Origin: an uncultured Verrucomicrobiota bacterium
Lineage (GTDB): Bacteria; Verrucomicrobiota; Verrucomicrobiia; Limisphaerales; UBA1412
Assembly: GCA_944389455.1 (NCBI GenBank)
Contig: CALXMK010000007.1
Coordinates: forward strand, 19,637 to 83,636
DNA length: 64,000 nucleotides
Direction of reading: 5' to 3'
Position numbers and translations under genes: made by a program. A model generated the notes under the pieces. That model did not search any database, had not been told where the DNA came from, and was given only the letters and a program-made list of their open reading frames with translations. Shown here piece after piece: positions 1 to 64,000 of the stretch (its first letter is position 1; every line of letters starts with the position of its first letter).

Positions 1-2700
1 GTTTATCATTATACTTTGACTTTGTGGCTGAGTTTGGAAAGAGACAGGAGTTGAATTTCCATAGTAGCCCATTTGGTAAATGTATTCGATTTGTTCAGCA
101 GTTAATGTGCTAAAGAAAATTGCAGCTTCATCAATTAAACCACTGAAACGACGATCTGTATTAACCATATCTCCGCCAATTGTAAAACTTGAGGTTAATG
201 TTATTGCAGTGTGATTAGCAGTGTTATGTGCGGTTGTTAAGTTACCGGCTGAATCTCCAAGATAGAAAGTAGCTTGAGTGGGAGAAACAGCCATTGCAAC
301 GAAATTCCATTGATCAATGGCCGGATAAAGACCACTTCGATAGTCATGATAGTTGTCGTTCCAGTGATAACAGAGTTGATTCCCTGCGATATTAAGTCCT
401 ACAGCACTCTTTCCTCGATCAAAGAGCAGTGTCGTATAATCGTTAATGGCTGAAGTTGGTTTAATCCATGCAATCATCGTGAGTTCAGAAGCCGTAGAAT
501 CTATTTTATCTGATGAAATGTAACCTTTACCATTTAGAGCAACAGATAGATCTGAGTCATTAATGATGGCTCCTGGTTCTCCGAGGGTACCCCATCCTTC
601 ATTGATGGAAGCATCTCTTCTGGCCACATATTCATAAAAGGTTGGATATTCTGTTTCTCCTAGTCGCCAATATGCGTAAGGATTTGAAGCAAGAACCGCA
701 CTTTCATAAGCAGTAGAGGGTTCAAAGAAGTTTATTATAGCTTCATCTGTTTGTTCAGAGTTTAGCACATTGCTAGCAACAGCGTAGTATTTGCCGGAGT
801 TTGCTGAAGTGCGAGCAATGGAATAAGTGTTGGATTGTGCTCCAGGGATTGGTTCTCCATCTTTATACCACTGCCAGGAAATAGGAGGGGTTCCGTTAGC
901 TTCTGCGGCTAAGATGTATTCACTATTTTCCATAGCATAGATTTCCATACTAACGGGACTTGTTAGAATAGCAACGGGATCTGCAACAGTTTCGGAAGAA
1001 CCGGTGATAACTGCTCTGTTGAAAGTAGCTTGAGTTATATCCGTTTCATATCGTGAATAAGTTCCTATTCCAAAGCGAATTCCTTCGTAAAAGGAAAAGT
1101 TCTTTTCTAGACAGAGTACATCATCTATATAAAATTGAGCAGTTTGACCATTAGCGACTATTTTAATAGTGTGACGGCCTTGATCGTTAAATCCAAAATC
1201 TGCAGTGGAAATGTCTAGAGGATTTCCGTTTCCAGTAGGAATGTCTAATTCATCTCCGGTTAATTTATTATAGTGCCAACCTTGGTAAGAGGTAGTTTCA
1301 GCGGATCCCCCGTCTCCAAGATCATCTATAATAATCCAATTGCTCATATCTTCATTATAAATACCGATAGCGCATCGTCCTCCAGAGCCTGTGTAAGAAT
1401 AAGATTCACGTTCGACTTCAAACACCAAAGGAGATACAGAACTGGCTTGAAAACTATCACGGGTAATTAGTGCTGAGCCTGGCCAGTAGTGACCTTCAGC
1501 TGTAACATTTATTGAGAGTTGGCTTTCATTTAAATTATATTCTGTTAAAGAGGTAGGGGTTCCACCAGTTGTATATTCGTAGGATCTGTTATTGATTAAC
1601 CAAAGATTGGTATTCAGAGTATCGCCATCAAATTCATCTTCCATTAGAATTTCTCCTATAACTTCTCCTAAAACTATTAGTTGTTGGTAGTTTATAGGAA
1701 TATTGGATTCAGTGGATATAGAGATAGTGGTTTTACCTATTCCTCTTTTATAGATAGGAATATTGTATTCACTGGAATTGGGACTTAGTGTAATTGTTTT
1801 AGTTGTTCCAGTGTCAAATTCTGCGATAGATGGATTTTCAATATTTAAAGTTAGTGTAGTATCACTACTTTGTTGGGAAAATAATGTCTTAAAGTTAATA
1901 GTATTTTCAGAACCTATAGCGCCAGGAAGACTCATAGTTTCTTTTGAAAATAAAATAAAATTATTTGCACCTGTGATTAGAGCATTATCGAAAGATGCGT
2001 CTACCATATCGTTTTCGGCACGTGCAAAGACTCCAAAACCAAAACGAATTCCTTGTGAGTATGGAAATTTAACGGTAGTTCCCAAAGTATCATCAACATA
2101 AAAGCTGGCTGTTTCGCCATTGGCTTCTATTTTAATTCGATGCTGTTGTTGGTCTGTAAATGCCTCTGTTGCCAAAGAAGAGATTTGGATCCCAGAGCCT
2201 TGATTATTATCGCCTGTTTCGCCGATGTAACGATTATATCCCCAACCGTAATAAGTGGATGAGGAGGGAGTTGTACCATCTGTAAACTCAGAGAAAATAA
2301 TCCATCTATCTAATTCCTCATTGTAAATATAAAATGCGCAACGTCCACCACTGCTGCTAGAGGTGTTATAATAAATACGATCAATTTCAAAAGAGACGGG
2401 AGCTTGAGGTGATGCGTTGTAGCTATTTGAGGTAACAAAGGTTGCTCCTGGCCAATAGGCAGCGGAAGCAATATAGTTCATATAAACAGAATCAGATACT
2501 TGATAATTCAGAGTACCAGAAGCGGTTGTATTTGATAAATACTCGAAACTTCTTTCATTAAGTACCCAGTCGCTGCTAATTTCAGAACCTGAGAAATCAT
2601 CTTCAAATAAAATGTCAGCTGAAGTAGATATAGCTAATAATGTTAGTATAGGAACTATCATTATCTTATAAAGATTTTTGTTAGAATAAATCATTTCCAT
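1..2700 (-). CDS. Large secreted/surface protein, 3'-truncated by window edge: signal peptide, two copies of a ~215-aa beta-rich domain, Ig-like domain, LamG/concanavalin-like domain
   Basis: Not in ORF track (no stop inside window). Manual translation from ATG 2700 (or 2694): MEMIYSNKNLYKIMIVPILTLLAISTSADILFEDDF...; Ig motif PPISWQWYKDGEPIPGAQSNTYSI; LamG motifs YAYWRLGE and FSGLIDEAAIF; ends ...FQTQPQSQSIMIN at the edge. Frame spot-checked on several lines, not codon by codon. Confidence 0.85.
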   Translation of the reverse strand, partial: MEMIYSNKNLYKIMIVPILTLLAISTSADILFEDDFSGSEISSDWVLNERSFEYLSNTTASGTLNYQVSDSVYMNYIASAAYWPGATFVTSNSYNASPQAPVSFEIDRIYYNTSSSSGGRCAFYIYNEELDRWIIFSEFTDGTTPSSSTYYGWGYNRYIGETGDNNQGSGIQISSLATEAFTDQQQHRIKIEANGETASFYVDDTLGTTVKFPYSQGIRFGFGVFARAENDMVDASFDNALITGANNFILFSKETMSLPGAIGSENTINFKTLFSQQSSDTTLTLNIENPSIAEFDTGTTKTITLSPNSSEYNIPIYKRGIGKTTISISTESNIPINYQQLIVLGEVIGEILMEDEFDGDTLNTNLWLINNRSYEYTTGGTPTSLTEYNLNESQLSINVTAEGHYWPGSALITRDSFQASSVSPLVFEVERESYSYTGSGGRCAIGIYNEDMSNWIIIDDLGDGGSAETTSYQGWHYNKLTGDELDIPTGNGNPLDISTADFGFNDQGRHTIKIVANGQTAQFYIDDVLCLEKNFSFYEGIRFGIGTYSRYETDITQATFNRAVITGSSETVADPVAILTSPVSMEIYAMENSEYILAAEANGTPPISWQWYKDGEPIPGAQSNTYSIARTSANSGKYYAVASNVLNSEQTDEAIINFFEPSTAYESAVLASNPYAYWRLGETEYPTFYEYVARRDASINEGWGTLGEPGAIINDSDLSVALNGKGYISSDKIDSTASELTMIAWIKPTSAINDYTTLLFDRGKSAVGLNIAGNQLCYHWNDNYHDYRSGLYPAIDQWNFVAMAVSPTQATFYLGDSAGNLTTAHNTANHTAITLTSSFTIGGDMVNTDRRFSGLIDEAAIFFSTLTAEQIEYIYQMGYYGNSTPVSFQTQPQSQSIMIN

Positions 2701-2728
2701 ATTTTAATGCAAATAATTAAGAAGTCAA
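2701..2728 (-). promoter_or_regulatory. Putative sigma70 promoter of the large surface-protein gene
   Basis: Minus strand TTGACT (2728-2723), 16 nt, TAAAAT (2706-2701), then ATG GAA ATG. Confidence 0.5.
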
Positions 2729-2886
2729 TCTTAAATATGTCTTATTATGTGCAAGATAAGAAAATAGAGCAAAACATGGACATGATAATATGAAAGGAGT
2801 ATTGTTTTGAAAGAAGGGGTTGAAGATACTTTTTCTCTAAAAAAATAGAAGTAACTTGAATATTGTGTAGAATTAATTTGGTGGTG

Positions 2887-4161
2887 ATGGAAACAATTTC
2901 TGTTATAGGTTTGGGATATGTAGGATTACCATTGGCGATAGCTTTTTCGGGCGTGGATTCATTCCAGGTAGTGGCGTATGATATCAATATAGAAAAGGTA
3001 ACGGCTTATAATCGTGGAGAGGATCCCACTGGAGAGGTAGGTGATGATGAGATCAAGAGAGTTCTTAAAAAGGGTAAAATCTGTTTTTCATCTGATGAGG
3101 CTATTTTAGAAAAGAGCTATTTTCATATTGTGGCGGTGCCGACTCCATTAGATAGGGATAGAAGACCGGATTTGACAGCCTTAAAACAGGCGTCTCAAAT
3201 AGTAGGCAGACACCTAAATCCTAAATCGATTGTAGTTTATGAGAGCACTGTTTATCCTGGATGTACTGAGGAGTATTGTTTGCCGATTTTAGAAAAGGAG
3301 TCGGGCTTAAAAAGAGGAAGAGATTTTAAAATAGGCTATTCTCCAGAGAGAATTAATCCAGGAGATCGTGAACATTGTTTAACTAATATTGTAAAACTTG
3401 TTTCAGCTGAAGATGATAATACATTGGAGAGAATAGCATCGATTTATGAGCAGATTATCAAGGCAGGAGTTAGGAAGGTTTCTTCAATTCAGGTAGCGGA
3501 GGCTGCAAAAGTTATTGAGAATACACAGCGGGATATTAATATTGCCTTTGTCAATGAGTTATCTAAAATGTTTCATAAAATGGGAATTGATACAAAAGAG
3601 GTTTTGGATGCTGCCGGAACAAAATGGAATTTTCTTCCTTTTAAACCGGGGTTGGTAGGTGGGCATTGTATTGGAGTAGATCCATACTATTTGGCACAGA
3701 GAGCCCAGGAATTAGGTTATCATCCTGAGATTATTTTGGCTGGGCGTCGTTTGAATGATGGTATGGGAGAGTACGTGGCAAGAGAGGTCATTCATTTGAT
3801 GGTCTGCAAGGAAGTTATTTTAAAGAGAGGCAGAGTCTTGATATTAGGATTTACTTTTAAAGAAAATTGTAATGATTCTAGAAATACACAGGTTATACAA
3901 ATTATAAAAGAGTTGGAGAGGTTTTGTTTGAGAGTAGATATCTGTGATCCTCTAGCAAAGAAGGAAGAGGTTCAAAGAGTTTATGGTCCGCTCAGTCTGA
4001 TTGAAATTAATAATTTGCCTGAAAAATCATATGATGCGCTAATTTTGGCAGTCCCTCATCGGATTTTTGAAAATTTGGATTTGAGAACATTTCTTAGATC
4101 TAATGGAGTCCTTTATGACGTAAAAGGTGTTTTGCCTTATCCTGTGGACGGAAGCTTATGA
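2887..4161 (+). CDS. Nucleotide-sugar dehydrogenase (UDP-GlcNAc/GalNAc 6-dehydrogenase, TviB/WbpO-like)
   Basis: GLGYVGLP Rossmann motif, ESTVYPG, YSPERINPG, GLVGGHCIGVDPYYL. ATG 2887 preferred over track start 2863. Confidence 0.9.
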   Translation: METISVIGLGYVGLPLAIAFSGVDSFQVVAYDINIEKVTAYNRGEDPTGEVGDDEIKRVLKKGKICFSSDEAILEKSYFHIVAVPTPLDRDRRPDLTALKQASQIVGRHLNPKSIVVYESTVYPGCTEEYCLPILEKESGLKRGRDFKIGYSPERINPGDREHCLTNIVKLVSAEDDNTLERIASIYEQIIKAGVRKVSSIQVAEAAKVIENTQRDINIAFVNELSKMFHKMGIDTKEVLDAAGTKWNFLPFKPGLVGGHCIGVDPYYLAQRAQELGYHPEIILAGRRLNDGMGEYVAREVIHLMVCKEVILKRGRVLILGFTFKENCNDSRNTQVIQIIKELERFCLRVDICDPLAKKEEVQRVYGPLSLIEINNLPEKSYDALILAVPHRIFENLDLRTFLRSNGVLYDVKGVLPYPVDGSL

Positions 4162-4324
4162 TGAGAGGTAGATAAAAACTTGACAATTTTGCTTGAGTAA
4201 TAGAAACTTTGCAGGCCGTTTTCATGCGGTGTTCAGAGGATTTATCAGAAGTGATTTTCTCATGTCTTCTTCAGTGTGTTTTAGAAAGACAGCGGTACTG
4301 TGTTCAAAATCTTAAGTAAGCGAA

Positions 4325-5623
4325 ATGAAAGCTATCGACTTGAGAGGTATCTTAAAATATGTTCCACAGTATCGTCATAAGATATTTGTGATTGCTCTGG
4401 ATGGGATCATTACAGAGAGTGAGAACTTCTCCAATATCTTATTAGATGTAGCTGTACTGTCTTCTTTAAATATTCAAGTGGTCTTAGTCCATGGAATCAG
4501 TTCTCAGATCAAGAAAATTTCGGCAGAAATGGAAGGATTCCAGCCTTCAGATCTGGATGGTAATGGAGTTACTGATGATCAAACTCTTGGAATAGCTTTA
4601 ATAGCTTCCAATCGATGTACTCATGAAATTTTAGAAGGGTTGAGTACGGCAGATTTGCGTGCAGTTACTTGCAATGGGATTATTTCGCATCCAATGGGGA
4701 TTATACATGGAGTGGATCATCAATATACAGGGAAAGTCGAGCGAGTTGATGTGGAGATGTTCAGTACTCTTTTAAAAGATGGAATAATTCCAGTAGCGCC
4801 TCCACTGGGATTTGATGGTGAAGGAAATACTTATCGAGTCAATTCGGATAATGTGGCTTACGCACTGGGCGTTCATCTAAAAGCACAAAAGATTATTTTT
4901 GTAACTTCTTCAGATGGACTTTATTGTAATGGGAAACTTATAGGAAATATTCAAGCGCAAACATTGCAGAGAATGCTTGAGAATCCGGCAAATATATTTC
5001 ATAAAGAACAGGTTTCAAAGGCTAAATACGCGGTTCAAGCTTGTCAACAAGGAGTTCAAAGAGTGCATTTGATTAATGGCTTTGTCAATGAATCTCTTAT
5101 AGCTGAAATTTTCAGCAATGAAGGAGTGGGGACGTTGATCTATGCCAATGAGTACCAACAGATTCGCCGGGCAACACGGAAAGATACACGGACAATTATG
5201 GTACTAATCCGCCAGGCAATGAAAATGGAAGAACTTACTAATCGTTCTTATAGAGATGTGGAATCTAGAATTCAGGATTATTATCTCTTTGAGATAGATG
5301 GGCATGCGGTTGCATGCGTTGCATTGCATGTTTTTTCGGATAAAACGACAGGGGAGTTGGCCTGTTTATATGTTTCCTGCAATCATGAAAATAAAGGAAT
5401 TGGACGAAAATTGATCCGTTTTATAGAAGATAAAGCTCGCAGTTTGAACTTGAAGAAATTAGTCGTATTATCCACACAGACTTATACTTATTTTCGTTTT
5501 AAAGGGGGATTTAAGGATGGCAGTGAGGCAGATTTATCTCCGGAACGATTGCTGATTTATCATCAGAGTAAACGACGTTCCAAAATATTAGTAAAGAATT
5601 TAATAGAAGAAAATTCCAAATGA
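4325..5623 (+). CDS. argA: Amino-acid N-acetyltransferase (N-acetylglutamate synthase), AAK + GNAT domains
   Basis: N-terminal acetylglutamate-kinase-like fold (VLVHG, RVHLING, EIFSNEGVGT) plus C-terminal GNAT (ELACLYV...GIGRKL). Confidence 0.88.
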   Translation: MKAIDLRGILKYVPQYRHKIFVIALDGIITESENFSNILLDVAVLSSLNIQVVLVHGISSQIKKISAEMEGFQPSDLDGNGVTDDQTLGIALIASNRCTHEILEGLSTADLRAVTCNGIISHPMGIIHGVDHQYTGKVERVDVEMFSTLLKDGIIPVAPPLGFDGEGNTYRVNSDNVAYALGVHLKAQKIIFVTSSDGLYCNGKLIGNIQAQTLQRMLENPANIFHKEQVSKAKYAVQACQQGVQRVHLINGFVNESLIAEIFSNEGVGTLIYANEYQQIRRATRKDTRTIMVLIRQAMKMEELTNRSYRDVESRIQDYYLFEIDGHAVACVALHVFSDKTTGELACLYVSCNHENKGIGRKLIRFIEDKARSLNLKKLVVLSTQTYTYFRFKGGFKDGSEADLSPERLLIYHQSKRRSKILVKNLIEENSK

Positions 5624-6558
5624 AAAAAACAGTACTTTTATTTTCTGGACAGGGGGCTCAAACAGTTGGAATGGGCCGAGATCTTTTTGAAAGATATCCT
5701 ACAGCTTCCAGGTTGTTTAAAGAGGCTGATTCAATTTTAGGATTAGATTTAAGCAAGGTAATCTTTGAAGGACCGGAGGAGAAGTTGACTCAGACCGAAT
5801 ACGCCCAGCCAGCGATCTTTCTCATGAGTTGGGTTGCGATGAAGCTTTTACAAGAGTCTATTCCGGGATTTGAATTTCAAGGAGCAGCGGGACTGAGCTT
5901 GGGAGAGTTTACTGCATTGGCAGCTGCGGAAGTTTTTTCCTTTGAAGAGGGGCTTATTCTGGTAAGGAAAAGAGGAACTTATATGCAGGAGGCTTGTGAT
6001 GCTACTCAAGGTGGAATGGCTGCAATTATCGGGTTACCAGAGGAGGTGGTGCGTGAGATTTGTGCAGAGACAGAAACAGAGCTTGCTAATCTGAATTGTC
6101 CTGGACAGATTGTTATTTCTGGAGAAAGTTCCAAGGTGGTATCAGCTTGTGAGCTTGCGCGTGCCAAAGGTGCTAAGAGGGCATTACCTTTAGCGGTAGC
6201 GGGGGCTTATCATTCTTCCTTAATGAGATCAGCTCAGTCGAAACTGAAGGATGCTTTAAAAGAAGTAAAGATTACAGTTCCTACTATTCCGGTTGTATCT
6301 AATGTGACAGCATTGCCACATGAAAAAAATGCAGATGTAATAAGAGATACACTTGTAAGACAGGTAACCTCTTCAGTTTTATTTGAATCTTCTCTAAGAT
6401 GGTTGATTGATAATGGTTTTACCCGTTTTGTCGAGGTCGGCCCAGGAACGGTTCTTTGCGGATTTCTCAAACGTATTAGCAAAGAAGTAGAGATTTTAAA
6501 TATAGCCGATACGGTGAGTTTAGAAAAAACCGTAGCGATATTAAATCAAGTAAATTAA
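5620..6558 (+). CDS. fabD: Malonyl-CoA:ACP transacylase
   Basis: FSGQGAQ, GLSLGE catalytic Ser motif, GAYHS; ATGA overlap with argA stop. Confidence 0.95.
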   Translation: MKKTVLLFSGQGAQTVGMGRDLFERYPTASRLFKEADSILGLDLSKVIFEGPEEKLTQTEYAQPAIFLMSWVAMKLLQESIPGFEFQGAAGLSLGEFTALAAAEVFSFEEGLILVRKRGTYMQEACDATQGGMAAIIGLPEEVVREICAETETELANLNCPGQIVISGESSKVVSACELARAKGAKRALPLAVAGAYHSSLMRSAQSKLKDALKEVKITVPTIPVVSNVTALPHEKNADVIRDTLVRQVTSSVLFESSLRWLIDNGFTRFVEVGPGTVLCGFLKRISKEVEILNIADTVSLEKTVAILNQVN

Positions 6559-6574
6559 ATTAAAAAACAAGAAA

Positions 6575-7318
6575 ATGAATCGTTTTGAAGGTCAAGTTGT
6601 TGTTGTAACAGGTGCAGGCCGTGGTATAGGCAGAAGTATAGCATTATCTTTTGCTAAAGAAGGAGCAGATGTAGTTTGTATCTCTCGCACACAGGCTAAT
6701 TCAGGCAAGGTCGCAGAGGAAATTCGTCAAATGGGACGCAAAGCCTGGGCATTTGGGATAGATGTAGCTGATTCAGCAGCGGTTAATGAGATGAGTGCAG
6801 CTGTTTTAAAAGAAGCAGGAAAGATCGATGTCTTAGTTAATAATGCCGGTGTAACTCGTGATAATCTTTTTATGAGAATGAGCGAGGAGGAGTGGGATAC
6901 GGTTATTAATACGAATTTAAAAGGTGCGTATTTGCTCTGTAAATCTTTTATTCGCAGTTTTATTAAACAACGTTCTGGTCGTATCATAAATATAGCTTCT
7001 ATTGTCGGATTGACAGGGAATGCAGGGCAATGTAATTATGCAGCAAGTAAGGCCGCTTTGGTTGGTTTTACAAAATCGCTTGCCCGGGAAGTAGCCAGCA
7101 GAAGCATTACAGTAAACGCAATAGCTCCTGGTTTTATAGAGACTGATATGACAGGAGCTCTATCAGAAAATGTTAAAGAGGCTTTTTTAAAAGAAATACC
7201 GATGAATCAAATTGGGAAACCGGAAGACATTGCTGGGGCGGCATTGTTTTTAGCTAGCACGGATGCCCGTTATATTACTGGACACGTTTTAGTGGTTGAC
7301 GGCGGTTTCGCAATGTAG
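6575..7318 (+). CDS. fabG: 3-oxoacyl-ACP reductase
   Basis: TGAGRGIG, NNAG, YAASK; fab operon context. Confidence 0.95.
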   Translation: MNRFEGQVVVVTGAGRGIGRSIALSFAKEGADVVCISRTQANSGKVAEEIRQMGRKAWAFGIDVADSAAVNEMSAAVLKEAGKIDVLVNNAGVTRDNLFMRMSEEEWDTVINTNLKGAYLLCKSFIRSFIKQRSGRIINIASIVGLTGNAGQCNYAASKAALVGFTKSLAREVASRSITVNAIAPGFIETDMTGALSENVKEAFLKEIPMNQIGKPEDIAGAALFLASTDARYITGHVLVVDGGFAM

Positions 7319-7434
7319 ATAATATCAGAGGCTCCTTGACGGGAAAATCTCGATTTGAGCTATAACTGATTTAAAAGTCGGGTGTCCAGATGCTGAAGGC
7401 GGATGGAACCTGGCACTAGTACGGAGAAATATCT

Positions 7435-7683
7435 ATGGCAGATAATAATATTGAAGAGAAAGTAAAAAAAATCATCGTTGAGCAGTTGACTGTTAATCCT
7501 GATCAAGTCACTCCTGATGCCAAGTTCGTGGAAGATCTGGGTGCTGATTCCTTGGACAATGTAGAGCTGATAATGGCTTTGGAAGAGGAATTTAATCTTG
7601 AGGTTCCCGATGAAGAGGCTGAAAAGCTTCAGAGTGTCGGAGATGTTATTAAATACATCGAAGCGAACCAGAAAGAAAAATAA
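7435..7683 (+). CDS. acpP: Acyl carrier protein
   Basis: DLGADSLD phosphopantetheine motif, acidic 82-aa protein. Confidence 0.96.
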
Positions 7684-7689
7684 CACAGA

Positions 7690-7829
7690 AGGAGTTCTAT
7701 AGAGAATTCCTCAACAGCGGAAAAGACAGTTCTAATAATCATGGAACTGAATGTTCTGCTGTATATCAGACGGAAACGGACTCGCAGGGGGTTATGAACA
7801 AGAAGAGTTCTCGTGCGAGTCAGTTTCGT
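7690..7829 (+). other. Three consecutive stem-loops in acpP-fabF spacer (candidate cis-acting RNA)
   Basis: AGGAGTTCT/AGAATTCCT (7690-7711); ACAGCGGAA..CAGTTC/GAACTG..TTCTGCTGT (7714-7762); GAAAC-GACTCGCA-GGGGGTT/AGTTCTC-TGCGAGTC-GTTTC (7773-7827). Confidence 0.6.
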
Positions 7830-7876
7830 TGATTTTTGTAATTTATTAGCCATTTAATTATTTATAATTTTATCAG

Positions 7877-9142
7877 ATGTCAGATTGTGGCTCTAATCGC
7901 AGAGTAGTTATTACCGGCTTAGGAATCGTTTCCTCGTTAGGAAATGATATAGATACTTTTTGGAGAAGATTGGTAAATGGGGATACGGGTATAGATCGTA
8001 TTCGGGGAATGGATGCCTCTCCTTTTGCCTGTCAGATTGCTTCTGAAGTACATGATTTTGATCCTACGCCAGCTTTCCCATCTCCTAAAGATGTGCGTAG
8101 ATCAGATCGTTATTGCCAATTTTCTACCTATGCAGGGTGGAAAGCGTTGCAGGATTCCGGTTTAGATCTTAACAAAGAGAATCCTGAAGAAATTGGCTGT
8201 GTTTTTGGTTCCGGAATTGGAGGATTATCAACGACGCAGGAGCAATGTAAGGTGTTGTTAGAAAGAGGACCAGGGAGACTTTCTCCATTTATGATTCCTA
8301 TGTTAATTTTGAATATGGGATCTGGGCTTTTTTCGATTTTTTATGGTTTAAAAGGTCCTAATATGGCAACTTGCTCTGCATGTGCTACTTCTACTCATGC
8401 AGTGGGTGAGGCTTGGCAAACAATTAAGATGGGGAATGCTACGATGATGTTTGCCGGTGGTGCTGAGGCTGCTGTCACGGAATTGGGAATAGGAGGTTTT
8501 TGTGCAATGAGGGCTCTTAGTACTCGGAATGATGATCCTAAAAGATCTTCTCGCCCATTTGATGCGGATCGAGATGGCTTTGTGATGGGTGAGGGGGCTG
8601 GAGTACTTTTATTAGAGGAGCTCGAACATGCGAAGGCCAGAAATGCAAAAATCTACGCTGAACTGGTTGGCTATGGAAATACAGCTGATGCTTATCATAT
8701 TACCTCACCCTCTCCTGGAGGAGAAGGTGCAGCGCGTTGTATGAGAATGGCGTTGCGTTCAGCGAAATTAAATCCTGAAAATGTCAGTTATGTTAATGCT
8801 CATGCGACTTCAACAAGAGCAGGTGATGTAGCAGAAGTAAAGGCTTTACAAACTGTTTTTGGTGAGAAAATAAAGAGTTTAGCGGTCAGTTCTACGAAGG
8901 GGGCTCATGGCCATATGCTGGGGGCGACAGGAGCAGTAGAATTAATTGTTTCTGCTCTTTCTGTATTTAATAATGTTGTGCCGCCTACAATCAATTATGA
9001 AACAAAAGATCCTGAATGTGATTTGGATTGTGTACCCAATACAGCCAGAGAGATGGAAGTGGATGTCGCAATGAGTAATTCCTTTGGCTTTGGCGGGCAT
9101 AATGCAACTCTAGTTTGTCGCAAATATAAAGGCAACTGTTGA
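7877..9142 (+). CDS. fabF: 3-oxoacyl-ACP synthase II
   Basis: CSACATS active Cys, NAHATST, KGAHGH, SNSFGFGGHNA. Confidence 0.95.
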   Translation: MSDCGSNRRVVITGLGIVSSLGNDIDTFWRRLVNGDTGIDRIRGMDASPFACQIASEVHDFDPTPAFPSPKDVRRSDRYCQFSTYAGWKALQDSGLDLNKENPEEIGCVFGSGIGGLSTTQEQCKVLLERGPGRLSPFMIPMLILNMGSGLFSIFYGLKGPNMATCSACATSTHAVGEAWQTIKMGNATMMFAGGAEAAVTELGIGGFCAMRALSTRNDDPKRSSRPFDADRDGFVMGEGAGVLLLEELEHAKARNAKIYAELVGYGNTADAYHITSPSPGGEGAARCMRMALRSAKLNPENVSYVNAHATSTRAGDVAEVKALQTVFGEKIKSLAVSSTKGAHGHMLGATGAVELIVSALSVFNNVVPPTINYETKDPECDLDCVPNTAREMEVDVAMSNSFGFGGHNATLVCRKYKGNC

Positions 9143-9150
9143 GTTTTTTA

Positions 9151-9192
9151 AGGGTCTGTTTTTCAGAAAAACGAAAGAACAGACCTTTTTTT
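9151..9192 (+). terminator. Intrinsic terminator after fabF
   Basis: GGTCTGTT...AACAGACC stem followed by a T7 run. Confidence 0.7.
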
Positions 9193-9217
9193 ATGCTTTT
9201 ATTATATAAATCCCGAA

Positions 9218-9904
9218 ATGATCAGAGAAGCAAAGGTAGTCAGAGAAACAAAAGAGACTAAAATTAATTTGGTTTTGAAGATCGATGGAAAAGGTGAATC
9301 GGATATCCAGACAAGAATTCCCTTTTTTGATCATATGCTTACTCTTTTTGCTAAGCATTCTTTTATTGATTTGCAATTAGTTTGCCAGGGAGATATCGAA
9401 GTGGATGCTCATCACACGGTAGAGGATTGCGGGTTGTCATTAGGAAAGGCTTTTTTTCAGGCATTAGGAAGTAAAGCTGGTATCTCTCGTTATGGAACTG
9501 GCTTTAATTCTAAAATTTCAAATCAGTTCGATAGCGAGAGTTTGAGAGGTGAGTTCTATATGCCAATGGATGAATGTTTAATTCGTTGTGTGATTGATTT
9601 TGGAGGAAGACCTTATCTTGTTTATAGAGGCTTGGATGAAAAGGCTTTAGCTATATGCAGACCAAAAGATGATGAGTTGAGGCAAGATATGTCTACCATG
9701 TTCCGCTTTGGATTGGCAAAGGAGTTTTTCCAGGCGTTTGTTAATGAGGCTCGCTGCAATTTGCATATTGAGCTTCTCTACGGAGAGGAACCTCATCATA
9801 TTGTGGAGGGAATGTTTAAGGCTTTTGCTCGCGCGGTAGATCAGGCATGTCGAAAGGATCCCCGATTGGGAAATAGTTTGCCTACGACAAAAGGCAAATT
9901 GTAA
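9218..9904 (+). CDS. hisB: Imidazoleglycerol-phosphate dehydratase
   Basis: FFDHML, DAHHTVED, PMDE, HHIVEGMFKA, C-terminal PTTKGKL; carries two insertions. Confidence 0.93.
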   Translation: MIREAKVVRETKETKINLVLKIDGKGESDIQTRIPFFDHMLTLFAKHSFIDLQLVCQGDIEVDAHHTVEDCGLSLGKAFFQALGSKAGISRYGTGFNSKISNQFDSESLRGEFYMPMDECLIRCVIDFGGRPYLVYRGLDEKALAICRPKDDELRQDMSTMFRFGLAKEFFQAFVNEARCNLHIELLYGEEPHHIVEGMFKAFARAVDQACRKDPRLGNSLPTTKGKL

Positions 9905-9918
9905 TAGTTATAAATTTA

Positions 9919-10572
9919 TTGAATAAGCTTAAAAAAGATAACGTCAAAGAGATGGCAGAAGAAGTTGAATACGCTTCTATGAGTGATGGAGAACTGATCC
10001 GATTGTCCAGAGAAGGGGATACGTCTGCATTTGGGATTTTGATCAGTCGGCATCGAGACAGGGTATATGGGCAGGTTTTTAAAATGATCCCTAACCATGA
10101 TGGAGCGTTAGATCTTTCTCAAGACGTATGGGTAAAAGTTTGGACTCGATTGTATCAGTTTCAAGGGGATTCCCCTTTTACAACTTGGCTTACAAGAATT
10201 GCAATCAATGTCTGCTTGGACCATATTCGTAAAAAACGCCGTCGGCCGATAGAAGAATCTATTGAAGAACTAACAGAAAAGAACGGAGACGGTGATTGGG
10301 TCCCGACTGTGAAGGTTGATCCATTAAAAGGTATGGCGAGAGAAGAGGTTTTAGTTCTTCTTGAGGAAGCTTTTAAGGGAATCTCTCCAGAACAGCGGAC
10401 TGCTCTTGAATATATGTATTATGAGCAGCTGGAGTATAAAGAGATTGCTCAGCGGATGAATTGCTCACATGGGACTGTAATGTCTAGATTGTTCTATGGA
10501 AAGAAAGCGTTAATGAAACGTTTAAAGTCTATTTTAGAGCAGCGTGGGATAGATTTGAAAATAGAAATTTAG
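9919..10572 (+). CDS. ECF-family sigma-70 factor (start may be ATG 9952)
   Basis: DLSQDVWVKVW, FTTWLTRIAINVCLD (region 2), LEYKEIAQRMNCSHGTVMSRLFYGKK (region 4). Confidence 0.9.
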   Translation: MNKLKKDNVKEMAEEVEYASMSDGELIRLSREGDTSAFGILISRHRDRVYGQVFKMIPNHDGALDLSQDVWVKVWTRLYQFQGDSPFTTWLTRIAINVCLDHIRKKRRRPIEESIEELTEKNGDGDWVPTVKVDPLKGMAREEVLVLLEEAFKGISPEQRTALEYMYYEQLEYKEIAQRMNCSHGTVMSRLFYGKKALMKRLKSILEQRGIDLKIEI

Positions 10573-10574
10573 TT

Positions 10575-11069
10575 ATGAGAGATCAGGATATTGAAAAAAT
10601 GATTTTATGGGCGGATGGGAAATTGTCTCCTGAAGAAGCCTCTAAGGTGGAATCAGAGTTCCTTTTAGATGAGGAACTAGTTAAAGAATCCCGCCAACAG
10701 AAGTATGTCTCTGCTCTCTTAGATGATTTATTCAGACCAGCAGCGGTTAAACCGCAGATTTCGGAAGAAGCTTATTTTAGGGGAATCTTGAATAAGCTTG
10801 ATGGCCAAATAAACAGTAGGCCTGTTAATATACAAAAAAGAAATTTTTGGTTGAATTTAAATCGTTCTATTAAAGTTGGTTCTGTAGCTGTAGCAGCTAT
10901 AGTTATTGCTTTAATTTATTTTCATGCTCCTGTCCAGATGGGAAATGCCTCTTCTGTAGCTATGATTACAGAGATAGAAACCGGAGATGGAGTAACAACA
11001 ACCACTTTAGAAAGTGACTCTATCTGTATCGAGTGGATCAATACTACTTACATTTCAGATGGTAGATAA
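10575..11069 (+). CDS. Putative single-pass anti-sigma factor
   Basis: 2 nt after ECF gene; N-terminal DGKLSPEE helix typical of anti-sigma domains; one TM segment (VGSVAVAAIVIALIYF). Confidence 0.65.
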   Translation: MRDQDIEKMILWADGKLSPEEASKVESEFLLDEELVKESRQQKYVSALLDDLFRPAAVKPQISEEAYFRGILNKLDGQINSRPVNIQKRNFWLNLNRSIKVGSVAVAAIVIALIYFHAPVQMGNASSVAMITEIETGDGVTTTTLESDSICIEWINTTYISDGR

Positions 11070-11104
11070 GAGAATATAGAGTTATCAGATTTAAATTAGA
11101 ATTT

Positions 11105-11620
11105 ATGAATCGTTTAACTTTTTTATCCAGATTAGGATTTATATGTCTAGCGATGACCTTTTTGTTTTTTGGGATAAGGGTCGCAGCACAAAGTTCTCAA
11201 TTTTCTGATGAGAACCTCCTGTCTCTGAAGTTTCAACTTATTTGGGGAACCAATATGGATTTAACCGGCAAGAAGGTTAAGTTTAAAGAAGTTGATGATG
11301 AGGTAAAAAGACGTTTGGGTGAATTTTTAAAATGGAATGCCTATTATGAAATTTCTTGTCAAAGAATTCAGTTGAAAGATTCAAATGAACAAACTGTAAA
11401 GATGTCCAAAAAATGTGAAATTAAAGTCAAACGCATAGGCCCAAATGTAATAGAGGCAAAACTTTTTGGAGAGGGGAAATTATTGTTGAAGAAAAAAGCA
11501 AAGATTACCAAAAATAAGCCTCATTCTTTAGCTGGAAAAAATGAAGCAAATGCTGATTTCTGGTGTGTTTTTATAAGTTTGGATGACACGTCTTCAGAAA
11601 CTGATTCTTCAAAGAAATAG
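11105..11620 (+). CDS. Hypothetical exported protein, third gene of ECF unit
   Basis: 171-aa ORF with hydrophobic signal-like N-terminus, co-oriented, followed by terminator. Confidence 0.7.
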   Translation: MNRLTFLSRLGFICLAMTFLFFGIRVAAQSSQFSDENLLSLKFQLIWGTNMDLTGKKVKFKEVDDEVKRRLGEFLKWNAYYEISCQRIQLKDSNEQTVKMSKKCEIKVKRIGPNVIEAKLFGEGKLLLKKKAKITKNKPHSLAGKNEANADFWCVFISLDDTSSETDSSKK

Positions 11621-11664
11621 AATATATTTTATACTAAAAACATATTTTATTTATAGATAGTTTG

Positions 11665-11693
11665 TCCGTCTTGTTTTACAAGGCGGATTTTTG
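11665..11693 (+). terminator. Intrinsic terminator
   Basis: TCCGTCTTG-TTTTA-CAAGGCGGA then TTTTT. Confidence 0.7.
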
Positions 11694-11919
11694 TATTTAG
11701 AATGTGTTCTGGAGATTTAGTGTGCGTGTTATTTTAAAAAAGATGTGTCTTTCTCTAAAGAAGCTGTTTTGTGCAATAGATAGATATTCTCTTTGAACTT
11801 ACTTTTAATTGGTTATATTATTTGAATTATGAATTATCTAGCATAGATTTTTCTTTTAATGTACTGTCTGTTTTTATGTTCAAATTTAAACTTTGAGAAG
11901 CTGATTTAGAGGTGATATA

Positions 11920-13920
11920 ATGGAAAAATGTATAAGAGACTTGCAATCACAATTGATTGAGAAATATGGAGTTGGACAGAAAAATAGGATTCAGCGTGGA
12001 GTGTGGCAGGTAGCTCAGATATGGCGGGCGGAAGATGGAACTTTAGATGATTTTAAGTCTTTTATAATAAATTACTTTGTTGGAGAAGAAGAATTAAAAG
12101 ATGAGCTTTTTAAAAAGTTTGAAAAACAGATTGAGAATCTTGATGGGTATAATTTAATAGTAGAGCTTGGATTGAGAGAACCGATCGATTTAAATTCGGG
12201 ATCTATTGATGAGGTTGATAAAATTTTTGCAGCTTATAATCCAGTTGCTCATTTATTAGATGATTTTTTTAAGAATAAGTTGGCTCATATTGTCCTTTTA
12301 AATTTTCCTGTAACGAATTTAGCAGAACGACTTAATGAAGGGGAGAAATGGACTCGACGGGAGTGGGCTGAAACTCGTTTAGCTTCTCGATTTTCTAAAC
12401 GAATATCTGCGGATATTATCCAAAAAATGAGCGAAGCCTTTTTGGCCGCAGAGGCATATATCAGTGAGTACAAATTTTGCATGGATCATGTTGTAACAGG
12501 AAATGGAGAACGTCATTTTCAGAAAGGTCTTAAACTGATTTCTCATTGGGATTTGCGAGATGAGATCCGAGGGCTTTATAGCGATAAAACAGATAATCCT
12601 GCCCATGTTTTCTTTAAACAGCGGATGATTCAAGGTATTATGGAAAAGATAGTTTATCAGGATGTTCCATTAGCTATTATTAATAATCCTCATTTAGATT
12701 GGAATGTAGAAAATAACACAGTAAGTATTTCTCCTATAAAAGAGGAGGGATATGAAGAAAAACTTTCAATTGAACCTTCCATAGAGTCAGAAAAGAATCT
12801 TCGTTATGCTAAGCTTTATAATATATATAAAAGTTGTAGGTTAGAGGATAGTTGTTTCAAGGATCAATCTACCTATATTGAACGTGATTTCAATGAAGTA
12901 AAAGAGATGCCGGAGGAACGTGTTAGATCTATTTTGACTGAGGTTCTAACTGCTCCAGAGTTGAGAAAGATTGCTTCTCTGATATCGAATCGAGTAGATC
13001 GCCCATTGGAACCATTTGATCTTTGGTATTCTGGATTCCAACCCAGAGGAGATTATTCTGAAGAGTATTTAGATAAAATTTGTAAAGAACGTTATCCGAC
13101 TTTATCTGCTTTTCAGAAAGATATTGTCAATATATTAGAAAGACTTGATTTTTCTCCGGAAAAAGCATCTTATATTGCCAATCAGATTATTGTAGAACCT
13201 GCTCGTGGTGCAGGTCACGCTGTAGGAGCGGCGATGCGTTATGGGAAATCTCATTTGCGTACTAATGTCTCTTTGGATGGAATGGGATATAAAAGCTTTA
13301 ATACGGGGATGCATGAGTTAGGACATTGTGTTGAACAAACAATATCTCTACATTGGATCGATGAGTATTTTCTCAATGGGGTGCCTAATACCGCTTTTAC
13401 AGAGGCAATGGCATTTATTTTTCAAGGAAAAGATATGCGGATTTTGGGATTAAGTGAGTTGAATGAAGAACAACGAGCATATAAGGCACTGAATGATTTA
13501 TGGATGACTTATGAAATAGCGGGCGTCAGTATGGTTGATATGGATATCTGGCAGTGGATGTATCAGCATTCTTCAGCGACACCAGAAGAACTTAGGGATG
13601 CTGTAATCTTAATTTCTAAAGATATTTGGAATCAGTATTATGCGTCGGTTTTTGAAATAAAGGATTCTGTTTTACTTGGAATTTATTCACACATGATATG
13701 TTATGGAATCTATTTGCCGAATTATCCGCTGGGGCATATTATCGCATCTCAAATAGAGCATTATATTGAAAGGAATGGGAAAATAGGCCCTGAAATTGAA
13801 CGTATGGCTAAAATTGGAGATATTACACCTGATCTTTGGATGAAAGCAGCAACTGGTACACCAGTAACACCTCGACCAATGATTGAGGCAGCTGCTCATG
13901 CTCTTAAAAGATGGGATTAA
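11920..13920 (+). CDS. Uncharacterised gluzincin-type Zn metallopeptidase-like protein
   Basis: HELGH (HExxH), downstream PNTAFTEAMAF (third-ligand Glu candidate), YLPNYPLG; GAGGTG RBS; no signal peptide (in-frame stop at 11902). Confidence 0.7.
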   Translation: MEKCIRDLQSQLIEKYGVGQKNRIQRGVWQVAQIWRAEDGTLDDFKSFIINYFVGEEELKDELFKKFEKQIENLDGYNLIVELGLREPIDLNSGSIDEVDKIFAAYNPVAHLLDDFFKNKLAHIVLLNFPVTNLAERLNEGEKWTRREWAETRLASRFSKRISADIIQKMSEAFLAAEAYISEYKFCMDHVVTGNGERHFQKGLKLISHWDLRDEIRGLYSDKTDNPAHVFFKQRMIQGIMEKIVYQDVPLAIINNPHLDWNVENNTVSISPIKEEGYEEKLSIEPSIESEKNLRYAKLYNIYKSCRLEDSCFKDQSTYIERDFNEVKEMPEERVRSILTEVLTAPELRKIASLISNRVDRPLEPFDLWYSGFQPRGDYSEEYLDKICKERYPTLSAFQKDIVNILERLDFSPEKASYIANQIIVEPARGAGHAVGAAMRYGKSHLRTNVSLDGMGYKSFNTGMHELGHCVEQTISLHWIDEYFLNGVPNTAFTEAMAFIFQGKDMRILGLSELNEEQRAYKALNDLWMTYEIAGVSMVDMDIWQWMYQHSSATPEELRDAVILISKDIWNQYYASVFEIKDSVLLGIYSHMICYGIYLPNYPLGHIIASQIEHYIERNGKIGPEIERMAKIGDITPDLWMKAATGTPVTPRPMIEAAAHALKRWD

Positions 13921-13960
13921 TAGATTTTAGAAAAGCTTTATATTTAGTGGAGGAAAGTAA

Positions 13961-14509
13961 TTGAAAGAGGATCAACTGAAGACAAAGACTGAATTCTTTC
14001 TCCATCCAGAGGAGGAAGAGGAGGATTTGCCACAATGGATGTTGGCATGTGTTAAGCCTCGTTCTGAGAAAAAATTTGCTCAATATTGTTCAGAACGAAA
14101 TATTCAGTATTGTCTTCCTCTTTATAAAAGCATCAAAAAATATCCAAGGAAAAAGCTTATTTTCTATAAACCTTGTTTTCCTGGTTACGTTTTTCTTTAT
14201 ACGAAGGAGAAGAACCGTATTAACCTATACCAATCCTTCTATTTACTCAAGTTGATTAAAATAAAGAATCAGAAATTGTTTATCAATCAATTAGAATCTA
14301 TCCTATTAGCAATTGAATCTGGGGTGGAACTAATTCCTGCCAAAGAGTTTAAACCAGGAACAATTGTTCAGATTTGTCGGGGTCCTATGCAGGGAATTGT
14401 AGGAGTTATTCAGAAGATAAAAGGAACTTGTATGGTTTATTTGAGTATTGATTTTATTTCTCGGGGAGTATTAGTGGAAGTGGATATAGATAATATTGAG
14501 AGCCTGTAG
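13961..14509 (+). CDS. NusG paralogue (UpxY/RfaH/LoaP-like antiterminator)
   Basis: NGN domain (WMLACVKPRSEKK...LP...PCFPGYVF) plus KOW (PGTIVQICRGPMQGIVG); TTG start. Confidence 0.85.
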   Translation: MKEDQLKTKTEFFLHPEEEEEDLPQWMLACVKPRSEKKFAQYCSERNIQYCLPLYKSIKKYPRKKLIFYKPCFPGYVFLYTKEKNRINLYQSFYLLKLIKIKNQKLFINQLESILLAIESGVELIPAKEFKPGTIVQICRGPMQGIVGVIQKIKGTCMVYLSIDFISRGVLVEVDIDNIESL

Positions 14510-14512
14510 ATG

Positions 14513-15253
14513 TTATTTTTTTATAGGACGACGGCGTAATCCATTTTCAAAAAGTAAAACCCACACTCGGTAAACTGCCTCTAGAACAATACGAAATGAC
14601 ATTTTAGAGGTGCCATTTTGACGATCTGTAAAAGTGATGGGATGTTCCGTGACTTTTAATCCCTGGCGCCAAATTTTATGAGTCATTTCAATTTGAAAAC
14701 TATAACCATTGGAGCGGATGGCATCCAAGTCAATAGAAGCAAGGGTATTCCGTCGAAAACATTTGAATCCTCCAGTTGGGTCTGAAAATGGCATTCCTGT
14801 AATAATTCTAACATATTTACCTGCACCGATGCTAAGTATTAGTCGATTTAGCGGCCAGTTAATAACTCGAATTCCTCCTTTATATCGAGTCCCTAAAACT
14901 AGATCGGAATTCTTTGCTAATTGAATAAGTTTGGGTAAATCTTCTGGGTCATGAGAAAAATCAGCATCCATCTCACAGATGTATTCATAGCCATGTTCTA
15001 ATGCCCATTTGAATCCGCAACAGTAAGCTCTCCCGAGGCCATCTTTTACAGAACGATGAAGAACATACATCCTTTCAGGTGCTTGTCGAGCCAGTTCGTC
15101 TGCCAACTCTCCAGTGCCGTCGGGAGAATTGTCATCGACAATTAGCAAATCGATAGAGTATGAAAGAGAAAATATTTTTTTGCTGATCTTTACAATATTT
15201 TCTCGTTCGTTATAGGTGGGGATGATAACTAAAGCTTTTTCAGCAGTATTCAC
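14513..15253 (-). CDS. Polyprenol monophosphomannose synthase-like GT2
   Basis: IIPTYNEREN, VDDNSPDGTG, EMDADFSHDP, NGYSFQIE; GTG start. Confidence 0.9.
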   Translation of the reverse strand: MNTAEKALVIIPTYNERENIVKISKKIFSLSYSIDLLIVDDNSPDGTGELADELARQAPERMYVLHRSVKDGLGRAYCCGFKWALEHGYEYICEMDADFSHDPEDLPKLIQLAKNSDLVLGTRYKGGIRVINWPLNRLILSIGAGKYVRIITGMPFSDPTGGFKCFRRNTLASIDLDAIRSNGYSFQIEMTHKIWRQGLKVTEHPITFTDRQNGTSKMSFRIVLEAVYRVWVLLFENGLRRRPIKK

Positions 15254-15255
15254 AA

Positions 15256-15939
15256 TTAATATTCAGATTCGTCTTCAGCTTTTACACTGCTGACCCAGGA
15301 AACACCATCAAGAGAACGGATATGATTTAAAAGTTCATTGGTACGATTGGGATCTCTCATTAAAAGCCGATATGAGAGATCCATACCTTGAACTCCATCA
15401 ACAGTTCTCTGGCTGGCAATAGTTGTTTTGGAACTATATCGATTGAGTAAGTTCAATAAAGTAGGAAGATCTGTGTCTGTTTTATCCCAGTGAAGGTTAA
15501 GGACTAAGTCGTAGCGGTTGCGGGATCCAAAAGAGGTCAGAGAAATATAAAAGAGAATAGTTAACGCAGCTAGTGTACCGATAATAACTGTAGTGTATTT
15601 TTGGGTTCCACTGGCCATACCGATGAAAAGTGTGCAAAGAATATAAACAGTGTCCAGAGTGTCTCGTAAGACGTTTCGGAAACGTACGATTGCAAATACA
15701 GCCATCATTCCAAAGGCTGTAACCAGATTGTTATCCAGCACTGTCATGACTAACGCGGTTAAAACAGGAATGACTAATAGCGCACTGACAAAAGTTCTGG
15801 AATAGGACATTCCAGAATGTGTTTTAATGTAGCAAAGTGCTAAAGCATGCCCACATAGAAACGCAAGAAGTATCGAAAGAATGAGAGCAAAAACATTTGT
15901 AGGGGTTGGAGCAACATCTCCAAAAAGTAACCAATCCAT
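15256..15939 (-). CDS. DUF4956-like membrane protein
   Basis: Several TM helices, AIVRFRN motif, soluble C-terminal domain; follows VTC gene as is typical for this family. Confidence 0.8.
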   Translation of the reverse strand: MDWLLFGDVAPTPTNVFALILSILLAFLCGHALALCYIKTHSGMSYSRTFVSALLVIPVLTALVMTVLDNNLVTAFGMMAVFAIVRFRNVLRDTLDTVYILCTLFIGMASGTQKYTTVIIGTLAALTILFYISLTSFGSRNRYDLVLNLHWDKTDTDLPTLLNLLNRYSSKTTIASQRTVDGVQGMDLSYRLLMRDPNRTNELLNHIRSLDGVSWVSSVKAEDESEY

Positions 15940-15957
15940 ATTAAAATCCTGATTCTA

Positions 15958-16791
15958 TTATTTATTTAAGAGACGTTTTATTTCTTCTAAATTCATAGGT
16001 GTTGGTTGCCAATTATTGATTTGAGGCAGAGGCAGATCAAGAGACTTGGATGATGTAAACATTTTGTCTTCGCCTAAAGCAATAATTCCTTCACAATATT
16101 TAGCAGCACCGGTCTGTGCCAAACCGAAGGTTTCAACAAGTTCTCTAAACCAATGGGGAAAACGCCCTGTAAATTTCAGTTCTAAAATGACGTGTTTAGC
16201 AAGTTCTGTTGATGTAGAGCGCGAACGATCGGCTTTGAGATTAAGAGATAGTTCTCGTTCTGCACTGACAGCACGATCAAAAGTAAGACGAACAGAGTTG
16301 TTTTCTTTGGTAACCCATGCTTCACGTAGATATGAAATATGGACTTTAGGCTTAGCATGGAGAGATCTGGTCAAATAAACAAAGTTCTGAAGTGACTGAA
16401 GACTTTTGGCGTCATTTTTAATCATGAATTCAGGACGGATATTACCCCGTAAGGCGTCTTCGACATATTCCCGTTTGATCCCAGCACGTTGTTTCATAAT
16501 ACAGTAATTAAGTCTGCGCTTAATTTCAAAAAAGACAGGACTCTGCTCATTATAAAACCTAAGTCTGAGTTTAAATCGGTTTTTAGTGCCGTTAATTGTT
16601 CCCCAATAGAGTCTCAGATCATCAGAATCAAGATAATGACTGTGAATAACATAGGAGTTATTCGGTTTGCCTACAGCATATTCATCTAATTCTAGATAGC
16701 TGCTGGCAAAAGCTCGTATGCCCAAAGCAACCTCTTCATTGATGAGGTACTTTAGCTCAAAACGTTGTTGTTGCATTTTGTCTTCAGACAT
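15958..16791 (-). CDS. VTC-domain (polyphosphate polymerase-like, CYTH superfamily) protein
   Basis: RFELKY, YLDS, RFKLRLRFY, FFEIKRR, YLREAW, RLTFD, ILELKF, KYCEG. Confidence 0.88.
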   Translation of the reverse strand: MSEDKMQQQRFELKYLINEEVALGIRAFASSYLELDEYAVGKPNNSYVIHSHYLDSDDLRLYWGTINGTKNRFKLRLRFYNEQSPVFFEIKRRLNYCIMKQRAGIKREYVEDALRGNIRPEFMIKNDAKSLQSLQNFVYLTRSLHAKPKVHISYLREAWVTKENNSVRLTFDRAVSAERELSLNLKADRSRSTSTELAKHVILELKFTGRFPHWFRELVETFGLAQTGAAKYCEGIIALGEDKMFTSSKSLDLPLPQINNWQPTPMNLEEIKRLLNK

Positions 16792-16917
16792 TGTCTAATC
16801 CCTTTCGTTGAGAAGCAAAAATGCTCCAAAAAAAAATTCTACTTCAGAATATTATATCTGTCCAGTCAATACTCTATTGCCTTGAGAATGTTGTCTCACT
16901 CTGCAAAATAAAGTATT

Positions 16918-16935
16918 AAGCAAACTACATGCCAA
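16918..16935 (-). promoter_or_regulatory. Putative sigma54 (-24/-12) promoter for VTC operon
   Basis: Minus strand TTGGCATGTAGTTTGCTT: exact GG-N10-GC spacing, about 125 nt upstream of the VTC ATG. Confidence 0.6.
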
Positions 16936-16984
16936 ATTGTTTTTTTAAATTTTTAATCGAGAAAAATAGGGAGATTAAGTTGTG

Positions 16985-17479
16985 TCAAAATTGCTGTTTT
17001 TTGGCTAGCCGTCGTTCACGAAAAAATTTCTGGATTATTTGTCGAGCTTCTTCTTCTTTTACTTTGGAAGTAATATCGCAACGATGATTTAGGGTAGGAA
17101 ACTGGAGGATATTCATAGCAGAACCAGCTGCTCCTGCTTTGGGGTCAGAGAGAGCAAAGACAACTCTCTTTATTCGAGTATGAGAGATTGCTCCTGCGCA
17201 CATGGGACATGGTTCTTTAGTAACATAGAGAATGCAATCGGTTAAACGCCAATCACCTAAAGTAGATTGAGCTGCAGTTAAGGCTATCATTTCAGCATGA
17301 GCTGTAGCATCTTTAAGGGTTTCAACTTGGTTAAAACCTTTACCGATAATGTGATTATTGTGAACGATAATAGCTCCAATAGGTGTTTCTCCCAATGAAT
17401 ATGCTTTGAGGGATAGCCTTAAAGCTAACTCCATGTAGTATTCGTCGTTATTGGAATCAATGATTGATGAAGCAGTCAT
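16985..17479 (-). CDS. tadA: tRNA adenosine(34) deaminase
   Basis: HAE and EPCPMC Zn motifs, DPKAGA. Confidence 0.92.
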   Translation of the reverse strand: MTASSIIDSNNDEYYMELALRLSLKAYSLGETPIGAIIVHNNHIIGKGFNQVETLKDATAHAEMIALTAAQSTLGDWRLTDCILYVTKEPCPMCAGAISHTRIKRVVFALSDPKAGAAGSAMNILQFPTLNHRCDITSKVKEEEARQIIQKFFRERRLAKKQQF

Positions 17480-17496
17480 TTAATTGTATATGGAGG

Positions 17497-18522
17497 CTAT
17501 TTATGATAAAAACCTAATTTGTAGAGGATCGCATAGATAAAATGTCGATGAAATCCAGGATAAGGAATGGCTTTCCAGAGGGTTTTGAGCGATAGATTTG
17601 GAAAGTTAGACATAATTTCAAACGAGACAATCTGTCGTCGAATGAGGTTCTGAATGATAAATTCTATGCGAGTATATTCTCGAATTAATTTTGGATCTTG
17701 TGTTTGTGCGGCAATAGTACTGATATCAATCAGATGTTGAGCAAAATATTGAATGAAGCAACAGTCACCCTTAGCTCGTTTTTCATATTCTTTTTTAAGA
17801 TTCGTAGGTCGTCCTGAGTTAGTAGTGCTTTCAGGGTGTGTGCGATAGCGAATGAGCTTCTCTTGAATATGTGCAATCCGTCCTATTAGCAGGGCTCGGA
17901 AAGTGATGATAAAATCCCAGCCCAGGAATTCCTTAGATATAGGTGGAAAAGAGTCGCTGACGATACGTTTCCATGCCATATTTGTTCCACCAGGGCCCAT
18001 CCCGGAACCTAAGGTGCGTGCTTTGATATCCTGAAGTTTGACTGGCGAATGGCGTTTGTAGAGTCGAATATGTTTTTCATATACCGGGTTGCTTAGGGCA
18101 TCAATCGAAAGATTGTCACACCATAGCATCATTGTTTCTGCTCCAAGGCGAGTGAATTCTTCGTATATCCTCATGACGCGATTAGGTTCAGAAATGTCAT
18201 CCCCATCATTCCAGATGATCACTTCTCCAAGAGGAAGTTTCATAGCCAATGAAGCAGCGCCGGCAATACCGAGATTTTCAGCGTTCTTGTGAAGAATAAT
18301 TTTATGGGGACCTTTGTAATTTCGTACCTCTTCTTCAATAATTTCCCAAGTGTGATCAGGTGAGGCATCATCGCAAACGATAATTTCTAAATTTGGATAG
18401 GTTTGATCAAAGGCACCCTTTAAAGTTTGACGAATATATTTTTCCTGCTTATAGGCTTGGATTACAAGTGAGTACAACGGATATTCCTGTGCTTTTTTCA
18501 TCACAGGAGTTGAATTCGCCAT
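17497..18522 (-). CDS. Glycosyltransferase family 2
   Basis: IVCDDASPD, NDGDD, YRTH. Confidence 0.85.
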   Translation of the reverse strand: MANSTPVMKKAQEYPLYSLVIQAYKQEKYIRQTLKGAFDQTYPNLEIIVCDDASPDHTWEIIEEEVRNYKGPHKIILHKNAENLGIAGAASLAMKLPLGEVIIWNDGDDISEPNRVMRIYEEFTRLGAETMMLWCDNLSIDALSNPVYEKHIRLYKRHSPVKLQDIKARTLGSGMGPGGTNMAWKRIVSDSFPPISKEFLGWDFIITFRALLIGRIAHIQEKLIRYRTHPESTTNSGRPTNLKKEYEKRAKGDCCFIQYFAQHLIDISTIAAQTQDPKLIREYTRIEFIIQNLIRRQIVSFEIMSNFPNLSLKTLWKAIPYPGFHRHFIYAILYKLGFYHK

Positions 18523-18550
18523 ATATGTTTACTTTTTTTGTTTATAATAA

Positions 18551-19606
18551 TTATGATTTGCTTTTGTAATGGATAGAGGAGAGCCGTCTCAATCGATCAG
18601 CAGCTTGTTCTGCTGTTAAGTCACGCTGTGGTTCTGCCAGCATCTCATATCCTACCATGAATTTCTTTACCGTTGCCGAGCGAAGTAATGCCGGATAGTA
18701 ATGAGCATGAAGTTGCCAGTGATCATTCTCTTTTCCGTTAAATGGAGCTCCATGCCATCCCATAGAATAAGGAAAGCTGGTTTCAAAGAGGTTGTCATAA
18801 CGGGTTAGGGCTTCTTTCATGATGGAAGCCAAAGAAGATTGTTGCTCAAGAGTCAATTGTGAAAGTCTTTTGACTGGGAAAAGGGGCAATAAAAGATACT
18901 CAAAGGGCCAAGTTGCCCAAAAAGGAACTACTACAATCCAGTCTTTATTAGCACAGACAACACGTTTCCCATCTTGGAGTTCAGCTTGAGCATAATCGAG
19001 TAGAAGTAAATTGCCATGTTGTTTGTAATAAACAAATTGACATTCATCTTCACGTGAGACAAGCAGAGGAATAAAACTGCTTGCCCAGATTTGTCCGTGG
19101 GGATGAGGATTGGAACATCCCATTACGGAGCCTTTGTTTTCAAAGATTTGAACCCAGCGATATTTTTGGGAAAGTTCTTCCAATTGTGACTTCCAAAGTG
19201 CAATAACTGTTTGAATTTCTTTAATTGAGAGTTCAGGAAGGGTAAGATCATGTCTTGGAGAAAAGCAAATGACACGACATTCTCCTTGAACAGGTTCTAC
19301 TTTAAAGAGGTTTGCAGGAAGATTTCCTAAAGGAGATTCAGAGGGAGATTCTGGCATTTCTGGTAGAAGAGCAGCAAAATCATTCCGAAAAGCAAATGTA
19401 TGTGTATAAACAGGATTTTTGATTCCACCTGCGCGTTCGTTTCCAGGGCAGAGATAGCATTTAGGGTCGTATTGGGGACGCGAATCCGTTACTTTTTCCT
19501 GCTGTCCAAGCCAAGGCCGTTTGGTGCGATGAGGAGATACCAGAATCCATTCACCGGTAAGTGGATTGAATCGTCTATGAGGATGTTGATCAAATTGAAA
19601 TTGCAT
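18551..19606 (-). CDS. galT: Galactose-1-phosphate uridylyltransferase
   Basis: [33 protein letters not shown]. Confidence 0.96.
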
Positions 19607-19615
19607 AATTTATGA

Positions 19616-20797
19616 TTAAATTTGAATTTTATGAGCTCCCATGGCCGGACGGCTAGAGAAAATCGAACATGTCAAACCAGTCGCTTTTTTATATGCAACT
19701 TCAATAGTTTGAGTAATTTGTTGAATTTGAGTTGTTTTTACCAACGCAATCGCACATCCTCCAAAACCGCCTCCTGTCATTCGGCAACCATAAATACCTC
19801 CAGAGAGACCGATTTTATGTGCAATTAAGACAATTTGATCTAATTCTTCACAGCTGACTTCAAAGTCTTTGCTCAAAGATTCATGACTCTGATACATATA
19901 TTGACCTGCTTCTTCAAACTGAGATTTTTCCAGTGCTTCAGCGGCTTTGAGTGTGCGCTCATTTTCGGTAATGACATGTTTTGCACGTTTATAAGAAGTG
20001 TTACCCATTTGCACTTTAGCGTTTTCAAGTTGTTGAAGGGTAGCGTCTCGTAAAAGATCAATTCCCATTATCTTGGCCGCATTCTCGCATTCAGCACGAC
20101 GTTTTCCATATTCACCGGAGGCAAGCTGATGTTTGACATTACTATTGATAATAAGGAAGGATACATCGGGATCCTTGATTGATGTCCAACGAGTTTCGTA
20201 GCTGCGGCAGTCCAACAACATGATTTGATCTTTGCGAGCCATTGCGGAAATAAATTGGTCCATGATTCCACAAGGTACTCCCGCATAGTCATGTTCTGCT
20301 TTTTGTCCAATCAGAGCACGATCTTGAAGTGAAAATTCGATTCCGGCAGCAGCTTCAATCAGGGTACCTGTTGCAACTTCCAGCGCAGCACTGCTGGAAA
20401 GACCTCCTCCTAGAGGAACATTTGAGTTCATTATGACATTCATTGATGGAATTTTCACTCCTCTTTCTTGATATCCAGCAATGACTCCACGTATATAGTT
20501 TGACCAAATTGGCTCACTGCGGTTTAATTTATTGATATTGATAAGAACCGATTCATTAAAGCGCATACATCTGACTTTGATTTTATCGGATTCAGAGCAT
20601 GGAGCTCCAGCGAGGATTGTATAGCGCTCAATTCCCATCGGAAATACAAATCCTCCATTATAATCGGTATGTTCACCAATAATATTGACTCGACCAGGTG
20701 CTGCGACAATCCATTGTGGAGCGCAGCCGTAGTATGAAATATATTTTTCTTTTGTTTTTAAAGTTAATTCTTTAAGAGTCAGGGGTAATTCTGTCAT
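19616..20797 (-). CDS. galK: Galactokinase
   Basis: GRVNIIGEHTDYN, GLSSSAA, CGIMDQ, RMTGGGFGG. Confidence 0.96.
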   Translation of the reverse strand: MTELPLTLKELTLKTKEKYISYYGCAPQWIVAAPGRVNIIGEHTDYNGGFVFPMGIERYTILAGAPCSESDKIKVRCMRFNESVLININKLNRSEPIWSNYIRGVIAGYQERGVKIPSMNVIMNSNVPLGGGLSSSAALEVATGTLIEAAAGIEFSLQDRALIGQKAEHDYAGVPCGIMDQFISAMARKDQIMLLDCRSYETRWTSIKDPDVSFLIINSNVKHQLASGEYGKRRAECENAAKIMGIDLLRDATLQQLENAKVQMGNTSYKRAKHVITENERTLKAAEALEKSQFEEAGQYMYQSHESLSKDFEVSCEELDQIVLIAHKIGLSGGIYGCRMTGGGFGGCAIALVKTTQIQQITQTIEVAYKKATGLTCSIFSSRPAMGAHKIQI

Positions 20798-20929
20798 ATG
20801 TTCAAATTCGCAACAGTTTTTTAAGTAACTGCATCACTGATTAAAACAGAAATTTTTGCTTTAAAGCAACTAAAAAATAGCTCTTCTCAACGTTCTGTAC
20901 TGCAGTTATAATACGAGTTAGGGGTTATA

Positions 20930-22495
20930 ATGCCAATAAATGATTTAATTCGTCATAAGTTGAACCGATTACCTCATAAACCGGGAGTATATTTAATGAA
21001 GGATAGGCTGGGGACGGTTATTTATGTGGGAAAGGCTCGAGATCTAAAACGGCGGGTGAGCCAATATTTTCAGCCTTCTCGAAGATATGCATGGGATTTG
21101 AAACTGCAGGCATTAGTGGAGGCTATTTGTGATTTTGATATACATCAGGTTAATTCAGAGCCAGAGTCTCTTCTGTTAGAGGGTAAATTAATCAAAGAGT
21201 TTAAACCTCGTTATAATATTAGTTTTAAAGATGATAAGCGTTTTTTGCTTATTAAGATTAACTTAAATGATCTTATTCCAAATTTTGTCATTACTCGTTT
21301 AAGGAAAGAAGATGCAGCTAAATATTATGGTCCTTTTGTAGATTCCGTTGCGGCTAGGAGAACTTTAGATATAGCACGAAAACAGTTTCATCTTAGGAGT
21401 TGTAAGGCTCTTACCCCTGGAGAGAATGATTATAAGCATTGTCTTTATGGACATTTAAAATATTGTACTGCTCCTTGTATTGGCAATGTTACATTAGAAC
21501 AATATCGAATGCAGGTTTTGGCTGCATGTGATTTCATGGGGGGAGAAATAGATTCCATTAAAGAGCAATTGACTCAAGAAATGCAGAAAGCATCTGCTGA
21601 GTTGAATTTTGAAAAGGCAGCTCAACTGAGAGATGCAATAGCCAGTTTAAATGTAACAACCCGAAAACAAAGAGTGTTTGAGAGGGTACCTTATACACTT
21701 CCATTGGCAATTAATCCTCGAGAGGATATGGAAGAACTGGGGCGGATTTTGAATTTACCGCATCCGCCATGGCGGATCGAAGGTTATGATATATCGAATA
21801 TCAGCGGAACTTTTTCGGTTGCAAGTATGGTCTGTTTTCATAACGGTCGTCCTGATAATTCTTCCTATAGGCGATTTAGAATTAAAACTGTAGAGCAGCA
21901 GAATGATTTTGCTTGTATGGCTGAAATAATAAGGCGACGTTATAAAAGACTAAAAAGTGAGGTTGAAAAGAATCAGGAAGGTAGTCGATTGCCAGATCTC
22001 ATTGTGGTAGATGGTGGAAAGGGGCAGGTCAGTGCTGCATATGAGATTTTAGTAGAATTAGGATTAGGTAATATTCCTCTTATTGGTTTGGCTAAGAGAT
22101 TGGAGGAGATTTATTTTCCAGGGGAGAGTCAGCCGCTTGTTTTAGATCATCGGCTTGGAGCACTGAAATTACTTCAACGTATTCGAGATGAGTCACACCG
22201 TTTTGCTAATACTTATAACGCGCAGCTGCGTTTGAGAAAAATCAATGAGAGTATTTTAGATGAATTCCCTGGAATTGGAGAGAGGCGCAAAAATATTCTA
22301 TTGAAAAAATTTGGTTCAATTCAAAGATTAAAGTTGGCTACGGAAGAACAAATTGCAGCTGTCCCAGGTTTTGGTGAACAGAGTGCAATGAAATTGAAAC
22401 AGTTTCTTAATGCTAGAAGAGAAAACATTGGAGCTTCGAAAGAGACGTCTAATTTTTTACTAGAGGAGGATTCTAATGAAAAAGAGGAAGAGTAG
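20930..22495 (+). CDS. uvrC: Excinuclease ABC subunit C
   Basis: GIY-YIG (PGVYLM..YVGKA), FEKAAQLRD, DISN, DGGKGQ, RDESHRFA, HhH. Confidence 0.95.
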   Translation: MPINDLIRHKLNRLPHKPGVYLMKDRLGTVIYVGKARDLKRRVSQYFQPSRRYAWDLKLQALVEAICDFDIHQVNSEPESLLLEGKLIKEFKPRYNISFKDDKRFLLIKINLNDLIPNFVITRLRKEDAAKYYGPFVDSVAARRTLDIARKQFHLRSCKALTPGENDYKHCLYGHLKYCTAPCIGNVTLEQYRMQVLAACDFMGGEIDSIKEQLTQEMQKASAELNFEKAAQLRDAIASLNVTTRKQRVFERVPYTLPLAINPREDMEELGRILNLPHPPWRIEGYDISNISGTFSVASMVCFHNGRPDNSSYRRFRIKTVEQQNDFACMAEIIRRRYKRLKSEVEKNQEGSRLPDLIVVDGGKGQVSAAYEILVELGLGNIPLIGLAKRLEEIYFPGESQPLVLDHRLGALKLLQRIRDESHRFANTYNAQLRLRKINESILDEFPGIGERRKNILLKKFGSIQRLKLATEEQIAAVPGFGEQSAMKLKQFLNARRENIGASKETSNFLLEEDSNEKEEE

Positions 22496-22530
22496 AAACA
22501 CTTCCTCTTTAGATCGGATTTTTTATTGAA

Positions 22531-22962
22531 TTAACTTTCCAATTCATTCTCATTCAACAGATTATAATTTGAATGAGTAAGAATTTTGGCGGCTTCTTCT
22601 TTGTCATCTGTTTCAATTAATAAAACAGTTTTTCCCTTAAAAATGAAGCCGGAGCCATTCCGGATATTGATATTTTCTTTGGAAAGGATATCAGCAATAC
22701 CTGCTAGAGCTCCTGGAATATCTTCAATATATACGGCGAGAATAGGTACAGAGGAAACGGTAAATCCATTAGCTTTTAAGTTTTCTATGGCTTTTGAGCG
22801 ATGATTAACAAGGACTCTTAGCAGACCGAAATTGTCTCCAGAATTGTCGATAATTTTAAACCAAAGAATATTGATATTGGCTGTAGCCAGAGTTTGTGTG
22901 ATTTTAGCGAGAAAGCCGAGTTTGTTTTCGGCGAAAATGGAAAGTAATTTAATTTCGTTCAT
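22531..22962 (-). CDS. ACT-domain protein (two ACT repeats)
   Basis: ENKLGFLAKI and EDIPGALAGI repeats; downstream of paaK-like gene. Confidence 0.85.
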   Translation of the reverse strand: MNEIKLLSIFAENKLGFLAKITQTLATANINILWFKIIDNSGDNFGLLRVLVNHRSKAIENLKANGFTVSSVPILAVYIEDIPGALAGIADILSKENINIRNGSGFIFKGKTVLLIETDDKEEAAKILTHSNYNLLNENELES

Positions 22963-22974
22963 ATATTTAAGGCT

Positions 22975-24267
22975 TTAAATATTTCTCTTGTCTATGACAC
23001 GTTTTGTTTTTCCTTCACTGACAGGAAGAGAACCAGGCGGGAGAAGTTCAACTTGAGGTTTGACTTGAACCTCTCCTCGAATTTGGGTTGTGATAGAGTT
23101 TTTAATATTTTCCAGTTTTCGAAGTTCTCCGTCAAAAGTTTCAGCATCCAGTTCTACTTGAATGAGCATTTCGTCTAAGCCATGTAGCGTAATAAGATAG
23201 TTGCGTCCAACACCAGGAATTAACATGAGAATGCGCTCTATTTGTTGAGGATAGATGTTAGCTCCTTTAACGACGATCATGTCATCAACACGGCCTTTGA
23301 ATCGAGTTACACGAATATGAGTGCGTCCGCATGGACAAGGTCCTGGGATGATTGAAGTTAGGTCTCCTGTGCGATAGCGAATAATGGGCATAGCTTCGCG
23401 GTTGATAGAAGTGATAACTAATTCTCCTGTTTCGCCAGGGGGAAGAGGTTCAAGAGTTTTTGGGTTTATTACTTCTACAAGATAGGTGTCTTCCCACAGG
23501 TGAATACCATTTTGTGCAGAGCATTCAAAGCCAACTCCGGGACCACCCATCTCTGAAAGTCCATAACAGTTATATACTTTTGCGCCAAAAGCTTTTTCAA
23601 TTTTTCGACGTGTTTCTTCAGTATAAGATTCTGCTCCCACTAAGATAATTTTTAGGGAGAGATCATTAGCGGGATCAAGACCTTTTTTCTCTACGAAATT
23701 TGCGAAGTACAGTGCATAGCTGGGGGTTAAATGAATGACGGTAGTTCCAAAATCTTGCATTAGCATGAGTTGCCGTTCAGAATTTCCAGGTCCAGCAGGG
23801 ATAGCCAGCATTCCTATTTTTTCCGCTCCATAATGAGACATCATTGCTCCGGTAAACAGACCATAGGTCATCATATTTTGGAAAATATCGCTTTTGGTAC
23901 AGCCAACCATGGTTAAGCAGCGGGCAAAATTATTAGCAAGGATTTCAATGTCTTTGCGTGTAAAGAAAAGTGCCTTAGGCTTTCCAGTGGTACCGCTTGA
24001 GGTATGCAAACGAAAAAGCTCTTCTCGAGGCACGATATTCATTTTATCTGGATACTGTGCGCGAAGATCTGCGCTGGTAGTAAAAGGAAGTCTACGAACA
24101 TCATCCAATGAGTGAATGGAGTCGGGAGTGATGCCTGCTTCCTTGAGTTTATTTTGATAAAAAGGGGATTTTTGGAAAAGTTTCCCCAATGTTTCACGGA
24201 GACGATTTAGCTGCAGCTCATTTAGTGTCTCCCGGGTTGCTGTTTCAATTTTTTCTTCCCAGAACAT
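22975..24267 (-). CDS. paaK: Phenylacetate-CoA ligase family protein
   Basis: TSSGTTGKP, YGLSE, RYRTGD, GRVDDM; true substrate not determinable. Confidence 0.82.
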   Translation of the reverse strand: MFWEEKIETATRETLNELQLNRLRETLGKLFQKSPFYQNKLKEAGITPDSIHSLDDVRRLPFTTSADLRAQYPDKMNIVPREELFRLHTSSGTTGKPKALFFTRKDIEILANNFARCLTMVGCTKSDIFQNMMTYGLFTGAMMSHYGAEKIGMLAIPAGPGNSERQLMLMQDFGTTVIHLTPSYALYFANFVEKKGLDPANDLSLKIILVGAESYTEETRRKIEKAFGAKVYNCYGLSEMGGPGVGFECSAQNGIHLWEDTYLVEVINPKTLEPLPPGETGELVITSINREAMPIIRYRTGDLTSIIPGPCPCGRTHIRVTRFKGRVDDMIVVKGANIYPQQIERILMLIPGVGRNYLITLHGLDEMLIQVELDAETFDGELRKLENIKNSITTQIRGEVQVKPQVELLPPGSLPVSEGKTKRVIDKRNI

Positions 24268-24527
24268 GATAAAAGTTATTTAGTCGCTTTAATGTAACTA
24301 ACTTATTTCTCTATTTACCTGTTTTCTTTATAAAATGCAATCTCATTTGCGATGAAATTATGAAGAAGTGCGGTAAATTTTAACTTTTAACCTTTTAAGG
24401 AAAGAATGGTTTTGATAGGCTAAGCGTTGCTGTGTGATACAGTCTCATATTTGAATGTATAAGAGTGAGGCTCGTTATTCTATTATAGTTTAGTCTTTCA
24501 TGGCACATATCGGATAAGTTAAGTATT

Positions 24528-26240
24528 ATGGATGCTTTAACAGTTTGGCTTCTAAGTAAATGGGTGTTTTCCACTTTGTCTGCCCTTATTCTTATTATGG
24601 GAATAGGACAAGTGTTGGGTGAAATTAAGTTGCCAGGAAACTTCAAGTTAGGAGTGGCGGCAGTTTTCTTTGTAGGTGTAGCCTTTGGTATCTTTAAACC
24701 GGAATTACAGATTCATCATGATATTGAGCGTTTCGGTTTGGCACTATTTATTTATTGTGTAGGTTTGACGGCTGCCCCGGCATTTTTCCAGTCTTTCAGG
24801 AGAAATGGGATGAGGTTAAATCTGGCCACATTTGTGGCGATGACAGTAATTTTCGCGTCCAGCATTTTTGTTATCAAAGCTTTTGACAAAAATTCTGCTA
24901 TTATTAGTGGACTCTTTTGCGGAACTTTGACTAATACCCCGGCATTAAATGCAGCGAAGGAAGCGTATCGCCAGGTTGAGAGTAAAGAGATGGCACAAGT
25001 GATTAAAGAAAAGGGAATGTCTCAATCACAGGCGGATGAATTTAGAAAGGAGAAAGAACAAATAATAGAAGAGGACCTCAAGAATGTAGATGCCGGTTAT
25101 GGTGTAGCTTATCCTTTTGCAATCGTCGGAGTTTTGTTGATTATTCAGTTTCATCTGAGGAGAGAACGCAAGCTTTCTGCTAATAAACCACCTAAACCTT
25201 CTTATATGATTAGCGTGGTAGAGTTGTTGAATGATGTTCCTGGTAATTATCGTTATTGGACAGGAGCATTGATTAATAAGTATGCTAATGTGGTTGCTCC
25301 GCGTTATCGATTGAACGGAAAACATTATTTGATTGATGGTGATACTCAGATTCCACAGGGGGCTGAAGTTGTAATTGAAGGTTCTGCTAATTACGTAGAA
25401 TCAGCTATCGGAATTTTAGGAAAAGAAGGGGATCTAAATCTGCTTCAAGATCGTGGTGAGTTTTCTACACGCTTTTTTTCTGTATCGGATCGTCACTTAA
25501 TCAACCGCAGTGTTTGGAAATTGAATCTCAGTAAATTAGGTGGTGCTATCTGTCGGATTCGCCGAGGTGATAATCCTATTGAGATCAATATTCATACTCG
25601 TCTCCAACTTGGAGATCAAGTTCGTGTTTTGGTTCGCCAAGAGAATCAGATCAGCGTAAATAAGTTTTTTGGAAATTCTCTTCATATGGCGACTGAGCAT
25701 ACTTTTTATAGTTTGTTTTTAGGTCTTGCCTTAGGTCTTTTGATTGGCCAAATTCCTATTCCTATTCCGGGTGTGGAGGTTCCGGTGACGTTAGGTTATG
25801 CGGGAGGGCCCTTAGCTGTAGCGTTAACTTTTGGTGCCTTGGGGCGTACAGGTCCTTTTGTATGGGTGATTGCACCTTCGGCGAATATGGCTTTACGTCA
25901 TGTTGGGTTTGCTTTGTTCTTAGCTGTTATTGGTGTTAATTCTGGTTCTAAGCTGTTGGATACCTTGAAGGGTGATGGTCTTTTCTTGATTCTGATTAGC
26001 TTAGGTATGTTGCTTTTGGTTCATATTGTTTTGTGGATTGTAATGCTTCTTTGCAGAGTCCCGAATATTCCAACTCTATTAGGAGTTATGAGTGGTTTAC
26101 AAACTCAACCGGCAGCTCTTGGATTTGCGTCTTCACGTACAGATCCGACAGGAGTAAATGTGGGATATGCATCTGTCTATCCTTTAGCTACTATCTTAAA
26201 AATATTTTATGCGCAGTTGCTTATTGTATTGTTCTTATAA
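24528..26240 (+). CDS. AspT/YidE/YbjL family antiporter with TrkA-C domains
   Basis: Two membrane repeats (GTLTNTPAL; SGLQTQPAAL), GYGVAYPF / GYASVYPL, central RCK-C region. Confidence 0.88.
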   Translation: MDALTVWLLSKWVFSTLSALILIMGIGQVLGEIKLPGNFKLGVAAVFFVGVAFGIFKPELQIHHDIERFGLALFIYCVGLTAAPAFFQSFRRNGMRLNLATFVAMTVIFASSIFVIKAFDKNSAIISGLFCGTLTNTPALNAAKEAYRQVESKEMAQVIKEKGMSQSQADEFRKEKEQIIEEDLKNVDAGYGVAYPFAIVGVLLIIQFHLRRERKLSANKPPKPSYMISVVELLNDVPGNYRYWTGALINKYANVVAPRYRLNGKHYLIDGDTQIPQGAEVVIEGSANYVESAIGILGKEGDLNLLQDRGEFSTRFFSVSDRHLINRSVWKLNLSKLGGAICRIRRGDNPIEINIHTRLQLGDQVRVLVRQENQISVNKFFGNSLHMATEHTFYSLFLGLALGLLIGQIPIPIPGVEVPVTLGYAGGPLAVALTFGALGRTGPFVWVIAPSANMALRHVGFALFLAVIGVNSGSKLLDTLKGDGLFLILISLGMLLLVHIVLWIVMLLCRVPNIPTLLGVMSGLQTQPAALGFASSRTDPTGVNVGYASVYPLATILKIFYAQLLIVLFL

Positions 26241-26271
26241 CGACCTTAGGTTGAGATTTAGATAATAAAAT

Positions 26272-26310
26272 AAAAACCCCTTCTTCAATTATCTTAAGGA
26301 AGGGGTTTTT
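26272..26310. terminator. Bidirectional intrinsic terminator between convergent genes
   Basis: AAAAACCCCTTC...GAAGGGGTTTTT. Confidence 0.75.
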
Positions 26311-26322
26311 AATTGGATGTTT

Positions 26323-26868
26323 TTATGACTGAGGAGGAGAAGGAGGAGGGTTTTCCTTCAGATAATTACGATAAGGAGTGAAATCCATGTCGTTTTTAAA
26401 CATATCATTTATTTTCTTAGGGTCTCCTTGGCGTTTGGCAGTTTCAATCCAGAAAGGTATATCTTTAAATCGATTAGTTAAGCTGTGATAGCAAGCATAG
26501 TCGTATGCAAAATGCCAGTCTAGACTGAATTGTTCACGAACAGAGGATAGAATTTCAAAAGCCTTTTCATAGTTGCTTTCTCCATAGTAGGATTGAGCAT
26601 AGAGAACCCAGGATTCTACTAAATTGGGGTATTTTTGCGTGAGTAGATTTCCTATGAATTGGCACTGCCGATAATCATGGAGTTTATATCTTAAATGCCA
26701 ATGAAGTTTCAAAATATCATTATTTTCTTGTGCATTTTGTGAAAGCTCTTTTAGAACGTTAAGTGATTCATTAAAAGCACCTAATTCCATCCAGCCAATT
26801 GCTTCTACAAAAAGCTGCAGATCATTTTTATCAAGTCCAGAGTTAGGTGAGGGAATAGATAATTGCAT
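26323..26868 (-). CDS. TPR-like helical-repeat protein
   Basis: Helical repeats: GWMELG..E, WVLYAQSYY, YDYACY. Confidence 0.65.
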   Translation of the reverse strand: MQLSIPSPNSGLDKNDLQLFVEAIGWMELGAFNESLNVLKELSQNAQENNDILKLHWHLRYKLHDYRQCQFIGNLLTQKYPNLVESWVLYAQSYYGESNYEKAFEILSSVREQFSLDWHFAYDYACYHSLTNRFKDIPFWIETAKRQGDPKKINDMFKNDMDFTPYRNYLKENPPPSPPQS

Positions 26869-26873
26869 AGAAA

Positions 26874-27098
26874 TTAGAATTTTACACTGGGATTACCTGT
26901 TCCACAGTGAGGACATCGTGAACGGTCGACATCAGGATCATCTGTGTAAACGAAGTCACATTTGCTGCAACGGAAAATTTTGTCTTTACTGGGTACAGGT
27001 TCAAAGTGTTTGCGTATATATTCGCTATAAATAACCAAGGCAAAAATAATTAAAAGTAGTATTACAATACCTAAAAAAATGACTGTTTCAAGATTCAT
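26874..27098 (-). CDS. Small membrane-anchored Zn-ribbon protein
   Basis: N-terminal TM helix, CSKC and CPHC pairs; tightly packed between TonB-like and TPR genes. Confidence 0.75.
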   Translation of the reverse strand: MNLETVIFLGIVILLLIIFALVIYSEYIRKHFEPVPSKDKIFRCSKCDFVYTDDPDVDRSRCPHCGTGNPSVKF

Positions 27099-27101
27099 GA
27101 A

Positions 27102-27941
27102 TTATGGGGCATGAGTAGCCCAGATAACTGTTAGAAAAATAGGTTCAGCATCGAGCCAATTGTCTGCATTTGCAGAAATTGATTTGGATTCTTGATTTTT
27201 AGGGAGTAATCGCAGTCCAGAGACAGCCTTTATGGCATCGTTATCAGCAGATGGTAAGCCACATGATGAAATTAGAGTAGCAGAGAAAATCAATCCATCT
27301 TTTCCAAGCCAGGCTTTGATAATGGTATTTTTAAGTTCCTTATCCCAGGATTGAGTGGGAATATTCAATTGTGGAATTTTCCAGGAGGAGAGAGTCTTTT
27401 CGGAGAGTCTGAGTTCAGATTGAGTGCGATGAGTGCGAGAAACCGGTTCTTTTAGTTTCATAGTGGGAATATAAGGATCAGCTTGAACTCTAATAGACTC
27501 TGCGACAGGAAGCATAAATTCGGATAATTCTTGTCCCAAAAGTTTATTTGGTGCGTTAATTGTGTAAAAAGGTTGTCTAGGCATGGATGGTGTATAAAAA
27601 GATTGTTGCTTATCATTCCAAATAAAACCAGATATGCCATTTTGATGTACTCCAGCATAAATGCGAGGATCAAATGTACGCAGGAATTCTTGAAGAATAG
27701 GATTTGTAGAGATAGATATTCCTGGAATGAAAAGTGGATGTTGAATTGAGGTGGGGTTACGAGGAGTCAGCGGTGAGGAATTCAACAAAATATAGAAAAA
27801 TAGGATTTGTGAAATAAAAAATCCGCAGATAACAATAATCCATTTGCCAAGTACCCATTCACCAATCTTATAGGTGCGGAGATTTTTGTGGAGTAAGGCA
27901 AGCCCGAGCAGAAGTTTTTTATTTGAATCCTGCAGTGTCAT
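27102..27941 (-). CDS. TonB C-terminal-like energy transducer
   Basis: Single N-terminal TM, Pro-rich linker, C-terminal DG..ISSCG..AD..AI; follows exbB/exbD-like genes. Confidence 0.6.
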   Translation of the reverse strand: MTLQDSNKKLLLGLALLHKNLRTYKIGEWVLGKWIIVICGFFISQILFFYILLNSSPLTPRNPTSIQHPLFIPGISISTNPILQEFLRTFDPRIYAGVHQNGISGFIWNDKQQSFYTPSMPRQPFYTINAPNKLLGQELSEFMLPVAESIRVQADPYIPTMKLKEPVSRTHRTQSELRLSEKTLSSWKIPQLNIPTQSWDKELKNTIIKAWLGKDGLIFSATLISSCGLPSADNDAIKAVSGLRLLPKNQESKSISANADNWLDAEPIFLTVIWATHAP

Positions 27942-28393
27942 GGAAGTGAGGAGCTAGTGTTGGAAGTAGGGTTGTTTTCTACAGTTTGATTAGGATTAGT
28001 AGCTATAAGGATATTGGTTAGCCCTGCTTTATAGGTGAGCGCTCCTAGATTTGCAAAAGTATTAATTGAAGCCTCTTGATCAGAAACGATTACAACAGAG
28101 GTGACAGGATTTTTCTCTCGAGCTCTTTCCAATGTTACCATTAAGTTGTCAAGTGTAACATTCTTGCCATTAAAATAGTATTGGTCATTTTGATCAATAC
28201 CAATCACAATGGTAGGGCCTACAATTCCTGGTAATTGGGCTGTATCTGGAGAAGGTAATTGGATAGAAACACCAGGCTTGAAAATAATTGAGGATTGAAG
28301 TAGCAGGAAGAGAATGATTAACCCCAAGATGATAGAGAAAGCCATCCCATCAAATTTGTTTCTTAGAGGAGAAAGACTGCGTGTATACTTCAT
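27938..28393 (-). CDS. exbD: ExbD/TolR family protein
   Basis: N-terminal TM, IQLP, IGIDQNDQYYFNG, VIVSDQEA. Confidence 0.75.
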   Translation of the reverse strand: MKYTRSLSPLRNKFDGMAFSIILGLIILFLLLQSSIIFKPGVSIQLPSPDTAQLPGIVGPTIVIGIDQNDQYYFNGKNVTLDNLMVTLERAREKNPVTSVVIVSDQEASINTFANLGALTYKAGLTNILIATNPNQTVENNPTSNTSSSLP

Positions 28394-28403
28394 GAGAGAA
28401 AAT

Positions 28404-29051
28404 TTACTGCTGCAGTTTGTTATCAGAGTTGTTGTGCTCTTCAGAAGGGTTTAGGAGAAATTGAACAATATCAGAAGAGGTTTTCTCCATATCCAGCACG
28501 ATAGTATTAACCCTTTCTATAAGATAGTTGTAAGCAGCACGGGCTATAACAGAAAGAGCTAATCCAAGCGCCGCAGAGATTAAAGCTGTCCAGATTCCTT
28601 CGCTCAGCATGCTGATATCACTGAAAGGACCATTGATTTGTGTAATTCTGAACATTTTCATCAGCCCTAGCACTGTTCCTAAACACCCCAGTGGCTGAGC
28701 TATTTCAGCAATAGTAGCAAGCCAAGTCAAGCGAGCTTCCAAACGAGGAACTTCGACTAAACCTGCTGATTCCAGAACATCCTCAATGTTCTTATTCCCT
28801 TGTTCACTGTTGAGAATTGCCGTTTTAACTAGTCTAGCAACAGGTCCCGGTGTTGCATCACAAATTGAGATGGCTTCTATAATATTCTCACGGCGAAGAA
28901 CATTTTTGACTCCAGTTAGAAATTCTCGAGAATCGATTCTTACACGATGATAGTGTAAAAATCTTTCTAGAAAAATAGCAGCAGCAAACGCACCTAAGAC
29001 TAGGATTAACCAAGAAATAGCACCAGCATTATCAAAGAATATTTGCAGCAT
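28404..29051 (-). CDS. exbB: MotA/TolQ/ExbB proton channel protein
   Basis: IFLERF, LATIAEIAQPLGCLGTVLGL, GIWTALISAALGL. Confidence 0.85.
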   Translation of the reverse strand: MLQIFFDNAGAISWLILVLGAFAAAIFLERFLHYHRVRIDSREFLTGVKNVLRRENIIEAISICDATPGPVARLVKTAILNSEQGNKNIEDVLESAGLVEVPRLEARLTWLATIAEIAQPLGCLGTVLGLMKMFRITQINGPFSDISMLSEGIWTALISAALGLALSVIARAAYNYLIERVNTIVLDMEKTSSDIVQFLLNPSEEHNNSDNKLQQ

Positions 29052-29121
29052 GATGTTGTAGAATGTGCTTATTTTTCAAAGGGATAAAACAAAAAGGAAA
29101 GAATCATTTCATAAATTAATT

Positions 29122-30312
29122 TCAGAATAGATTCAGACTTCTATGCCTTTCAATAATTGATTTGCTTAAATTGTCAAGTTCTGCAATCGTTTCGGATGTT
29201 CCCGCTCCTTTTGCGAAGACTGGTGGCAATATTTCCAAAGAGAGTCCTTGTAAAAGACTTGAGATTTGAATTGGGATCTTTGTCCCGCTCCAACCATAAG
29301 ATCCAAATAGGGCCGCAAATTGAGCTTTAGGCTTGAGAGCTCCTACCAAAAGTGCAATATAAGCAGCCAGCGGATGTGCTCCGGTCAAAATACAGCCTGT
29401 ACCAATAGCAATCGTCGCTGAATCTACCAGTTCACCGGCAACTCTGCCTAAATCAGCACGGGTAAGATCGTATGGAGCCACGATAATTCCTGCTTCAGTT
29501 AGTAATTGGGTAAGATGCTCTGCCATTCGTGCTGTTGCACCGTGAGTAGAAACCCAGGGCATAAGGACTTTATTTTTTGGAGGTTCATCAACCCATTCCT
29601 CGTATAGAGAAATAGCGATTGAAGGATTTTTAAAAACAGGTCCGTGACTTGGACAGATGATTTGAGGATTAAGGCTCTTAACAGTTTTAAGGTGTTTAGA
29701 GACTTGTATACGATATGGCATCATGATTTGTGCATAATATCGTTTCATTGGCTCATAGAAAAGGCATAGATCATTTGTGAATATATCCGAAACTGCCAAG
29801 TGTGAACCAAACAGGTCACAGGGAAAAAGTATTTGATCTTCCTGAAGCCACGTCATCATAGTTTCGGGCCAATGAATCCAAGGAGTTAAAATAAATTCTA
29901 ATGTTTTTCCACCTAAATCAAGTGTTTCACGATCTTTTACAACAATGATCCGGTCCTGAGGGATTTGTGGCATCAGGGTTAAAAGCAATTCTTTACATTT
30001 TTGATTTGTGACCAGTTTACAGTCTGGATAGAGGGCAAGAATATCTGGAATGCAGCCAGAGTGATCCTGTTCGGCATGATTGGAGATAACATAATCCAAT
30101 TGAGAGAGGGAAGCTGATTTGAGATTATTTAAAAACAGATGTTTTAATTCTGGTTCAACAGTATCAATTAATGCTGTTTTTTGGCTTCCCTGAATTAGAT
30201 AGGAATTATATGTTGTTCCTTCAGGTGTTGGAATAAGGGCATCAAAAAGCCTGCGATCGTAGTGAGAGACTCCTACATAAGAAACGTTCTTACAAATTTG
30301 TTCTTTTGCCAT
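29122..30312 (-). CDS. fprA: FprA-type flavodiiron protein
   Basis: GTTYNSY, HAEQDHSG, HWPE, DLFG, PSHG; C-terminal flavodoxin with FGSYGWS. Confidence 0.92.
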   Translation of the reverse strand: MAKEQICKNVSYVGVSHYDRRLFDALIPTPEGTTYNSYLIQGSQKTALIDTVEPELKHLFLNNLKSASLSQLDYVISNHAEQDHSGCIPDILALYPDCKLVTNQKCKELLLTLMPQIPQDRIIVVKDRETLDLGGKTLEFILTPWIHWPETMMTWLQEDQILFPCDLFGSHLAVSDIFTNDLCLFYEPMKRYYAQIMMPYRIQVSKHLKTVKSLNPQIICPSHGPVFKNPSIAISLYEEWVDEPPKNKVLMPWVSTHGATARMAEHLTQLLTEAGIIVAPYDLTRADLGRVAGELVDSATIAIGTGCILTGAHPLAAYIALLVGALKPKAQFAALFGSYGWSGTKIPIQISSLLQGLSLEILPPVFAKGAGTSETIAELDNLSKSIIERHRSLNLF

Positions 30313-30341
30313 AAAAAATAACCCCCCAGAAAATACTGGGG
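30313..30341 (-). terminator. Terminator-like hairpin between FHA gene and fprA
   Basis: CCCCAG-N6-CTGGGG stem, followed on minus strand by GGTTATTTTTT directly before the fprA ATG. Confidence 0.5.
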
Positions 30342-30352
30342 ATAGGGTGATG

Positions 30353-30817
30353 CTATTTAAGTAAAAGCCAAAGTATGATTAAGATAACAACTGCTCCGCC
30401 TCCCGCAAGAAGATAGATATTCATTTTGTTATCTTTTTTCTTAAAAGCAGGATTTATCGCAGGAGTTCCAGCCCCTACCTCATTGAGTTTAATTCCTCCA
30501 CGGTGTGAGGCCATCACTTTTTTAAAAGGAGTGCCATCATCAAGTCTGAGCTCACATTGTCCAAGGCGAAGTATCATACCAGCTTTGAGCTGTGCTTCCG
30601 TGATCTTTTCGTCATCAATATAGGTGCCGTTTGTAGAGTTAAGATCTTTAATGGTTAAAGTGTTGTCTTTAAAAACGATTTCGCAGTGATGTCCCGAAAC
30701 TGATCCTTCTGGGATACAAAAATTATTTTCATCAGCACGTCCCACAGAGAAAGTTCCCTCTTTGAGTTCGAATTCTTGTCCTTTAAGACTCTCTGTCAGA
30801 ATAATTAGTTTCGGCAT
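30353..30817 (-). CDS. FHA-domain protein with C-terminal membrane anchor
   Basis: VGRA, SVSGHH, DLNSTNGT motifs; terminal hydrophobic helix. Confidence 0.88.
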   Translation of the reverse strand: MPKLIILTESLKGQEFELKEGTFSVGRADENNFCIPEGSVSGHHCEIVFKDNTLTIKDLNSTNGTYIDDEKITEAQLKAGMILRLGQCELRLDDGTPFKKVMASHRGGIKLNEVGAGTPAINPAFKKKDNKMNIYLLAGGGAVVILIILWLLLK

Positions 30818-30882
30818 AACAACAAATATATTTTTACTGTGGCTTAAGTGATTTTAGAAATCAAATTGTTTTTTTCTTAATA

Positions 30883-30909
30883 GCGAGACTGCTCAGTCTG
30901 CAGTCTCGC
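30883..30909. terminator. Perfect 10-bp hairpin downstream of S8 peptidase gene
   Basis: GCGAGACTGC-N7-GCAGTCTCGC; no adjacent U-tract, so could be a stabilising hairpin. Confidence 0.45.
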
Positions 30910-30937
30910 ATGAATTGTTTATTCAGAATGAATTGGA

Positions 30938-33313
30938 TTATTCTATGTCAACCCGATAGAAGAATTTATTGTCTTTGAGGTTGACTTCATAAGGGCTTTG
31001 AGCCTCTTTGACTCGAGTCCATTCTTTGTTGTCTTGACTGCTATAGAGCACGCCTGTATAAGTTAAAATCAATTTTCCATTCTCAAAACTATAGCGAATA
31101 GAAGGAATACTCAATATTGTTGAATCTCCTTCTTGAGGAATAAGGGCGATTGGAATGCCATGCCAAAGATCATTTTCAATCTCCCATCCGATAGTGCTAT
31201 CGTCATAGTAGATAACAAAGTCAGGAGAAACACCTGCAAAAGAGATGTCCATAGCAGCTGGAGCATTTCCTAAAAATGTTATTGATTGCAGTGAAGAGCA
31301 TCCGTAAAAAGCATAAACACCTAAAGAAGTGAAATTTGTACTGCAGATAACATTTGTTAGTGAACCACAATAGCTGAAAGCGTATTGGTTAATACGCCGA
31401 ATGGTATCCGGTACTTCAAAAGAGGTAATCGGGACATAAGAGAAAGCAGATTCTCCAATGGTATTTACGCTTTCAGGTAGCGTGGTTGAAGAAGCTTTTC
31501 CAGGAGGATAGGAGAGAAGTATTTCTCCATTCTTGCTGAGCAGGAATCCATTTTGGCTGGAATAGTTTTCATTAGCAGGGTCAACATTGATGTTTTCCAA
31601 GCTGGAACAATTGGCTGCCCATTCTGAGGAGAGCAGGGTGACTGAAGCTGGAATATTAATTTCCGTCAGAGAAGAACATAAAGTGAATGCTCCGGTCTCA
31701 ATTGTTTCAACAGATTGTCCAATTATAACATTAGTTATTGATGAGCAATTAGCAAACGCATTTTCTTCAATTTTTAAAACGGTATCACTAATTGTTACAG
31801 AAGTGATATTGGTATTACCATTGAAGGCATCATGATTAATAGAAACCACTGGATAATTATTGATATCCGAAGGAATAGTAACAACAGTGTTAGTCCCAGA
31901 ATAAGAGACAATTACAACACTCTTATCTTGAATTAGATATCTAAAACCATCCGGAGTTTCTAAGGGACGAATTGCACGAGCTGTATTGATGCGACCTCCA
32001 GTTGTACATCTTCTCTTCATGGCAGGAACAGAATCTACACTGTAAAGAATACTGTCTTTGATGTCTTTATAGGAGTATTCATTTTCTCCATATTGACTAA
32101 TACAGAGTGCAGCAACACCCGCAACAAAAGGACAGGCCATAGAGGTTCCTGACATATAGTCATAGCTATTTGCAAAGTTAGGATTGTCAGGTTTATAAAT
32201 TGTAGACCATATGTCTGTACCTGGCGCAAATAAGTGAACAGTCTTGGCTCCATAATTAGAGAATGTACTAATGTTGTCCTCAGAGTCACTGCTACCTACG
32301 GAAATAATGTTATCCAGCTTTGTACAGTAATTCGATGGATAATTAGGAGTCGTGTCGTTATTAGAGGTTTCATTACCAGCTGCACAGACAAACAATATGT
32401 TGGCTTCTTGGCATTTCCTCAGTTCTTCTAAGTAAAGCCGGTTGTAACCAGGTCCACCAAGACTCATATTAATAACCTGAGCATTATTTTTACGTGCATA
32501 TGCAATAGCTTCAATAATGTCAGAGTCTGTTCCAGAGGCTGAATTCCCATTCTTATGTAAAGCTTTGCATGTTATAATTCTCACATTCCAATTTACTCCT
32601 GCAACACCTATTCCATTGTTTCCATGTCCACCAATGATGCCAGAGACGTGTGTTCCATGGCCATGATCATCTTGGGGATCGCCGGTAATTTGGCCATTCT
32701 TGAAGGATGCACCATAGACATCGTCGACAATTCCGTTGTTATCGTTGTCGATGCCGTCTCCCGGAATTTCTCCTTCATTGATCCACATATTATCGATGAG
32801 ATCTTCATGCTGGTAGGAGACGCCGGAGTCGACAACTGCTACTATAACTTTTGATGAATCGGTTGATGTATCCCAAGCATCGAGAGTCTCGGTTATTTCA
32901 AAATGATAGAATTTATCTTTTTCTTTAAAAGCAGGGTCATCGGGGATTGTTTGGCTGGCGGTGCGGATATAATCCGGTTCAGCGTATTCTACCATGCCAC
33001 TCTTAAGATATTCTTTGATTTTATCATGAACATTTTCAAGTGGATTAAAGTTAATAATGTGCCAATCATTATTGGCAGCATTCAAAATGCGAGTCGACTG
33101 AATTCCTTGAAGTTTATTAAATTCCCCCAGAGTTTTCAGGGAAATTCCTTGTTTGGGTTTAACTAAAATTCTTCCGGGATAATAGGGCGCATTGGCCTCT
33201 GCCGCATTTGCGGTAACAAAACCACTCAATAAAAGTGAAATCAGACAGAGGTGCTTGGCTACCGTTTTCATCTTTCTCGTCAAGAAAGAGATATGTAAAA
33301 ATCTTTTCTTCAT
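30938..33313 (-). CDS. Secreted S8 (subtilisin-like) peptidase with BspA-type leucine-rich repeats and C-terminal tail domain
   Basis: Signal peptide; VAVVDSG, HGTHVSG, AAGN, GTSMACP; repeats such as IEENAFANCSSIT, IETGAFTLCSSLTEINIP. Confidence 0.93.
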   Translation of the reverse strand: MKKRFLHISFLTRKMKTVAKHLCLISLLLSGFVTANAAEANAPYYPGRILVKPKQGISLKTLGEFNKLQGIQSTRILNAANNDWHIINFNPLENVHDKIKEYLKSGMVEYAEPDYIRTASQTIPDDPAFKEKDKFYHFEITETLDAWDTSTDSSKVIVAVVDSGVSYQHEDLIDNMWINEGEIPGDGIDNDNNGIVDDVYGASFKNGQITGDPQDDHGHGTHVSGIIGGHGNNGIGVAGVNWNVRIITCKALHKNGNSASGTDSDIIEAIAYARKNNAQVINMSLGGPGYNRLYLEELRKCQEANILFVCAAGNETSNNDTTPNYPSNYCTKLDNIISVGSSDSEDNISTFSNYGAKTVHLFAPGTDIWSTIYKPDNPNFANSYDYMSGTSMACPFVAGVAALCISQYGENEYSYKDIKDSILYSVDSVPAMKRRCTTGGRINTARAIRPLETPDGFRYLIQDKSVVIVSYSGTNTVVTIPSDINNYPVVSINHDAFNGNTNITSVTISDTVLKIEENAFANCSSITNVIIGQSVETIETGAFTLCSSLTEINIPASVTLLSSEWAANCSSLENINVDPANENYSSQNGFLLSKNGEILLSYPPGKASSTTLPESVNTIGESAFSYVPITSFEVPDTIRRINQYAFSYCGSLTNVICSTNFTSLGVYAFYGCSSLQSITFLGNAPAAMDISFAGVSPDFVIYYDDSTIGWEIENDLWHGIPIALIPQEGDSTILSIPSIRYSFENGKLILTYTGVLYSSQDNKEWTRVKEAQSPYEVNLKDNKFFYRVDIE

Positions 33314-33502
33314 CTTATCGTTGTTCGAGTTTTCAATACGAGGTTTGGCTAAACGGGCCCACCTGCATCACAAAGAATTTTAAATATAAATTGAAGTTTA
33401 GACAAGTTTTTTTCTATGAAAAGAGAAGTTTCCAGAGCAAATTATGCTTTGAAGGGAAATAGAGTTCGAAATTTGTTTTTCTAAAAGTTAAAAACAGCGA
33501 TT

Positions 33503-34153
33503 TTATTTCTTTGAAAGCTCTTCTGTAGGAGTTAACCTTGCGATTGCCTCCATTACTTGTTCGGCAACCTCTTTGTATATTTCACGCAGTCGTTCCTTAG
33601 TACATGTTTTGGATTCTTGACGAAGTTCTTTGAAATCTAATGGAGTCCCGTAGCGAATGATGATTTTTTGAGGTTTTGGAAATAAATCTTTTCGGCTATA
33701 AGCTTCAAAAGAGCCAAAAATCCGAGTAGGAATGACGAGAGCTTCAGATTTAATAACTGCTAGTCCAATACCAGTTTGGGCTTTTTGAAGTTTTCCGTCG
33801 CGGGAGCGTGTTCCTTCCGGGAAAAGATTGATAATACAGTCTTGGTGAAGTTGTTCTAAAATGGTTTTGAGCCCAGCCATGCCGCCTCTTTCACGATCAA
33901 TTGGGATGGCATGAACTGTTTTAAGAATCCATGTAATAAGTTTGTTTTTAAATAAAGTGCTGCGTGCAAGATAATGGATGGCCATCGGCAAAGATGTTCC
34001 AATTAATACCGGATCAAGAAAACTGGTATGATTACTGGTGATTAATGCAGGACCCTTGCGAGGGACGTTGTTTACACCATAGATTTCCCATCCAAAATAG
34101 ATTTTAAAGAGAAGTTTGCATGGGAACCAAACGATAAAATAGAGTGGATTCAT
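33503..34153 (-). CDS. plsC: 1-acyl-sn-glycerol-3-phosphate acyltransferase family
   Basis: NHTSFLDP, FPEGTRS. Confidence 0.88.
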   Translation of the reverse strand: MNPLYFIVWFPCKLLFKIYFGWEIYGVNNVPRKGPALITSNHTSFLDPVLIGTSLPMAIHYLARSTLFKNKLITWILKTVHAIPIDRERGGMAGLKTILEQLHQDCIINLFPEGTRSRDGKLQKAQTGIGLAVIKSEALVIPTRIFGSFEAYSRKDLFPKPQKIIIRYGTPLDFKELRQESKTCTKERLREIYKEVAEQVMEAIARLTPTEELSKK

Positions 34154-34165
34154 AAAATAAACGAT

Positions 34166-34855
34166 TTAAATTTCATCAGTTTTATTTGTCGTACCACTTT
34201 TATTTTGACGCTTGGCGAGTTTCTCATAGATTTTTTCTAATAGGAGTTTTGTAGTTTCTTCAGGTGTCATTTCAGAAGTATTTATTGGGATAGCTCCTAA
34301 AGAAAACATGAGAGGAGAAACAGCTCTCTGAGTATCGCGTTTGTCGCGTTCGGCCAGATTTTCGATAATTCCATCAGCTTCTCGGCGCCGAGAGCGCTCG
34401 TCTAAAGATGCATCTAGATAGAATTTAAATTCAGTCTCAGGGAAAATTTCAGAGCCAATATCACGTCCTTCCATGACAATATTACCAAATTTAACACATT
34501 GCCTCTGTTTCCGTTTCATCCAGGCTCGCACAGCTGGAATAGCTGCGACTTTAGGAACGGCTGCACTTGTAGCAGAGGTTCTGATTTCCTGTGCGGGATG
34601 GTAGCCATCAACGGTCAGGTAAACGGCTTTATCAGCGCAAACAAGCTTGGTACGCCATTTTTTGAGAGCGGCAGTAATGGCTTTTGTATCTTCTATATTG
34701 ATGTTTTGCTGGAGGCAATACCAGGCTAGTGTGCGATACATGGCTCCGGTATCCACATAGGTGTATCCGAGCGCAGCTGCCACCCGTTTGGAATTGGTGC
34801 TTTTCCCACTGGCACTCGTGCCGTCTATGGCGATAACAACAGGATTTTCCTTCAT
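34166..34855 (-). CDS. cmk: Cytidylate kinase
   Basis: IAIDGTSASGKST, VDTGAMYR, MEGRDIG, RDKRD. Confidence 0.92.
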   Translation of the reverse strand: MKENPVVIAIDGTSASGKSTNSKRVAAALGYTYVDTGAMYRTLAWYCLQQNINIEDTKAITAALKKWRTKLVCADKAVYLTVDGYHPAQEIRTSATSAAVPKVAAIPAVRAWMKRKQRQCVKFGNIVMEGRDIGSEIFPETEFKFYLDASLDERSRRREADGIIENLAERDKRDTQRAVSPLMFSLGAIPINTSEMTPEETTKLLLEKIYEKLAKRQNKSGTTNKTDEI

Positions 34856-34865
34856 ATTTCTGATG

Positions 34866-34919
34866 CTGTTCCTATTGGCACCCTGCCGCGGAACAGGTGT
34901 ATTTTGGCAATAGAAACAG
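34866..34919 (-). promoter_or_regulatory. Long stem-loop just upstream of cmk
   Basis: Minus strand CTGTTTCTATTG pairs with CAATAGGAACAG (12 bp, one G-U) enclosing CCTG/CAGG; 10 nt before ATG. Confidence 0.4.
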
Positions 34920-35054
34920 GATACTGCAATCTTTTCTTCACTCCTTTATCAAAGCAGCTATAAAACCGGGTTTTAGCTTGTTTTTCAGGAGATTTTAGTT
35001 ATTCTCCTTAAAGAGAGGAGCCTTGCGATTTTCTCTCTGTTATCGGTTGGTTAT

Positions 35055-36674
35055 ATGAAAAATAAGGCAAAGGTTACTCCCAAAATTTCTTCTAGAAGTA
35101 GATCTCTTTTTCATCTCTTACATGGAGGAATGACAGCTCCAGAGCGTCTTATTCCATTAATCATAGTATTAGTTACCACAATGCTTTTTGTAGTGAGGCT
35201 TTCTGGTCCTCCAAATTTAATAGATAATGATCAGGAACGGCCAGCTTCATATGTATTAGATGTTGTTAAAAATGGTCATTGGATTTATCAGACAGATGAG
35301 TTAGGTGATATTGCATCTAAGCCTCCTCTTTATACATGGCTTTCGGCGATTTCTACTTATTTAATGGGACAGGGGAAAATTAGTTTATTGACGCTTTACC
35401 TGCCGTGTTATTTGTCAATAGTGGGAATTGGGCTTCTTCTTTATTTTTGTGGTCGGAGGTCATTTGGAGTGTATGCGGCAGGATTGGGAGCAATGGTATT
35501 TATTATTTCTCCGATGGCAATGAAGCAGGTAGCTCTTGCTCGTACTGACGCACTTTTTACTTTTACAGTTACGCTTTCTGCTTTTATCGGATATTGGTGC
35601 TGGCAGCGAGGTAAAGGGTGGATTTGGTTTTGGATTGGAGTATCTTTGGCCGGGCTGACAAAGGGGCCTTTGGGATTGCTTTTGGCAAGTGGAGGTTTTT
35701 TTAGTTTTATTTGGAATAAAAAAAGTAAAGAGGCTCCGCTTAATCAAAGAAGTATTTCACCTAAAGTTCTTTTAGGAATATGTGTGTTTTTTGCAATAGT
35801 AGGCGGATGGTTTTTGCTAGCTTTTTTTGAGGGAGGAGATGCTCTTTATGAGAAGATTATCAGATCTGAATTAATGGATCATGCAGTTTCTAAAACTTAT
35901 GGTATTCCCGGCGCTGGATTTATATTAACGCCATTTTATCTTGTAACTCGTTTCTTGCCATGGAGTTTAATTGGGGTTTGGGCGATTATAGATGTGTTTA
36001 GACACCCTGCTCAAGAGGAGAATGCTCGCAGACTAGAGAGATTTTTGGTTTGTTGGATCTTATTTGGTTGTTTTGTAATGGCTTTGGGAACCCATCAACG
36101 GGGAGATTTGATTTTTCCTATGGTTCCGCCTTTGGCACTTCTAACGGGAAGAGTTTTAGAAAAAGGTTGGCCGGTGACGTTGAAAGAGAACCCAATGACT
36201 TTTTTAAAAGGGATATCAGTTTTGGCTGCCGTAGGGATTACGATTATTCTTTGCTATAATCGGTTTGTCTTTTCTAAACAAGAGGTGACCTATCGGACTA
36301 AAGCGTTGGAGCGTGCTTCTCAGAATATTCTTAATGCAGGGATCGATTTGAAGTCTTTGAAATATTTTCAGGTTCCTTTTACTTTGCAATTTTATTTGAA
36401 TACAATGACATATGCTACAAAGGAAGAGGATGTAAGAGCTTTTTTTGAATCTGATTTACCAAGTTGTTTAGCAGTAAGTGATTTGGAGAATCTTAAAAAG
36501 GCTCTGGGACCTAAATCTCCTCCTTATAGAGTAATGTTTTGTTGGTATTTAGATAACGAACCTTTCCTTTATATATTAAATAATAATGCGTGGAGTAAAG
36601 AGGCGGAATCTTTGAATAGCTCAAGTTGGTATTTTAATTCTAAGACAATTTATGATGAACCCCAAGTTCGTTAG
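35055..36674 (+). CDS. ArnT/PMT-like (GT-C) lipid-phosphate-sugar-dependent glycosyltransferase
   Basis: Multi-pass membrane protein, DQER, KPPLYTWL, RTD, LTKGPLG, FLPWS. Confidence 0.8.
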   Translation: MKNKAKVTPKISSRSRSLFHLLHGGMTAPERLIPLIIVLVTTMLFVVRLSGPPNLIDNDQERPASYVLDVVKNGHWIYQTDELGDIASKPPLYTWLSAISTYLMGQGKISLLTLYLPCYLSIVGIGLLLYFCGRRSFGVYAAGLGAMVFIISPMAMKQVALARTDALFTFTVTLSAFIGYWCWQRGKGWIWFWIGVSLAGLTKGPLGLLLASGGFFSFIWNKKSKEAPLNQRSISPKVLLGICVFFAIVGGWFLLAFFEGGDALYEKIIRSELMDHAVSKTYGIPGAGFILTPFYLVTRFLPWSLIGVWAIIDVFRHPAQEENARRLERFLVCWILFGCFVMALGTHQRGDLIFPMVPPLALLTGRVLEKGWPVTLKENPMTFLKGISVLAAVGITIILCYNRFVFSKQEVTYRTKALERASQNILNAGIDLKSLKYFQVPFTLQFYLNTMTYATKEEDVRAFFESDLPSCLAVSDLENLKKALGPKSPPYRVMFCWYLDNEPFLYILNNNAWSKEAESLNSSSWYFNSKTIYDEPQVR

Positions 36675-36743
36675 TTTAAATTATTATTAGAGTATCAGTT
36701 TAATATGGTATGAGCTGTCTTTTTGTTGGTTTCAGAAATAAAG

Positions 36744-36777
36744 AAGCGATTCCTCTTTTGAGACAGAAATCGCTTTT
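36744..36777. terminator. Probable bidirectional terminator
   Basis: AAGCGATT...AATCGCTT(TT) between convergent genes. Confidence 0.5.
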
Positions 36778-36793
36778 ACTTATATAAAACAGG

Positions 36794-37270
36794 TTATTCT
36801 CTGGAAATGGCGATGCGTCCAGTGCGAATGATTTCTTCAATGATGAAATGTTTCATTAGTTCGATAAATTTTTCAATTTTCCCTTCATGTCCAGTGACTT
36901 CTAATGTGAGACTATCAGTCTGTACATCAACTATTTTGGCTCGGAAAATTTGAGCCATTTGAATGGCTTCAGTGCGAGTTTTAGGAGTGGTTTGAATTCG
37001 AATAAGAGCAAGTTCTCGGTCGATGTGTTCATCATTTTCACTGAAATCATCGACTTTAAGTACCTCAACAAGTTTATTCAGTTGTTTGACGATCTGTTCA
37101 ATAGTAGATTCATCTCCTTGAGTAACGATGGTCATGCGAGAGAGGGATGGATCATGGGTAGGAGCAACATTAAGAGAGTGAATATTATATCCACGGCCAC
37201 TAAAGAGTCCTGCAATTCTAGTTAGAACGCCAAATTTATTTTCGACTAATACGGATATGATATGCTTCAT
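36794..37270 (-). CDS. ilvN: Acetolactate synthase small (regulatory) subunit
   Basis: VENKFGVLTRIAGLFSGRGYNIHSLNV, KQLNKL, RELALI, RTG. Confidence 0.95.
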   Translation of the reverse strand: MKHIISVLVENKFGVLTRIAGLFSGRGYNIHSLNVAPTHDPSLSRMTIVTQGDESTIEQIVKQLNKLVEVLKVDDFSENDEHIDRELALIRIQTTPKTRTEAIQMAQIFRAKIVDVQTDSLTLEVTGHEGKIEKFIELMKHFIIEEIIRTGRIAISRE

Positions 37271-37279
37271 ACCGATTGA

Positions 37280-37307
37280 ATTATACCTATTTTAAGGGGA
37301 GAGTCAA
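37280..37307 (-). promoter_or_regulatory. Putative sigma70 promoter for ilvN
   Basis: TTGACT (37307-37302), 16 nt, TATAAT (37285-37280), 9 nt, ATG. Confidence 0.65.
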
Positions 37308-37323
37308 ATTTACCTTATATTTT

Positions 37324-40300
37324 TTATTTGAAGCGTTGGTCTGTTGAGATAGGAGGAAGAGGCTTATTGAGGCGAGAATCAAATCTGCATATGCATTGTA
37401 CTGGGCAATAATCGCAAGAGGAGGAGCTTGCATACTGAAGTGGTTGAACGGGGAATACTCCTCTGAGAATACTACGTGCTAGAAGAAGGATAGTTTTTTC
37501 AGCTGTGTCACAGAGAGTTGTTAATTTTTCAGGAGAGATTGGTGTTTTATCTGATGCATGAGTAGAGCCATTTTTATTTATTCGAACACTGAATTGTTTG
37601 AAAGAAGAAGAGGTGGAGCTTGATTTGCAATATAGGCGGAGAAGATCTTTATTGAAGCGGCCTGTATGAGGAGAATTAGAGATGCCTTTATCTGTTTGAG
37701 TGGGAATTGTGAGTGGAACATAAAATGTTCCAGAGGGAGCGACTTGTTTTGCGGATGAGATTGTTTTCTGAGGGAATTTTTTTAAGAGGTTATCAAGGAA
37801 TCCTTTTTGCCTAATTACGCAGAGATAACAGATTAGTTGGAGCTGAATTCCAGCTTTAAAGCTTTCCTCATTAAAGTCTTTTTTGCTGCTTTTATAGTCA
37901 ATAGCATTGAGCCAGAGGGTATTGTCATTTTTTTCTAGATACCCATCTAGACGGTCTATACGTCCTTTGAGAGAAATTGTAAAATCAAATTCTGGCCTAA
38001 GATCAATATTCCACAAAGGCTCTCCATCAAATCCAAAGGAAAACTCAGTAGCAATAGGGATAAATTTATAATTAGAGAAGAATATTTTCATCATAGCTAA
38101 ATAAGCAGATACTTTGAGATGGGTTGTGGCTTTGTAAGTTTCACCTCCGGCGATGAGAAAATTTTCAGAATCGATTTTTCCAAAAGTATCTTCCAAAGCC
38201 TCTTTTAGTGAGTCTTGTTCTAATTGTTCTGTAAGAATTTGGTTTTCTAGAGCTTCAGGCCATGTTTTATTCAATTCGCAAACTTTATGATGGAATTTAT
38301 CCAATACATTATGGATTAGATTGCCGAGTTTGTTAGGAGAAAATCCCCACTTATCAGGTTCGTGGGTTTTAAGAATGTATTTTGCGAAAAAAGCAAAGGG
38401 GCAAGATGAGTAACTTTCTAGTTTACTGACACTGAGATTGATCTTCTTATTTTTGAAAAGGTCTACTGGGGAAGTGATTAATTCATGATAAGTGCTAAGA
38501 AGTGTGTTAATAGATATTTCGGGGTAATGGCAATTGTAGAGCCATTGTCGTAACTCCTTCGGTGTATGGGAAAGTTGACGCGTAATATTTAAACCTGAAA
38601 TTTCACATTTGGAGAGACAAAATTCGGGAGTGGAAAGTTGATTGCTGGAAAAAGCTGAAGTTGAGTTAGTATGAGGAGGAAGATATTTTTTTAATTCAGA
38701 GATATAAGTTGAAGGATATAGTCTTGAGGCAACTTCTTCATTGGAATTTTCTAATAGAGAGTAGGTAATGACAAGACGTTGAGATGATCGGGTAACAGCA
38801 ATATAGGATAGATAGTTTTCTCTATTTTTTGCATCGTTTACGTTTTCTGTGATTTCAATTAGATGGGATGCCAGTAATTGAGCTTCATTTTCACTAAAAA
38901 GAACAGATGGATTAGATAAATAGGGGAATACCCCTTCATTAAATCCGGCAAGGATAACGAGTTTGACTTTGGGTGTGCGAGTACGATCAAAAGTTCCAAT
39001 GAGAGTTTGATCTAATGACGCTGGAATCGCAGAAACGGTCATTTCTTTAAAGCCAGCTTCGATGATATGAATCCATTTTTGCAGAGTGTATGATTTGGAG
39101 TTAAAAGCAAGATGGAAATTTTTTAACCATTCGTTGAGGTTAGTCCATACGGTTTGATGTAATTGGGGAGAGAGACCGCTCTCAATTTGTAAAGACGCCA
39201 GTTGATTATTATTTCCCAAATTGGAAGTACTCCATTCTTCCAGTTTTTCTTCAAGACCAAAATATTCCCAAAGAAAACGAATGACTTCAACTAGTTTTGA
39301 ATTAGGAATAGGGAGAGATTGTTTATTTTCTTCAGTGATTTGAAGTTTTTTTTGTAATTTCAGCAGGGTTTCAATTGCTTTCTGATAAATATTTTGAAAA
39401 AAATAAAGATCTTTTATGGTATAGTTTTTCCCCAACTCCCATGTTTCCCAGATTCTTCTTTCCCAGAAGGAGTATCCGGTGTAATTAATACGGCAAAGTT
39501 TATTTTCAATATTATCCGCTTCTTTCAATGAAATATTAGCTAGTTCAGTGCGTAGCAGTGCCATCAGTTCAGGCAGTTCCCAATTTTTTAGGAAAACATG
39601 CAGTGTTTGTATGGTGAAGTCAACAGCTGGATGATGACAGATATTATGAGGAGTATCTAAAAAGAAAGGGATTTTGTAGCGTAAAAAAATTCTACGAAAA
39701 ATCTGTTCGTAAGTTTCCATGGAACGAAAGAGTACACAGCAATCGTTGTATCGATTACCAGCGCGGATAAAGCGAATAATTTCTCGTGCAGCCAGAATGG
39801 CTTCATCCCGTGCTGAGGTACATGAATAGAGCGCTACAGATTCAGATGAAGAGTCATTGTTGAGAGCAGAGATGGAATTTGATTTATCTCGCAGCCAATT
39901 CCGTTCTAATGCAGCTAATGGAAGGGTGTTTGTAAAACGATTGGGATAGTTTAAGTTAGAAATTCTTTTAATTTGAACTTTGCAGATATTATTTAATTCT
40001 AAAGATTTAAAGAGATTGCAGCATTTATTGAAAAAAGGGATAGTGTATTTCCAGAAATTTGATGGGCCTTCATAATGCAACGCTTTTTCTATTGTTGTGA
40101 TAGAATCCGGCAGCTCAAGACAGAAGTGAAGAGACATTTGTTTCGTTACGTGAGTCAGAGCTTCAATCATCTTTATTTCTTGAGGGGAGATATCAGTGAA
40201 GCCATCCAGCCAAATTTGTTCTAAAAGATATTCATTTGGGTGTTCGTTTGCCCATTGTTCAAGAATGCCACAGACTTGTTCATAAGCAGATTCATCGTCT

Positions 40301-40869
40301 CGGATTTCATTTTCTCGTATCCAATCAAAGTATTTTTTGTAGATGAAATGGATATCATGAATTTTCTGAAATAACCTGGAGTTTACATCGGTTGGGGAGG
40401 TGTGAGTTTTTAAAAATGATTCTAAAGATTCCAGGGGAGAATATTGGGTTTTTTTTGAGAAGACTCTAAGTTTGGTTAAGATTTTTTCCAAATCATTAGC
40501 TAACAAGATATCTTCTCTATGATTTTTATATAGGAGAAGATTATCAGGATTTTCCTGGAGGAGTGCCTGGAAGACCATTATTCTGGCCTCCTTATTAAGA
40601 ATATTTTCTGGTGCAGTTTCCAGAATATCTAACAGTAAATTGGAAAGCCGTTTAAAGCTGACTATATGCAGACGCATACTGCCGCCGATTTTGGTTTCTT
40701 TTTGATTAAAAACGGCTTGTTCTGCTTGGAAAGTCGCTTGTCGTGGGAGAATAAAGATAATCGGTTTCCCAAACTGAGAGATTTCTAGTTGGGATCGGAT
40801 TTCAGAAATGCAATTAAAAGTTTTACCACTTCCTGCAGGTCCTGTTATAAGATTGACTTGACAACTCAT
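37324..40869 (-). CDS. addB: AddB-like helicase/nuclease subunit
   Basis: GPAGSGKT, DGFTD, YIAVTR, SCPF, GRIDRLD, IDYKS, QLICY, terminal CDYCPVQCIC. Confidence 0.85.
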   Translation of the reverse strand: MSCQVNLITGPAGSGKTFNCISEIRSQLEISQFGKPIIFILPRQATFQAEQAVFNQKETKIGGSMRLHIVSFKRLSNLLLDILETAPENILNKEARIMVFQALLQENPDNLLLYKNHREDILLANDLEKILTKLRVFSKKTQYSPLESLESFLKTHTSPTDVNSRLFQKIHDIHFIYKKYFDWIRENEIRDDESAYEQVCGILEQWANEHPNEYLLEQIWLDGFTDISPQEIKMIEALTHVTKQMSLHFCLELPDSITTIEKALHYEGPSNFWKYTIPFFNKCCNLFKSLELNNICKVQIKRISNLNYPNRFTNTLPLAALERNWLRDKSNSISALNNDSSSESVALYSCTSARDEAILAAREIIRFIRAGNRYNDCCVLFRSMETYEQIFRRIFLRYKIPFFLDTPHNICHHPAVDFTIQTLHVFLKNWELPELMALLRTELANISLKEADNIENKLCRINYTGYSFWERRIWETWELGKNYTIKDLYFFQNIYQKAIETLLKLQKKLQITEENKQSLPIPNSKLVEVIRFLWEYFGLEEKLEEWSTSNLGNNNQLASLQIESGLSPQLHQTVWTNLNEWLKNFHLAFNSKSYTLQKWIHIIEAGFKEMTVSAIPASLDQTLIGTFDRTRTPKVKLVILAGFNEGVFPYLSNPSVLFSENEAQLLASHLIEITENVNDAKNRENYLSYIAVTRSSQRLVITYSLLENSNEEVASRLYPSTYISELKKYLPPHTNSTSAFSSNQLSTPEFCLSKCEISGLNITRQLSHTPKELRQWLYNCHYPEISINTLLSTYHELITSPVDLFKNKKINLSVSKLESYSSCPFAFFAKYILKTHEPDKWGFSPNKLGNLIHNVLDKFHHKVCELNKTWPEALENQILTEQLEQDSLKEALEDTFGKIDSENFLIAGGETYKATTHLKVSAYLAMMKIFFSNYKFIPIATEFSFGFDGEPLWNIDLRPEFDFTISLKGRIDRLDGYLEKNDNTLWLNAIDYKSSKKDFNEESFKAGIQLQLICYLCVIRQKGFLDNLLKKFPQKTISSAKQVAPSGTFYVPLTIPTQTDKGISNSPHTGRFNKDLLRLYCKSSSTSSSFKQFSVRINKNGSTHASDKTPISPEKLTTLCDTAEKTILLLARSILRGVFPVQPLQYASSSSCDYCPVQCICRFDSRLNKPLPPISTDQRFK

Positions 40870-40919
40870 TTTCCATTCTAATAATCTCGTTCTAAACGGA
40901 AAGAATGATAAAATAAGTT

Positions 40920-41939
40920 TTATTTAATATCAACCCAAAGTGCACGAAATGTTCTTTCTTCCAAAGGCAACTCTTTATTTTCTAAAGCCCCTATTTCTAA
41001 GCTGCCGTCATCACTGATAACTAAGAGTTTATTGGGGAAATATTCTTGAGATGCTAAAATCACTTCGGCTGTAAAGTTTTTAGGGAATTCCTTAATCATT
41101 ATTTTGGGAGGATTGGATTGATTCCCATCCCACGAATAAAGTGCACATGAACCTTTATCATAAGGTCCTGCTATGATGTAATAACGATTTCCACTAAAGC
41201 ACATATCGCGAATTCCTAAGCCTCCGAGATCAAGGACCGTAGCATCACCAAAGGTGGGAGCTTTCCCTTTAATAACTTCAGATGGATTTTTTAGAGGGAT
41301 GAGTAGTGCTTTTCCATCAGGAATAGGATTGCGGAAGCAAATCCAGAGACTCCCATCCGGAGCAGCAGATAATCCCTCAATATTAAAGCCATTTGGAGCT
41401 TTAGGTGCCAATAATGAGGCTGATGACAAATTGTATTTTTTAAACTTTTCTTCTTTTAAAAGAGCTGTTTGTATTCCCTGAAATGGAATACCTGTGACTT
41501 TGAGACTTTGATTTGCATCGTTGATTTGAGTTGCAAAGAAGATATGCCGTGAGGGTTGAGCTTTACCATTCTTGTTTCTCCCATGAGAGCTGATCCAATA
41601 GATTGTATCGTCAATTCTGGCTGCGCCTTCTAAATCGAATTCTTTTTTACCTTTAATTCCCGCCAGTTCCGTTCGAATGGAAAGAATTTTAGTGGGTTTA
41701 CCTCCGTCCAGTGAATAGAGGCGAAGTCCGTCTTCTTCATCATCGGCAATTAGTGCCTTAATTCCATTGGATTTATCTCCAATAATGACTCCGGCAGAGG
41801 CATCAGAGATGCCAGAAAAGCGAATATAATCGATTTCTTTGTCACTGGAAATGTCTGCTGCTATTCCTAGAGTTGAGACCATTGAGGTTAAAATAAATAA
41901 ATAAGCAATACTTGTTTTTTTGAAAAATTTCTTTTTCAT
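40920..41939 (-). CDS. Exported DUF3616-like protein
   Basis: Signal peptide; DASAG, ADDE, DLEGAA, SSHGR, NIEGL, FRNP, DLGGLGIRD, ISDDG. Family assignment from memory of motifs. Confidence 0.7.
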   Translation of the reverse strand: MKKKFFKKTSIAYLFILTSMVSTLGIAADISSDKEIDYIRFSGISDASAGVIIGDKSNGIKALIADDEEDGLRLYSLDGGKPTKILSIRTELAGIKGKKEFDLEGAARIDDTIYWISSHGRNKNGKAQPSRHIFFATQINDANQSLKVTGIPFQGIQTALLKEEKFKKYNLSSASLLAPKAPNGFNIEGLSAAPDGSLWICFRNPIPDGKALLIPLKNPSEVIKGKAPTFGDATVLDLGGLGIRDMCFSGNRYYIIAGPYDKGSCALYSWDGNQSNPPKIMIKEFPKNFTAEVILASQEYFPNKLLVISDDGSLEIGALENKELPLEERTFRALWVDIK

Positions 41940-41954
41940 AATGTTATAATAATT

Positions 41955-41971
41955 AGCAAGAAATATGCCGA
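41955..41971 (-). promoter_or_regulatory. Putative sigma54 promoter for DUF3616-like gene
   Basis: Minus strand TCGGCATATTTCTTGCT, GG-N10-GC; very AT-rich upstream region. Confidence 0.5.
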
Positions 41972-42130
41972 TAATTTTTGTTTTATATCTTCTCTATATA
42001 GGAAATATTGTAAGAAATATATTATTTCTTTTTTACTTTTTTTTGATAAATTTTAATTTGAAACTATGATGAATTATAATATTTTTAAATAGATTTTATT
42101 GTTAATAATATAGTGTAAATAAGATGAGAA

Positions 42131-43210
42131 TTAATAAAAATCCAATGAAGAGTGAACAGGCTGTGGATAGTATGTTGGTTTTAATTCTCCGTTTTCATCA
42201 AGGAAGAGTATTCTTTTTCCTTTATAATTTTCAATAATTTCTAGATATTGAGCAAAGCTAGAACATTGAGAGAGAGCTCTATTTACTTCGCGAGAGGGCC
42301 CCATACGGCGTGTATAGAATGGAGCGATTTTTCTGAATTGGCAGCAGGCAGAGGTTTCTCCATAATATTCAATCAGAGCTTTTAGATGATTTTCCATCCA
42401 TTGCAATCGGTCTTCAAAGGAAGGGGGGGAAGAGTGAGCGGATGATGATTTAATTTGATTGAATATCCAGGGATTATAAAGAGCTCCCCGGCCGATGGAT
42501 AGACCGGAACAACCTGTTTTATTTTTCATGATAAGGGCATTTTTGACTGTTGTAATATCTCCGTTCCCGAAAATGGGGATTTTGGGAGCAGCTTCGACGA
42601 CTTGTTGGATGATTTCCAGATTTACTGTTCCTGAAAAACCTTGTTCTCGAGTTCGGCCGTGGATAGTAATGGCTTGTATGCCGCTTTCTTGAAAGGCGTG
42701 AGCAAGCATGGGGGCAATAATATGTTCGGAATCGAATCCTAAACGGGTTTTAATTGTAATTGGGATGGAGACTGATTTTACAAGAGCTTCTGCCATTTGA
42801 ATAGCGAAGAAAGGTTCTTTGAGCAGTGCGGAACCTCCTCCTCCTTTGAGAACTTTGGGTGCAGGGCATCCCATGTTGATATCGATAAGACTAGCTCCTT
42901 GTGATTCAAGTATTTTTGCGGCTTCTATCATCTCATTTATAACGCCACCAAAAAGTTGAATTCCACATGGCATATCATCTTGGGAAAGAGATGATAGTTG
43001 TAGAGCTTCTTTTTTATTTTCAATGAGGGAACGAGCGTTGACAAGTTCTGTAAAAGTAAGGTCGACTCCGCCTAATGATCGAATTAGCCTTCTAAACGGC
43101 AGATTGGTATATCCGGCCATAGGAGCTAGAGCAAGAGTAAAATATTTTTTAGAAAAAAGCGATTTTTGTTTAGATAATGTTGTATTTGTACGGCTTATCA
43201 TTTTTACCAA
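42131..43210 (-). CDS. dusB: tRNA-dihydrouridine synthase (ATG 43201 is an alternative start)
   Basis: LAPMAG, QLFG, DINMGCP, KTRLG, IHGRT, GNGDI, IGRG. Confidence 0.88.
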   Translation of the reverse strand: MVKMISRTNTTLSKQKSLFSKKYFTLALAPMAGYTNLPFRRLIRSLGGVDLTFTELVNARSLIENKKEALQLSSLSQDDMPCGIQLFGGVINEMIEAAKILESQGASLIDINMGCPAPKVLKGGGGSALLKEPFFAIQMAEALVKSVSIPITIKTRLGFDSEHIIAPMLAHAFQESGIQAITIHGRTREQGFSGTVNLEIIQQVVEAAPKIPIFGNGDITTVKNALIMKNKTGCSGLSIGRGALYNPWIFNQIKSSSAHSSPPSFEDRLQWMENHLKALIEYYGETSACCQFRKIAPFYTRRMGPSREVNRALSQCSSFAQYLEIIENYKGKRILFLDENGELKPTYYPQPVHSSLDFY

Positions 43211-43319
43211 GAGACTATATAACTATAATATTGAAGAATCTCTAAGAGATTCTCCAATTTATATTTATAGTAAGGGCATCTCAAAGATGCCTTGTAATTA
43301 AGTAATTTTAGAATCAGCT

Positions 43320-44654
43320 TTAGAGTCCTTCTATTTCCCAGCCTTTGCGGTATGTACGTTTGATGAAGCAATTTGCTTCTTTCAGATCAAACTGCATGTT
43401 TTTACAGTCCCATTTCAGGGTTGTATTTCTGAATCTGGAAGCAATGGTTCCTATTAAAATACATTCTGCCAGAGGACCAGCATAGTCGAAGTTGGCAGCA
43501 GGGGTTCCTTTAGCCAAGACTCCGTCAATAAATTGATGCCAGTGACTAATGGTTGGCAGGGTTATTAACTTTTGGATTTCCGGATATTCTTCGTATTTAT
43601 CACCGTTTTTCTTAAACAATTTGGGGGTGGAAAAGTGAGGAATTAGGTAAATTCCTTCAGTTCCTAAGAAAATGGATCCGGAGTGGGGGAGTTCTCCCAC
43701 CAGCTTGCGGATTTCTTCCGGAGGGAGGTTGCCACCGCTGTGCCAATGAACAGGAAGTTTATCTTCTGCTGTATAAGAATTCCCGGGGAATGTATAATGT
43801 ACAATCTCATTTTTAGCCCAATACCATTTGTTTGGTTCAGGCCCTTCAGATCGGACAGAAATAGGAGCTTTTAATTCTAAAGAAGAGAAAATATTATCAA
43901 AAATATGGCATCCCATATCACCTAATACTCCAGTTCCCAGATCGAGTATATTGCGCCAAACACCCGGATGGTATTGGCCTTCAATGTAAGGACGCTCTGC
44001 TGCCGTGTTTAACCAGAGATCCCAGTTTAAGTGATTCGGAGTAGGGGAAGTATTTGATGGAAGTGGATCTTCTGATCCGTAGCTATTTCCACACCAGGAC
44101 CATGTTTCCTTTATTTTCCCAATGATGCCGCTTTGAATAATTTTGGGAGTGCTGCGATAAATATCATGAGCATGGATCTGAATTCCCATTTGAGTAATAA
44201 TATTGTTTTGTTGGGCATATTCAGTCAATTTACGGACTTCATAAATATCATGAGCCATCGGTTTTTGACAATAAATAGCAAGATTACGCTGCATGGCAGC
44301 CATGGCCATAACGGCATGAGTATGATCGGGAGTAGAAATGCTTAAACAATCAATATCTTTTTCCTCATCCAGCAGTTTACGGTAGTCAGTGTAGATTTTT
44401 AATTGAGGATGATCTTTTTTGATCTGGCTTAGGAAATTATTATCAACATCGGCAGCGGCAATGAAATCTACATTTGGATGAGAAATGATTTCATAGATAT
44501 CAACTCGAGCCATATTAGCAGTACCAAACGCAGCAAATCGAACGCGTGAACTAGGAGGTGCAGAGATAAGTTGATGCGAAATAAATGGGAATGCGATAGA
44601 TGCAGTTCCAATCGTTTTAAAAAAAGAACGACGAGATAGTTTACCCTTTTTCAT
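43320..44654 (-). CDS. Gfo/Idh/MocA oxidoreductase with Tat signal
   Basis: SRRSFFK twin-arginine motif, STPDHTHA, YCQKPM, GDMGCHI. Confidence 0.9.
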   Translation of the reverse strand: MKKGKLSRRSFFKTIGTASIAFPFISHQLISAPPSSRVRFAAFGTANMARVDIYEIISHPNVDFIAAADVDNNFLSQIKKDHPQLKIYTDYRKLLDEEKDIDCLSISTPDHTHAVMAMAAMQRNLAIYCQKPMAHDIYEVRKLTEYAQQNNIITQMGIQIHAHDIYRSTPKIIQSGIIGKIKETWSWCGNSYGSEDPLPSNTSPTPNHLNWDLWLNTAAERPYIEGQYHPGVWRNILDLGTGVLGDMGCHIFDNIFSSLELKAPISVRSEGPEPNKWYWAKNEIVHYTFPGNSYTAEDKLPVHWHSGGNLPPEEIRKLVGELPHSGSIFLGTEGIYLIPHFSTPKLFKKNGDKYEEYPEIQKLITLPTISHWHQFIDGVLAKGTPAANFDYAGPLAECILIGTIASRFRNTTLKWDCKNMQFDLKEANCFIKRTYRKGWEIEGL

Positions 44655-44744
44655 TGGAGAATTTTTGCTAAAGCGAGTTTAATATGCAAGAAAATATTGT
44701 CCTTAGTAAGAAAATTGTAATTTTTATGTTTTAAATTAGATAAT

Positions 44745-44761
44745 CTGGCACAGTTTGTGCT
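44745..44761 (+). promoter_or_regulatory. Sigma54-like motif or palindromic operator
   Basis: CTGGCACAGTTTGTGCT: TGGCAC-N5-GTGC (one mismatch to TTGC); also the inverted repeat GCACA-N3-TGTGC. Confidence 0.4.
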
Positions 44762-44777
44762 GAATAAATCGTGTATT

Positions 44778-44956
44778 GCGTATGCATTAACAAAAAATGT
44801 TACGCTGATCTTTCCGTTTATCTTATTCAAAAGAGATAAACATAAATCCACTTAAAATACCCACAAGCATGTAAGTGCTAATCTTCTAGGCTGAGTAGTG
44901 CACGGGGATAAGTCAACGGCTTATCCCCGTTGTTACTTATGGGTAAATGTATGTTT
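44778..44956. ncRNA. Candidate structured non-coding RNA
   Basis: Stems GCGTA/TACGC (44778-44805), GTTTATCT/AGATAAAC (44816-44841), TACCCACAAG/CTTATGGGTA (44858-44945) enclosing perfect ACGGGGATAAG/CTTATCCCCGT (44902-44930); no plus-strand ORF. Confidence 0.4.
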
Positions 44957-45055
44957 CAAATTTAATAGAGAAATTTGTATTTTTTATAAAATGAGAGGTG
45001 TGGCTGGTTCTAAATAATGATTGTGTTATTTTAGGGCTGGATAAACAAGACGAAT

Positions 45056-45090
45056 AAAAAAAGGCTATTCGATATTGAATAGCCTTTTTT
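45056..45090. terminator. Bidirectional intrinsic terminator
   Basis: AAAAAAAGGCTATTC-GATATT-GAATAGCCTTTTTT. Confidence 0.8.
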
Positions 45091-45110
45091 AGTTTGAGAG
45101 ACAGGTCCTA

Positions 45111-47159
45111 TTAGATTGGATAGTCTAGTGCTTCCGGAATCATAACCTTAGTTAAGGCTTCAGCTGCTTGATCTTTTGCTTTTCTTAAACCGCACATTGC
45201 TTTATCCACTTCCAGCCGAAGTGCTGAAAGTTCTTCTAATCCGGGTGTTTGAGCGTCGACATAACCATAAGCTAGTTCTATGCAGATCCGTGCTGCTTCG
45301 CCGGAAGCTCTTAGAGCTTGAGTTTGACTTAGAAGTGCAAAGAAATTGACATAGCCTTCAAAAGCTGGATTTTCAGGAATTTTACTTTCGAGTTCCAAGA
45401 TGTCCATAATAAAATAGCGGACAGCCAAAAGCCAACAGAGGGCATCTGCGAGAGGAAAGTTAATTCCTTGTCTATTTGTAGAATAGAGTTTTGTTCCGTT
45501 TTTATCTTTATTGGATTGAAGAAAATGGAGTGTTTTCACCCAAAGTGTCATCGCATTAGCTAGAAGATTAGCTCCAAGTTTAAGCGATTTATCGCTTTCG
45601 ATTTGATGCAATTCTTTGATCCATTGGCTAAATTGGGCCAAAAATAATTCTTGAGTCATAGTAATGCTCAACTGGCGACGCTGAACAGCTTCCGGACCTT
45701 CATAGGTTGCTTCCAATTGACCGTCCATCCATTTTTGACCTAAGAATCCAGGGCAATCTTCAGTGATCCCGTATCCACCCATTAAAGAGACCGCTTCACG
45801 GAGCATAGTGGTGCCCCATCCTGTATTCCAAAGTTTTGTTGCTGGACATAGAATATTGGCAATGGAGTCAGTAACCAAAAATTGAATCATCCTATTTTGC
45901 TTCAACTCTTCATATCGTTTGGTATTACGTTGATTCTCAGGTAGTCCATTTAATTCAATAAATTCTAAAGCTTCTTTTGTGATCAGAGAGAGTGCGCGAA
46001 TTTGTGCTCGGCCTGTGATTTGTTTTTCTTTGAAATAATTTTCTTTGAATTTTTCCAAAGGTTGAAGTTCATCGTAAATTCTGGCTGTTGCAAAACCGAG
46101 AGAAGCTGCAGCTTCTCCTGTTGCCCAGATATCTGCTAAACGATGAATTGCATCTTCCTTGTTTTGCAATCCAAGGTCATAGCGAGCGGAACCGGGTTGA
46201 CAAGATTCTCCTCCACGGAAACGATTACGCTGATAACGGATGATGGGTTCAATAGAACTTAAAAGTTTAGAAGCTGTCATCAAACCAACAACTACACGTG
46301 TTCTTCTGAATACAGCTTCAATGACGTCTCCATGACTAAAATTAGGTACAATAATACCATCTTTGATGGTATATCCGCCGACAATGCGATTAGCAGGAAC
46401 CCTGAGACTTAAAACGGGATCGCAGGTAGAAGAGAGCTGATGAACCATCTTTTTGGTTGCAGTGCCTCTATTGTAAATACCAGGATCAGTTTCTTCTAAA
46501 ATAACGATACAGCTTCCTTTAAATCTGGGATCAGTGGATTCTACAGCCGCAGTTACAAAGTTAGCAAATCCCATACCGGTAATAAATCTTCCCCTTTTAT
46601 CGACTTGGAGAATTGGTTCTTTCCCATCTTCCCATTCGGCGATAGAGACTTTCCCGTTAAGGAGACCTGTTTCTACTCCAACATAGGGAATGGGTTCAGT
46701 CAGAGCAAAGGCCCCACGATATTGTTTGCGATTTTCACCTGGTTGAGGAGGAACTGCACCTCCTAAATATTGTGTTTTCTGCTCTGGAGTGCCTCTTTCA
46801 TGAATGGGGGCTAAGGCTAGATTTCCGGCCATTCCCCCGGTTGCAGCGCCGGCATCCACCCAAGCGATTTCCCAAGTGATAAGAGCTTGGACCATATTTT
46901 TAGGACCATCAATATATCCACCATGCTCTATATCCATAAAAGCAGATGTTAAACCGGCTTGGTCAAAAGCAGTTAGAAGCTCTGCTTTTCCTTCGTTCCA
47001 TTCATGGGTGTTTCTCAACCCAGAAGATACAGCGCGGGCTACAGGCCCTCGTGCGACTTGACGTGCCGATTGAACTAGCATTTGTAAATCGTACCGTTCT
47101 GCGTAACGCCACATTACTTGACGTACATCATCACCTGGTAAAGTTTGTAACATATCCAT
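45111..47159 (-). CDS. Long acyl-CoA dehydrogenase family protein
   Basis: FALTEP, GRFIT, GGYGITED, ATYEGPE. Confidence 0.85.
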   Translation of the reverse strand: MDMLQTLPGDDVRQVMWRYAERYDLQMLVQSARQVARGPVARAVSSGLRNTHEWNEGKAELLTAFDQAGLTSAFMDIEHGGYIDGPKNMVQALITWEIAWVDAGAATGGMAGNLALAPIHERGTPEQKTQYLGGAVPPQPGENRKQYRGAFALTEPIPYVGVETGLLNGKVSIAEWEDGKEPILQVDKRGRFITGMGFANFVTAAVESTDPRFKGSCIVILEETDPGIYNRGTATKKMVHQLSSTCDPVLSLRVPANRIVGGYTIKDGIIVPNFSHGDVIEAVFRRTRVVVGLMTASKLLSSIEPIIRYQRNRFRGGESCQPGSARYDLGLQNKEDAIHRLADIWATGEAAASLGFATARIYDELQPLEKFKENYFKEKQITGRAQIRALSLITKEALEFIELNGLPENQRNTKRYEELKQNRMIQFLVTDSIANILCPATKLWNTGWGTTMLREAVSLMGGYGITEDCPGFLGQKWMDGQLEATYEGPEAVQRRQLSITMTQELFLAQFSQWIKELHQIESDKSLKLGANLLANAMTLWVKTLHFLQSNKDKNGTKLYSTNRQGINFPLADALCWLLAVRYFIMDILELESKIPENPAFEGYVNFFALLSQTQALRASGEAARICIELAYGYVDAQTPGLEELSALRLEVDKAMCGLRKAKDQAAEALTKVMIPEALDYPI

Positions 47160-47364
47160 ACTTTAAAATTAGTAAGCTGTTATTTGATGCCAAAAGAGAC
47201 TCTAATCTCTACAAGGCATTATATGACTAATTGAAAAATATGTCGATAAAACATGCGGTTGAAGAATATTTTAGAAAGAGAGAATGAAAAATTGAAAAGT
47301 ATTTTTCCCATTTTACTGAATATGTTTGGTTTTGAGGAAAAGGAAAGTTAAAATAAAAAGGCTT

Positions 47365-48183
47365 ATGGGTGGTTGGAAAGCAAAACTTTGGAATGATATT
47401 GCTGATGGGAAAAAATTCATCCTTTTTTCAGGTCCTTGTGTTATTGAGTCTGAAGCGTTATGTGATGAGATTGTTTCCCATTTAAAGTCGCTTTGTGATG
47501 AGTTAGGGATTCTTTATGTGTTTAAGGCTAGCTTTGATAAAGCAAATCGGACAAGTGCTGATTCGTTTAGAGGACCAGGAATGGATCTTGGAAAAGAGAT
47601 TTTGCAACGAATTGGAAGGGACTATGATGTACCAGTATTAAGTGATATTCACTCCCCAGAGCAAGCAGAAGAATTAGCCTCAGTTTTGGATGTGCTTCAA
47701 ATTCCAGCGTTTCTCTGCCGGCAGACTGATTTGGTGCAAGCTGCTGCCAGAACAGGAAAGATTATCAATCTCAAAAAAGGACAATTCCTTTCACCTCAGG
47801 AGATGGAACGAGTTGCGGAGAAGGCTGCAGAGGTTGGAAATAAAAAGATTCTTCTTACAGAAAGAGGCACAACTTTTGGATATAACAATTTGGTAGTGGA
47901 TATGCGTTCAATACCCATTATGAAGAGGATGGGGTATCCTGTTCTTTTTGATGCCACACATTCAGTACAATCTCCAGGTGGAGAAGGAAATAAAAGCGGA
48001 GGAGATCGCAAATTTGCTCCTTTATTGGCTAGAGCGGCGGTTTCTGTGGGGGCCAATGGTCTTTTTATAGAAACACATCCAGTGCCAGATAAGGCATTGA
48101 GTGATGGTCCCAATATGATTCCTTTGGCGAAAATGCGTGAAACATTAGAATATGCACTAAAAATTTGGGAAATAGTGAAATGA
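47365..48183 (+). CDS. kdsA: KDO-8-phosphate synthase
   Basis: GPCVIES, KASFDKANRTS, QIPAFLCRQT, KKGQFL, DATHSVQ. ATG 47365 preferred over track start 47326. Confidence 0.96.
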   Translation: MGGWKAKLWNDIADGKKFILFSGPCVIESEALCDEIVSHLKSLCDELGILYVFKASFDKANRTSADSFRGPGMDLGKEILQRIGRDYDVPVLSDIHSPEQAEELASVLDVLQIPAFLCRQTDLVQAAARTGKIINLKKGQFLSPQEMERVAEKAAEVGNKKILLTERGTTFGYNNLVVDMRSIPIMKRMGYPVLFDATHSVQSPGGEGNKSGGDRKFAPLLARAAVSVGANGLFIETHPVPDKALSDGPNMIPLAKMRETLEYALKIWEIVK

Positions 48184-48731
48184 GTTATACAATTTTTGAT
48201 AGTTTGCATCCAGAACTTCAAAATCGTTTTAAGAGAGTTAAATTATTTTTATCTGACGTTGACGGAGTTTTAACGGATGCGACCACATTGATGGGTAAGG
48301 GAATAGAACTGAAGAAATTCCATGTAATGGATGGTTTAGGATTGCGAATCCTGATGGAAAATGGGATTCAAGTAGGTTGGATTTCTAATAGACCATCGGA
48401 AGCAACAGCAGCCCGAGCAGAAGAGTTGGGAATAACGTTGTTATCACAGCAGAGAGGAGATAAAATCCTTTTTACAGAGGATATTTTGAAGAAGACCGGA
48501 CTCTCTTGGGAAGATACTTGCTATATCGGGGATGATATTGTAGATATTGGAATGTTTCGAAAGACTCCTTTGGCTATCGCTGTCAGGAATGCTCATCCAC
48601 TTCTTATAGAAATGGCTGATTATGTTACCATTAAAAAAGGAGGTAATGGGGCAATAAGAGAAGTTTGCGAATTAATTTTAATGGCACAGAATAAATGGGA
48701 TAATTTGGAGTTTTTTAAACGAGGATTGTGA
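48180..48731 (+). CDS. kdsC: KDO-8-phosphate phosphatase (HAD)
   Basis: DVDGVLTD, YIGDDIVD, GGNGAIRE; ATGA overlap with kdsA stop. Confidence 0.92.
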   Translation: MSYTIFDSLHPELQNRFKRVKLFLSDVDGVLTDATTLMGKGIELKKFHVMDGLGLRILMENGIQVGWISNRPSEATAARAEELGITLLSQQRGDKILFTEDILKKTGLSWEDTCYIGDDIVDIGMFRKTPLAIAVRNAHPLLIEMADYVTIKKGGNGAIREVCELILMAQNKWDNLEFFKRGL

Positions 48732-48734
48732 TTT

Positions 48735-50759
48735 TTGTTGAAGTTTATGCAGAGCAGACTCTTGGATAGCTGGAATAGAATTTTATTTTTTTTACTGTTT
48801 TTGGGAGTTTTTTTTATCGTTTTGGCGGAAGAAGATACTTCATCCAAATTGACAGGAAAAATACGAGGTTTCCAAATTCCGGAATATTATCCTATCAAAC
48901 AGGGACAAAAGTCTGCATTACGTTCACTCCTCATTGGGAAAGAAGCTCAACCTATGCAAGGAGGCAAGATATTCGTTTCTGGATTGAGGATTGAGTGTTA
49001 TGGGGAGACAGGTGAGACCAATACTGTTATTACTACAGAAGATTGTTTCTACCTTATATCTGAAAAGAAGGTCGTTTCGGATAAGGAGATTAGTCTTTGG
49101 CAGACGGATGAAACTTTCTCTATTCAAGGGAAGGGATTTCTTTGGGATCAAAAAGAATCTCTTCTTGTTCTTTCCAATCAAGTTAAAACGCGAATTTCTA
49201 ATCTAGATATGAGTGATTTTTTATCTGGATCAGCAACATCGGGTAAGGTTCAGGTTAGTGCAGATGAATTTATCTTTGATCAAAAAAAGAGTAATGCGCA
49301 ATATAGCGGGAATGTATCTGTTTTTGGGGAACAAATGTTTTTAAATTGTGATAAATTATGGCTTATTTCTGCCGATTCTAAAAATGGTTTTAAACAGATA
49401 TCCGGAGAAGGAAAGGTGAATATGCGTTCGGATAAGCCGGATCATATTTTTTCCGCTCAGGGTGAGCATTTTATTTATGTTCGAGAACAGAATGAGTTAG
49501 CTATTTCTGGAGATGTTCGCTGGGAATCAGAGGGACAAAGAGGAAGAGCGGATTTTGCTACATTGCGTCAAAATGGGAATGAGCTTTCTGCGACTGGGAA
49601 TGTGCGAATGGAAATCCAAAAGAACGAAATTGATCTAAAAGAGTTGGTTGGAATTCCCATGGCAAAAGATAATATGAATCGTACAGATTTCCTTGTTTCA
49701 GAATCTGATAATTTTAATTCTTTAGATAATACTATTACGCTTTTTGGGAATGTACTTATAAGAGATGGGGATGCAGCATTAAATTGTGATACTCTTAATA
49801 TTATTTTTAGGCGTTCTCAAGAAGAGGAGACAGATAGAAGAGGAAATTCAAAAGATGCTTCAAGGAGTGTTAAAAATTCTGTAGATAAGATTGAGAAAAT
49901 AGAAGCACTTGGAAATGTGAAGATTTCTCAATATGATCATCGTATTGAAACAAAAAGAGCACTTTATCAAACAGAGGAATCAGTTGTAATCTTTGAAGAA
50001 AAGGTCAGATGGTTTTCAGATGAGCTTTCAGGGGAATCTGATCAACTATGTATGTGGAGTAAACCACAACATGCTGAGGCAATTGGGAATGTCATTGTTA
50101 TCATTCCTGTAGAAGGACATATTCAGCCTTTGGAATTGTTTGGTCCTGAGGTTGATTCTAGTCTTAAAGGGAAGGAAATTAATACTAATCGAGTCACGTC
50201 TTTAAGTGCTCAGGAATTGCAGATTGTTAGTGAAAAAATGTATGTAGATGAAACAATGGTAGTTTTCGAAAAAAAGACTGCTGCAGAAATCTTGCCTGCA
50301 ATTACAGAAAAAACTACAATGCAAACAGATAAGTTACAACTGAATTTTAAAGACGAAACCTTAGAAGATGAGACTAAAACTAAAAAGCGCTTTTTAGATT
50401 CTATTTTGGCTGATGGTAATTTGCTGATAGAACAGGTAATTCTTAAACCAGATACTAAGAAACAACGAATGAAGGCCAATCGAATGTTGATTACAATGGA
50501 TCAAGAAGCAGGTACAATAAAAGATGTACTGGCGGAAAAGAATGTTTTGATGGAACAAGAGAATGTGAAAGCAAAAGGCGAAAGAGCTTTTTTTGAAACA
50601 AAAACACAGTTATTAGAATTAACAGGAAATCCAGTGGCTCAAATGCCTAAAGGTACTCTTTATGCGGAGAAAATGGTTTGGGATCGCAAAGAACAGGTAT
50701 TTAGGGGAGTTTCAAAATTTAGAATTGAGGGAGAGGTAGTAGAAGATGAATTCCGATAA
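48735..50759 (+). CDS. LptC-like domain fused to multiple LptA/OstA-like repeats (start may be ATG 48747)
   Basis: Lies between kdsC and lptB where lptC and lptA normally sit; N-terminal TM; repeated GNV-type beta-jellyroll segments; 674 aa. Confidence 0.7.
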   Translation: MLKFMQSRLLDSWNRILFFLLFLGVFFIVLAEEDTSSKLTGKIRGFQIPEYYPIKQGQKSALRSLLIGKEAQPMQGGKIFVSGLRIECYGETGETNTVITTEDCFYLISEKKVVSDKEISLWQTDETFSIQGKGFLWDQKESLLVLSNQVKTRISNLDMSDFLSGSATSGKVQVSADEFIFDQKKSNAQYSGNVSVFGEQMFLNCDKLWLISADSKNGFKQISGEGKVNMRSDKPDHIFSAQGEHFIYVREQNELAISGDVRWESEGQRGRADFATLRQNGNELSATGNVRMEIQKNEIDLKELVGIPMAKDNMNRTDFLVSESDNFNSLDNTITLFGNVLIRDGDAALNCDTLNIIFRRSQEEETDRRGNSKDASRSVKNSVDKIEKIEALGNVKISQYDHRIETKRALYQTEESVVIFEEKVRWFSDELSGESDQLCMWSKPQHAEAIGNVIVIIPVEGHIQPLELFGPEVDSSLKGKEINTNRVTSLSAQELQIVSEKMYVDETMVVFEKKTAAEILPAITEKTTMQTDKLQLNFKDETLEDETKTKKRFLDSILADGNLLIEQVILKPDTKKQRMKANRMLITMDQEAGTIKDVLAEKNVLMEQENVKAKGERAFFETKTQLLELTGNPVAQMPKGTLYAEKMVWDRKEQVFRGVSKFRIEGEVVEDEFR

Positions 50760-51492
50760 AAAGAATGATAATTTATTGCTTTATGCTAAAAATTTAGTAA
50801 AAGTCTATAAAAATAGACCCGTTGTAAATGGAGTTTCGATTGGTGTGGCACCTGGCGAAATTGTTGGTTTATTGGGGCCTAATGGTGCGGGAAAAACAAC
50901 TTCTTTTAATATAGTAGTAGGGCTTGTTAGACCTGATTCTGGTGAGATTTTTTTCTCAGGGAAAGAGATAAGCAGTCTGCCAATGCATCGTCGTGCTCAG
51001 TTGGGGATGGGATACTTAACACAAGAACCTTCTGTTTTTAGAAAATTAACAGTAGAGCAGAATATATTGGCAATTTTAGAAACATTTAAAATTAGTAAGG
51101 AAGAACGAAAAGCTCGTTTACAGCTTCTTCTTAATGAATTGGATTTGGAGCGTCTTTCTAAAAGTATGGCTTATACGTTAAGTGGCGGGGAAAAAAGGAG
51201 GCTTGAAATTACACGAGCACTTGTAACTAGTCCAAGGATTTTATTGTTAGATGAGCCTTTTAGCGGAATAGATCCTATTGCGGTTTATGACGTTCAAAAG
51301 ATTTTGAGGCGTTTAAGAGATCGTGGAATGGCAATTTTGATCACTGATCATAATGTAAGAGCAACACTTTCCCTAGTTGATCGAGGGTATATTATTCATC
51401 GAGGGGAAACTTTGGTTGAAGGAGATTCTTATTTTTTAGCTAATGATTCAAAGGCCAGAGAAATTTATCTTGGTCCGGAATTTAATCTCTAA
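50746..51492 (+). CDS. lptB: LPS export ABC transporter ATPase
   Basis: GPNGAGKTT, LSGGEKRRLEI, LLDEPFSGIDP, ITDHNVR. Confidence 0.95.
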   Translation: MNSDKKNDNLLLYAKNLVKVYKNRPVVNGVSIGVAPGEIVGLLGPNGAGKTTSFNIVVGLVRPDSGEIFFSGKEISSLPMHRRAQLGMGYLTQEPSVFRKLTVEQNILAILETFKISKEERKARLQLLLNELDLERLSKSMAYTLSGGEKRRLEITRALVTSPRILLLDEPFSGIDPIAVYDVQKILRRLRDRGMAILITDHNVRATLSLVDRGYIIHRGETLVEGDSYFLANDSKAREIYLGPEFNL

Positions 51493-51496
51493 AATC

Positions 51497-52513
51497 ATGA
51501 AAAAACCGAAATTTATTACAGTAGAAGCTTTTCAAACGAACTTTATTGAGTCTGGACAAGAACTTACTTTAGTTTGTGGAACTCAGAAGGATTTACAACG
51601 TCCTATTGCAGAACCTACGGTCAATCGACCTGGTTTTGCTCTTGCAGGTTTTATAAAACATTTTGCTTATCGTCGTATTCAGGCAATTGGAAGAGCTGAA
51701 TCAAGTTATTTGAGATCATTGACTCAGGAGGAGAGGAGAAAATGTTATGAGAGGATTTTTTCTTATAAAATTCCCTGTTTTGTTTTCTGTCGAGGTTTGA
51801 GGCCAGATCCTGAATTTATTGAAGCTGCTGTGGAAGCCAAAATTCCCGTTTTTCGCTGTCCATCGATTTCAATGCGCTTTGTAAGTTTAGCGACACATAC
51901 ACTAGATGAACTATTTGCCCCACGCAAATTGGAGATAGGCTGTATGATGGATATTTTAGGAGTAGGGGTTTTAATTAAAGGGAAAAGTGGAATTGGTAAA
52001 AGCGAATGTGTACTTTCTCTCTTAAAGTGGGGATATAGTTTGGTATCAGATGATGCAACAGAGTTGATGTTAACTGAGGGTAGAGAACTAATTGGTTCTC
52101 CTACTAAGGAGTCAAAAGATTTTATGGAAGTTCGAGGGATAGGTGTTATCAATGTGGCAGACATGTTTGGAATTAAAAGTATTAGAACTAAAAAGAGATT
52201 AGACATAGTGGTAACACTGGCCCCGTTAGAGGAAATGACAGAGATAGATCGATTGGGAAATAATACAAAGACAATTGAAATTATGGGGGTTAGATTGCCT
52301 CATTTAATTTTGCCGGTAAGTGCTGGGCGAGATACGGGACGATTGGTAGAAGTAGCTGCGTTTCAAACAAAACTTAGGGTTTCAGGGCATCCATCAGGAA
52401 CAGAGCAATATAATAAACGCATTAAAGAGAAGATGGAGAGGGAAAGAAAAATGAAAATGGAGGGTAAGTTACCGATATGGAATAAACTCTCACCGGGTAA
52501 ATGTTTGGAGTAA
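51497..52513 (+). CDS. hprK: HPr(Ser) kinase/phosphorylase
   Basis: NRPG, GKSGIGKSE, LVSDD, MEVRGIGVI, PVSAGR. ATG 51497 preferred. Confidence 0.92.
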   Translation: MKKPKFITVEAFQTNFIESGQELTLVCGTQKDLQRPIAEPTVNRPGFALAGFIKHFAYRRIQAIGRAESSYLRSLTQEERRKCYERIFSYKIPCFVFCRGLRPDPEFIEAAVEAKIPVFRCPSISMRFVSLATHTLDELFAPRKLEIGCMMDILGVGVLIKGKSGIGKSECVLSLLKWGYSLVSDDATELMLTEGRELIGSPTKESKDFMEVRGIGVINVADMFGIKSIRTKKRLDIVVTLAPLEEMTEIDRLGNNTKTIEIMGVRLPHLILPVSAGRDTGRLVEVAAFQTKLRVSGHPSGTEQYNKRIKEKMERERKMKMEGKLPIWNKLSPGKCLE

Positions 52514-52632
52514 ACTATTTAAAATTGGAGAGGTTTAATGAAAGTTTTTTAATGAGGCAGAGCTGTTTTATTAAAATTAATTTGGATTTAGCATTTTTAA
52601 TTTAATCAAATTCAAGGTATTGGAATTTTGGC

Positions 52633-53748
52633 ATGCGTGAGATAAGAAGTGATCGAGAGGTGTTAGAAGAGATATCCCATAAATTTCAAATTTATGGAGA
52701 GCTTTTACATGCGGAAGTTTGTAAAATAGGTCATATAAATGAAACTTATATTGCAGCTTATTATCAGGCAGGAACTCGAGTAAGATATATCCATCAAAGA
52801 ATTAATACAGATGTTTTTAAAAATCCTGATCACGTAATGGAAAATGTGATGAGAGTTACCAAGCATATTCGTGATACACTTCGAAAAAAACAGATAAAGG
52901 AGGTAACGCGGCGTACATTGACACTAGTTCCTACTCGTGATGGCTTGCCTTACTATAGAGATTGTTATGATAATTGTTGGAGAACTTATTTTTTAATAGA
53001 AGATACTCGTACTTATGATGTTGTTAAAAATGAACGACAGGCCTATCAAGCAGGAAAAGCTTTTGGTGAATTTCAGAATTATCTAATAAATTTAAAAGGG
53101 AATCGTTTGTATGACACTATTCCCAATTTTCATAATACACCTTTACGATTGGAAACTCTTTATAAGGCTATTGAAGAAGATAAATTCAATCGTGCAGCGG
53201 GTGTAAAACGAGAGATTAATTTTATTAAAAAACATGAAGCAATAGCTCCAATTTTAATTAGGGGACTTAAGGATGGAAGCATTCCAGAGCGAATTACGCA
53301 CAATGATACGAAGTTTAACAATGTAATGATGGATGTAAAGACAGATGAGGCAATGTGCGTAATTGATCTGGATACAGTGATGCCAGGAACTGTATTATAT
53401 GATTTTGGGGATATGGTTCGTACTACTACCAGTTCTACTACAGAAGATGAACTAAATCTTTCTAAAGTAAAAGCTAGAACTTCAATGTTTCAGTCATTGG
53501 CAAAGGGATATGTAGAGAACGCAGGATCTTTTCTTACGCCCAAAGAGAAGTCTTTGTTAACATTTGCAGGAAAATTGATAACTTATACAATAGCAATTCG
53601 TTTTTTGACAGATTATCTTAGCGGGGATGTTTATTTTCGTGTACATAGACCTTTTCATAATTTAGATCGTTGTCGTACACAGCTTAAATTAGTGGAATCT
53701 TTAGAAAGAAAAGAAGACGAATTTCAAAAATTTGTCGATTTATTGTGA
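52633..53748 (+). CDS. APH-family phosphotransferase (N-acetylhexosamine-1-kinase-like)
   Basis: GHINETY, QRINT, HNDTKFNN, IDLDTVMPG, YDFGD, RFLTDYL. Confidence 0.8.
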   Translation: MREIRSDREVLEEISHKFQIYGELLHAEVCKIGHINETYIAAYYQAGTRVRYIHQRINTDVFKNPDHVMENVMRVTKHIRDTLRKKQIKEVTRRTLTLVPTRDGLPYYRDCYDNCWRTYFLIEDTRTYDVVKNERQAYQAGKAFGEFQNYLINLKGNRLYDTIPNFHNTPLRLETLYKAIEEDKFNRAAGVKREINFIKKHEAIAPILIRGLKDGSIPERITHNDTKFNNVMMDVKTDEAMCVIDLDTVMPGTVLYDFGDMVRTTTSSTTEDELNLSKVKARTSMFQSLAKGYVENAGSFLTPKEKSLLTFAGKLITYTIAIRFLTDYLSGDVYFRVHRPFHNLDRCRTQLKLVESLERKEDEFQKFVDLL

Positions 53749-53785
53749 GAAATAATCATTAGTAAGTATAATCGATTGAGTAGTA

Positions 53786-54469
53786 ATGAGGATTTTAGTA
53801 ATCGAAGATGATGAAAAAATAGCGGCTTTTATCTCAAGGGGATTAAAGGAAAATGGCTATTCTGTAAAAATTGCTACTGATGGGCTTATGGGACAGTCAT
53901 TAGCAGAAATAGAGAATTATGATGCGATTGTTGTAGATGTTATGCTGCCGGGAAAAGATGGATTGGAGATAATTAAAGATTTACGGAAAAATAAAATTTC
54001 TACTCCAGCAATTTTCTTGAGTGCTAAATCTTCAGTGGATGATAGAATTGCTGGATTACAGGCTGGAGGCGATGATTATTTAGGAAAGCCATTTGCTATT
54101 AGTGAATTAACAGCTCGGATACAAGCTTTGATTCGCCGTTCTTCAGCACAAGTTAGTTCGGAACAGACTATGATTCTACAAGTAGCTGATTTAACATTGA
54201 ATTTGTTGACAAGAGAGGTGTATCGAGAAGGTAAAAAAATAGAGCTTCAAGCAAGGGAGTTTTCTCTTTTGGAGTATTTAATGAAAAACGCAGGTCGATG
54301 CGTAACTAAAACCCTTATACTCGAACATGTATGGGATTATAATTTTGATCCCCAGACGAATGTTGTAGATGTTTTAGTGTGCCGTCTTCGTAATAAAATA
54401 GATAAGAATTTTAAGGTTCCTCTAATTCATACTTTGAGAGGAATGGGGTATGTTCTCAAAGAAGATTAG
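53786..54469 (+). CDS. OmpR-family response regulator
   Basis: IEDD, DVMLPG, FLSAK, DDYLGKPF, TNVVDVLVCRLRNK, TLRGMGY. Confidence 0.95.
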   Translation: MRILVIEDDEKIAAFISRGLKENGYSVKIATDGLMGQSLAEIENYDAIVVDVMLPGKDGLEIIKDLRKNKISTPAIFLSAKSSVDDRIAGLQAGGDDYLGKPFAISELTARIQALIRRSSAQVSSEQTMILQVADLTLNLLTREVYREGKKIELQAREFSLLEYLMKNAGRCVTKTLILEHVWDYNFDPQTNVVDVLVCRLRNKIDKNFKVPLIHTLRGMGYVLKED

Positions 54470-55853
54470 GGGAAAACCGCAGAGAAGTTTTGCTTTAGAG
54501 CTTAACCTGCAATATACGCTTTTTTTTATTATAGCGGCATCTATTCTTTTCTATATAGCTTATAAAAATATCTATGATTATGTTCTCAATAGAGATAAAC
54601 AAGCACTTGCTGAGAGGGTGAGTGAATATAAAGATTGGTATGAAGGTGGATCTAAGCAGAGGTTGAATCAGCGTTTTCGCTCAGCATCAAGCTATGAGCA
54701 ACAAACCTATTATATCAGAATTACAGATTTTGCAGGAGATGTTTTTTTCCATACCGATCCTAATTTCCCAGAATCATATCCTTACAGTTTTTCAGGAGAT
54801 AAGGGATTAAATACAGTTTTATTTCCAATTGATCATTATAGTGGTGAGTGGCTTTTTGCTGCGGATAAATTATCCGATGGACTTGTGATGCATGTGGGTA
54901 AAAATGTAAATGATTCCATTCGTTTGTTAATTCAAATGCGTAACACTTTCATATTGATCATGATAGGCTCTTCATTGCTGGTTTTTAGTGGGGGAGCGTA
55001 TATGACGCGTTTGGCGTTGCAGCCTGTAAAAAACATGACTCAGATTGCGCAAAATATTATAGCGACAGGGAATTTAGACGATCGAGTTCCCTCTCATAGA
55101 AGACGTGATGAATTGGATAATTTAGCGCTCTTATTTAATAGTATGCTTGATAGAAATCAGAGTTTAATTCGTAGTATGAGAGAGGCTTTGGATAATGTAG
55201 GACATGACTTGAGAACACCTATGACTCGTTTGAGATCTTCTATGGAATGGGGGATACAAGCTGATAAAAATGATATTGAAAGGATGAGAGAGGCTTTAGA
55301 GGATGGATTGGAAGAAAGCGAACGTGTTTTGATGATTCTAAAGGTTTTGATGGATGTTTCTGAAGCTGAAGCCGGTATGCTCAAACTACATAAAGAAAAT
55401 TTCAATGCAAAAGTGCTTGTAGAACGAGTTATGGATCTTTATGAATTAGTAGCTGAAGATGCAGGAGTTATATTAAAAAGTGGCCCTTTAATTGATTTAC
55501 AGATTTGTGCGGATCAAACTAGGTTAGGACAGGTTTTATCAAACCTCGTTGATAATGCTGTCAAATACACCCCAGAGAAAGGTACTGTTACAGTTAGTAT
55601 GGAGAATAATACAGAGTTTTTGTCTTATAAAATAGAAGATACGGGTATAGGCATTCCGGATAATGAGCAATCTAAAATTTGGCAGAGACTCTATCGATGT
55701 GATGCAAGTCGTTCTAAGAAAGGGTTAGGACTTGGTCTTTGTATGGTAAAGGCAGTTGTGGAGGCTCATGGTGGAGTTGTAGAGCTGGTAAGTGTTAAAG
55801 GAAAAGGGAGTTGTTTTGCAATACGCCTTCCTCATGATGTTTTAAGTTCTTAA
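54450..55853 (+). CDS. HAMP-domain sensor histidine kinase
   Basis: Two TMs, HAMP, HDLRTP, NLVDNAVKY, DTGIG, GLGLGL. Confidence 0.95.
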   Translation: MFSKKIRGKPQRSFALELNLQYTLFFIIAASILFYIAYKNIYDYVLNRDKQALAERVSEYKDWYEGGSKQRLNQRFRSASSYEQQTYYIRITDFAGDVFFHTDPNFPESYPYSFSGDKGLNTVLFPIDHYSGEWLFAADKLSDGLVMHVGKNVNDSIRLLIQMRNTFILIMIGSSLLVFSGGAYMTRLALQPVKNMTQIAQNIIATGNLDDRVPSHRRRDELDNLALLFNSMLDRNQSLIRSMREALDNVGHDLRTPMTRLRSSMEWGIQADKNDIERMREALEDGLEESERVLMILKVLMDVSEAEAGMLKLHKENFNAKVLVERVMDLYELVAEDAGVILKSGPLIDLQICADQTRLGQVLSNLVDNAVKYTPEKGTVTVSMENNTEFLSYKIEDTGIGIPDNEQSKIWQRLYRCDASRSKKGLGLGLCMVKAVVEAHGGVVELVSVKGKGSCFAIRLPHDVLSS

Positions 55854-55869
55854 TAGGATCTTCTTTTTT

Positions 55870-56874
55870 TTATTTCTTTTTTGATGAAGAGGTGATTTTC
55901 GAAGTCCATTTTAGATAGTGACGAATGAGTGTGAAATTTTTATCTTCAGACAAATCCAATTCTAACCAGCCTCCGTCTTTTAACCATTGACATCCTGAAA
56001 GACTTGGACAAAGGAGAACATTAAATTGTTTCCAAATTTTAGCTTGTCGCAGAGCAAAGCTCATTTTAGAAACAGAGTTTCCCAAAAATTTAATATGAGG
56101 CATTCCTGCAAGAAGGTAAGAGATTTTAAGTATAATCTCAGTGTGGAGGTGTCCAATAATAGTTAAAACGATTCTTTTTCGGTTGAGAAGATGTTGTATG
56201 GAAGGTAATTCTGCAAGATAAGGAAGGGCAGTAGGATCATGACAGAAAAGGATAATTTTATCTTCAGAAGTTGTCATTAGAAGATGTGTATTAAGCTCTC
56301 TAAGATAATTGGTGCGTAATTTTTCCCATTGGCTAAGTTCTCCAGGAAGGATTTCTTTTTTTAAAATTGGCAGCATAAGTAATGTGGAGCAGATGCCGAT
56401 TAATCGCCATGAGCCTATTTGACGATGCCATACAGGGCGAAAATTAAGTTTTTCTTGTAAGAACTGCCAGCTTTCTAATCTTAATCCTCCATTTCCTCCA
56501 AAAAGGCTCATTTTTCCAATGTCATGATCTCCATGGATTGGGAGAAAATTATCTTTAAAGCGTTCTTGAATAAAATAGATGGCGTCTGTAATACTTTCTT
56601 TTACAGGAGGATAAGATGCTCCTATGTTAGCTGAATCACAACTGAAATCACCGCAAGCTACAACTAAATCAGCATCAGGGGCAACAGTTAAAAATTGAAA
56701 GAGTTTATTATTGTGAGCATAGGGGTGGCGCATCCAGAAAAAATGTCTAAAAATAAAAGCAATAAGTTTTAGGACTGGATTCCTCATTTTATGAATTTCA
56801 TTTTCACCTTCGTTTTGTTCTTTTTTACTGGCGTAGTGAATATCACTGAGGATGACAATTTTGTATGAACGCAT
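55870..56874 (-). CDS. Calcineurin-like metallophosphoesterase
   Basis: SDIHY, GDF, GDHD, FCH, GHLH. Confidence 0.8.
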   Translation of the reverse strand: MRSYKIVILSDIHYASKKEQNEGENEIHKMRNPVLKLIAFIFRHFFWMRHPYAHNNKLFQFLTVAPDADLVVACGDFSCDSANIGASYPPVKESITDAIYFIQERFKDNFLPIHGDHDIGKMSLFGGNGGLRLESWQFLQEKLNFRPVWHRQIGSWRLIGICSTLLMLPILKKEILPGELSQWEKLRTNYLRELNTHLLMTTSEDKIILFCHDPTALPYLAELPSIQHLLNRKRIVLTIIGHLHTEIILKISYLLAGMPHIKFLGNSVSKMSFALRQAKIWKQFNVLLCPSLSGCQWLKDGGWLELDLSEDKNFTLIRHYLKWTSKITSSSKKK

Positions 56875-56880
56875 GGAGAT

Positions 56881-57378
56881 CTATTGAATGAAGAACATAA
56901 GGAAAACTCCCCATGTTATTAGAATGAAAATAAAAATAAGCAGATAAAGACGGCGTCGGATAGAGATTTTCTCTCGTCTGGTTTTTTTAAATTCTAAACA
57001 ACTAATAGTATTTATTTGTTTTTCAGTTTGAGAGAGTGTTCCTTCTTGATCGTTTAGGGAAAAAATATTATAAAGTTTTCGAAAGTAGATACTGAGGTCT
57101 ATTTTCCCATCAGTACTTATGTTTTTTATCTCTTCTTGTTTTAAAGAACTTGAAGTGAGATCTTCTCTGACAGAGTTCTTTTTAAGAATAATATCTTCAT
57201 CTAAGTGAGAGGAGAAACTATCAGAAATTGCTGATGAGCTTGAGCTTTCATCAAAAGATTGTAATTTTGCAATTTCATTTTGAATGTTTTTTAGGTCTTC
57301 ATTTAGCTCCTGCTTTCTGGATTTTAATAGAGTAGGAAATTTTAAAGCTGAGGAACTAGATTTCTTAAACCATTTCAT
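56881..57378 (-). CDS. Hypothetical protein with short coiled coil and C-terminal TM anchor
   Basis: 165-aa ORF tightly packed in operon; terminal hydrophobic helix. Confidence 0.7.
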   Translation of the reverse strand: MKWFKKSSSSALKFPTLLKSRKQELNEDLKNIQNEIAKLQSFDESSSSSAISDSFSSHLDEDIILKKNSVREDLTSSSLKQEEIKNISTDGKIDLSIYFRKLYNIFSLNDQEGTLSQTEKQINTISCLEFKKTRREKISIRRRLYLLIFIFILITWGVFLMFFIQ

Positions 57379-57381
57379 TTC

Positions 57382-58173
57382 CTATTTAAATATCAGAATT
57401 ACTGCAATAAAGAATGAGATCAGCGCAACTAATAAAATAGGCCAATTGATAATTAATCCGATTTTTATAATTTGTTTCCATGCCAAATTATCTAAATTTG
57501 TAAGAAGATTATGGAAAAAAGAAAGTTTCGAAATAGAATCCGAATCAGATTTTGATTCAGGTTGAAGAGCTGGGATTTTTACTAATGCGGAGTTCCATTC
57601 CGATCTCGCTCTATCAAGTAGAGCTAGAGCTTGAGTAAGTTTATCTACATAGTCCTGATTGAGAGCGTTTTCAGTTCGTGGTTGAAGGTTAAGTTTTTTG
57701 ACTCTATCTAAATGTTCCTCAAAGGATGAAAGAGTCTCGCTTTGTAAAAGATATTCTCTTTTTGAACGAATAATTTCTTCTTTTAAGATAGTTATTCCCC
57801 GTATCAATAAAGTCTCAATTTCGGGTTTCGCAATCCGATATTCAGATTCTCTGCGTTCTGCTTCGTTCAAACGATTTATTTCTTCGCAGATTTTCTTCTC
57901 TTTTTCTTTAAGAGCAATCAATTTTTGAGAGGCTTCTGCACTTGTTTTAAATTCATTTGAGGGGATAATTCTATTGGTTGCCTGGGAATAAGCTGATTGC
58001 ATGTGAGGCTGAACAATAGTAGTGGTCTGTGCAGATGATGCAGAAGTTGTTTGAGGTATATTATTTGCACTAGTTTTGGGCAAAGGAGTAGTTCCTTTTA
58101 TGCTATGTTTTTCCGGAGTTCTTTGATAGGAAGAGAACTCCGGAAGATCAGGATTATCTGATTGTAAAGGCAT
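57382..58173 (-). CDS. Hypothetical coiled-coil protein with C-terminal TM anchor
   Basis: Disordered P/T/S/Q-rich N-terminus, helical core, terminal hydrophobic helix. Confidence 0.72.
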   Translation of the reverse strand: MPLQSDNPDLPEFSSYQRTPEKHSIKGTTPLPKTSANNIPQTTSASSAQTTTIVQPHMQSAYSQATNRIIPSNEFKTSAEASQKLIALKEKEKKICEEINRLNEAERRESEYRIAKPEIETLLIRGITILKEEIIRSKREYLLQSETLSSFEEHLDRVKKLNLQPRTENALNQDYVDKLTQALALLDRARSEWNSALVKIPALQPESKSDSDSISKLSFFHNLLTNLDNLAWKQIIKIGLIINWPILLVALISFFIAVILIFK

Positions 58174-58188
58174 ATTTCCTAGAAAAAG

Positions 58189-59286
58189 CTAAAAGACAGT
58201 TTTAATTTCATCCCCCATGCTGATTCCCATCGATCGGGCGATTACTACCATGTCATCATCTGGTTGGACTAATCTTAATTTTCCGATAGCTTCTGAAATT
58301 TTGATACTGCAAATATGGGGTGGTTTAGAAGATACCATATAACCAAATTTCCCTTCTTTTACAAGAGAAACAGCTTTGGCACCAAAGGCTGTACAAAGAA
58401 CTCTATCCAGAGAAGTTGGACCCCCTCCTCTCTGTAAATGACCAAGAACGCATACTCGACATTCTTTGCCGGTTCTTTTAGCGATCTCCTCGGCTACTTT
58501 ATTTCCTATTCCTCCTAAGCGTGCTTCACGATTTTTTTCATCGGAACTTATAAGTGAGACAGACCCACCTTGTTCATAGGCTCCTTCGGATACAGCAATT
58601 AAAGTGAAATGTTTGCCGATAATTTCTCTAGATCTAATTTGAGCACATATGCTTTCATAGTTAAATGGGATTTCAGGCAGTAGGATCACATCTGCTCCAC
58701 CTGATACTCCTGCCCAAAGTGTGATCCATCCAGCGTATCTCCCCATCAGTTCAAGAACCATGACACGATTATGACTTTCGGCAGATGTATGTAGTCTGTC
58801 CAATGCATCCATGGCACAGCTTACTGCAGAGTCAAAACCGAAGGTCATAGCTGTTCCAACTAAATCGTTATCAATAGTTTTAGGGATACCAACTAGAGGA
58901 ATACCGGCTTCAAAAAGTTGTTGAGCAATTGTTAAAGAACCATCTCCTCCGGCACAGATAAGAGCTTTAAGGTTAAGTTCCTTAAAGTTTTTGATGGAAT
59001 CTTTAACAACATTAGGATCTAAATTTCCTATTTGTCCAACCCCAGTTTTAACGGCAAAGCGGCCTTTATTGGATGTGCCAAGCACCGTGCCACCGAGATT
59101 TAAAAGGTAGTCCATCCTTTTGTAATCCAAAGTTTGATAGTCTTTATCTAAAAGTCCTTCAAATCCACCGTGGAAACCAATTGTTTCCCAACCTAGTTTA
59201 GTCGCAGATTTGACTACTGCGCGGATGACAGCATTTAAGCCTGGACAATCTCCACCACTAGTTAATATTCCTATTCTTTCGTTCAT
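58189..59286 (-). CDS. pfkA: 6-phosphofructokinase (PfkA family)
   Basis: TSGGDCPGLN, GGTVLGTS, GGDGS, PKTIDND, MGRYAGW, LGHLQRGG. Confidence 0.95.
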   Translation of the reverse strand: MNERIGILTSGGDCPGLNAVIRAVVKSATKLGWETIGFHGGFEGLLDKDYQTLDYKRMDYLLNLGGTVLGTSNKGRFAVKTGVGQIGNLDPNVVKDSIKNFKELNLKALICAGGDGSLTIAQQLFEAGIPLVGIPKTIDNDLVGTAMTFGFDSAVSCAMDALDRLHTSAESHNRVMVLELMGRYAGWITLWAGVSGGADVILLPEIPFNYESICAQIRSREIIGKHFTLIAVSEGAYEQGGSVSLISSDEKNREARLGGIGNKVAEEIAKRTGKECRVCVLGHLQRGGGPTSLDRVLCTAFGAKAVSLVKEGKFGYMVSSKPPHICSIKISEAIGKLRLVQPDDDMVVIARSMGISMGDEIKTVF

Positions 59287-59411
59287 ATATTACTTCTTTT
59301 AGACGAGGAATGGACACAATCCTGCCCAAAGAGAATCTAACGAAATTAGTTAGAAAAAAACAATACAAAAACTTTGAGTATCTGTTTAAAAGTCATTTTT
59401 TGTCAATGCGA

Positions 59412-62400
59412 TCATTTTATTGTTCTATACATCAGGATCGGAAAATCGTTTTTGAGTAAATAAGGTGAAACTGCATCAGGAATATTTTCCCAATGAATTA
59501 GATTAGTACTGCATTGAAGATTACCGGTAAACACAAGATAAAAATTTCCGTTTTCGTTCTGAAGCAGAACTTCTGGAGGGAATTCTTGCTTTGGATTATA
59601 AAAAATATCGGTTCCCTGTTCGTAGTTTATAGCGGCTTCTTCCTCAGAAATTGTTCCTTGGTAAATTCTAAATTCATCGAAATCCCCACAAAAATAGGGA
59701 TCTGCTGCAAATTGAGATTTACCGATCCACATATTGGGGCAACCACCAAATTGAGTTGGATTGAATTCTTGAAAATCTTCTCCAGCTTTATTGCCGTCAA
59801 TATAAATGGTACCTAGTTGAGTAGCACTGTCATATGTATAAATGATATGGTGAAATACGCCGTCTCCTATTGGAAGGGAAGCTGCAGATACAATTTGTTC
59901 AATATTATTCACACGAACTCCATTTCGCATATCACCATTATCCGAGGCCCAAGTCATCATACTGTACTGTAGCCCTTCCACAATTTGTCCATCACTTTCC
60001 CTACAGTTGCCAAAGTCAAATAGACGCATCCAACTGCCTTTGTTTTTATTGGCTCTCACCCACATTTCAACAGTAAAAGAGTCAAAGTTACTGATTAAAT
60101 CCGGGGGAAGAGCGACAAAAGATCCTTCTGTATAAGATTTCTGATCGCCTTCTCCATCTAGTGATAAGATGTTTCTGGAAACAGAGTTTTCAGTTATTTC
60201 AGAAAGCTTGGCATTCCCATATAGAGTTCCATGGGCTTCTGATATTGAATCAAATATGATAAGAGTATTATCTAAGAACGCCGGGGAAAAATTGTAACGA
60301 TGTTTGAGGGTAGCATTTTTATATTTTATTATCTCTTTTACAGTTAATTGAATATGCTTGCTCGAAATTTCTCCATATTTATTAGCGATTTTTACATAAT
60401 AATATCCGGAATTACTGATTGCAGCAGGATCAATTGTCAGTGTGGCGTTTGTTTCTCCAAAGAGAGGAGAATTGTTTTTATGCCATTGGTATGTTAAAGG
60501 TTGGATTCCTGAAGCCTTTACAGAGAAGATAGCTGTGCTCCCTTCGTAGGTTGCTATATCCTCACTAATAGATTCAATGAAAGGTTTTCGACTATCAGGA
60601 ATAATGTCTGTTCCAGCAAGATAATTTTTGTGGATTTCATCAGCTAAGAGGGTGCCGCTGTAAATACGAAATTCATCGAAATCTCCGGCGAAATACGGAT
60701 CAGCACCCCACAATGATTTGCCTATCCACATATTGGTCATAGAACCGAATTGAGAAGGAGAAAATCTTTGTAGACCACTTGCTGCTTCAATTCCGTTTGT
60801 ATAGAGAGTCCCCATTTTATTATTTCCATCATATACATAGACAATATGGTAAAAATTTCCATCTCCAATTGGAAGTAGAGGGGCAGTGAGTTGATCTTCT
60901 TCATTTTCAATTCTTACTCCGCTGCAGAGGTAGTGATCGTGTCCTTTCCATGCAAGCATAGTATAATTATGACCAGTATCGATATTACCATTTGAGTGTG
61001 TATTGCAATTGCCAAAATCAAATAGTCTCATCCAATTTCCTTTATCTTCATTAGCTCTTGCCCACATTTCAATACTATATGAATGATATGGACTAATTAG
61101 ATTTGGAGGCAATGCAACAAAGGAGCCATTTGTAAAGGAATAGGTATCACCTATGCCATCAAGTCTTAGATAACCATTTTGTATATAAGCAGATCCATAA
61201 AGTTTTCCGTTTGCTTGGTTGATAGAGTCATATGCAATGAGCTGATCTTCGACAAAATTTTCATTGAAGCTGTAACGATGAAGCAGTATGGCATTTTTAA
61301 AAATGGGAAGAGGTTCTATTGTTAAAAGTATTTCGTTACTGCTAATAGTTCCCTTCAGATTGGAAAGAGTAACAGTATAGACTCCTTCATCCTCTAATGA
61401 AGCACATTCGATTGAGTAATAAGAATTGGTGGCATCCGGAATTGGAATTTCGTCTTTATACCATTGATATTTTATGGGAAGGGAGCTGGAGGCTATGATT
61501 TCTAATAAAATAGGTTTACCTTCTGTAACGGATAGATTTTTAGGGGAGGAGATAATTTCGGGAAGGAAAATGACTGGAGGATCGTCTTCTCCATTTATGC
61601 CAGTTCCAGGAGTGCCACCTATAAACAAACTTTGTTTCCAATTTTCAGGAGTACTCCATAAGGACATGGCAGAAGCCGGATCTATTACAGTAAGAGAATA
61701 TCCCTGGCGGTCTGTGGAAGGATACCAACTGTTGCTGTAGGTATAAGTAAGGATTACTTCTCCAATATTGTTGCAGAGGGTAATGGTTTCACCTTTTCTC
61801 GATAAGTTGGACTTATATTCTCCACGAATATATATATCATTGCTATTGGGATAGCGTTTTGCAAATGCTTCTGTATTTTTAACTAAAACAAGATATTCAC
61901 CAGCTCTCAGAGGAGTATCAGGGAATATATAGTCGATTCCTGAAGTAAATCGACACCCTTTTAAGTTGATGGATTCTTCTCCACAGTTTCTAAATTCAAT
62001 CCATGCGAAATCATCTTGAGTATATCCCTCAGCAGATTCTTCCTCAGAAAGATTAGCTGAGTACATCATTTCTGTAATTCTTAGTTTTGAACAATCATAA
62101 TTATCATTTTCTCTCGGATTAAATTCACTTAGAGCACTCCAGACTCCATTATTAAGAGTTCTGGCCATTAGATGAGTATCGTCAGATAGGATAATTGAGC
62201 CTGTTTTCCAATGAGTAGGATCTTTTTGAGCGGTAATGGAAATATCGAATCCAGAGTTGCTGTCAGTATCAATTGTGACAAGATTTCTCCCTTGACGTAA
62301 GGTATTAAGTGGAATTTTCCCAGGAGTCGTAATAATCCCGTTGATCGAAATGGTTCCTATTCCTTTAATTACAGATAGAGTTGCAGATTTTATATCATCT

Positions 62401-64000
62401 ATTGTATCTAACACAAATGACTTACGCAGGTAACAATGAGAGGAAGTAAATCCCAAGGCTGGCTTTTTGATTTCCCATTGGTAGTCATTATAGAGGCGAT
62501 CTGTCCAGTAGACTTCAGAGTAATTCCTCTGGGGATCTGGAGGCACATTACTAGGATAGCATTTCCATTCAGAATCTGGTGAGATGAGAGTAATTTCTTC
62601 AGACGTTTTGGAAATCGTTTGCATATGAAGTTCCAGAGCTGCTGAATTCAATCCCCCGCCTGGCAGGCGAGGGTCACTTCCATTACGAGTGTAATAAACA
62701 GGTGAATCGGCTTTTATTATAGCAATGTTATTCTGCAGTTCTATAGACGGAGGATTAATATCAGGATACCAATTGTATTTTTTTAAGAGAGAAATCATCT
62801 CATATTCACGGCCTACTAAGAAAGCGTCTGTAACAAGGTGTAATGCTGATTTCCATGTTTCATAAGTATATCCACCTCCAAATTGATTTCCCCAGCGAGC
62901 AGATTCAGCAACAATAGGGTTGTCTAATTTCTTTTCGCGTGAATTCCATCTGTTAATGACATTAGTGAATGAAAGAGCTCCATTATTGAGATAATGTTTG
63001 GTTGCTCTATCAATAAATTTGTAATAGTACTCTGGATGATTTATGAGTCTTCTATGTAGATCCATTGGATTAAAATCTTCCCATCTAGACCAATAAGAGG
63101 AATTTTTGAAATAGTCGATAGAGTCTTCAATTCCTAGATGTGCTCCCAAAGTTAATTCTGCATCATGTTTTAACCATTTAAATCCCTCTGGCGCAGAACG
63201 ATGATAAACAGCGCTTACATTATTTACTACATTAATCCAAGAGAGGGGGGAATCCATATCTGCTGTATAGAGGGTAAGGAGGATATAATCAATTAGATTT
63301 TCCTCATCTAGCAGAATAGGGAGTTCTTCATTCAATGTTCCATCCGGATTCATGCCTTTTACTTTCCAATAGTTGTTTTCATTCATTCCGCTGAATCCCT
63401 GAAGAGCATATTGATAAAATTGTTTATATGCATCTTCAGTGCCATCTTTAATTTCAATAACTCGCTGACTGGAAGATTTGAGAGCATCCCATTCTTCGCT
63501 TGTGCCGCCTAGATATGATGAGGCAAAATCCGCTTCAGCGCGTTCTTGTGTCATATAAAGTCCCCAATAGACCCCATTGATATAGACATGATGATAGCGG
63601 CTTCGGGTGTAAAGATTTCCCATGTCTCCCTGAGAATCTCTTGCAAATACTTCACGGATAAAAGTGTTTTGCCAGGGAGAATCAACGTTGGAAGACCAGG
63701 CGTTATTTTGTTCTGTTCTCAGATCGATCTTACTGAATGTGCTGACTCCTTCGGATTCGAAAAGAGGGAAGTTTAAATTCCCCTCATATTTTGAACCGAA
63801 GATTAGCCGCAGTGATTTTTTAGGAGAGGCTCGTCCAACGGCACCGCGAATACGAACTCCTGCATTAATTTCAAAATTAGTATTACTTTTAGGGTCAATG
63901 TATTCCACAGAAATAGGGCGTTCCCATTGTTCTCCAGATTGATTATAGTTATCGAAGATACCGGTTTGACCATATAAATTGGAAGAATCGGTTGAAAGAG
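59412..64000 (-). CDS. Very large surface protein, 5'-truncated by window edge: CotH-like kinase, lamin-tail domain, two Ig-LamG modules, C-terminal tail
   Basis: Frame is open from 63998 (LSTDSSNLYGQTGIFDNYNQSGEQWERPISVEY), so the track start 63908 (GTG) is internal. CotH-like INGVYWGLYMTQER and WLKHDAE; LTD-like ITEMMY..WIEFRN; duplicated Ig-LamG. Confidence 0.85.
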   Translation of the reverse strand, partial: LSTDSSNLYGQTGIFDNYNQSGEQWERPISVEYIDPKSNTNFEINAGVRIRGAVGRASPKKSLRLIFGSKYEGNLNFPLFESEGVSTFSKIDLRTEQNNAWSSNVDSPWQNTFIREVFARDSQGDMGNLYTRSRYHHVYINGVYWGLYMTQERAEADFASSYLGGTSEEWDALKSSSQRVIEIKDGTEDAYKQFYQYALQGFSGMNENNYWKVKGMNPDGTLNEELPILLDEENLIDYILLTLYTADMDSPLSWINVVNNVSAVYHRSAPEGFKWLKHDAELTLGAHLGIEDSIDYFKNSSYWSRWEDFNPMDLHRRLINHPEYYYKFIDRATKHYLNNGALSFTNVINRWNSREKKLDNPIVAESARWGNQFGGGYTYETWKSALHLVTDAFLVGREYEMISLLKKYNWYPDINPPSIELQNNIAIIKADSPVYYTRNGSDPRLPGGGLNSAALELHMQTISKTSEEITLISPDSEWKCYPSNVPPDPQRNYSEVYWTDRLYNDYQWEIKKPALGFTSSHCYLRKSFVLDTIDDIKSATLSVIKGIGTISINGIITTPGKIPLNTLRQGRNLVTIDTDSNSGFDISITAQKDPTHWKTGSIILSDDTHLMARTLNNGVWSALSEFNPRENDNYDCSKLRITEMMYSANLSEEESAEGYTQDDFAWIEFRNCGEESINLKGCRFTSGIDYIFPDTPLRAGEYLVLVKNTEAFAKRYPNSNDIYIRGEYKSNLSRKGETITLCNNIGEVILTYTYSNSWYPSTDRQGYSLTVIDPASAMSLWSTPENWKQSLFIGGTPGTGINGEDDPPVIFLPEIISSPKNLSVTEGKPILLEIIASSSLPIKYQWYKDEIPIPDATNSYYSIECASLEDEGVYTVTLSNLKGTISSNEILLTIEPLPIFKNAILLHRYSFNENFVEDQLIAYDSINQANGKLYGSAYIQNGYLRLDGIGDTYSFTNGSFVALPPNLISPYHSYSIEMWARANEDKGNWMRLFDFGNCNTHSNGNIDTGHNYTMLAWKGHDHYLCSGVRIENEEDQLTAPLLPIGDGNFYHIVYVYDGNNKMGTLYTNGIEAASGLQRFSPSQFGSMTNMWIGKSLWGADPYFAGDFDEFRIYSGTLLADEIHKNYLAGTDIIPDSRKPFIESISEDIATYEGSTAIFSVKASGIQPLTYQWHKNNSPLFGETNATLTIDPAAISNSGYYYVKIANKYGEISSKHIQLTVKEIIKYKNATLKHRYNFSPAFLDNTLIIFDSISEAHGTLYGNAKLSEITENSVSRNILSLDGEGDQKSYTEGSFVALPPDLISNFDSFTVEMWVRANKNKGSWMRLFDFGNCRESDGQIVEGLQYSMMTWASDNGDMRNGVRVNNIEQIVSAASLPIGDGVFHHIIYTYDSATQLGTIYIDGNKAGEDFQEFNPTQFGGCPNMWIGKSQFAADPYFCGDFDEFRIYQGTISEEEAAINYEQGTDIFYNPKQEFPPEVLLQNENGNFYLVFTGNLQCSTNLIHWENIPDAVSPYLLKNDFPILMYRTIK

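Follow-up and report, generated by a model that had tools for sequence, protein, structure and literature searches.

A probable sigma-54-controlled VTC-DUF4956 operon of Limisphaerales, rearranged in one genus with a passenger glycosyltransferase gene

What brings a VTC-domain protein, a DUF4956 protein and a polyprenol-phosphate glycosyltransferase together in a single compact gene unit, and does the third gene share the function of the first two? The question is raised by a 64,000-nt stretch of DNA (the window, in what follows) from a gut-type verrucomicrobium of the order Limisphaerales. As the preliminary description had stated, the open reading frame list of the window contains three minus-strand genes in a tight, co-oriented unit with gaps of exactly 18 and 2 nt:

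16791..15958, minus strand: VTC gene (277 aa; Pfam PF09359, E 3.9e-40)
15939..15256, minus strand: DUF4956 gene (227 aa; Pfam PF16316, E 1e-10)
15253..14513, minus strand: DPM1-like GT2 gene (246 aa, GTG start; Pfam Glycos_transf_2, PF00535, E 6e-27)

Upstream of the unit lie tadA, a GT2 gene, galT and galK, and downstream a NusG-like gene; no pel genes were noticed among the genes flanking the operon in the window. The VTC-DUF4956(-CotH) gene set is widespread. The literature found mentions it solely in connection with Gram-positive pel loci, where cotH, a VTC polyphosphate-polymerase gene and a DUF4956 gene are accessory genes (Whitfield 2020, PMC7112168; SIR_1592-1594 of S. intermedius, PMC12345266). 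S. intermedius mutants of DUF4956 (SIR_1592) and CotH (SIR_1594) were reduced in Pel and aggregation, phenotypes that were reported for these genes only (PMC12345266). According to the same 2025 paper, the trio does not occur outside pel loci (PMC12345266), a statement contradicted by the Limisphaerales survey and the Balneolales operon described below.

The VTC protein consists of nothing but the tunnel domain and is a triphosphate tunnel metalloenzyme (TTM) resembling the catalytic domain of Vtc4. Its family profile matches the yeast Vtc4 catalytic domain (3g3q, E 1.2e-13), and the protein contains neither an SPX domain nor a Vtc1-type transmembrane channel. The basic and acidic residues of the tunnel, including the catalytic lysine, are present, and K14, R76, R78, K91, E204 and K206 were found to be invariant in 17 orthologues. 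On our reading of the alignment, K14 would correspond to the lysine of the Vtc4 RQTTKY motif (K200), and R76/R78 to R264/R266. Neither PPK1 nor PPK2 was found in the genome assembly, which is 93% complete, so that this absence is provisional. We know of no bacterial VTC protein that has been assayed enzymatically.

The DUF4956 protein is predicted to reside in the inner membrane, with a helical membrane domain followed by a C-terminal ACT-like domain. In its AF2 model (pLDDT 77.6), helices occupy residues 16-135 and a beta-alpha-beta-beta-alpha-beta domain residues 144-220. A weak match to MgtC/SapB was observed (2.9e-4), and Foldseek searches with the model returned weak ACT-domain matches only; the membrane domain had no Foldseek/PDB match, and homology to a channel therefore cannot be claimed. 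The protein is about 60% identical even to its Balneolales homologues.

These properties bear on one alternative that we regard as rather unlikely, although worth weighing, namely that the VTC protein acts as a hydrolase or signalling enzyme of the triphosphate-tunnel type, with the DUF4956 protein as an MgtC-like regulator, the pair adjusting phosphate or ATP homeostasis, or signalling to the envelope, with no export of a polymer. Within the TTM superfamily, triphosphatases and cyclases share these tunnel residues, and both the MgtC-like topology and the ACT-like domain of DUF4956 suit a regulator. The action of MgtC on ATP synthase and PhoR, as cited in PMC12345266, points the same way, as does the restriction of the S. 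intermedius phenotypes to DUF4956 and CotH mutants (PMC12345266). However, among solved structures the VTC protein is closest to the Vtc4 polymerase domain and not to a triphosphatase, no PPK1 or PPK2 was found in the assembly, and the conserved partner of the pair, described below, is a periplasmic adaptor of the export-machine type, for which a purely cytoplasmic regulator would have no need.

How is the unit transcribed? Three elements were located upstream of the VTC gene:

16934..16919, minus strand: sigma-54 -24/-12 element TGGCATGTAGTTTGCT, agreeing at 11/11 defined positions with TGGCAC-N5-TTGCW
16792..16908, minus strand: predicted 5' untranslated leader, 117 nt, from the promoter position
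16864..16836, minus strand: sigma-70-like candidate second promoter TGGACA-17-TAGAAT, 10/12 consensus, inside the leader, a pattern match only

The minus-strand string TTGGCATGTAGTTTGCTT (16935..16918) spans the -24/-12 element. The exact GG-N10-GC spacing that had been reported before the operon was confirmed, with GG at 16933-16932 and GC at 16921-16920, positions that predict a +1 near 16908 and hence a 5' UTR of about 117 nt. Within the window, the only exact match to TGGCAY-N5-TTGCW is this element; in the 2.62-Mb genome, five exact matches were counted against 4.3 expected. The exact motif taken alone is thus not beyond chance, but its position is: three of the five matches fall in intergenic sequence no more than 150 nt ahead of a start on the same strand, a class that makes up 3.0% of strand-positions (P=2.7e-4). 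The element is kept at -135..-143 in all three operon-carrying congeners, in which the upstream gene and flanking sequence differ, and GG-N10-GC is retained in four genomes of the genus despite diverged flanks. Order-wide, 24 of the 78 related loci have a motif of at least 10/11 in the 400 nt before VTC, compared with 0.7 expected from a background rate of 0.0086 per 400 nt (P~1e-30). Every one of these is a VTC-DUF4956 locus, and the motif is missing from all 21 VTC-alone loci; such a strong motif within 400 nt is present in only 24/56 of the VTC-DUF4956 loci. The rpoN gene, which the preliminary description had named as a check, was found by profile search (TIGR02395, 405 bits, C22:18857-20296), together with three full enhancer-binding proteins (EBPs; Sigma54_activat, 235-241 bits), one of them an NtrC-type response regulator adjoining a PAS histidine kinase. 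With orthologous conservation, order-wide enrichment and the presence of rpoN and EBPs in its favour, the sigma-54-type promoter originally claimed for the VTC operon is well supported as genuine. The 10/11 motif matches at DnaK and some other genes look like chance.

The leader was found to be of similar length in relatives (about 110-190 nt), and its fold is mildly to moderately stable (z = -2.2). An Rfam scan of 14400..17100 matched no family, so that the 117-nt leader contains no known riboswitch. In some relatives, the leaders carry 11-bp-phased direct repeats of GTGAC(G/A)AT, which are absent from the window and the genus. Repeats phased in this way are typical of OmpR/PhoB-type regulators, and their occurrence in those relatives would also suit a role of the pair in homeostasis or signalling.

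The sigma-70-like candidate in the leader allows the proposal that the sigma-54-like element is inactive and that the operon is transcribed from 16864..16836, which we judge improbable. Congeners have TTGCCA-18-TATGCT at the equivalent place in their leaders, constitutive expression is required for a core gene like GT2, and the exact sigma-54 consensus is not over-represented in the genome, as noted above. Sigma-70 pattern matches, however, are no more frequent in the region than in shuffled sequence, nine against 9.1, and an inactive sigma-54 element sits poorly with GG-N10-GC kept among diverged flanks and with the enrichment across the order. It also sits poorly with the perfect sigma-54 motif of a relocated gene of the system, the adaptor gene considered next. 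The two promoters working together would be more likely than the sigma-70-like promoter alone; the latter may provide basal expression of the housekeeping GT2 gene.

Which gene normally occupies the third position? Neighbours of VTC were tallied by tblastn across 80 Limisphaerales loci. The common pairing of VTC with DUF4956 that had been described holds order-wide, the pair being kept in 58/80 loci, whereas the survey of GT2 versus CotH as third gene that the preliminary description had suggested came out in favour of neither: GT2 is third in two loci, both of this genus, and CotH lies within 8 kb of VTC in none (0/80). The usual third gene encodes an EmrA/HlyD-type periplasmic adaptor (44 loci); in the remainder, another gene (7), a contig end (5) or VTC alone (21) was found. 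The adaptor is a true EmrA/MacA/AcrA-class protein (EmrA profile, E 3e-15; AF2 pLDDT 82; Foldseek E 1e-15). Its orthologue in the present genome lies elsewhere:

G000 C4:130341-131429: adaptor orthologue, with one of the five exact sigma-54 matches 34 nt in front of it

The adaptor promoter has an 11/11 sigma-54 motif in all seven congeners, that is, in 8/8 genomes including this one, and in the single closed congener genome VTC and the adaptor are about 100 kb apart. A candidate enhancer site for the adaptor promoters is a TTTTTCTGGACA-like block lying about 70 nt before them; a search for an enhancer site (UAS) common to both the adaptor and the VTC promoter failed to define one, the only shared element, a reverse-complement 8-mer, being unconvincing. 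In Balneolales, VTC, DUF4956, the adaptor and LTD/CotH form one contiguous operon. That operon lacks the sigma-54 motif, so that not every form of the module is under sigma-54 control.

The gene that stands third here encodes the catalytic domain only of a GT2 enzyme, a GT-A domain with DXD and without a membrane anchor. Its best solved relative is the P. furiosus dolichol-phosphate mannose synthase 5mlz (E 5.9e-34, MDAD aligned), followed by ArnC (1e-11); the NCBIfam models AglJ and PpgS matched below their cut-offs, and no equivalog model reached its cut-off. In line with the assignment as a polyprenol-phosphate-sugar synthase made at the outset, the protein is classified, by homology, as a DPM1-like polyprenol-phosphate hexose synthase. 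A GT-C enzyme that could use such a product had been noted in the window, along with a CotH protein, and both are present as described:

35055..36674, plus strand: PMT_2-type GT-C glycosyltransferase (PF13231, E 5.9e-12)
59412..63908, minus strand: secreted CotH + LTD + Ig + LamG protein (1498 aa; Pfam CotH 1.6e-17, LTD, Ig, Laminin_G_3)

On this basis, VTC, DUF4956 and GT2 could constitute one inducible envelope-modification pathway, in which phosphotransfer or polyphosphate chemistry feeds the synthesis of a lipid-phosphate sugar with which the GT-C enzyme glycosylates surface CotH/LTD proteins. The 2-nt gap and GTG start leave no room for a promoter and are kept in the window and three congeners, GT2 stands exactly at the usual position of the adaptor, the genome encodes a PMT_2-type GT-C as well as CotH proteins, and neither VTC nor GT2 is found in four incomplete congener assemblies, the same four for both genes, as fits physical linkage. 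Yet this linkage is limited to one genus (2/80 loci), and GT2 is unlinked to VTC outside it. GT2 was found as a single-copy core gene in 33/34 genera, among them 12 VTC-less genomes, and its conservation (60-72% identity) exceeds that of VTC (45-55%). Each family has different neighbours around it, none of them conserved, and GT2 shows no phyletic association with VTC (Fisher p=1) or, across 33 families, with CotH (p=1). The single pathway is accordingly a poor prospect, and the proposed tie of the pair to lipid-carrier glycosylation of the surface is left unsupported by the genus-limited linkage and housekeeping status of GT2. The alternative offered at the same time, a chance neighbour, is the better reading: GT2 appears to be a housekeeping gene and a passenger, having landed in the operon only in this genus. 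Here it is very probably co-transcribed with VTC-DUF4956. From family knowledge, the GT-C enzyme is a plausible user of the lipid-linked sugar that GT2 would produce; it has no relation to the VTC pair.

The preliminary description had also noted that bacterial VTC-DUF4956 pairs often lie beside CotH-kinase genes. Such adjacency was not found in the survey, and the nearest CotH gene in the window, one of about nine CotH-domain genes in the genome, is 43 kb from the operon; no sigma-54 promoter was found for this copy (59412..63908), the only nearby match lying inside the ORF. Across 33 families, VTC and CotH nevertheless co-occur (2 x 2 table [[21,0],[3,9]], p=5.7e-6), and sigma-54 motifs conserved in congeners precede the genes of a 4xLTD secreted protein and a giant LTD-LamG-CotH protein; the motif of the CotH giant is 10/11, with GG lost in one congener. 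A functional tie of VTC-DUF4956 to CotH proteins is thus backed by phyletic co-occurrence and a shared sigma-54 motif. Congeners also carry a separate CotH-DUF4956-VTC2 module.

Taken together, we consider it probable, from comparative sequence data, that the locus is a sigma-54 VTC-DUF4956 operon characteristic of Limisphaerales and rearranged in this genus with a passenger GT2. The ancestral unit would have consisted of a sigma-54 promoter, VTC, DUF4956 and the EmrA/HlyD-type periplasmic adaptor. In this genus, the adaptor gene would have moved away, retaining a sigma-54 promoter of its own, and the housekeeping DPM1-like GT2 gene would have taken the third position, where, 2 nt behind DUF4956, it should be read through from the upstream promoter or promoters, with a possible basal contribution from the sigma-70-like one. 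Parts that are contiguous in other phyla, as in Balneolales, would thus be dispersed here, yet tied as a sigma-54 regulon, which appears to include the 4xLTD secreted protein and the giant LTD-LamG-CotH protein. What the products do together can be proposed only tentatively: the VTC enzyme may dock on DUF4956 at the inner membrane and form, with the adaptor, an envelope-directed system serving secreted CotH/LTD proteins. That VTC makes polyphosphate which is threaded outward to donate phosphoryl groups is speculative and has little probability in our estimation. The full version of this idea, to which we give equally little credence, is a PPK-independent machine of Limisphaerales and other diderms in which a Vtc4-like polymerase on DUF4956 would pass polyphosphate through an EmrA-type adaptor to surface LTD/CotH kinases that use it instead of ATP, the parts forming a sigma-54 regulon here and VTC being the only recognisable polyphosphate synthase in the genome.

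The order-wide sigma-54 promoter offers a regulatory handle, implying induction by a specific signal through an EBP. The split operon amounts to a natural experiment: the presence of sigma-54 promoters on both operon halves, the LTD protein and the CotH protein argues that they work together, independently of gene adjacency. The hitch-hiking GT2 guards against over-reading operon membership in reduced genomes. Should VTC prove to be the sole polyphosphate synthase of a PPK-less bacterium, this would be of interest for polyphosphate biology.

How does the system compare with those already known? The accessory genes of Gram-positive pel loci include the same pair of VTC and DUF4956 (an MgtC-like membrane domain plus ACT) and show the same genomic and phyletic association with secreted CotH. 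Unlike those loci, the present one belongs to a diderm verrucomicrobium, and no pel genes were noticed in its flanks; CotH co-occurs, and seems to be co-regulated, without being adjacent, a periplasmic adaptor regularly takes the third place, and control is probably by sigma-54. In the yeast VTC complex (3g3q, 7ytj, 8i6v), the Vtc4 catalytic tunnel domain is joined to a membrane channel. Here the catalytic domain belongs to the same family, with the same tunnel residues, and a soluble polymerase-like domain is likewise tied, genetically, to a small membrane protein; in contrast to yeast, SPX is lacking, and DUF4956 is a separate polypeptide unrelated to the Vtc1-type transmembrane domain. The adaptor has the TM anchor, lipoyl domain, long alpha-hairpin and beta-barrel of tripartite efflux adaptors (EmrA, MacA, AcrA, HlyD), with EmrA and MacA as top matches in structure and profile searches, whereas no MFS, ABC or RND pump gene lies alongside, and in relatives DUF4956 is the sole membrane protein next to it. 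Finally, GT2 shares the GT2 fold and DAD motif with P. furiosus DPMS (5mlz, the match extending over the catalytic domain), eukaryotic DPM1 and the catalytic domain of mycobacterial Ppm1. It differs from archaeal DPMS in having no C-terminal membrane domain, and in that respect resembles the DPM1 type, which needs a separate membrane anchor.

The window carries, on the minus strand, the genes for VTC (a Vtc4-like triphosphate tunnel protein), its membrane-protein neighbour DUF4956 and a GT2 glycosyltransferase. Open reading frames and Pfam matches agree with the gene identities and the exact gaps of 18 nt (VTC/DUF4956) and 2 nt (DUF4956/GT2) in the preliminary description, and the CotH and GT-C genes cited elsewhere in the window are as it described them.

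16935..16918, minus: sigma-54 element TTGGCATGTAGTTTGCTT, GG at 16933-16932, GC at 16921-16920
16864..16836, minus: sigma-70-like site TGGACA-17-TAGAAT, within the VTC leader
16791..15958, minus: VTC, 277 aa (PF09359, E 3.9e-40)
15939..15256, minus: DUF4956 gene, 227 aa (PF16316, E 1e-10)
15253..14513, minus: GT2 gene, 246 aa, GTG start (Glycos_transf_2, E 6e-27)
59412..63908, minus: CotH + LTD + Ig + LamG protein, 1498 aa
35055..36674, plus: PMT_2-type GT-C, the GT-C gene cited earlier

The locus is a variant of the known, uncharacterised VTC-DUF4956 module. Its assembly, G000, comprises 2.62 Mb (41% GC, 93% complete); genomes in most other families of Limisphaerales (Pedosphaerales) measure 4-8 Mb. 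A NusG paralogue (13961..14509, plus; UpxY/LoaP-like, scoring under family cut-offs) converges on GT2 with stop codons 3 nt apart, a pairing kept across the genus.

Is the operon controlled by sigma-54? Taken alone, the motif count in G000 is unremarkable, with five exact TGGCAY-N5-TTGCW matches observed and 4.3 expected. Three of the five are intergenic and precede a same-strand start by at most 150 nt, a space covering 3.0% of strand-positions (P=2.7e-4). Relative to the VTC start codon, the three operon-carrying congeners keep GG-N10-GC at -135 to -143; the sequence around the element has diverged among congeners, and the upstream gene differs too (tadA solely in G000). In Limisphaerales, 78 loci extend far enough upstream to be scored, and 24 of them have a match of at least 10/11 in the 400 nt before VTC (P~1e-30 against a background of 0.0086 per 400 nt). 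Each of these 24 is of the VTC-DUF4956 type, and the stand-alone VTC paralogue has no such match at any of its 21 loci. Sigma-54 control appears real because the position and conservation of the motif exceed chance, though its count does not. The exact element first noticed ahead of the operon is thus present, conserved in congeners and enriched order-wide, and the rpoN gene sought in the genome was found (405 bits), together with three full enhancer-binding proteins (EBPs). On this sequence evidence, assignment of the VTC operon to sigma-54 is supported, and we conclude that Limisphaerales share, as an order, predicted sigma-54 control of VTC-DUF4956. The GG/GC position predicts a +1 at ~16908 and a leader of 117 nt ahead of the VTC ATG at 16791.

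At the place equivalent to the sigma-70-like site, congeners have TTGCCA-18-TATGCT, and it is plausible that both promoters act jointly on the operon. The leaders of ten surveyed loci (L098, L091, L073, L077, L089, L090, L053, L055, L068 and L102) each contain two or three direct repeats of [G/T]TGAC[G/A]AT with an exact 11-bp period (e.g. TTGACAATcagGTGACGATaacGTGACGAT), at -63 to -120 from the VTC ATG. The 2.08 Mb surveyed contains 13 occurrences, every one of them upstream of VTC-DUF4956. The array, downstream of the sigma-54 element, looks like a candidate binding site for an OmpR/PhoB-type response regulator; none was found in the window or its genus.

The third gene was surveyed at 80 related loci with 8-kb flanks, scored by tblastn. 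An HlyD-like protein follows VTC-DUF4956 at 44 loci, something else at 7 and a contig end at 5; VTC stands alone at 21 and at a contig end at 1. Of the two third genes proposed earlier, GT2 occurs at 2 loci, both within the window's genus, and a CotH domain lies within 8 kb of VTC at 0/80. GT2 is single-copy in 33/34 genera, better conserved than VTC (60-72% versus 45-55% identity), and found in 12 VTC-less genomes; outside the window's genus it lies elsewhere in the genome. Its neighbours differ in every family, and across 33 other families it shows no association with VTC (p=1). Among solved structures, GT2 is nearest to dolichol-phosphate mannose synthase from Pyrococcus furiosus (5mlz, catalytic domain, E 5.9e-34), with ArnC second; GT2 of the window lacks the membrane domain of the 5mlz enzyme. 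GT2 is best read as the general polyprenol-phosphate hexose synthase of the cell, plausibly supplying GT-C enzymes such as 35055..36674, and as a probable housekeeping gene that is third in the operon solely within this genus. Co-transcription with VTC-DUF4956 is very likely because the 2-nt gap is conserved in congeners, which need not mean a shared pathway. Given the variable neighbours, core distribution and genus-limited linkage of GT2, the proposed coupling of the module to lipid-carrier glycosylation is not supported; the alternative of a chance neighbour, also raised in the preliminary description, is preferable and fits its genus-only third position and single-copy status. Four congeners (G002, G003, G006 and G007; 63-74% complete) were observed to lack both type-A VTC and the near-universal GT2, and all four have the adaptor; the whole three-gene unit could have been lost, or a systematic binning gap could be responsible.

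The profile of the HlyD-like family matches EmrA (4tko, E 3e-15) and LipC. The AF2 model (pLDDT 82) has a TM anchor, lipoyl domain, long alpha-hairpin and beta-barrel, with EmrA, MacA, AcrA and MexA as top Foldseek matches (E 1e-15 to 1e-10), and identifies the protein as a genuine periplasmic adaptor. In G000, the adaptor and two other genes lie behind sigma-54 motifs away from VTC, and a congener has a second module:

G000 C4:130341-131429: adaptor orthologue, start 34 nt behind TGGCATATTTATTGCT, one of the five exact matches
G000 C4:91421-93754: 4xLTD secreted protein, behind an intergenic, correctly oriented motif
G000 C14:1329-7418: 5xLTD + 2xLamG + CotH protein, 2029 aa, behind an intergenic, correctly oriented motif
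L167:5597-9384 (congener G004:C40), minus: CotH (777 aa) - DUF4956 (226 aa) - VTC2 (237 aa, 75 bits to PF09359)

Next after the adaptor gene come genes encoding a membrane protein (GYF/DUF4190) and a DUF2752 protein; in 7/7 congeners the adaptor gene is kept, with an 11/11 motif in the same position. VTC and adaptor are 100 kb apart in a closed congener genome. The promoter on both separated halves and this distance demonstrate the division of a putative ancestral sigma-54 operon in this genus, with predicted sigma-54 promoters retained on both halves. An NtrC-type EBP response regulator, encoded alongside corA and a PAS histidine kinase gene at C4:121587-126373 (L149:587-5373), ~4 kb from the adaptor operon, is a candidate regulator; beside this set is the gene for a multi-pass membrane protein of 620 aa that has no Pfam match.

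The motif of the 4xLTD gene is kept as GG-N10-GC in four congeners and that of the CotH giant in 2/3. Limisphaerales show a strong expansion of CotH-domain genes, with as many as 43 Pfam matches in one genome and 9 in G000; many of the encoded proteins are 1000-3000 aa long and contain LTD and LamG domains. Among the 33 other families, CotH genes occur in every VTC-bearing genome, in up to 43 copies, and are absent from 9/12 VTC-less genomes (Fisher p=5.7e-6). The classical CotH-DUF4956-VTC2 module is present in G001, G003, G004, G006 and G007 and missing from G000 and G005. In Balneolales, VTC, DUF4956, adaptor and an LTD/CotH protein with a T9SS tail are contiguous, and the VTC operon there has no sigma-54 motif.

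Three further motifs were observed. The gene for a secreted DUF3616 protein (40920..41939), a possible regulon member, is preceded at 16 nt by CGGCATATTTCTTGCT (41955..41970, minus; 10/11). TGGCACAGTTTGTGCT (44746..44761, plus; 10/11) is intergenic, with no same-strand gene in the next 2.5 kb. An exact motif at G000 C17:34249 (minus; C17:32478-36025, L150) precedes genes for a thioredoxin-like protein and an RND-type adaptor and is divergent from an EBP gene, the classic EBP/target layout.

The VTC family profile matches the catalytic domain of yeast Vtc4 (3g3q, E 1.2e-13), and the tunnel residues, including K91, E204 and K206, are invariant among 17 orthologues. By our own reading of the alignment, K14 would correspond to Vtc4 K200 and R76/R78 to R264/R266. 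The assembly, 93% complete, yielded no match to PPK1 (PF02503) or PPK2 (PF03976), so VTC is the sole recognisable polyphosphate-synthase candidate there. The DUF4956 model (pLDDT 77.6) combines a helical membrane domain (helices 16-135) with a C-terminal ACT-like domain; its PDB matches are weak and to ACT domains only, and the sequence matches MgtC/SapB weakly. DUF4956 is ~60% identical to homologues of another phylum.

Beyond the observed anatomy, synteny, promoter conservation, operon split and VTC-CotH co-occurrence, we tentatively propose that VTC, DUF4956 and the adaptor might form an envelope-directed system, induced through sigma-54 by an EBP, that would serve secreted LTD/CotH proteins. 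That its product would be polyphosphate, exported as a phosphoryl donor, is improbable; this step is weakened because, in S. intermedius, reduced Pel and aggregation were reported for DUF4956 and CotH mutants only (PMC12345266).

In print, the nearest description is that of an accessory gene set (cotH, polyP-polymerase and DUF4956) at Gram-positive pel loci (PMC7112168; PMC12345266). Unlike that set, the Limisphaerales module belongs to a diderm host, has a periplasmic adaptor as its regular partner, appears to be sigma-54 controlled and, in the window's genus, is dispersed into an apparent regulon. The cotH/VTC/DUF4956 trio was stated in 2025 to occur at pel loci only (PMC12345266), which is contradicted by the present case.

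Follow-up and report, generated by a model that had tools for sequence, protein, structure and literature searches.

The S8 protease and the CotH protein encoded on the window, by which we mean the whole stretch of 64,000 nucleotides that was analysed, very probably end in copies of one uncatalogued domain, a fibronectin type III-like (fn3-like) beta-sandwich that occurs once per protein and at the extreme C-terminus. Because about 54 exported proteins of the genome end in it, this tail probably serves as a tag, common to them, for surface sorting or docking.

The two tails and the proteins that carry them

The tail of the S8 protease (30938-31084, minus strand) reads ENGKLILTYTGVLYSSQDNKEWTRVKEAQSPYEVNLKDNKFFYRVDIE up to its stop codon, and that of the CotH protein (59412-59555, minus strand) reads ENGNFYLVFTGNLQCSTNLIHWENIPDAVSPYLLKNDFPILMYRTIK, likewise up to the stop. 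Aligned without gaps, the two are identical at 15 of 47 positions with a BLOSUM62 score of 57, against a mean of -46 (sd 15) for shuffled tails (z = 6.9; none of 200,000 shuffles scored as high), and BLASTP of the S8 tail against the CotH tail gave E = 2e-8, which bears out the gapless shared tail proposed in the first-pass annotation. Neither tail sequence contains a hydrophobic helix, as had also been stated, and this separates the tails from transmembrane-type sorting signals (PEP-CTERM, LPXTG, and MYXO-CTERM). The segments first noted do lie inside the domain, but their extent had to be revised, since the A strand SIRYSFE, about 10 residues upstream of "ENG", belongs to the tail's folded unit; the domain is therefore about 54 aa long, not 44-48 aa.

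No Pfam or NCBIfam model matched the tails, even at E <= 10, and a comparison of 20 single tails with Pfam at E <= 10 retrieved no fn3, Por_Secre_tail, or dockerin match. We found no description of the tail in the literature. A word-indexed search with the S8 tail region returned one near-identical protein and nothing else, and the tail is therefore too divergent for 5-mer seeding. The HMM matches of the S8 tail have E = 2e-30 and 1e-22, and those of the CotH tail E = 3e-30 and 2e-18.

The window comes from a gut-type Verrucomicrobium. The two carriers (Table 1) are as initially described, namely an S8 protease with BspA-type leucine-rich repeats (LRR) and a protein in which Pfam recognises CotH, lamin-tail, Ig, and two LamG domains. 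The complete CotH protein found in the genome is 1832 aa long and has the signal peptide MTKKHFYLFFLLFSTLIQPVYS; a database protein of the same length, P0271, is 100% identical to it, and the tail is kept in the CotH orthologues P0275, P0276, P0278, and P0283. For the S8 gene, the sequence makes Met15 of the listed ORF the likely true start, and the database protein P0151 (777 aa, 99% identical to the S8 protein) fits that start. The gene order S8-FHA-ODP-ExbB-ExbD is common to the positional orthologues of the S8 gene. A contig search with the S8 protein, in a set without close genomes, matched distant S8 or LRR proteins of other phyla.

Table 1. Positions in the window of the two tail-bearing genes and their parts
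Feature	Position	Strand	Basis or remark
Whole S8-LRR-tail gene, ORF as listed (791 aa)	30938..33313	-	sequence and Pfam
S8 tail domain, aa 738-791 and stop	30938..31102	-	translation, HMM, AF2, hhalign
Linker between LRR region and tail, aa 716-737, ...PIALIPQEGDSTILSIP	31103..31168	-	poorly conserved
BspA-type leucine-rich repeat region (LRR_5) of the S8 protein	31214..31849	-	Pfam PF13306, E = 1.3e-39
Subtilase (Peptidase_S8) catalytic domain	32036..32854	-	Pfam PF00082, E = 1.1e-55
Probable Sec signal peptide of the S8 protein, MKTVAKHLCLISLLLSGFVTANA	33203..33271	-	sequence
CotH-LTD-Ig-LamG gene, continues past the window end	59412..64000	-	sequence and Pfam
CotH tail domain, last 57 aa and stop	59412..59585	-	translation, HMM
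Second LamG (Laminin_G_3), directly upstream of the CotH tail	59634..60125	-	Pfam PF13385

Fold of the tail and kinship with fibronectin type III

In all likelihood, the tail is an fn3-like sandwich of strands A, B, C, C', E, and F without the FG loop and the G strand. The AF2 models of the tail, with pLDDT values of 84-86 overall and 91-96 in the core, are all-beta and consist of strands A, B, C, E, and F plus a C' bridge, with no G; in the S8 tail these strands are A SIRYSFE, B KLILTYT, C VLYSS, C' (E)WT(RV), E YEVN, and F FYRVD. When the tail profile was aligned by hhalign to bacterial FN3 units, a probability of 96.2% was obtained (E = 2.4e-9, 67 columns), and the FN3 units were found to have 27 extra aligned columns past the F strand, made up of the FG loop and G strand, that the tail does not have. 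Since the tail is without a G strand, its F edge would be left free; that this edge is unpaired is what we infer from the sequence, DSSP, and the profile alignment rather than from model coordinates. Foldseek searches of the PDB with two tail models yielded no significant match (best E = 0.12 and 0.20). FN3 domains head both lists, and C-terminal domains (CTDs) from type IX secretion systems (T9SS) are best by TM-score in the first list only.

The tail resembles the bacterial "ERS.DG..W ... YYRV.A" subtype of fn3 (PF00041) in strand order, A to F, and in the positions of W and R. FN3 units stand in internal tandem arrays, however, whereas the tail is single, terminal, and below the Pfam fn3 threshold (no fn3 match at E <= 0.01 when PF00041 was run on both full proteins). 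The end of the tail follows the pattern W...[FY][FY]R-x3-5-stop, with the stop 3-7 residues past the invariant arginine of the F strand. The W and the R are both invariant throughout an alignment of 52 tails, long forms of metagenomic S8 proteins included, but they need not mark a binding site, because they are also typical of ordinary bacterial FN3 units.

The strongest database matches of the tail profile are internal tandem fn3/Ig_7 arrays, such as that of P0006 (9 fn3 units, E = 3e-38). Internal hits had been named beforehand as something that would speak against a terminal tag, and they do occur at the level of the superfamily, in these arrays; they do not occur for the single-copy tail subfamily. 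Among the best 150 matches from 1.84 billion representatives, 19 are strong single-copy matches, and all of these lie within 11 aa of the C-terminus.

Carriers in the genome and replacement of the tail in homologues

With an HMM made from only the S8 and CotH tails, the search that the first-pass annotation had proposed, about 20 more ORFs were matched in the genome. A broader profile, A2, matched about 54 ORFs in the 2.6-Mb genome with one copy each, so that about 2.8% of its ORFs carry the tail domain. In 51 of the 54 the tail ends at most 3 aa from the stop, the other three being 13, 23, and 90 aa off. Similarly, a C-terminal regular expression gave 48 matches at true C-termini and 0-1 after the proteins had been trimmed by 30 or 130 aa. 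A Sec signal peptide or signal anchor is present in all tail carriers whose N-terminus is complete, and the carriers range from BspA-LRR adhesin-like and CotH/lamin-tail proteins to three S8 proteases, LamG giants, a transglutaminase-like protein, and a GLUG protein. The tail is thus, as first suggested, a soluble and recurrent module at the extreme C-terminus of unrelated signal-peptide proteins. Many of the carriers are recent paralogues with near-identical tails.

The earlier view of the tail as an isolated invention of one lineage did not hold up. The S8/CotH tail is the compact form of a longer "W...FYR" tail, with shortened B-C and C'-E loops and an "SPY" E strand. Of 121 genomes sampled from the phylum, 66 have the W...FYR tail, and it also occurs on numerous S8 and LamG proteins from metagenomes. 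It is nevertheless not a universal system, because the other 55 of the 121 have no tail at E <= 1e-4.

The positional orthologues of the S8 gene have a fixed stop position, and their identity to the window's S8 protein is 49% in the tail, 53% in the S8 domain, 41% in the LRR region, and only 21% in the linker (pLDDT 62-66 in AF2). A tail ends 43 of 120 S8 homologues and 40 of 68 Ig-LamG/CotH homologues, always with 3-7 aa past the arginine, and the cut-off falls at the same residue in more than 130 tail proteins examined. Homologues in other phyla carry different ends at the same position, including T9SS CTDs of type A (P0316 and P0328) or type B (P0336 and P0338), SLH (P0320 and P0325), dockerin-like repeats (P0317), and transmembrane CTERM-type Cys...TM...RR anchors (P0197 and P0228), and an ordinary, complete FN3 domain is the last part of some S8 homologues. 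The comparison of the tail's organisation with T9SS CTDs and dockerins made in the first-pass annotation is therefore apt, as homologous passengers elsewhere hold those very modules at the same position. Dockerin and SLH are, like the tail, terminal non-catalytic modules, and in Gram-positive bacteria they tether diverse exoenzymes to a cell-surface scaffold. The tail differs from both in fold and motif, with no Ca-binding repeats and no SLH motif; Pfam gave no dockerin match (PF00404) to the tails, and the tail model is all-beta.

Possible roles of the tail

The best reading, which we hold to be somewhat better than evenly supported, is that the tail is a shared post-Sec handle for sorting or surface docking. 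A tailed protein would first be exported by Sec and lose its signal peptide, as the signal peptides of the carriers suggest. Its passenger would then fold in the periplasm with the tail held on the linker, which is observed to be variable, and the terminal domain would finally be the handle, common to all carriers, by which the protein is routed across the outer membrane, retained on it, or both. The contact would probably be made by way of the tail's free C-terminus and the unpaired edge of its F strand. [quoted passage not shown] PEP-CTERM was considered as an alternative sorting system of the genome and set aside, with only 3 small candidate proteins.

The dedicated machinery expected at the outset was not found beside the S8 orthologues or four other FYR-tailed S8 genes. 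Across the orthologues, the S8 gene has no conserved neighbour with a recognised secretion link (the neighbours being FHA, ODP, and ExbB/D), and a pilin-like or secretion neighbour is absent at all four of the other FYR-tailed S8 loci. A dedicated adjacent partner for the S8 passenger class was accordingly rejected, there being no pilin or secretion neighbour in five other lineages.

A more specific alternative, which we consider possible but unlikely, is that the tail's last strand (xFYRVxxx-COOH) docks by beta-strand augmentation onto the pilin-like proteins of type IV filaments or of type II secretion systems, the partners being HX9DG prepilin-like proteins and PilX/GspK-like minor pilins. 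A (pseudo)pilus would then be loaded with the tailed proteins, display them, or expel them. An FYR-tail gene flanks 6 of the 8 HX9DG-type prepilin-like genes, against 0.45 expected, and none of 20,000 permutations gave as many. The genome also has an MSHA-like filament operon with a T2SSE+MshEN ATPase, five prepilin-like genes, and a 1280-aa PilX_N protein; directly after it, in the pilY1/mshQ slot, lies a gene for a 3293-aa S8/LamG protein with tandem FYR modules at its end. In PilC/PilY1, the extreme C-terminal strand completes the PilK/PilX sheet, its motif being an aromatic residue followed by Arg and then hydrophobic residues, and the same completion is predicted for MshQ (bioRxiv 10.64898/2026.02.14.705861; PMC13711793). 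Like PilC/PilY1/MshQ, the tailed proteins are large and exported, with an aromatic-Arg-hydrophobic pattern in the beta-strand that their last residues form, and the lack of a G strand would leave the F edge of the tail free for pilin pairing. The PilC/PilY1 adapter, however, is a free peptide of about 10 residues after a beta-propeller, whereas the FYR strand lies inside a folded domain, and in the AF2 models the last tail strand is confidently predicted as an integral strand of the sandwich instead of a free peptide. The linkage is moreover limited to the tail subtype of the LamG giants ("LEVAE..GPW"), so that it could reflect the LamG passenger and not the tail. Minor-pilin adjacency is seen for this sister tail subtype and for C21_12, but there is no pilin-like neighbour for the S8 gene, the CotH gene, the S8 orthologues, or the four other FYR-tailed S8 genes. 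The numbers are also uneven, with about 54 tails against only about 8-26 pilin-like genes.

FN3-like domains are often mere spacers, and the tail may be nothing other than a passive terminal spacer or stability cap without an address, spread by 3' gene-end recombination among paralogous surface-protein genes. The clear FN3 kinship of the tail, the complete FN3 domains that end some S8 homologues, the many recent paralogues with their near-identical tails, and the failure to find machinery are all consistent with this. We nevertheless judge it improbable. Nothing would oblige a spacer to occur in single copy, always in last place, and cut off at the same residue in so many proteins, or to be conserved at the level of a catalytic domain while the adjoining linker drifts, and it is not expected where homologues hold T9SS CTD, SLH, dockerin, or CTERM anchors.

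Less credible still is a role in ligand binding or oligomerisation, whether as a module like a carbohydrate-binding module (CBM) for host or dietary glycans or through edge-to-edge self-pairing into surface assemblies. Small C-terminal beta-sandwiches on secreted enzymes often bind carbohydrates, dimerisation is favoured by an open edge strand, and one tail gave weak F5/8-type-C matches (E = 5e-4). Against this, the passengers (proteases, kinase-like CotH, LRR adhesins, and transglutaminase) are too diverse for one substrate, CBMs are not confined to the last residues of proteins, and the conserved residues of the tail are the structural ones of FN3 units.

That the tail is a divergent T9SS CTD, exported by a type IX system, is extremely improbable. 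T9SS CTDs (type A, Por_Secre_tail PF18962/TIGR04183; type B, CHU_C PF13585) are likewise terminal sandwiches on unrelated passengers exported by Sec with a signal peptide, dozens per genome, and Bacteroidota homologues of the Ig-LamG passenger have them where the proteins of the Planctomycetes-Verrucomicrobia-Chlamydiae (PVC) group have the tail. Foldseek matched the tail to 5hfs and 7pq4, weakly and not significantly (TM 0.48-0.51, 54 residues, E = 0.7-1.7; for 5hfs_A, TM 0.48/0.51 and rmsd 3.4 over 54 residues at E = 0.7), and the 50 matches listed for the second tail model include no such CTD. Against this reading, searches of Pfam and NCBIfam up to E = 10 linked the tail to none of PF18962, TIGR04183, and PF13585, and the tail stops one strand short of a T9SS CTD. 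To our knowledge, T9SS occurs only in Bacteroidota and allies, and none is known in Verrucomicrobiota.

We found no description in the literature of a mechanism that sorts folded proteins to the surface or medium in Verrucomicrobiota and relatives, and none of a role for the HX9DG prepilin-like family. Present on so many ORFs of a small genome, among them those for proteases, adhesin-like LRR proteins, and CotH-type proteins, the tail offers a direct and testable way into protein sorting in Verrucomicrobiota, and a Pfam or NCBIfam model of it would improve annotation by marking out a large part of the proteins that gut and environmental Verrucomicrobia export or carry on their surface. More tentatively, the G-strand-less FYR tail may act in cis to dock its protein on type IV filament-type machinery in the PVC group, its exposed terminal F strand pairing with the incomplete sheet of pilin-like proteins, namely the expanded HX9DG/DUF1559 prepilin family and PilX/GspK-like minor pilins. 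If that were true, dozens of exoproteins per cell would be loaded on pseudopili for export through the secretin or display at the filament tip, the strand complementation of PilC/PilY1/MshQ would be generalised from one tip adhesin to a whole secretome, the HX9DG prepilin-like family would be assigned a role, and that same exported and surface proteome would be connected to the type IV filament machinery.

Two matching C-termini and their relatives in the genome

The first-pass annotation had proposed that two exported enzymes encoded in the window, an S8 protease and a CotH protein, share a gapless C-terminal tail, and this was borne out. By translation, each tail is followed directly by a stop codon, and both carriers begin with a Sec-type signal peptide. 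Aligned without gaps from ENG to YR, the tails are identical at 15/47 positions and score 57 under BLOSUM62, against -46 +/- 15 in a shuffle control (z = 6.9; 0/200,000 reached the observed score), and BLASTP pairs them at E = 2e-8.

Features of the window (C7:19637-83636) and of other contigs (C numbers) of the same genome
Feature	Location	Strand	Description
S8 tail	window 30938-31084	minus	carrier 791 aa: fervidolysin-like prodomain, Peptidase_S8, BspA-type LRR_5
CotH tail	window 59412-59555	minus	carrier CotH / lamin-tail / Ig / 2x LamG; runs past window end, 1832 aa in genome
Genes downstream of S8 gene	window 27938-30817	minus	FHA-domain protein with C-terminal TM helix; flavodiiron/ODP-type metallo-beta-lactamase-fold protein; ExbB; ExbD
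LamG-type protein C7_17	window 1-2700	minus	1597 aa, partly in window
Secretin-like protein	C2:193119-200555		at least 2,478 aa, cut by contig end; GspD N0 domain, long series of Secretin_N-type repeats
HX9DG/LamG-giant loci (examples)	C1:120931-126927; C3:120538-129645; C4:50464-57748; C15:54194-60172; C25:23253-28950; C12:33957-35779
MSHA-like type IV filament operon	C21:3331-27938 (outside window)		T2SSE+MshEN ATPase, PilT-like and second ATPase, GspF-like protein, five prepilin-like genes, 1280-aa PilX_N protein

In the assembly (2.62 Mb, 42 contigs, 41% GC), which the source names of homologues assign to Verrucomicrobiota, an HMM built from these two tails alone matched about 20 more ORFs. 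A profile built from 52 tail sequences (A2) matches 54 ORFs, with a single copy in each; 51/54 tails lie no more than 3 residues from the stop, and the other three are 13, 23 and 90 residues short of the C-terminus. A C-terminal regular expression found 48 proteins at the true C-terminus versus 0-1 once 30 or 130 residues had been cut off. Every carrier whose N-terminus is complete starts with a signal peptide or signal anchor; where the crude signal-peptide predictor scored none, the protein was either a fragment at a contig edge or had a recognisable signal peptide overlooked by the predictor.

The passengers are unrelated to one another and include BspA-LRR proteins, CotH/LTD proteins, three S8 proteases, LamG giants, and one Ig_3, one transglutaminase-like and one GLUG protein. 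Just outside the window start, C7_17 also ends in the tail (...NSQYFRLAL*). BspA-LRR paralogues sharing a near-identical linker and tail (PETGEISFTLTFTGTLQES.DGITWSD...NQNRFFR) are found at the ends of contigs C10, C13, C25, C26, C29, C32 and C35; this family has evidently expanded recently and causes breaks in the assembly, which makes the number of tail genes a minimum estimate.

Fold of the tail

Pfam and NCBIfam contain no model for the tail, whether full proteins (E <= 0.01) or 20 isolated tails (E <= 10) are searched. When 1.84 billion representative proteins were searched with a tail profile, 2,693 matched at E <= 1e-3. Among the best 150 of these, 127 contain many internal copies, which, where scanned, are arrays of fibronectin type III (FN3) domains (fn3, PF00041) or Ig_7 (PF19081), and the 19 strong single-copy matches are without exception no more than 11 residues from the C-terminus. 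By hhalign, the tail profile matches bacterial FN3 units with 96% probability (E = 2.4e-9, 67 columns); the FN3 units extend 27 columns past the tail end, comprising the FG loop and G strand, both of which the tail lacks.

AlphaFold2 modelled the tail with confidence: pLDDT was 84 from an input of 20 sequences and 86 from 52, rising to 91-96 across the final 50 residues. Confidence in the upstream linker is low. The modelled strands are A (SIRYSFE), B (KLILTYT), C (VLYSS), E (YEVN) and F (FYRVD), with a C' bridge at the invariant Trp. Foldseek searches of the PDB with both models returned no significant match, FN3 domains topping both lists at E = 0.1-0.2. On the strength of the FN3 profile match, the confident model and the end before the FG loop and G strand, the tail is an FN3-like sandwich that lacks the final strand. 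Its F edge would be open, judging by the sequence, the DSSP assignment and the alignment of profiles.

Candidate export and docking machinery

Pseudopilin genes form three clusters in the genome, and a giant secretin-like protein, unusually long for a secretin, is encoded downstream of a GspG-to-GspM-like pseudopilin cluster. Eight genes encode HX9DG-type prepilin-like proteins, which start GFTLIELLVVIAIIAIL..., carry H-x9-DG near the C-terminus and match N_methyl and, weakly, DUF1559; 6/8 adjoin a tail gene versus 0.45 expected (equalled in 0/20,000 permutations). The pilin-linked tails are all of a distinct LamG-giant subtype. Directly after the MSHA-like operon lies a 3,293-aa signal-anchored S8/LamG protein that ends in 2-3 tandem tail modules (...KLRFFRVLRNR*); it occupies the pilY1/mshQ gene slot but lacks the PilY1 propeller. 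The extreme C-terminal strand of PilC/PilY1 has been shown experimentally to complete the sheet of the minor pilin PilK/PilX, and MshQ is predicted to do likewise (10.64898/2026.02.14.705861; PMC13711793). It is possible, if doubtful, that the tail uses an unpaired F edge to act on pilin-like proteins.

No pilin-like gene neighbours the S8 or CotH gene in this genome, and none was found at the S8 orthologue locus or, on long metagenomic contigs, beside four other S8 genes with the tail. Since the pilin-linked tails are confined to the LamG-giant subtype and the S8 and CotH loci have no pilin, no dedicated partner is established for the S8 and CotH tails, and the dedicated machinery proposed in the first-pass annotation is unproven. 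The pilin linkage might belong to the LamG passenger rather than to the tail.

Conservation, distribution and proposed role of the tail

The positional orthologue of the S8 protein (P0159, 44% identical) keeps the gene order S8-FHA-ODP-ExbB-ExbD, a locus recovered from several metagenomes, and another ten homologues of full length (P0152-P0163, 42-51% identical) have the same S8 and LRR_5 architecture. Across these eleven proteins, mean identity to the window S8 protein is 53% for the catalytic domain, 49% for the tail, 41% for the LRR and 21% for the linker. The stop codon position is constant among the S8 homologues compared, and CotH orthologues retain the tail.

The tail stands at the end of 43/120 homologues of the S8 protein and 40/68 homologues of the Ig-LamG/CotH region, mostly in a longer form (...G..G..Y.LE.S.DL..W.......DG...F......RFYR....P*), with the stop invariably 3-7 residues past the Arg. 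W and R never vary across a joint alignment, in which the compact S8/CotH form is set apart from the long one by deletions in two loops (B-C and C'-E) and by an 'SPY' E strand. The compact form predominates in the window's genus, with 18-57 profile matches per genome (best E about 1e-15 to 1e-19), versus 0-20 (best E 1e-10 or worse) in other families of the order. A broad profile has at least one match in 66/121 genomes and 42/68 genera sampled across the phylum, and at least 46 in this 2.6-Mb genome; the family is widespread but patchy in the phylum and expanded here.

In passenger homologues of other lineages, the tail's position is held by type IX secretion C-terminal domains (T9SS CTDs; type A in P0316 and P0328, type B in P0336 and P0338), SLH domains (P0320, P0325), dockerin-like repeats (P0317) or CTERM-type anchors with Cys-rich, TM and basic parts (P0197, P0228). 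All of these modules have known sorting or anchoring functions. Some passenger homologues finish instead in complete FN3 domains, G strand included. That the tail is a passive cap seems unlikely. A ligand-binding or oligomerisation module, on passengers this diverse, appears quite improbable. For the first tail model only, the best TM-scores (0.48-0.51) came from two T9SS CTDs, at E about 0.7-1.7. That the tail is a divergent T9SS CTD is scarcely credible. The C-terminus of P0327, an Ig/LamG homologue, resembles a type A CTD, ending ...SGIYFYRITLGNSYAKTGRLVLN with a YFYR strand and then one more; it looks like the tail plus its missing strand, which may be coincidence or a remote relation between the two.

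The first-pass view of a lineage-specific tag stands in part: the tail is tag-like and outside the domain libraries, but it represents one form of an FN3-derived family that spans the phylum. About 54 exported proteins carry this real, selected, uncatalogued domain, which is single-copy, strictly terminal and FN3-like but lacks the G strand, and we lean towards its being a shared sorting or surface-docking handle.
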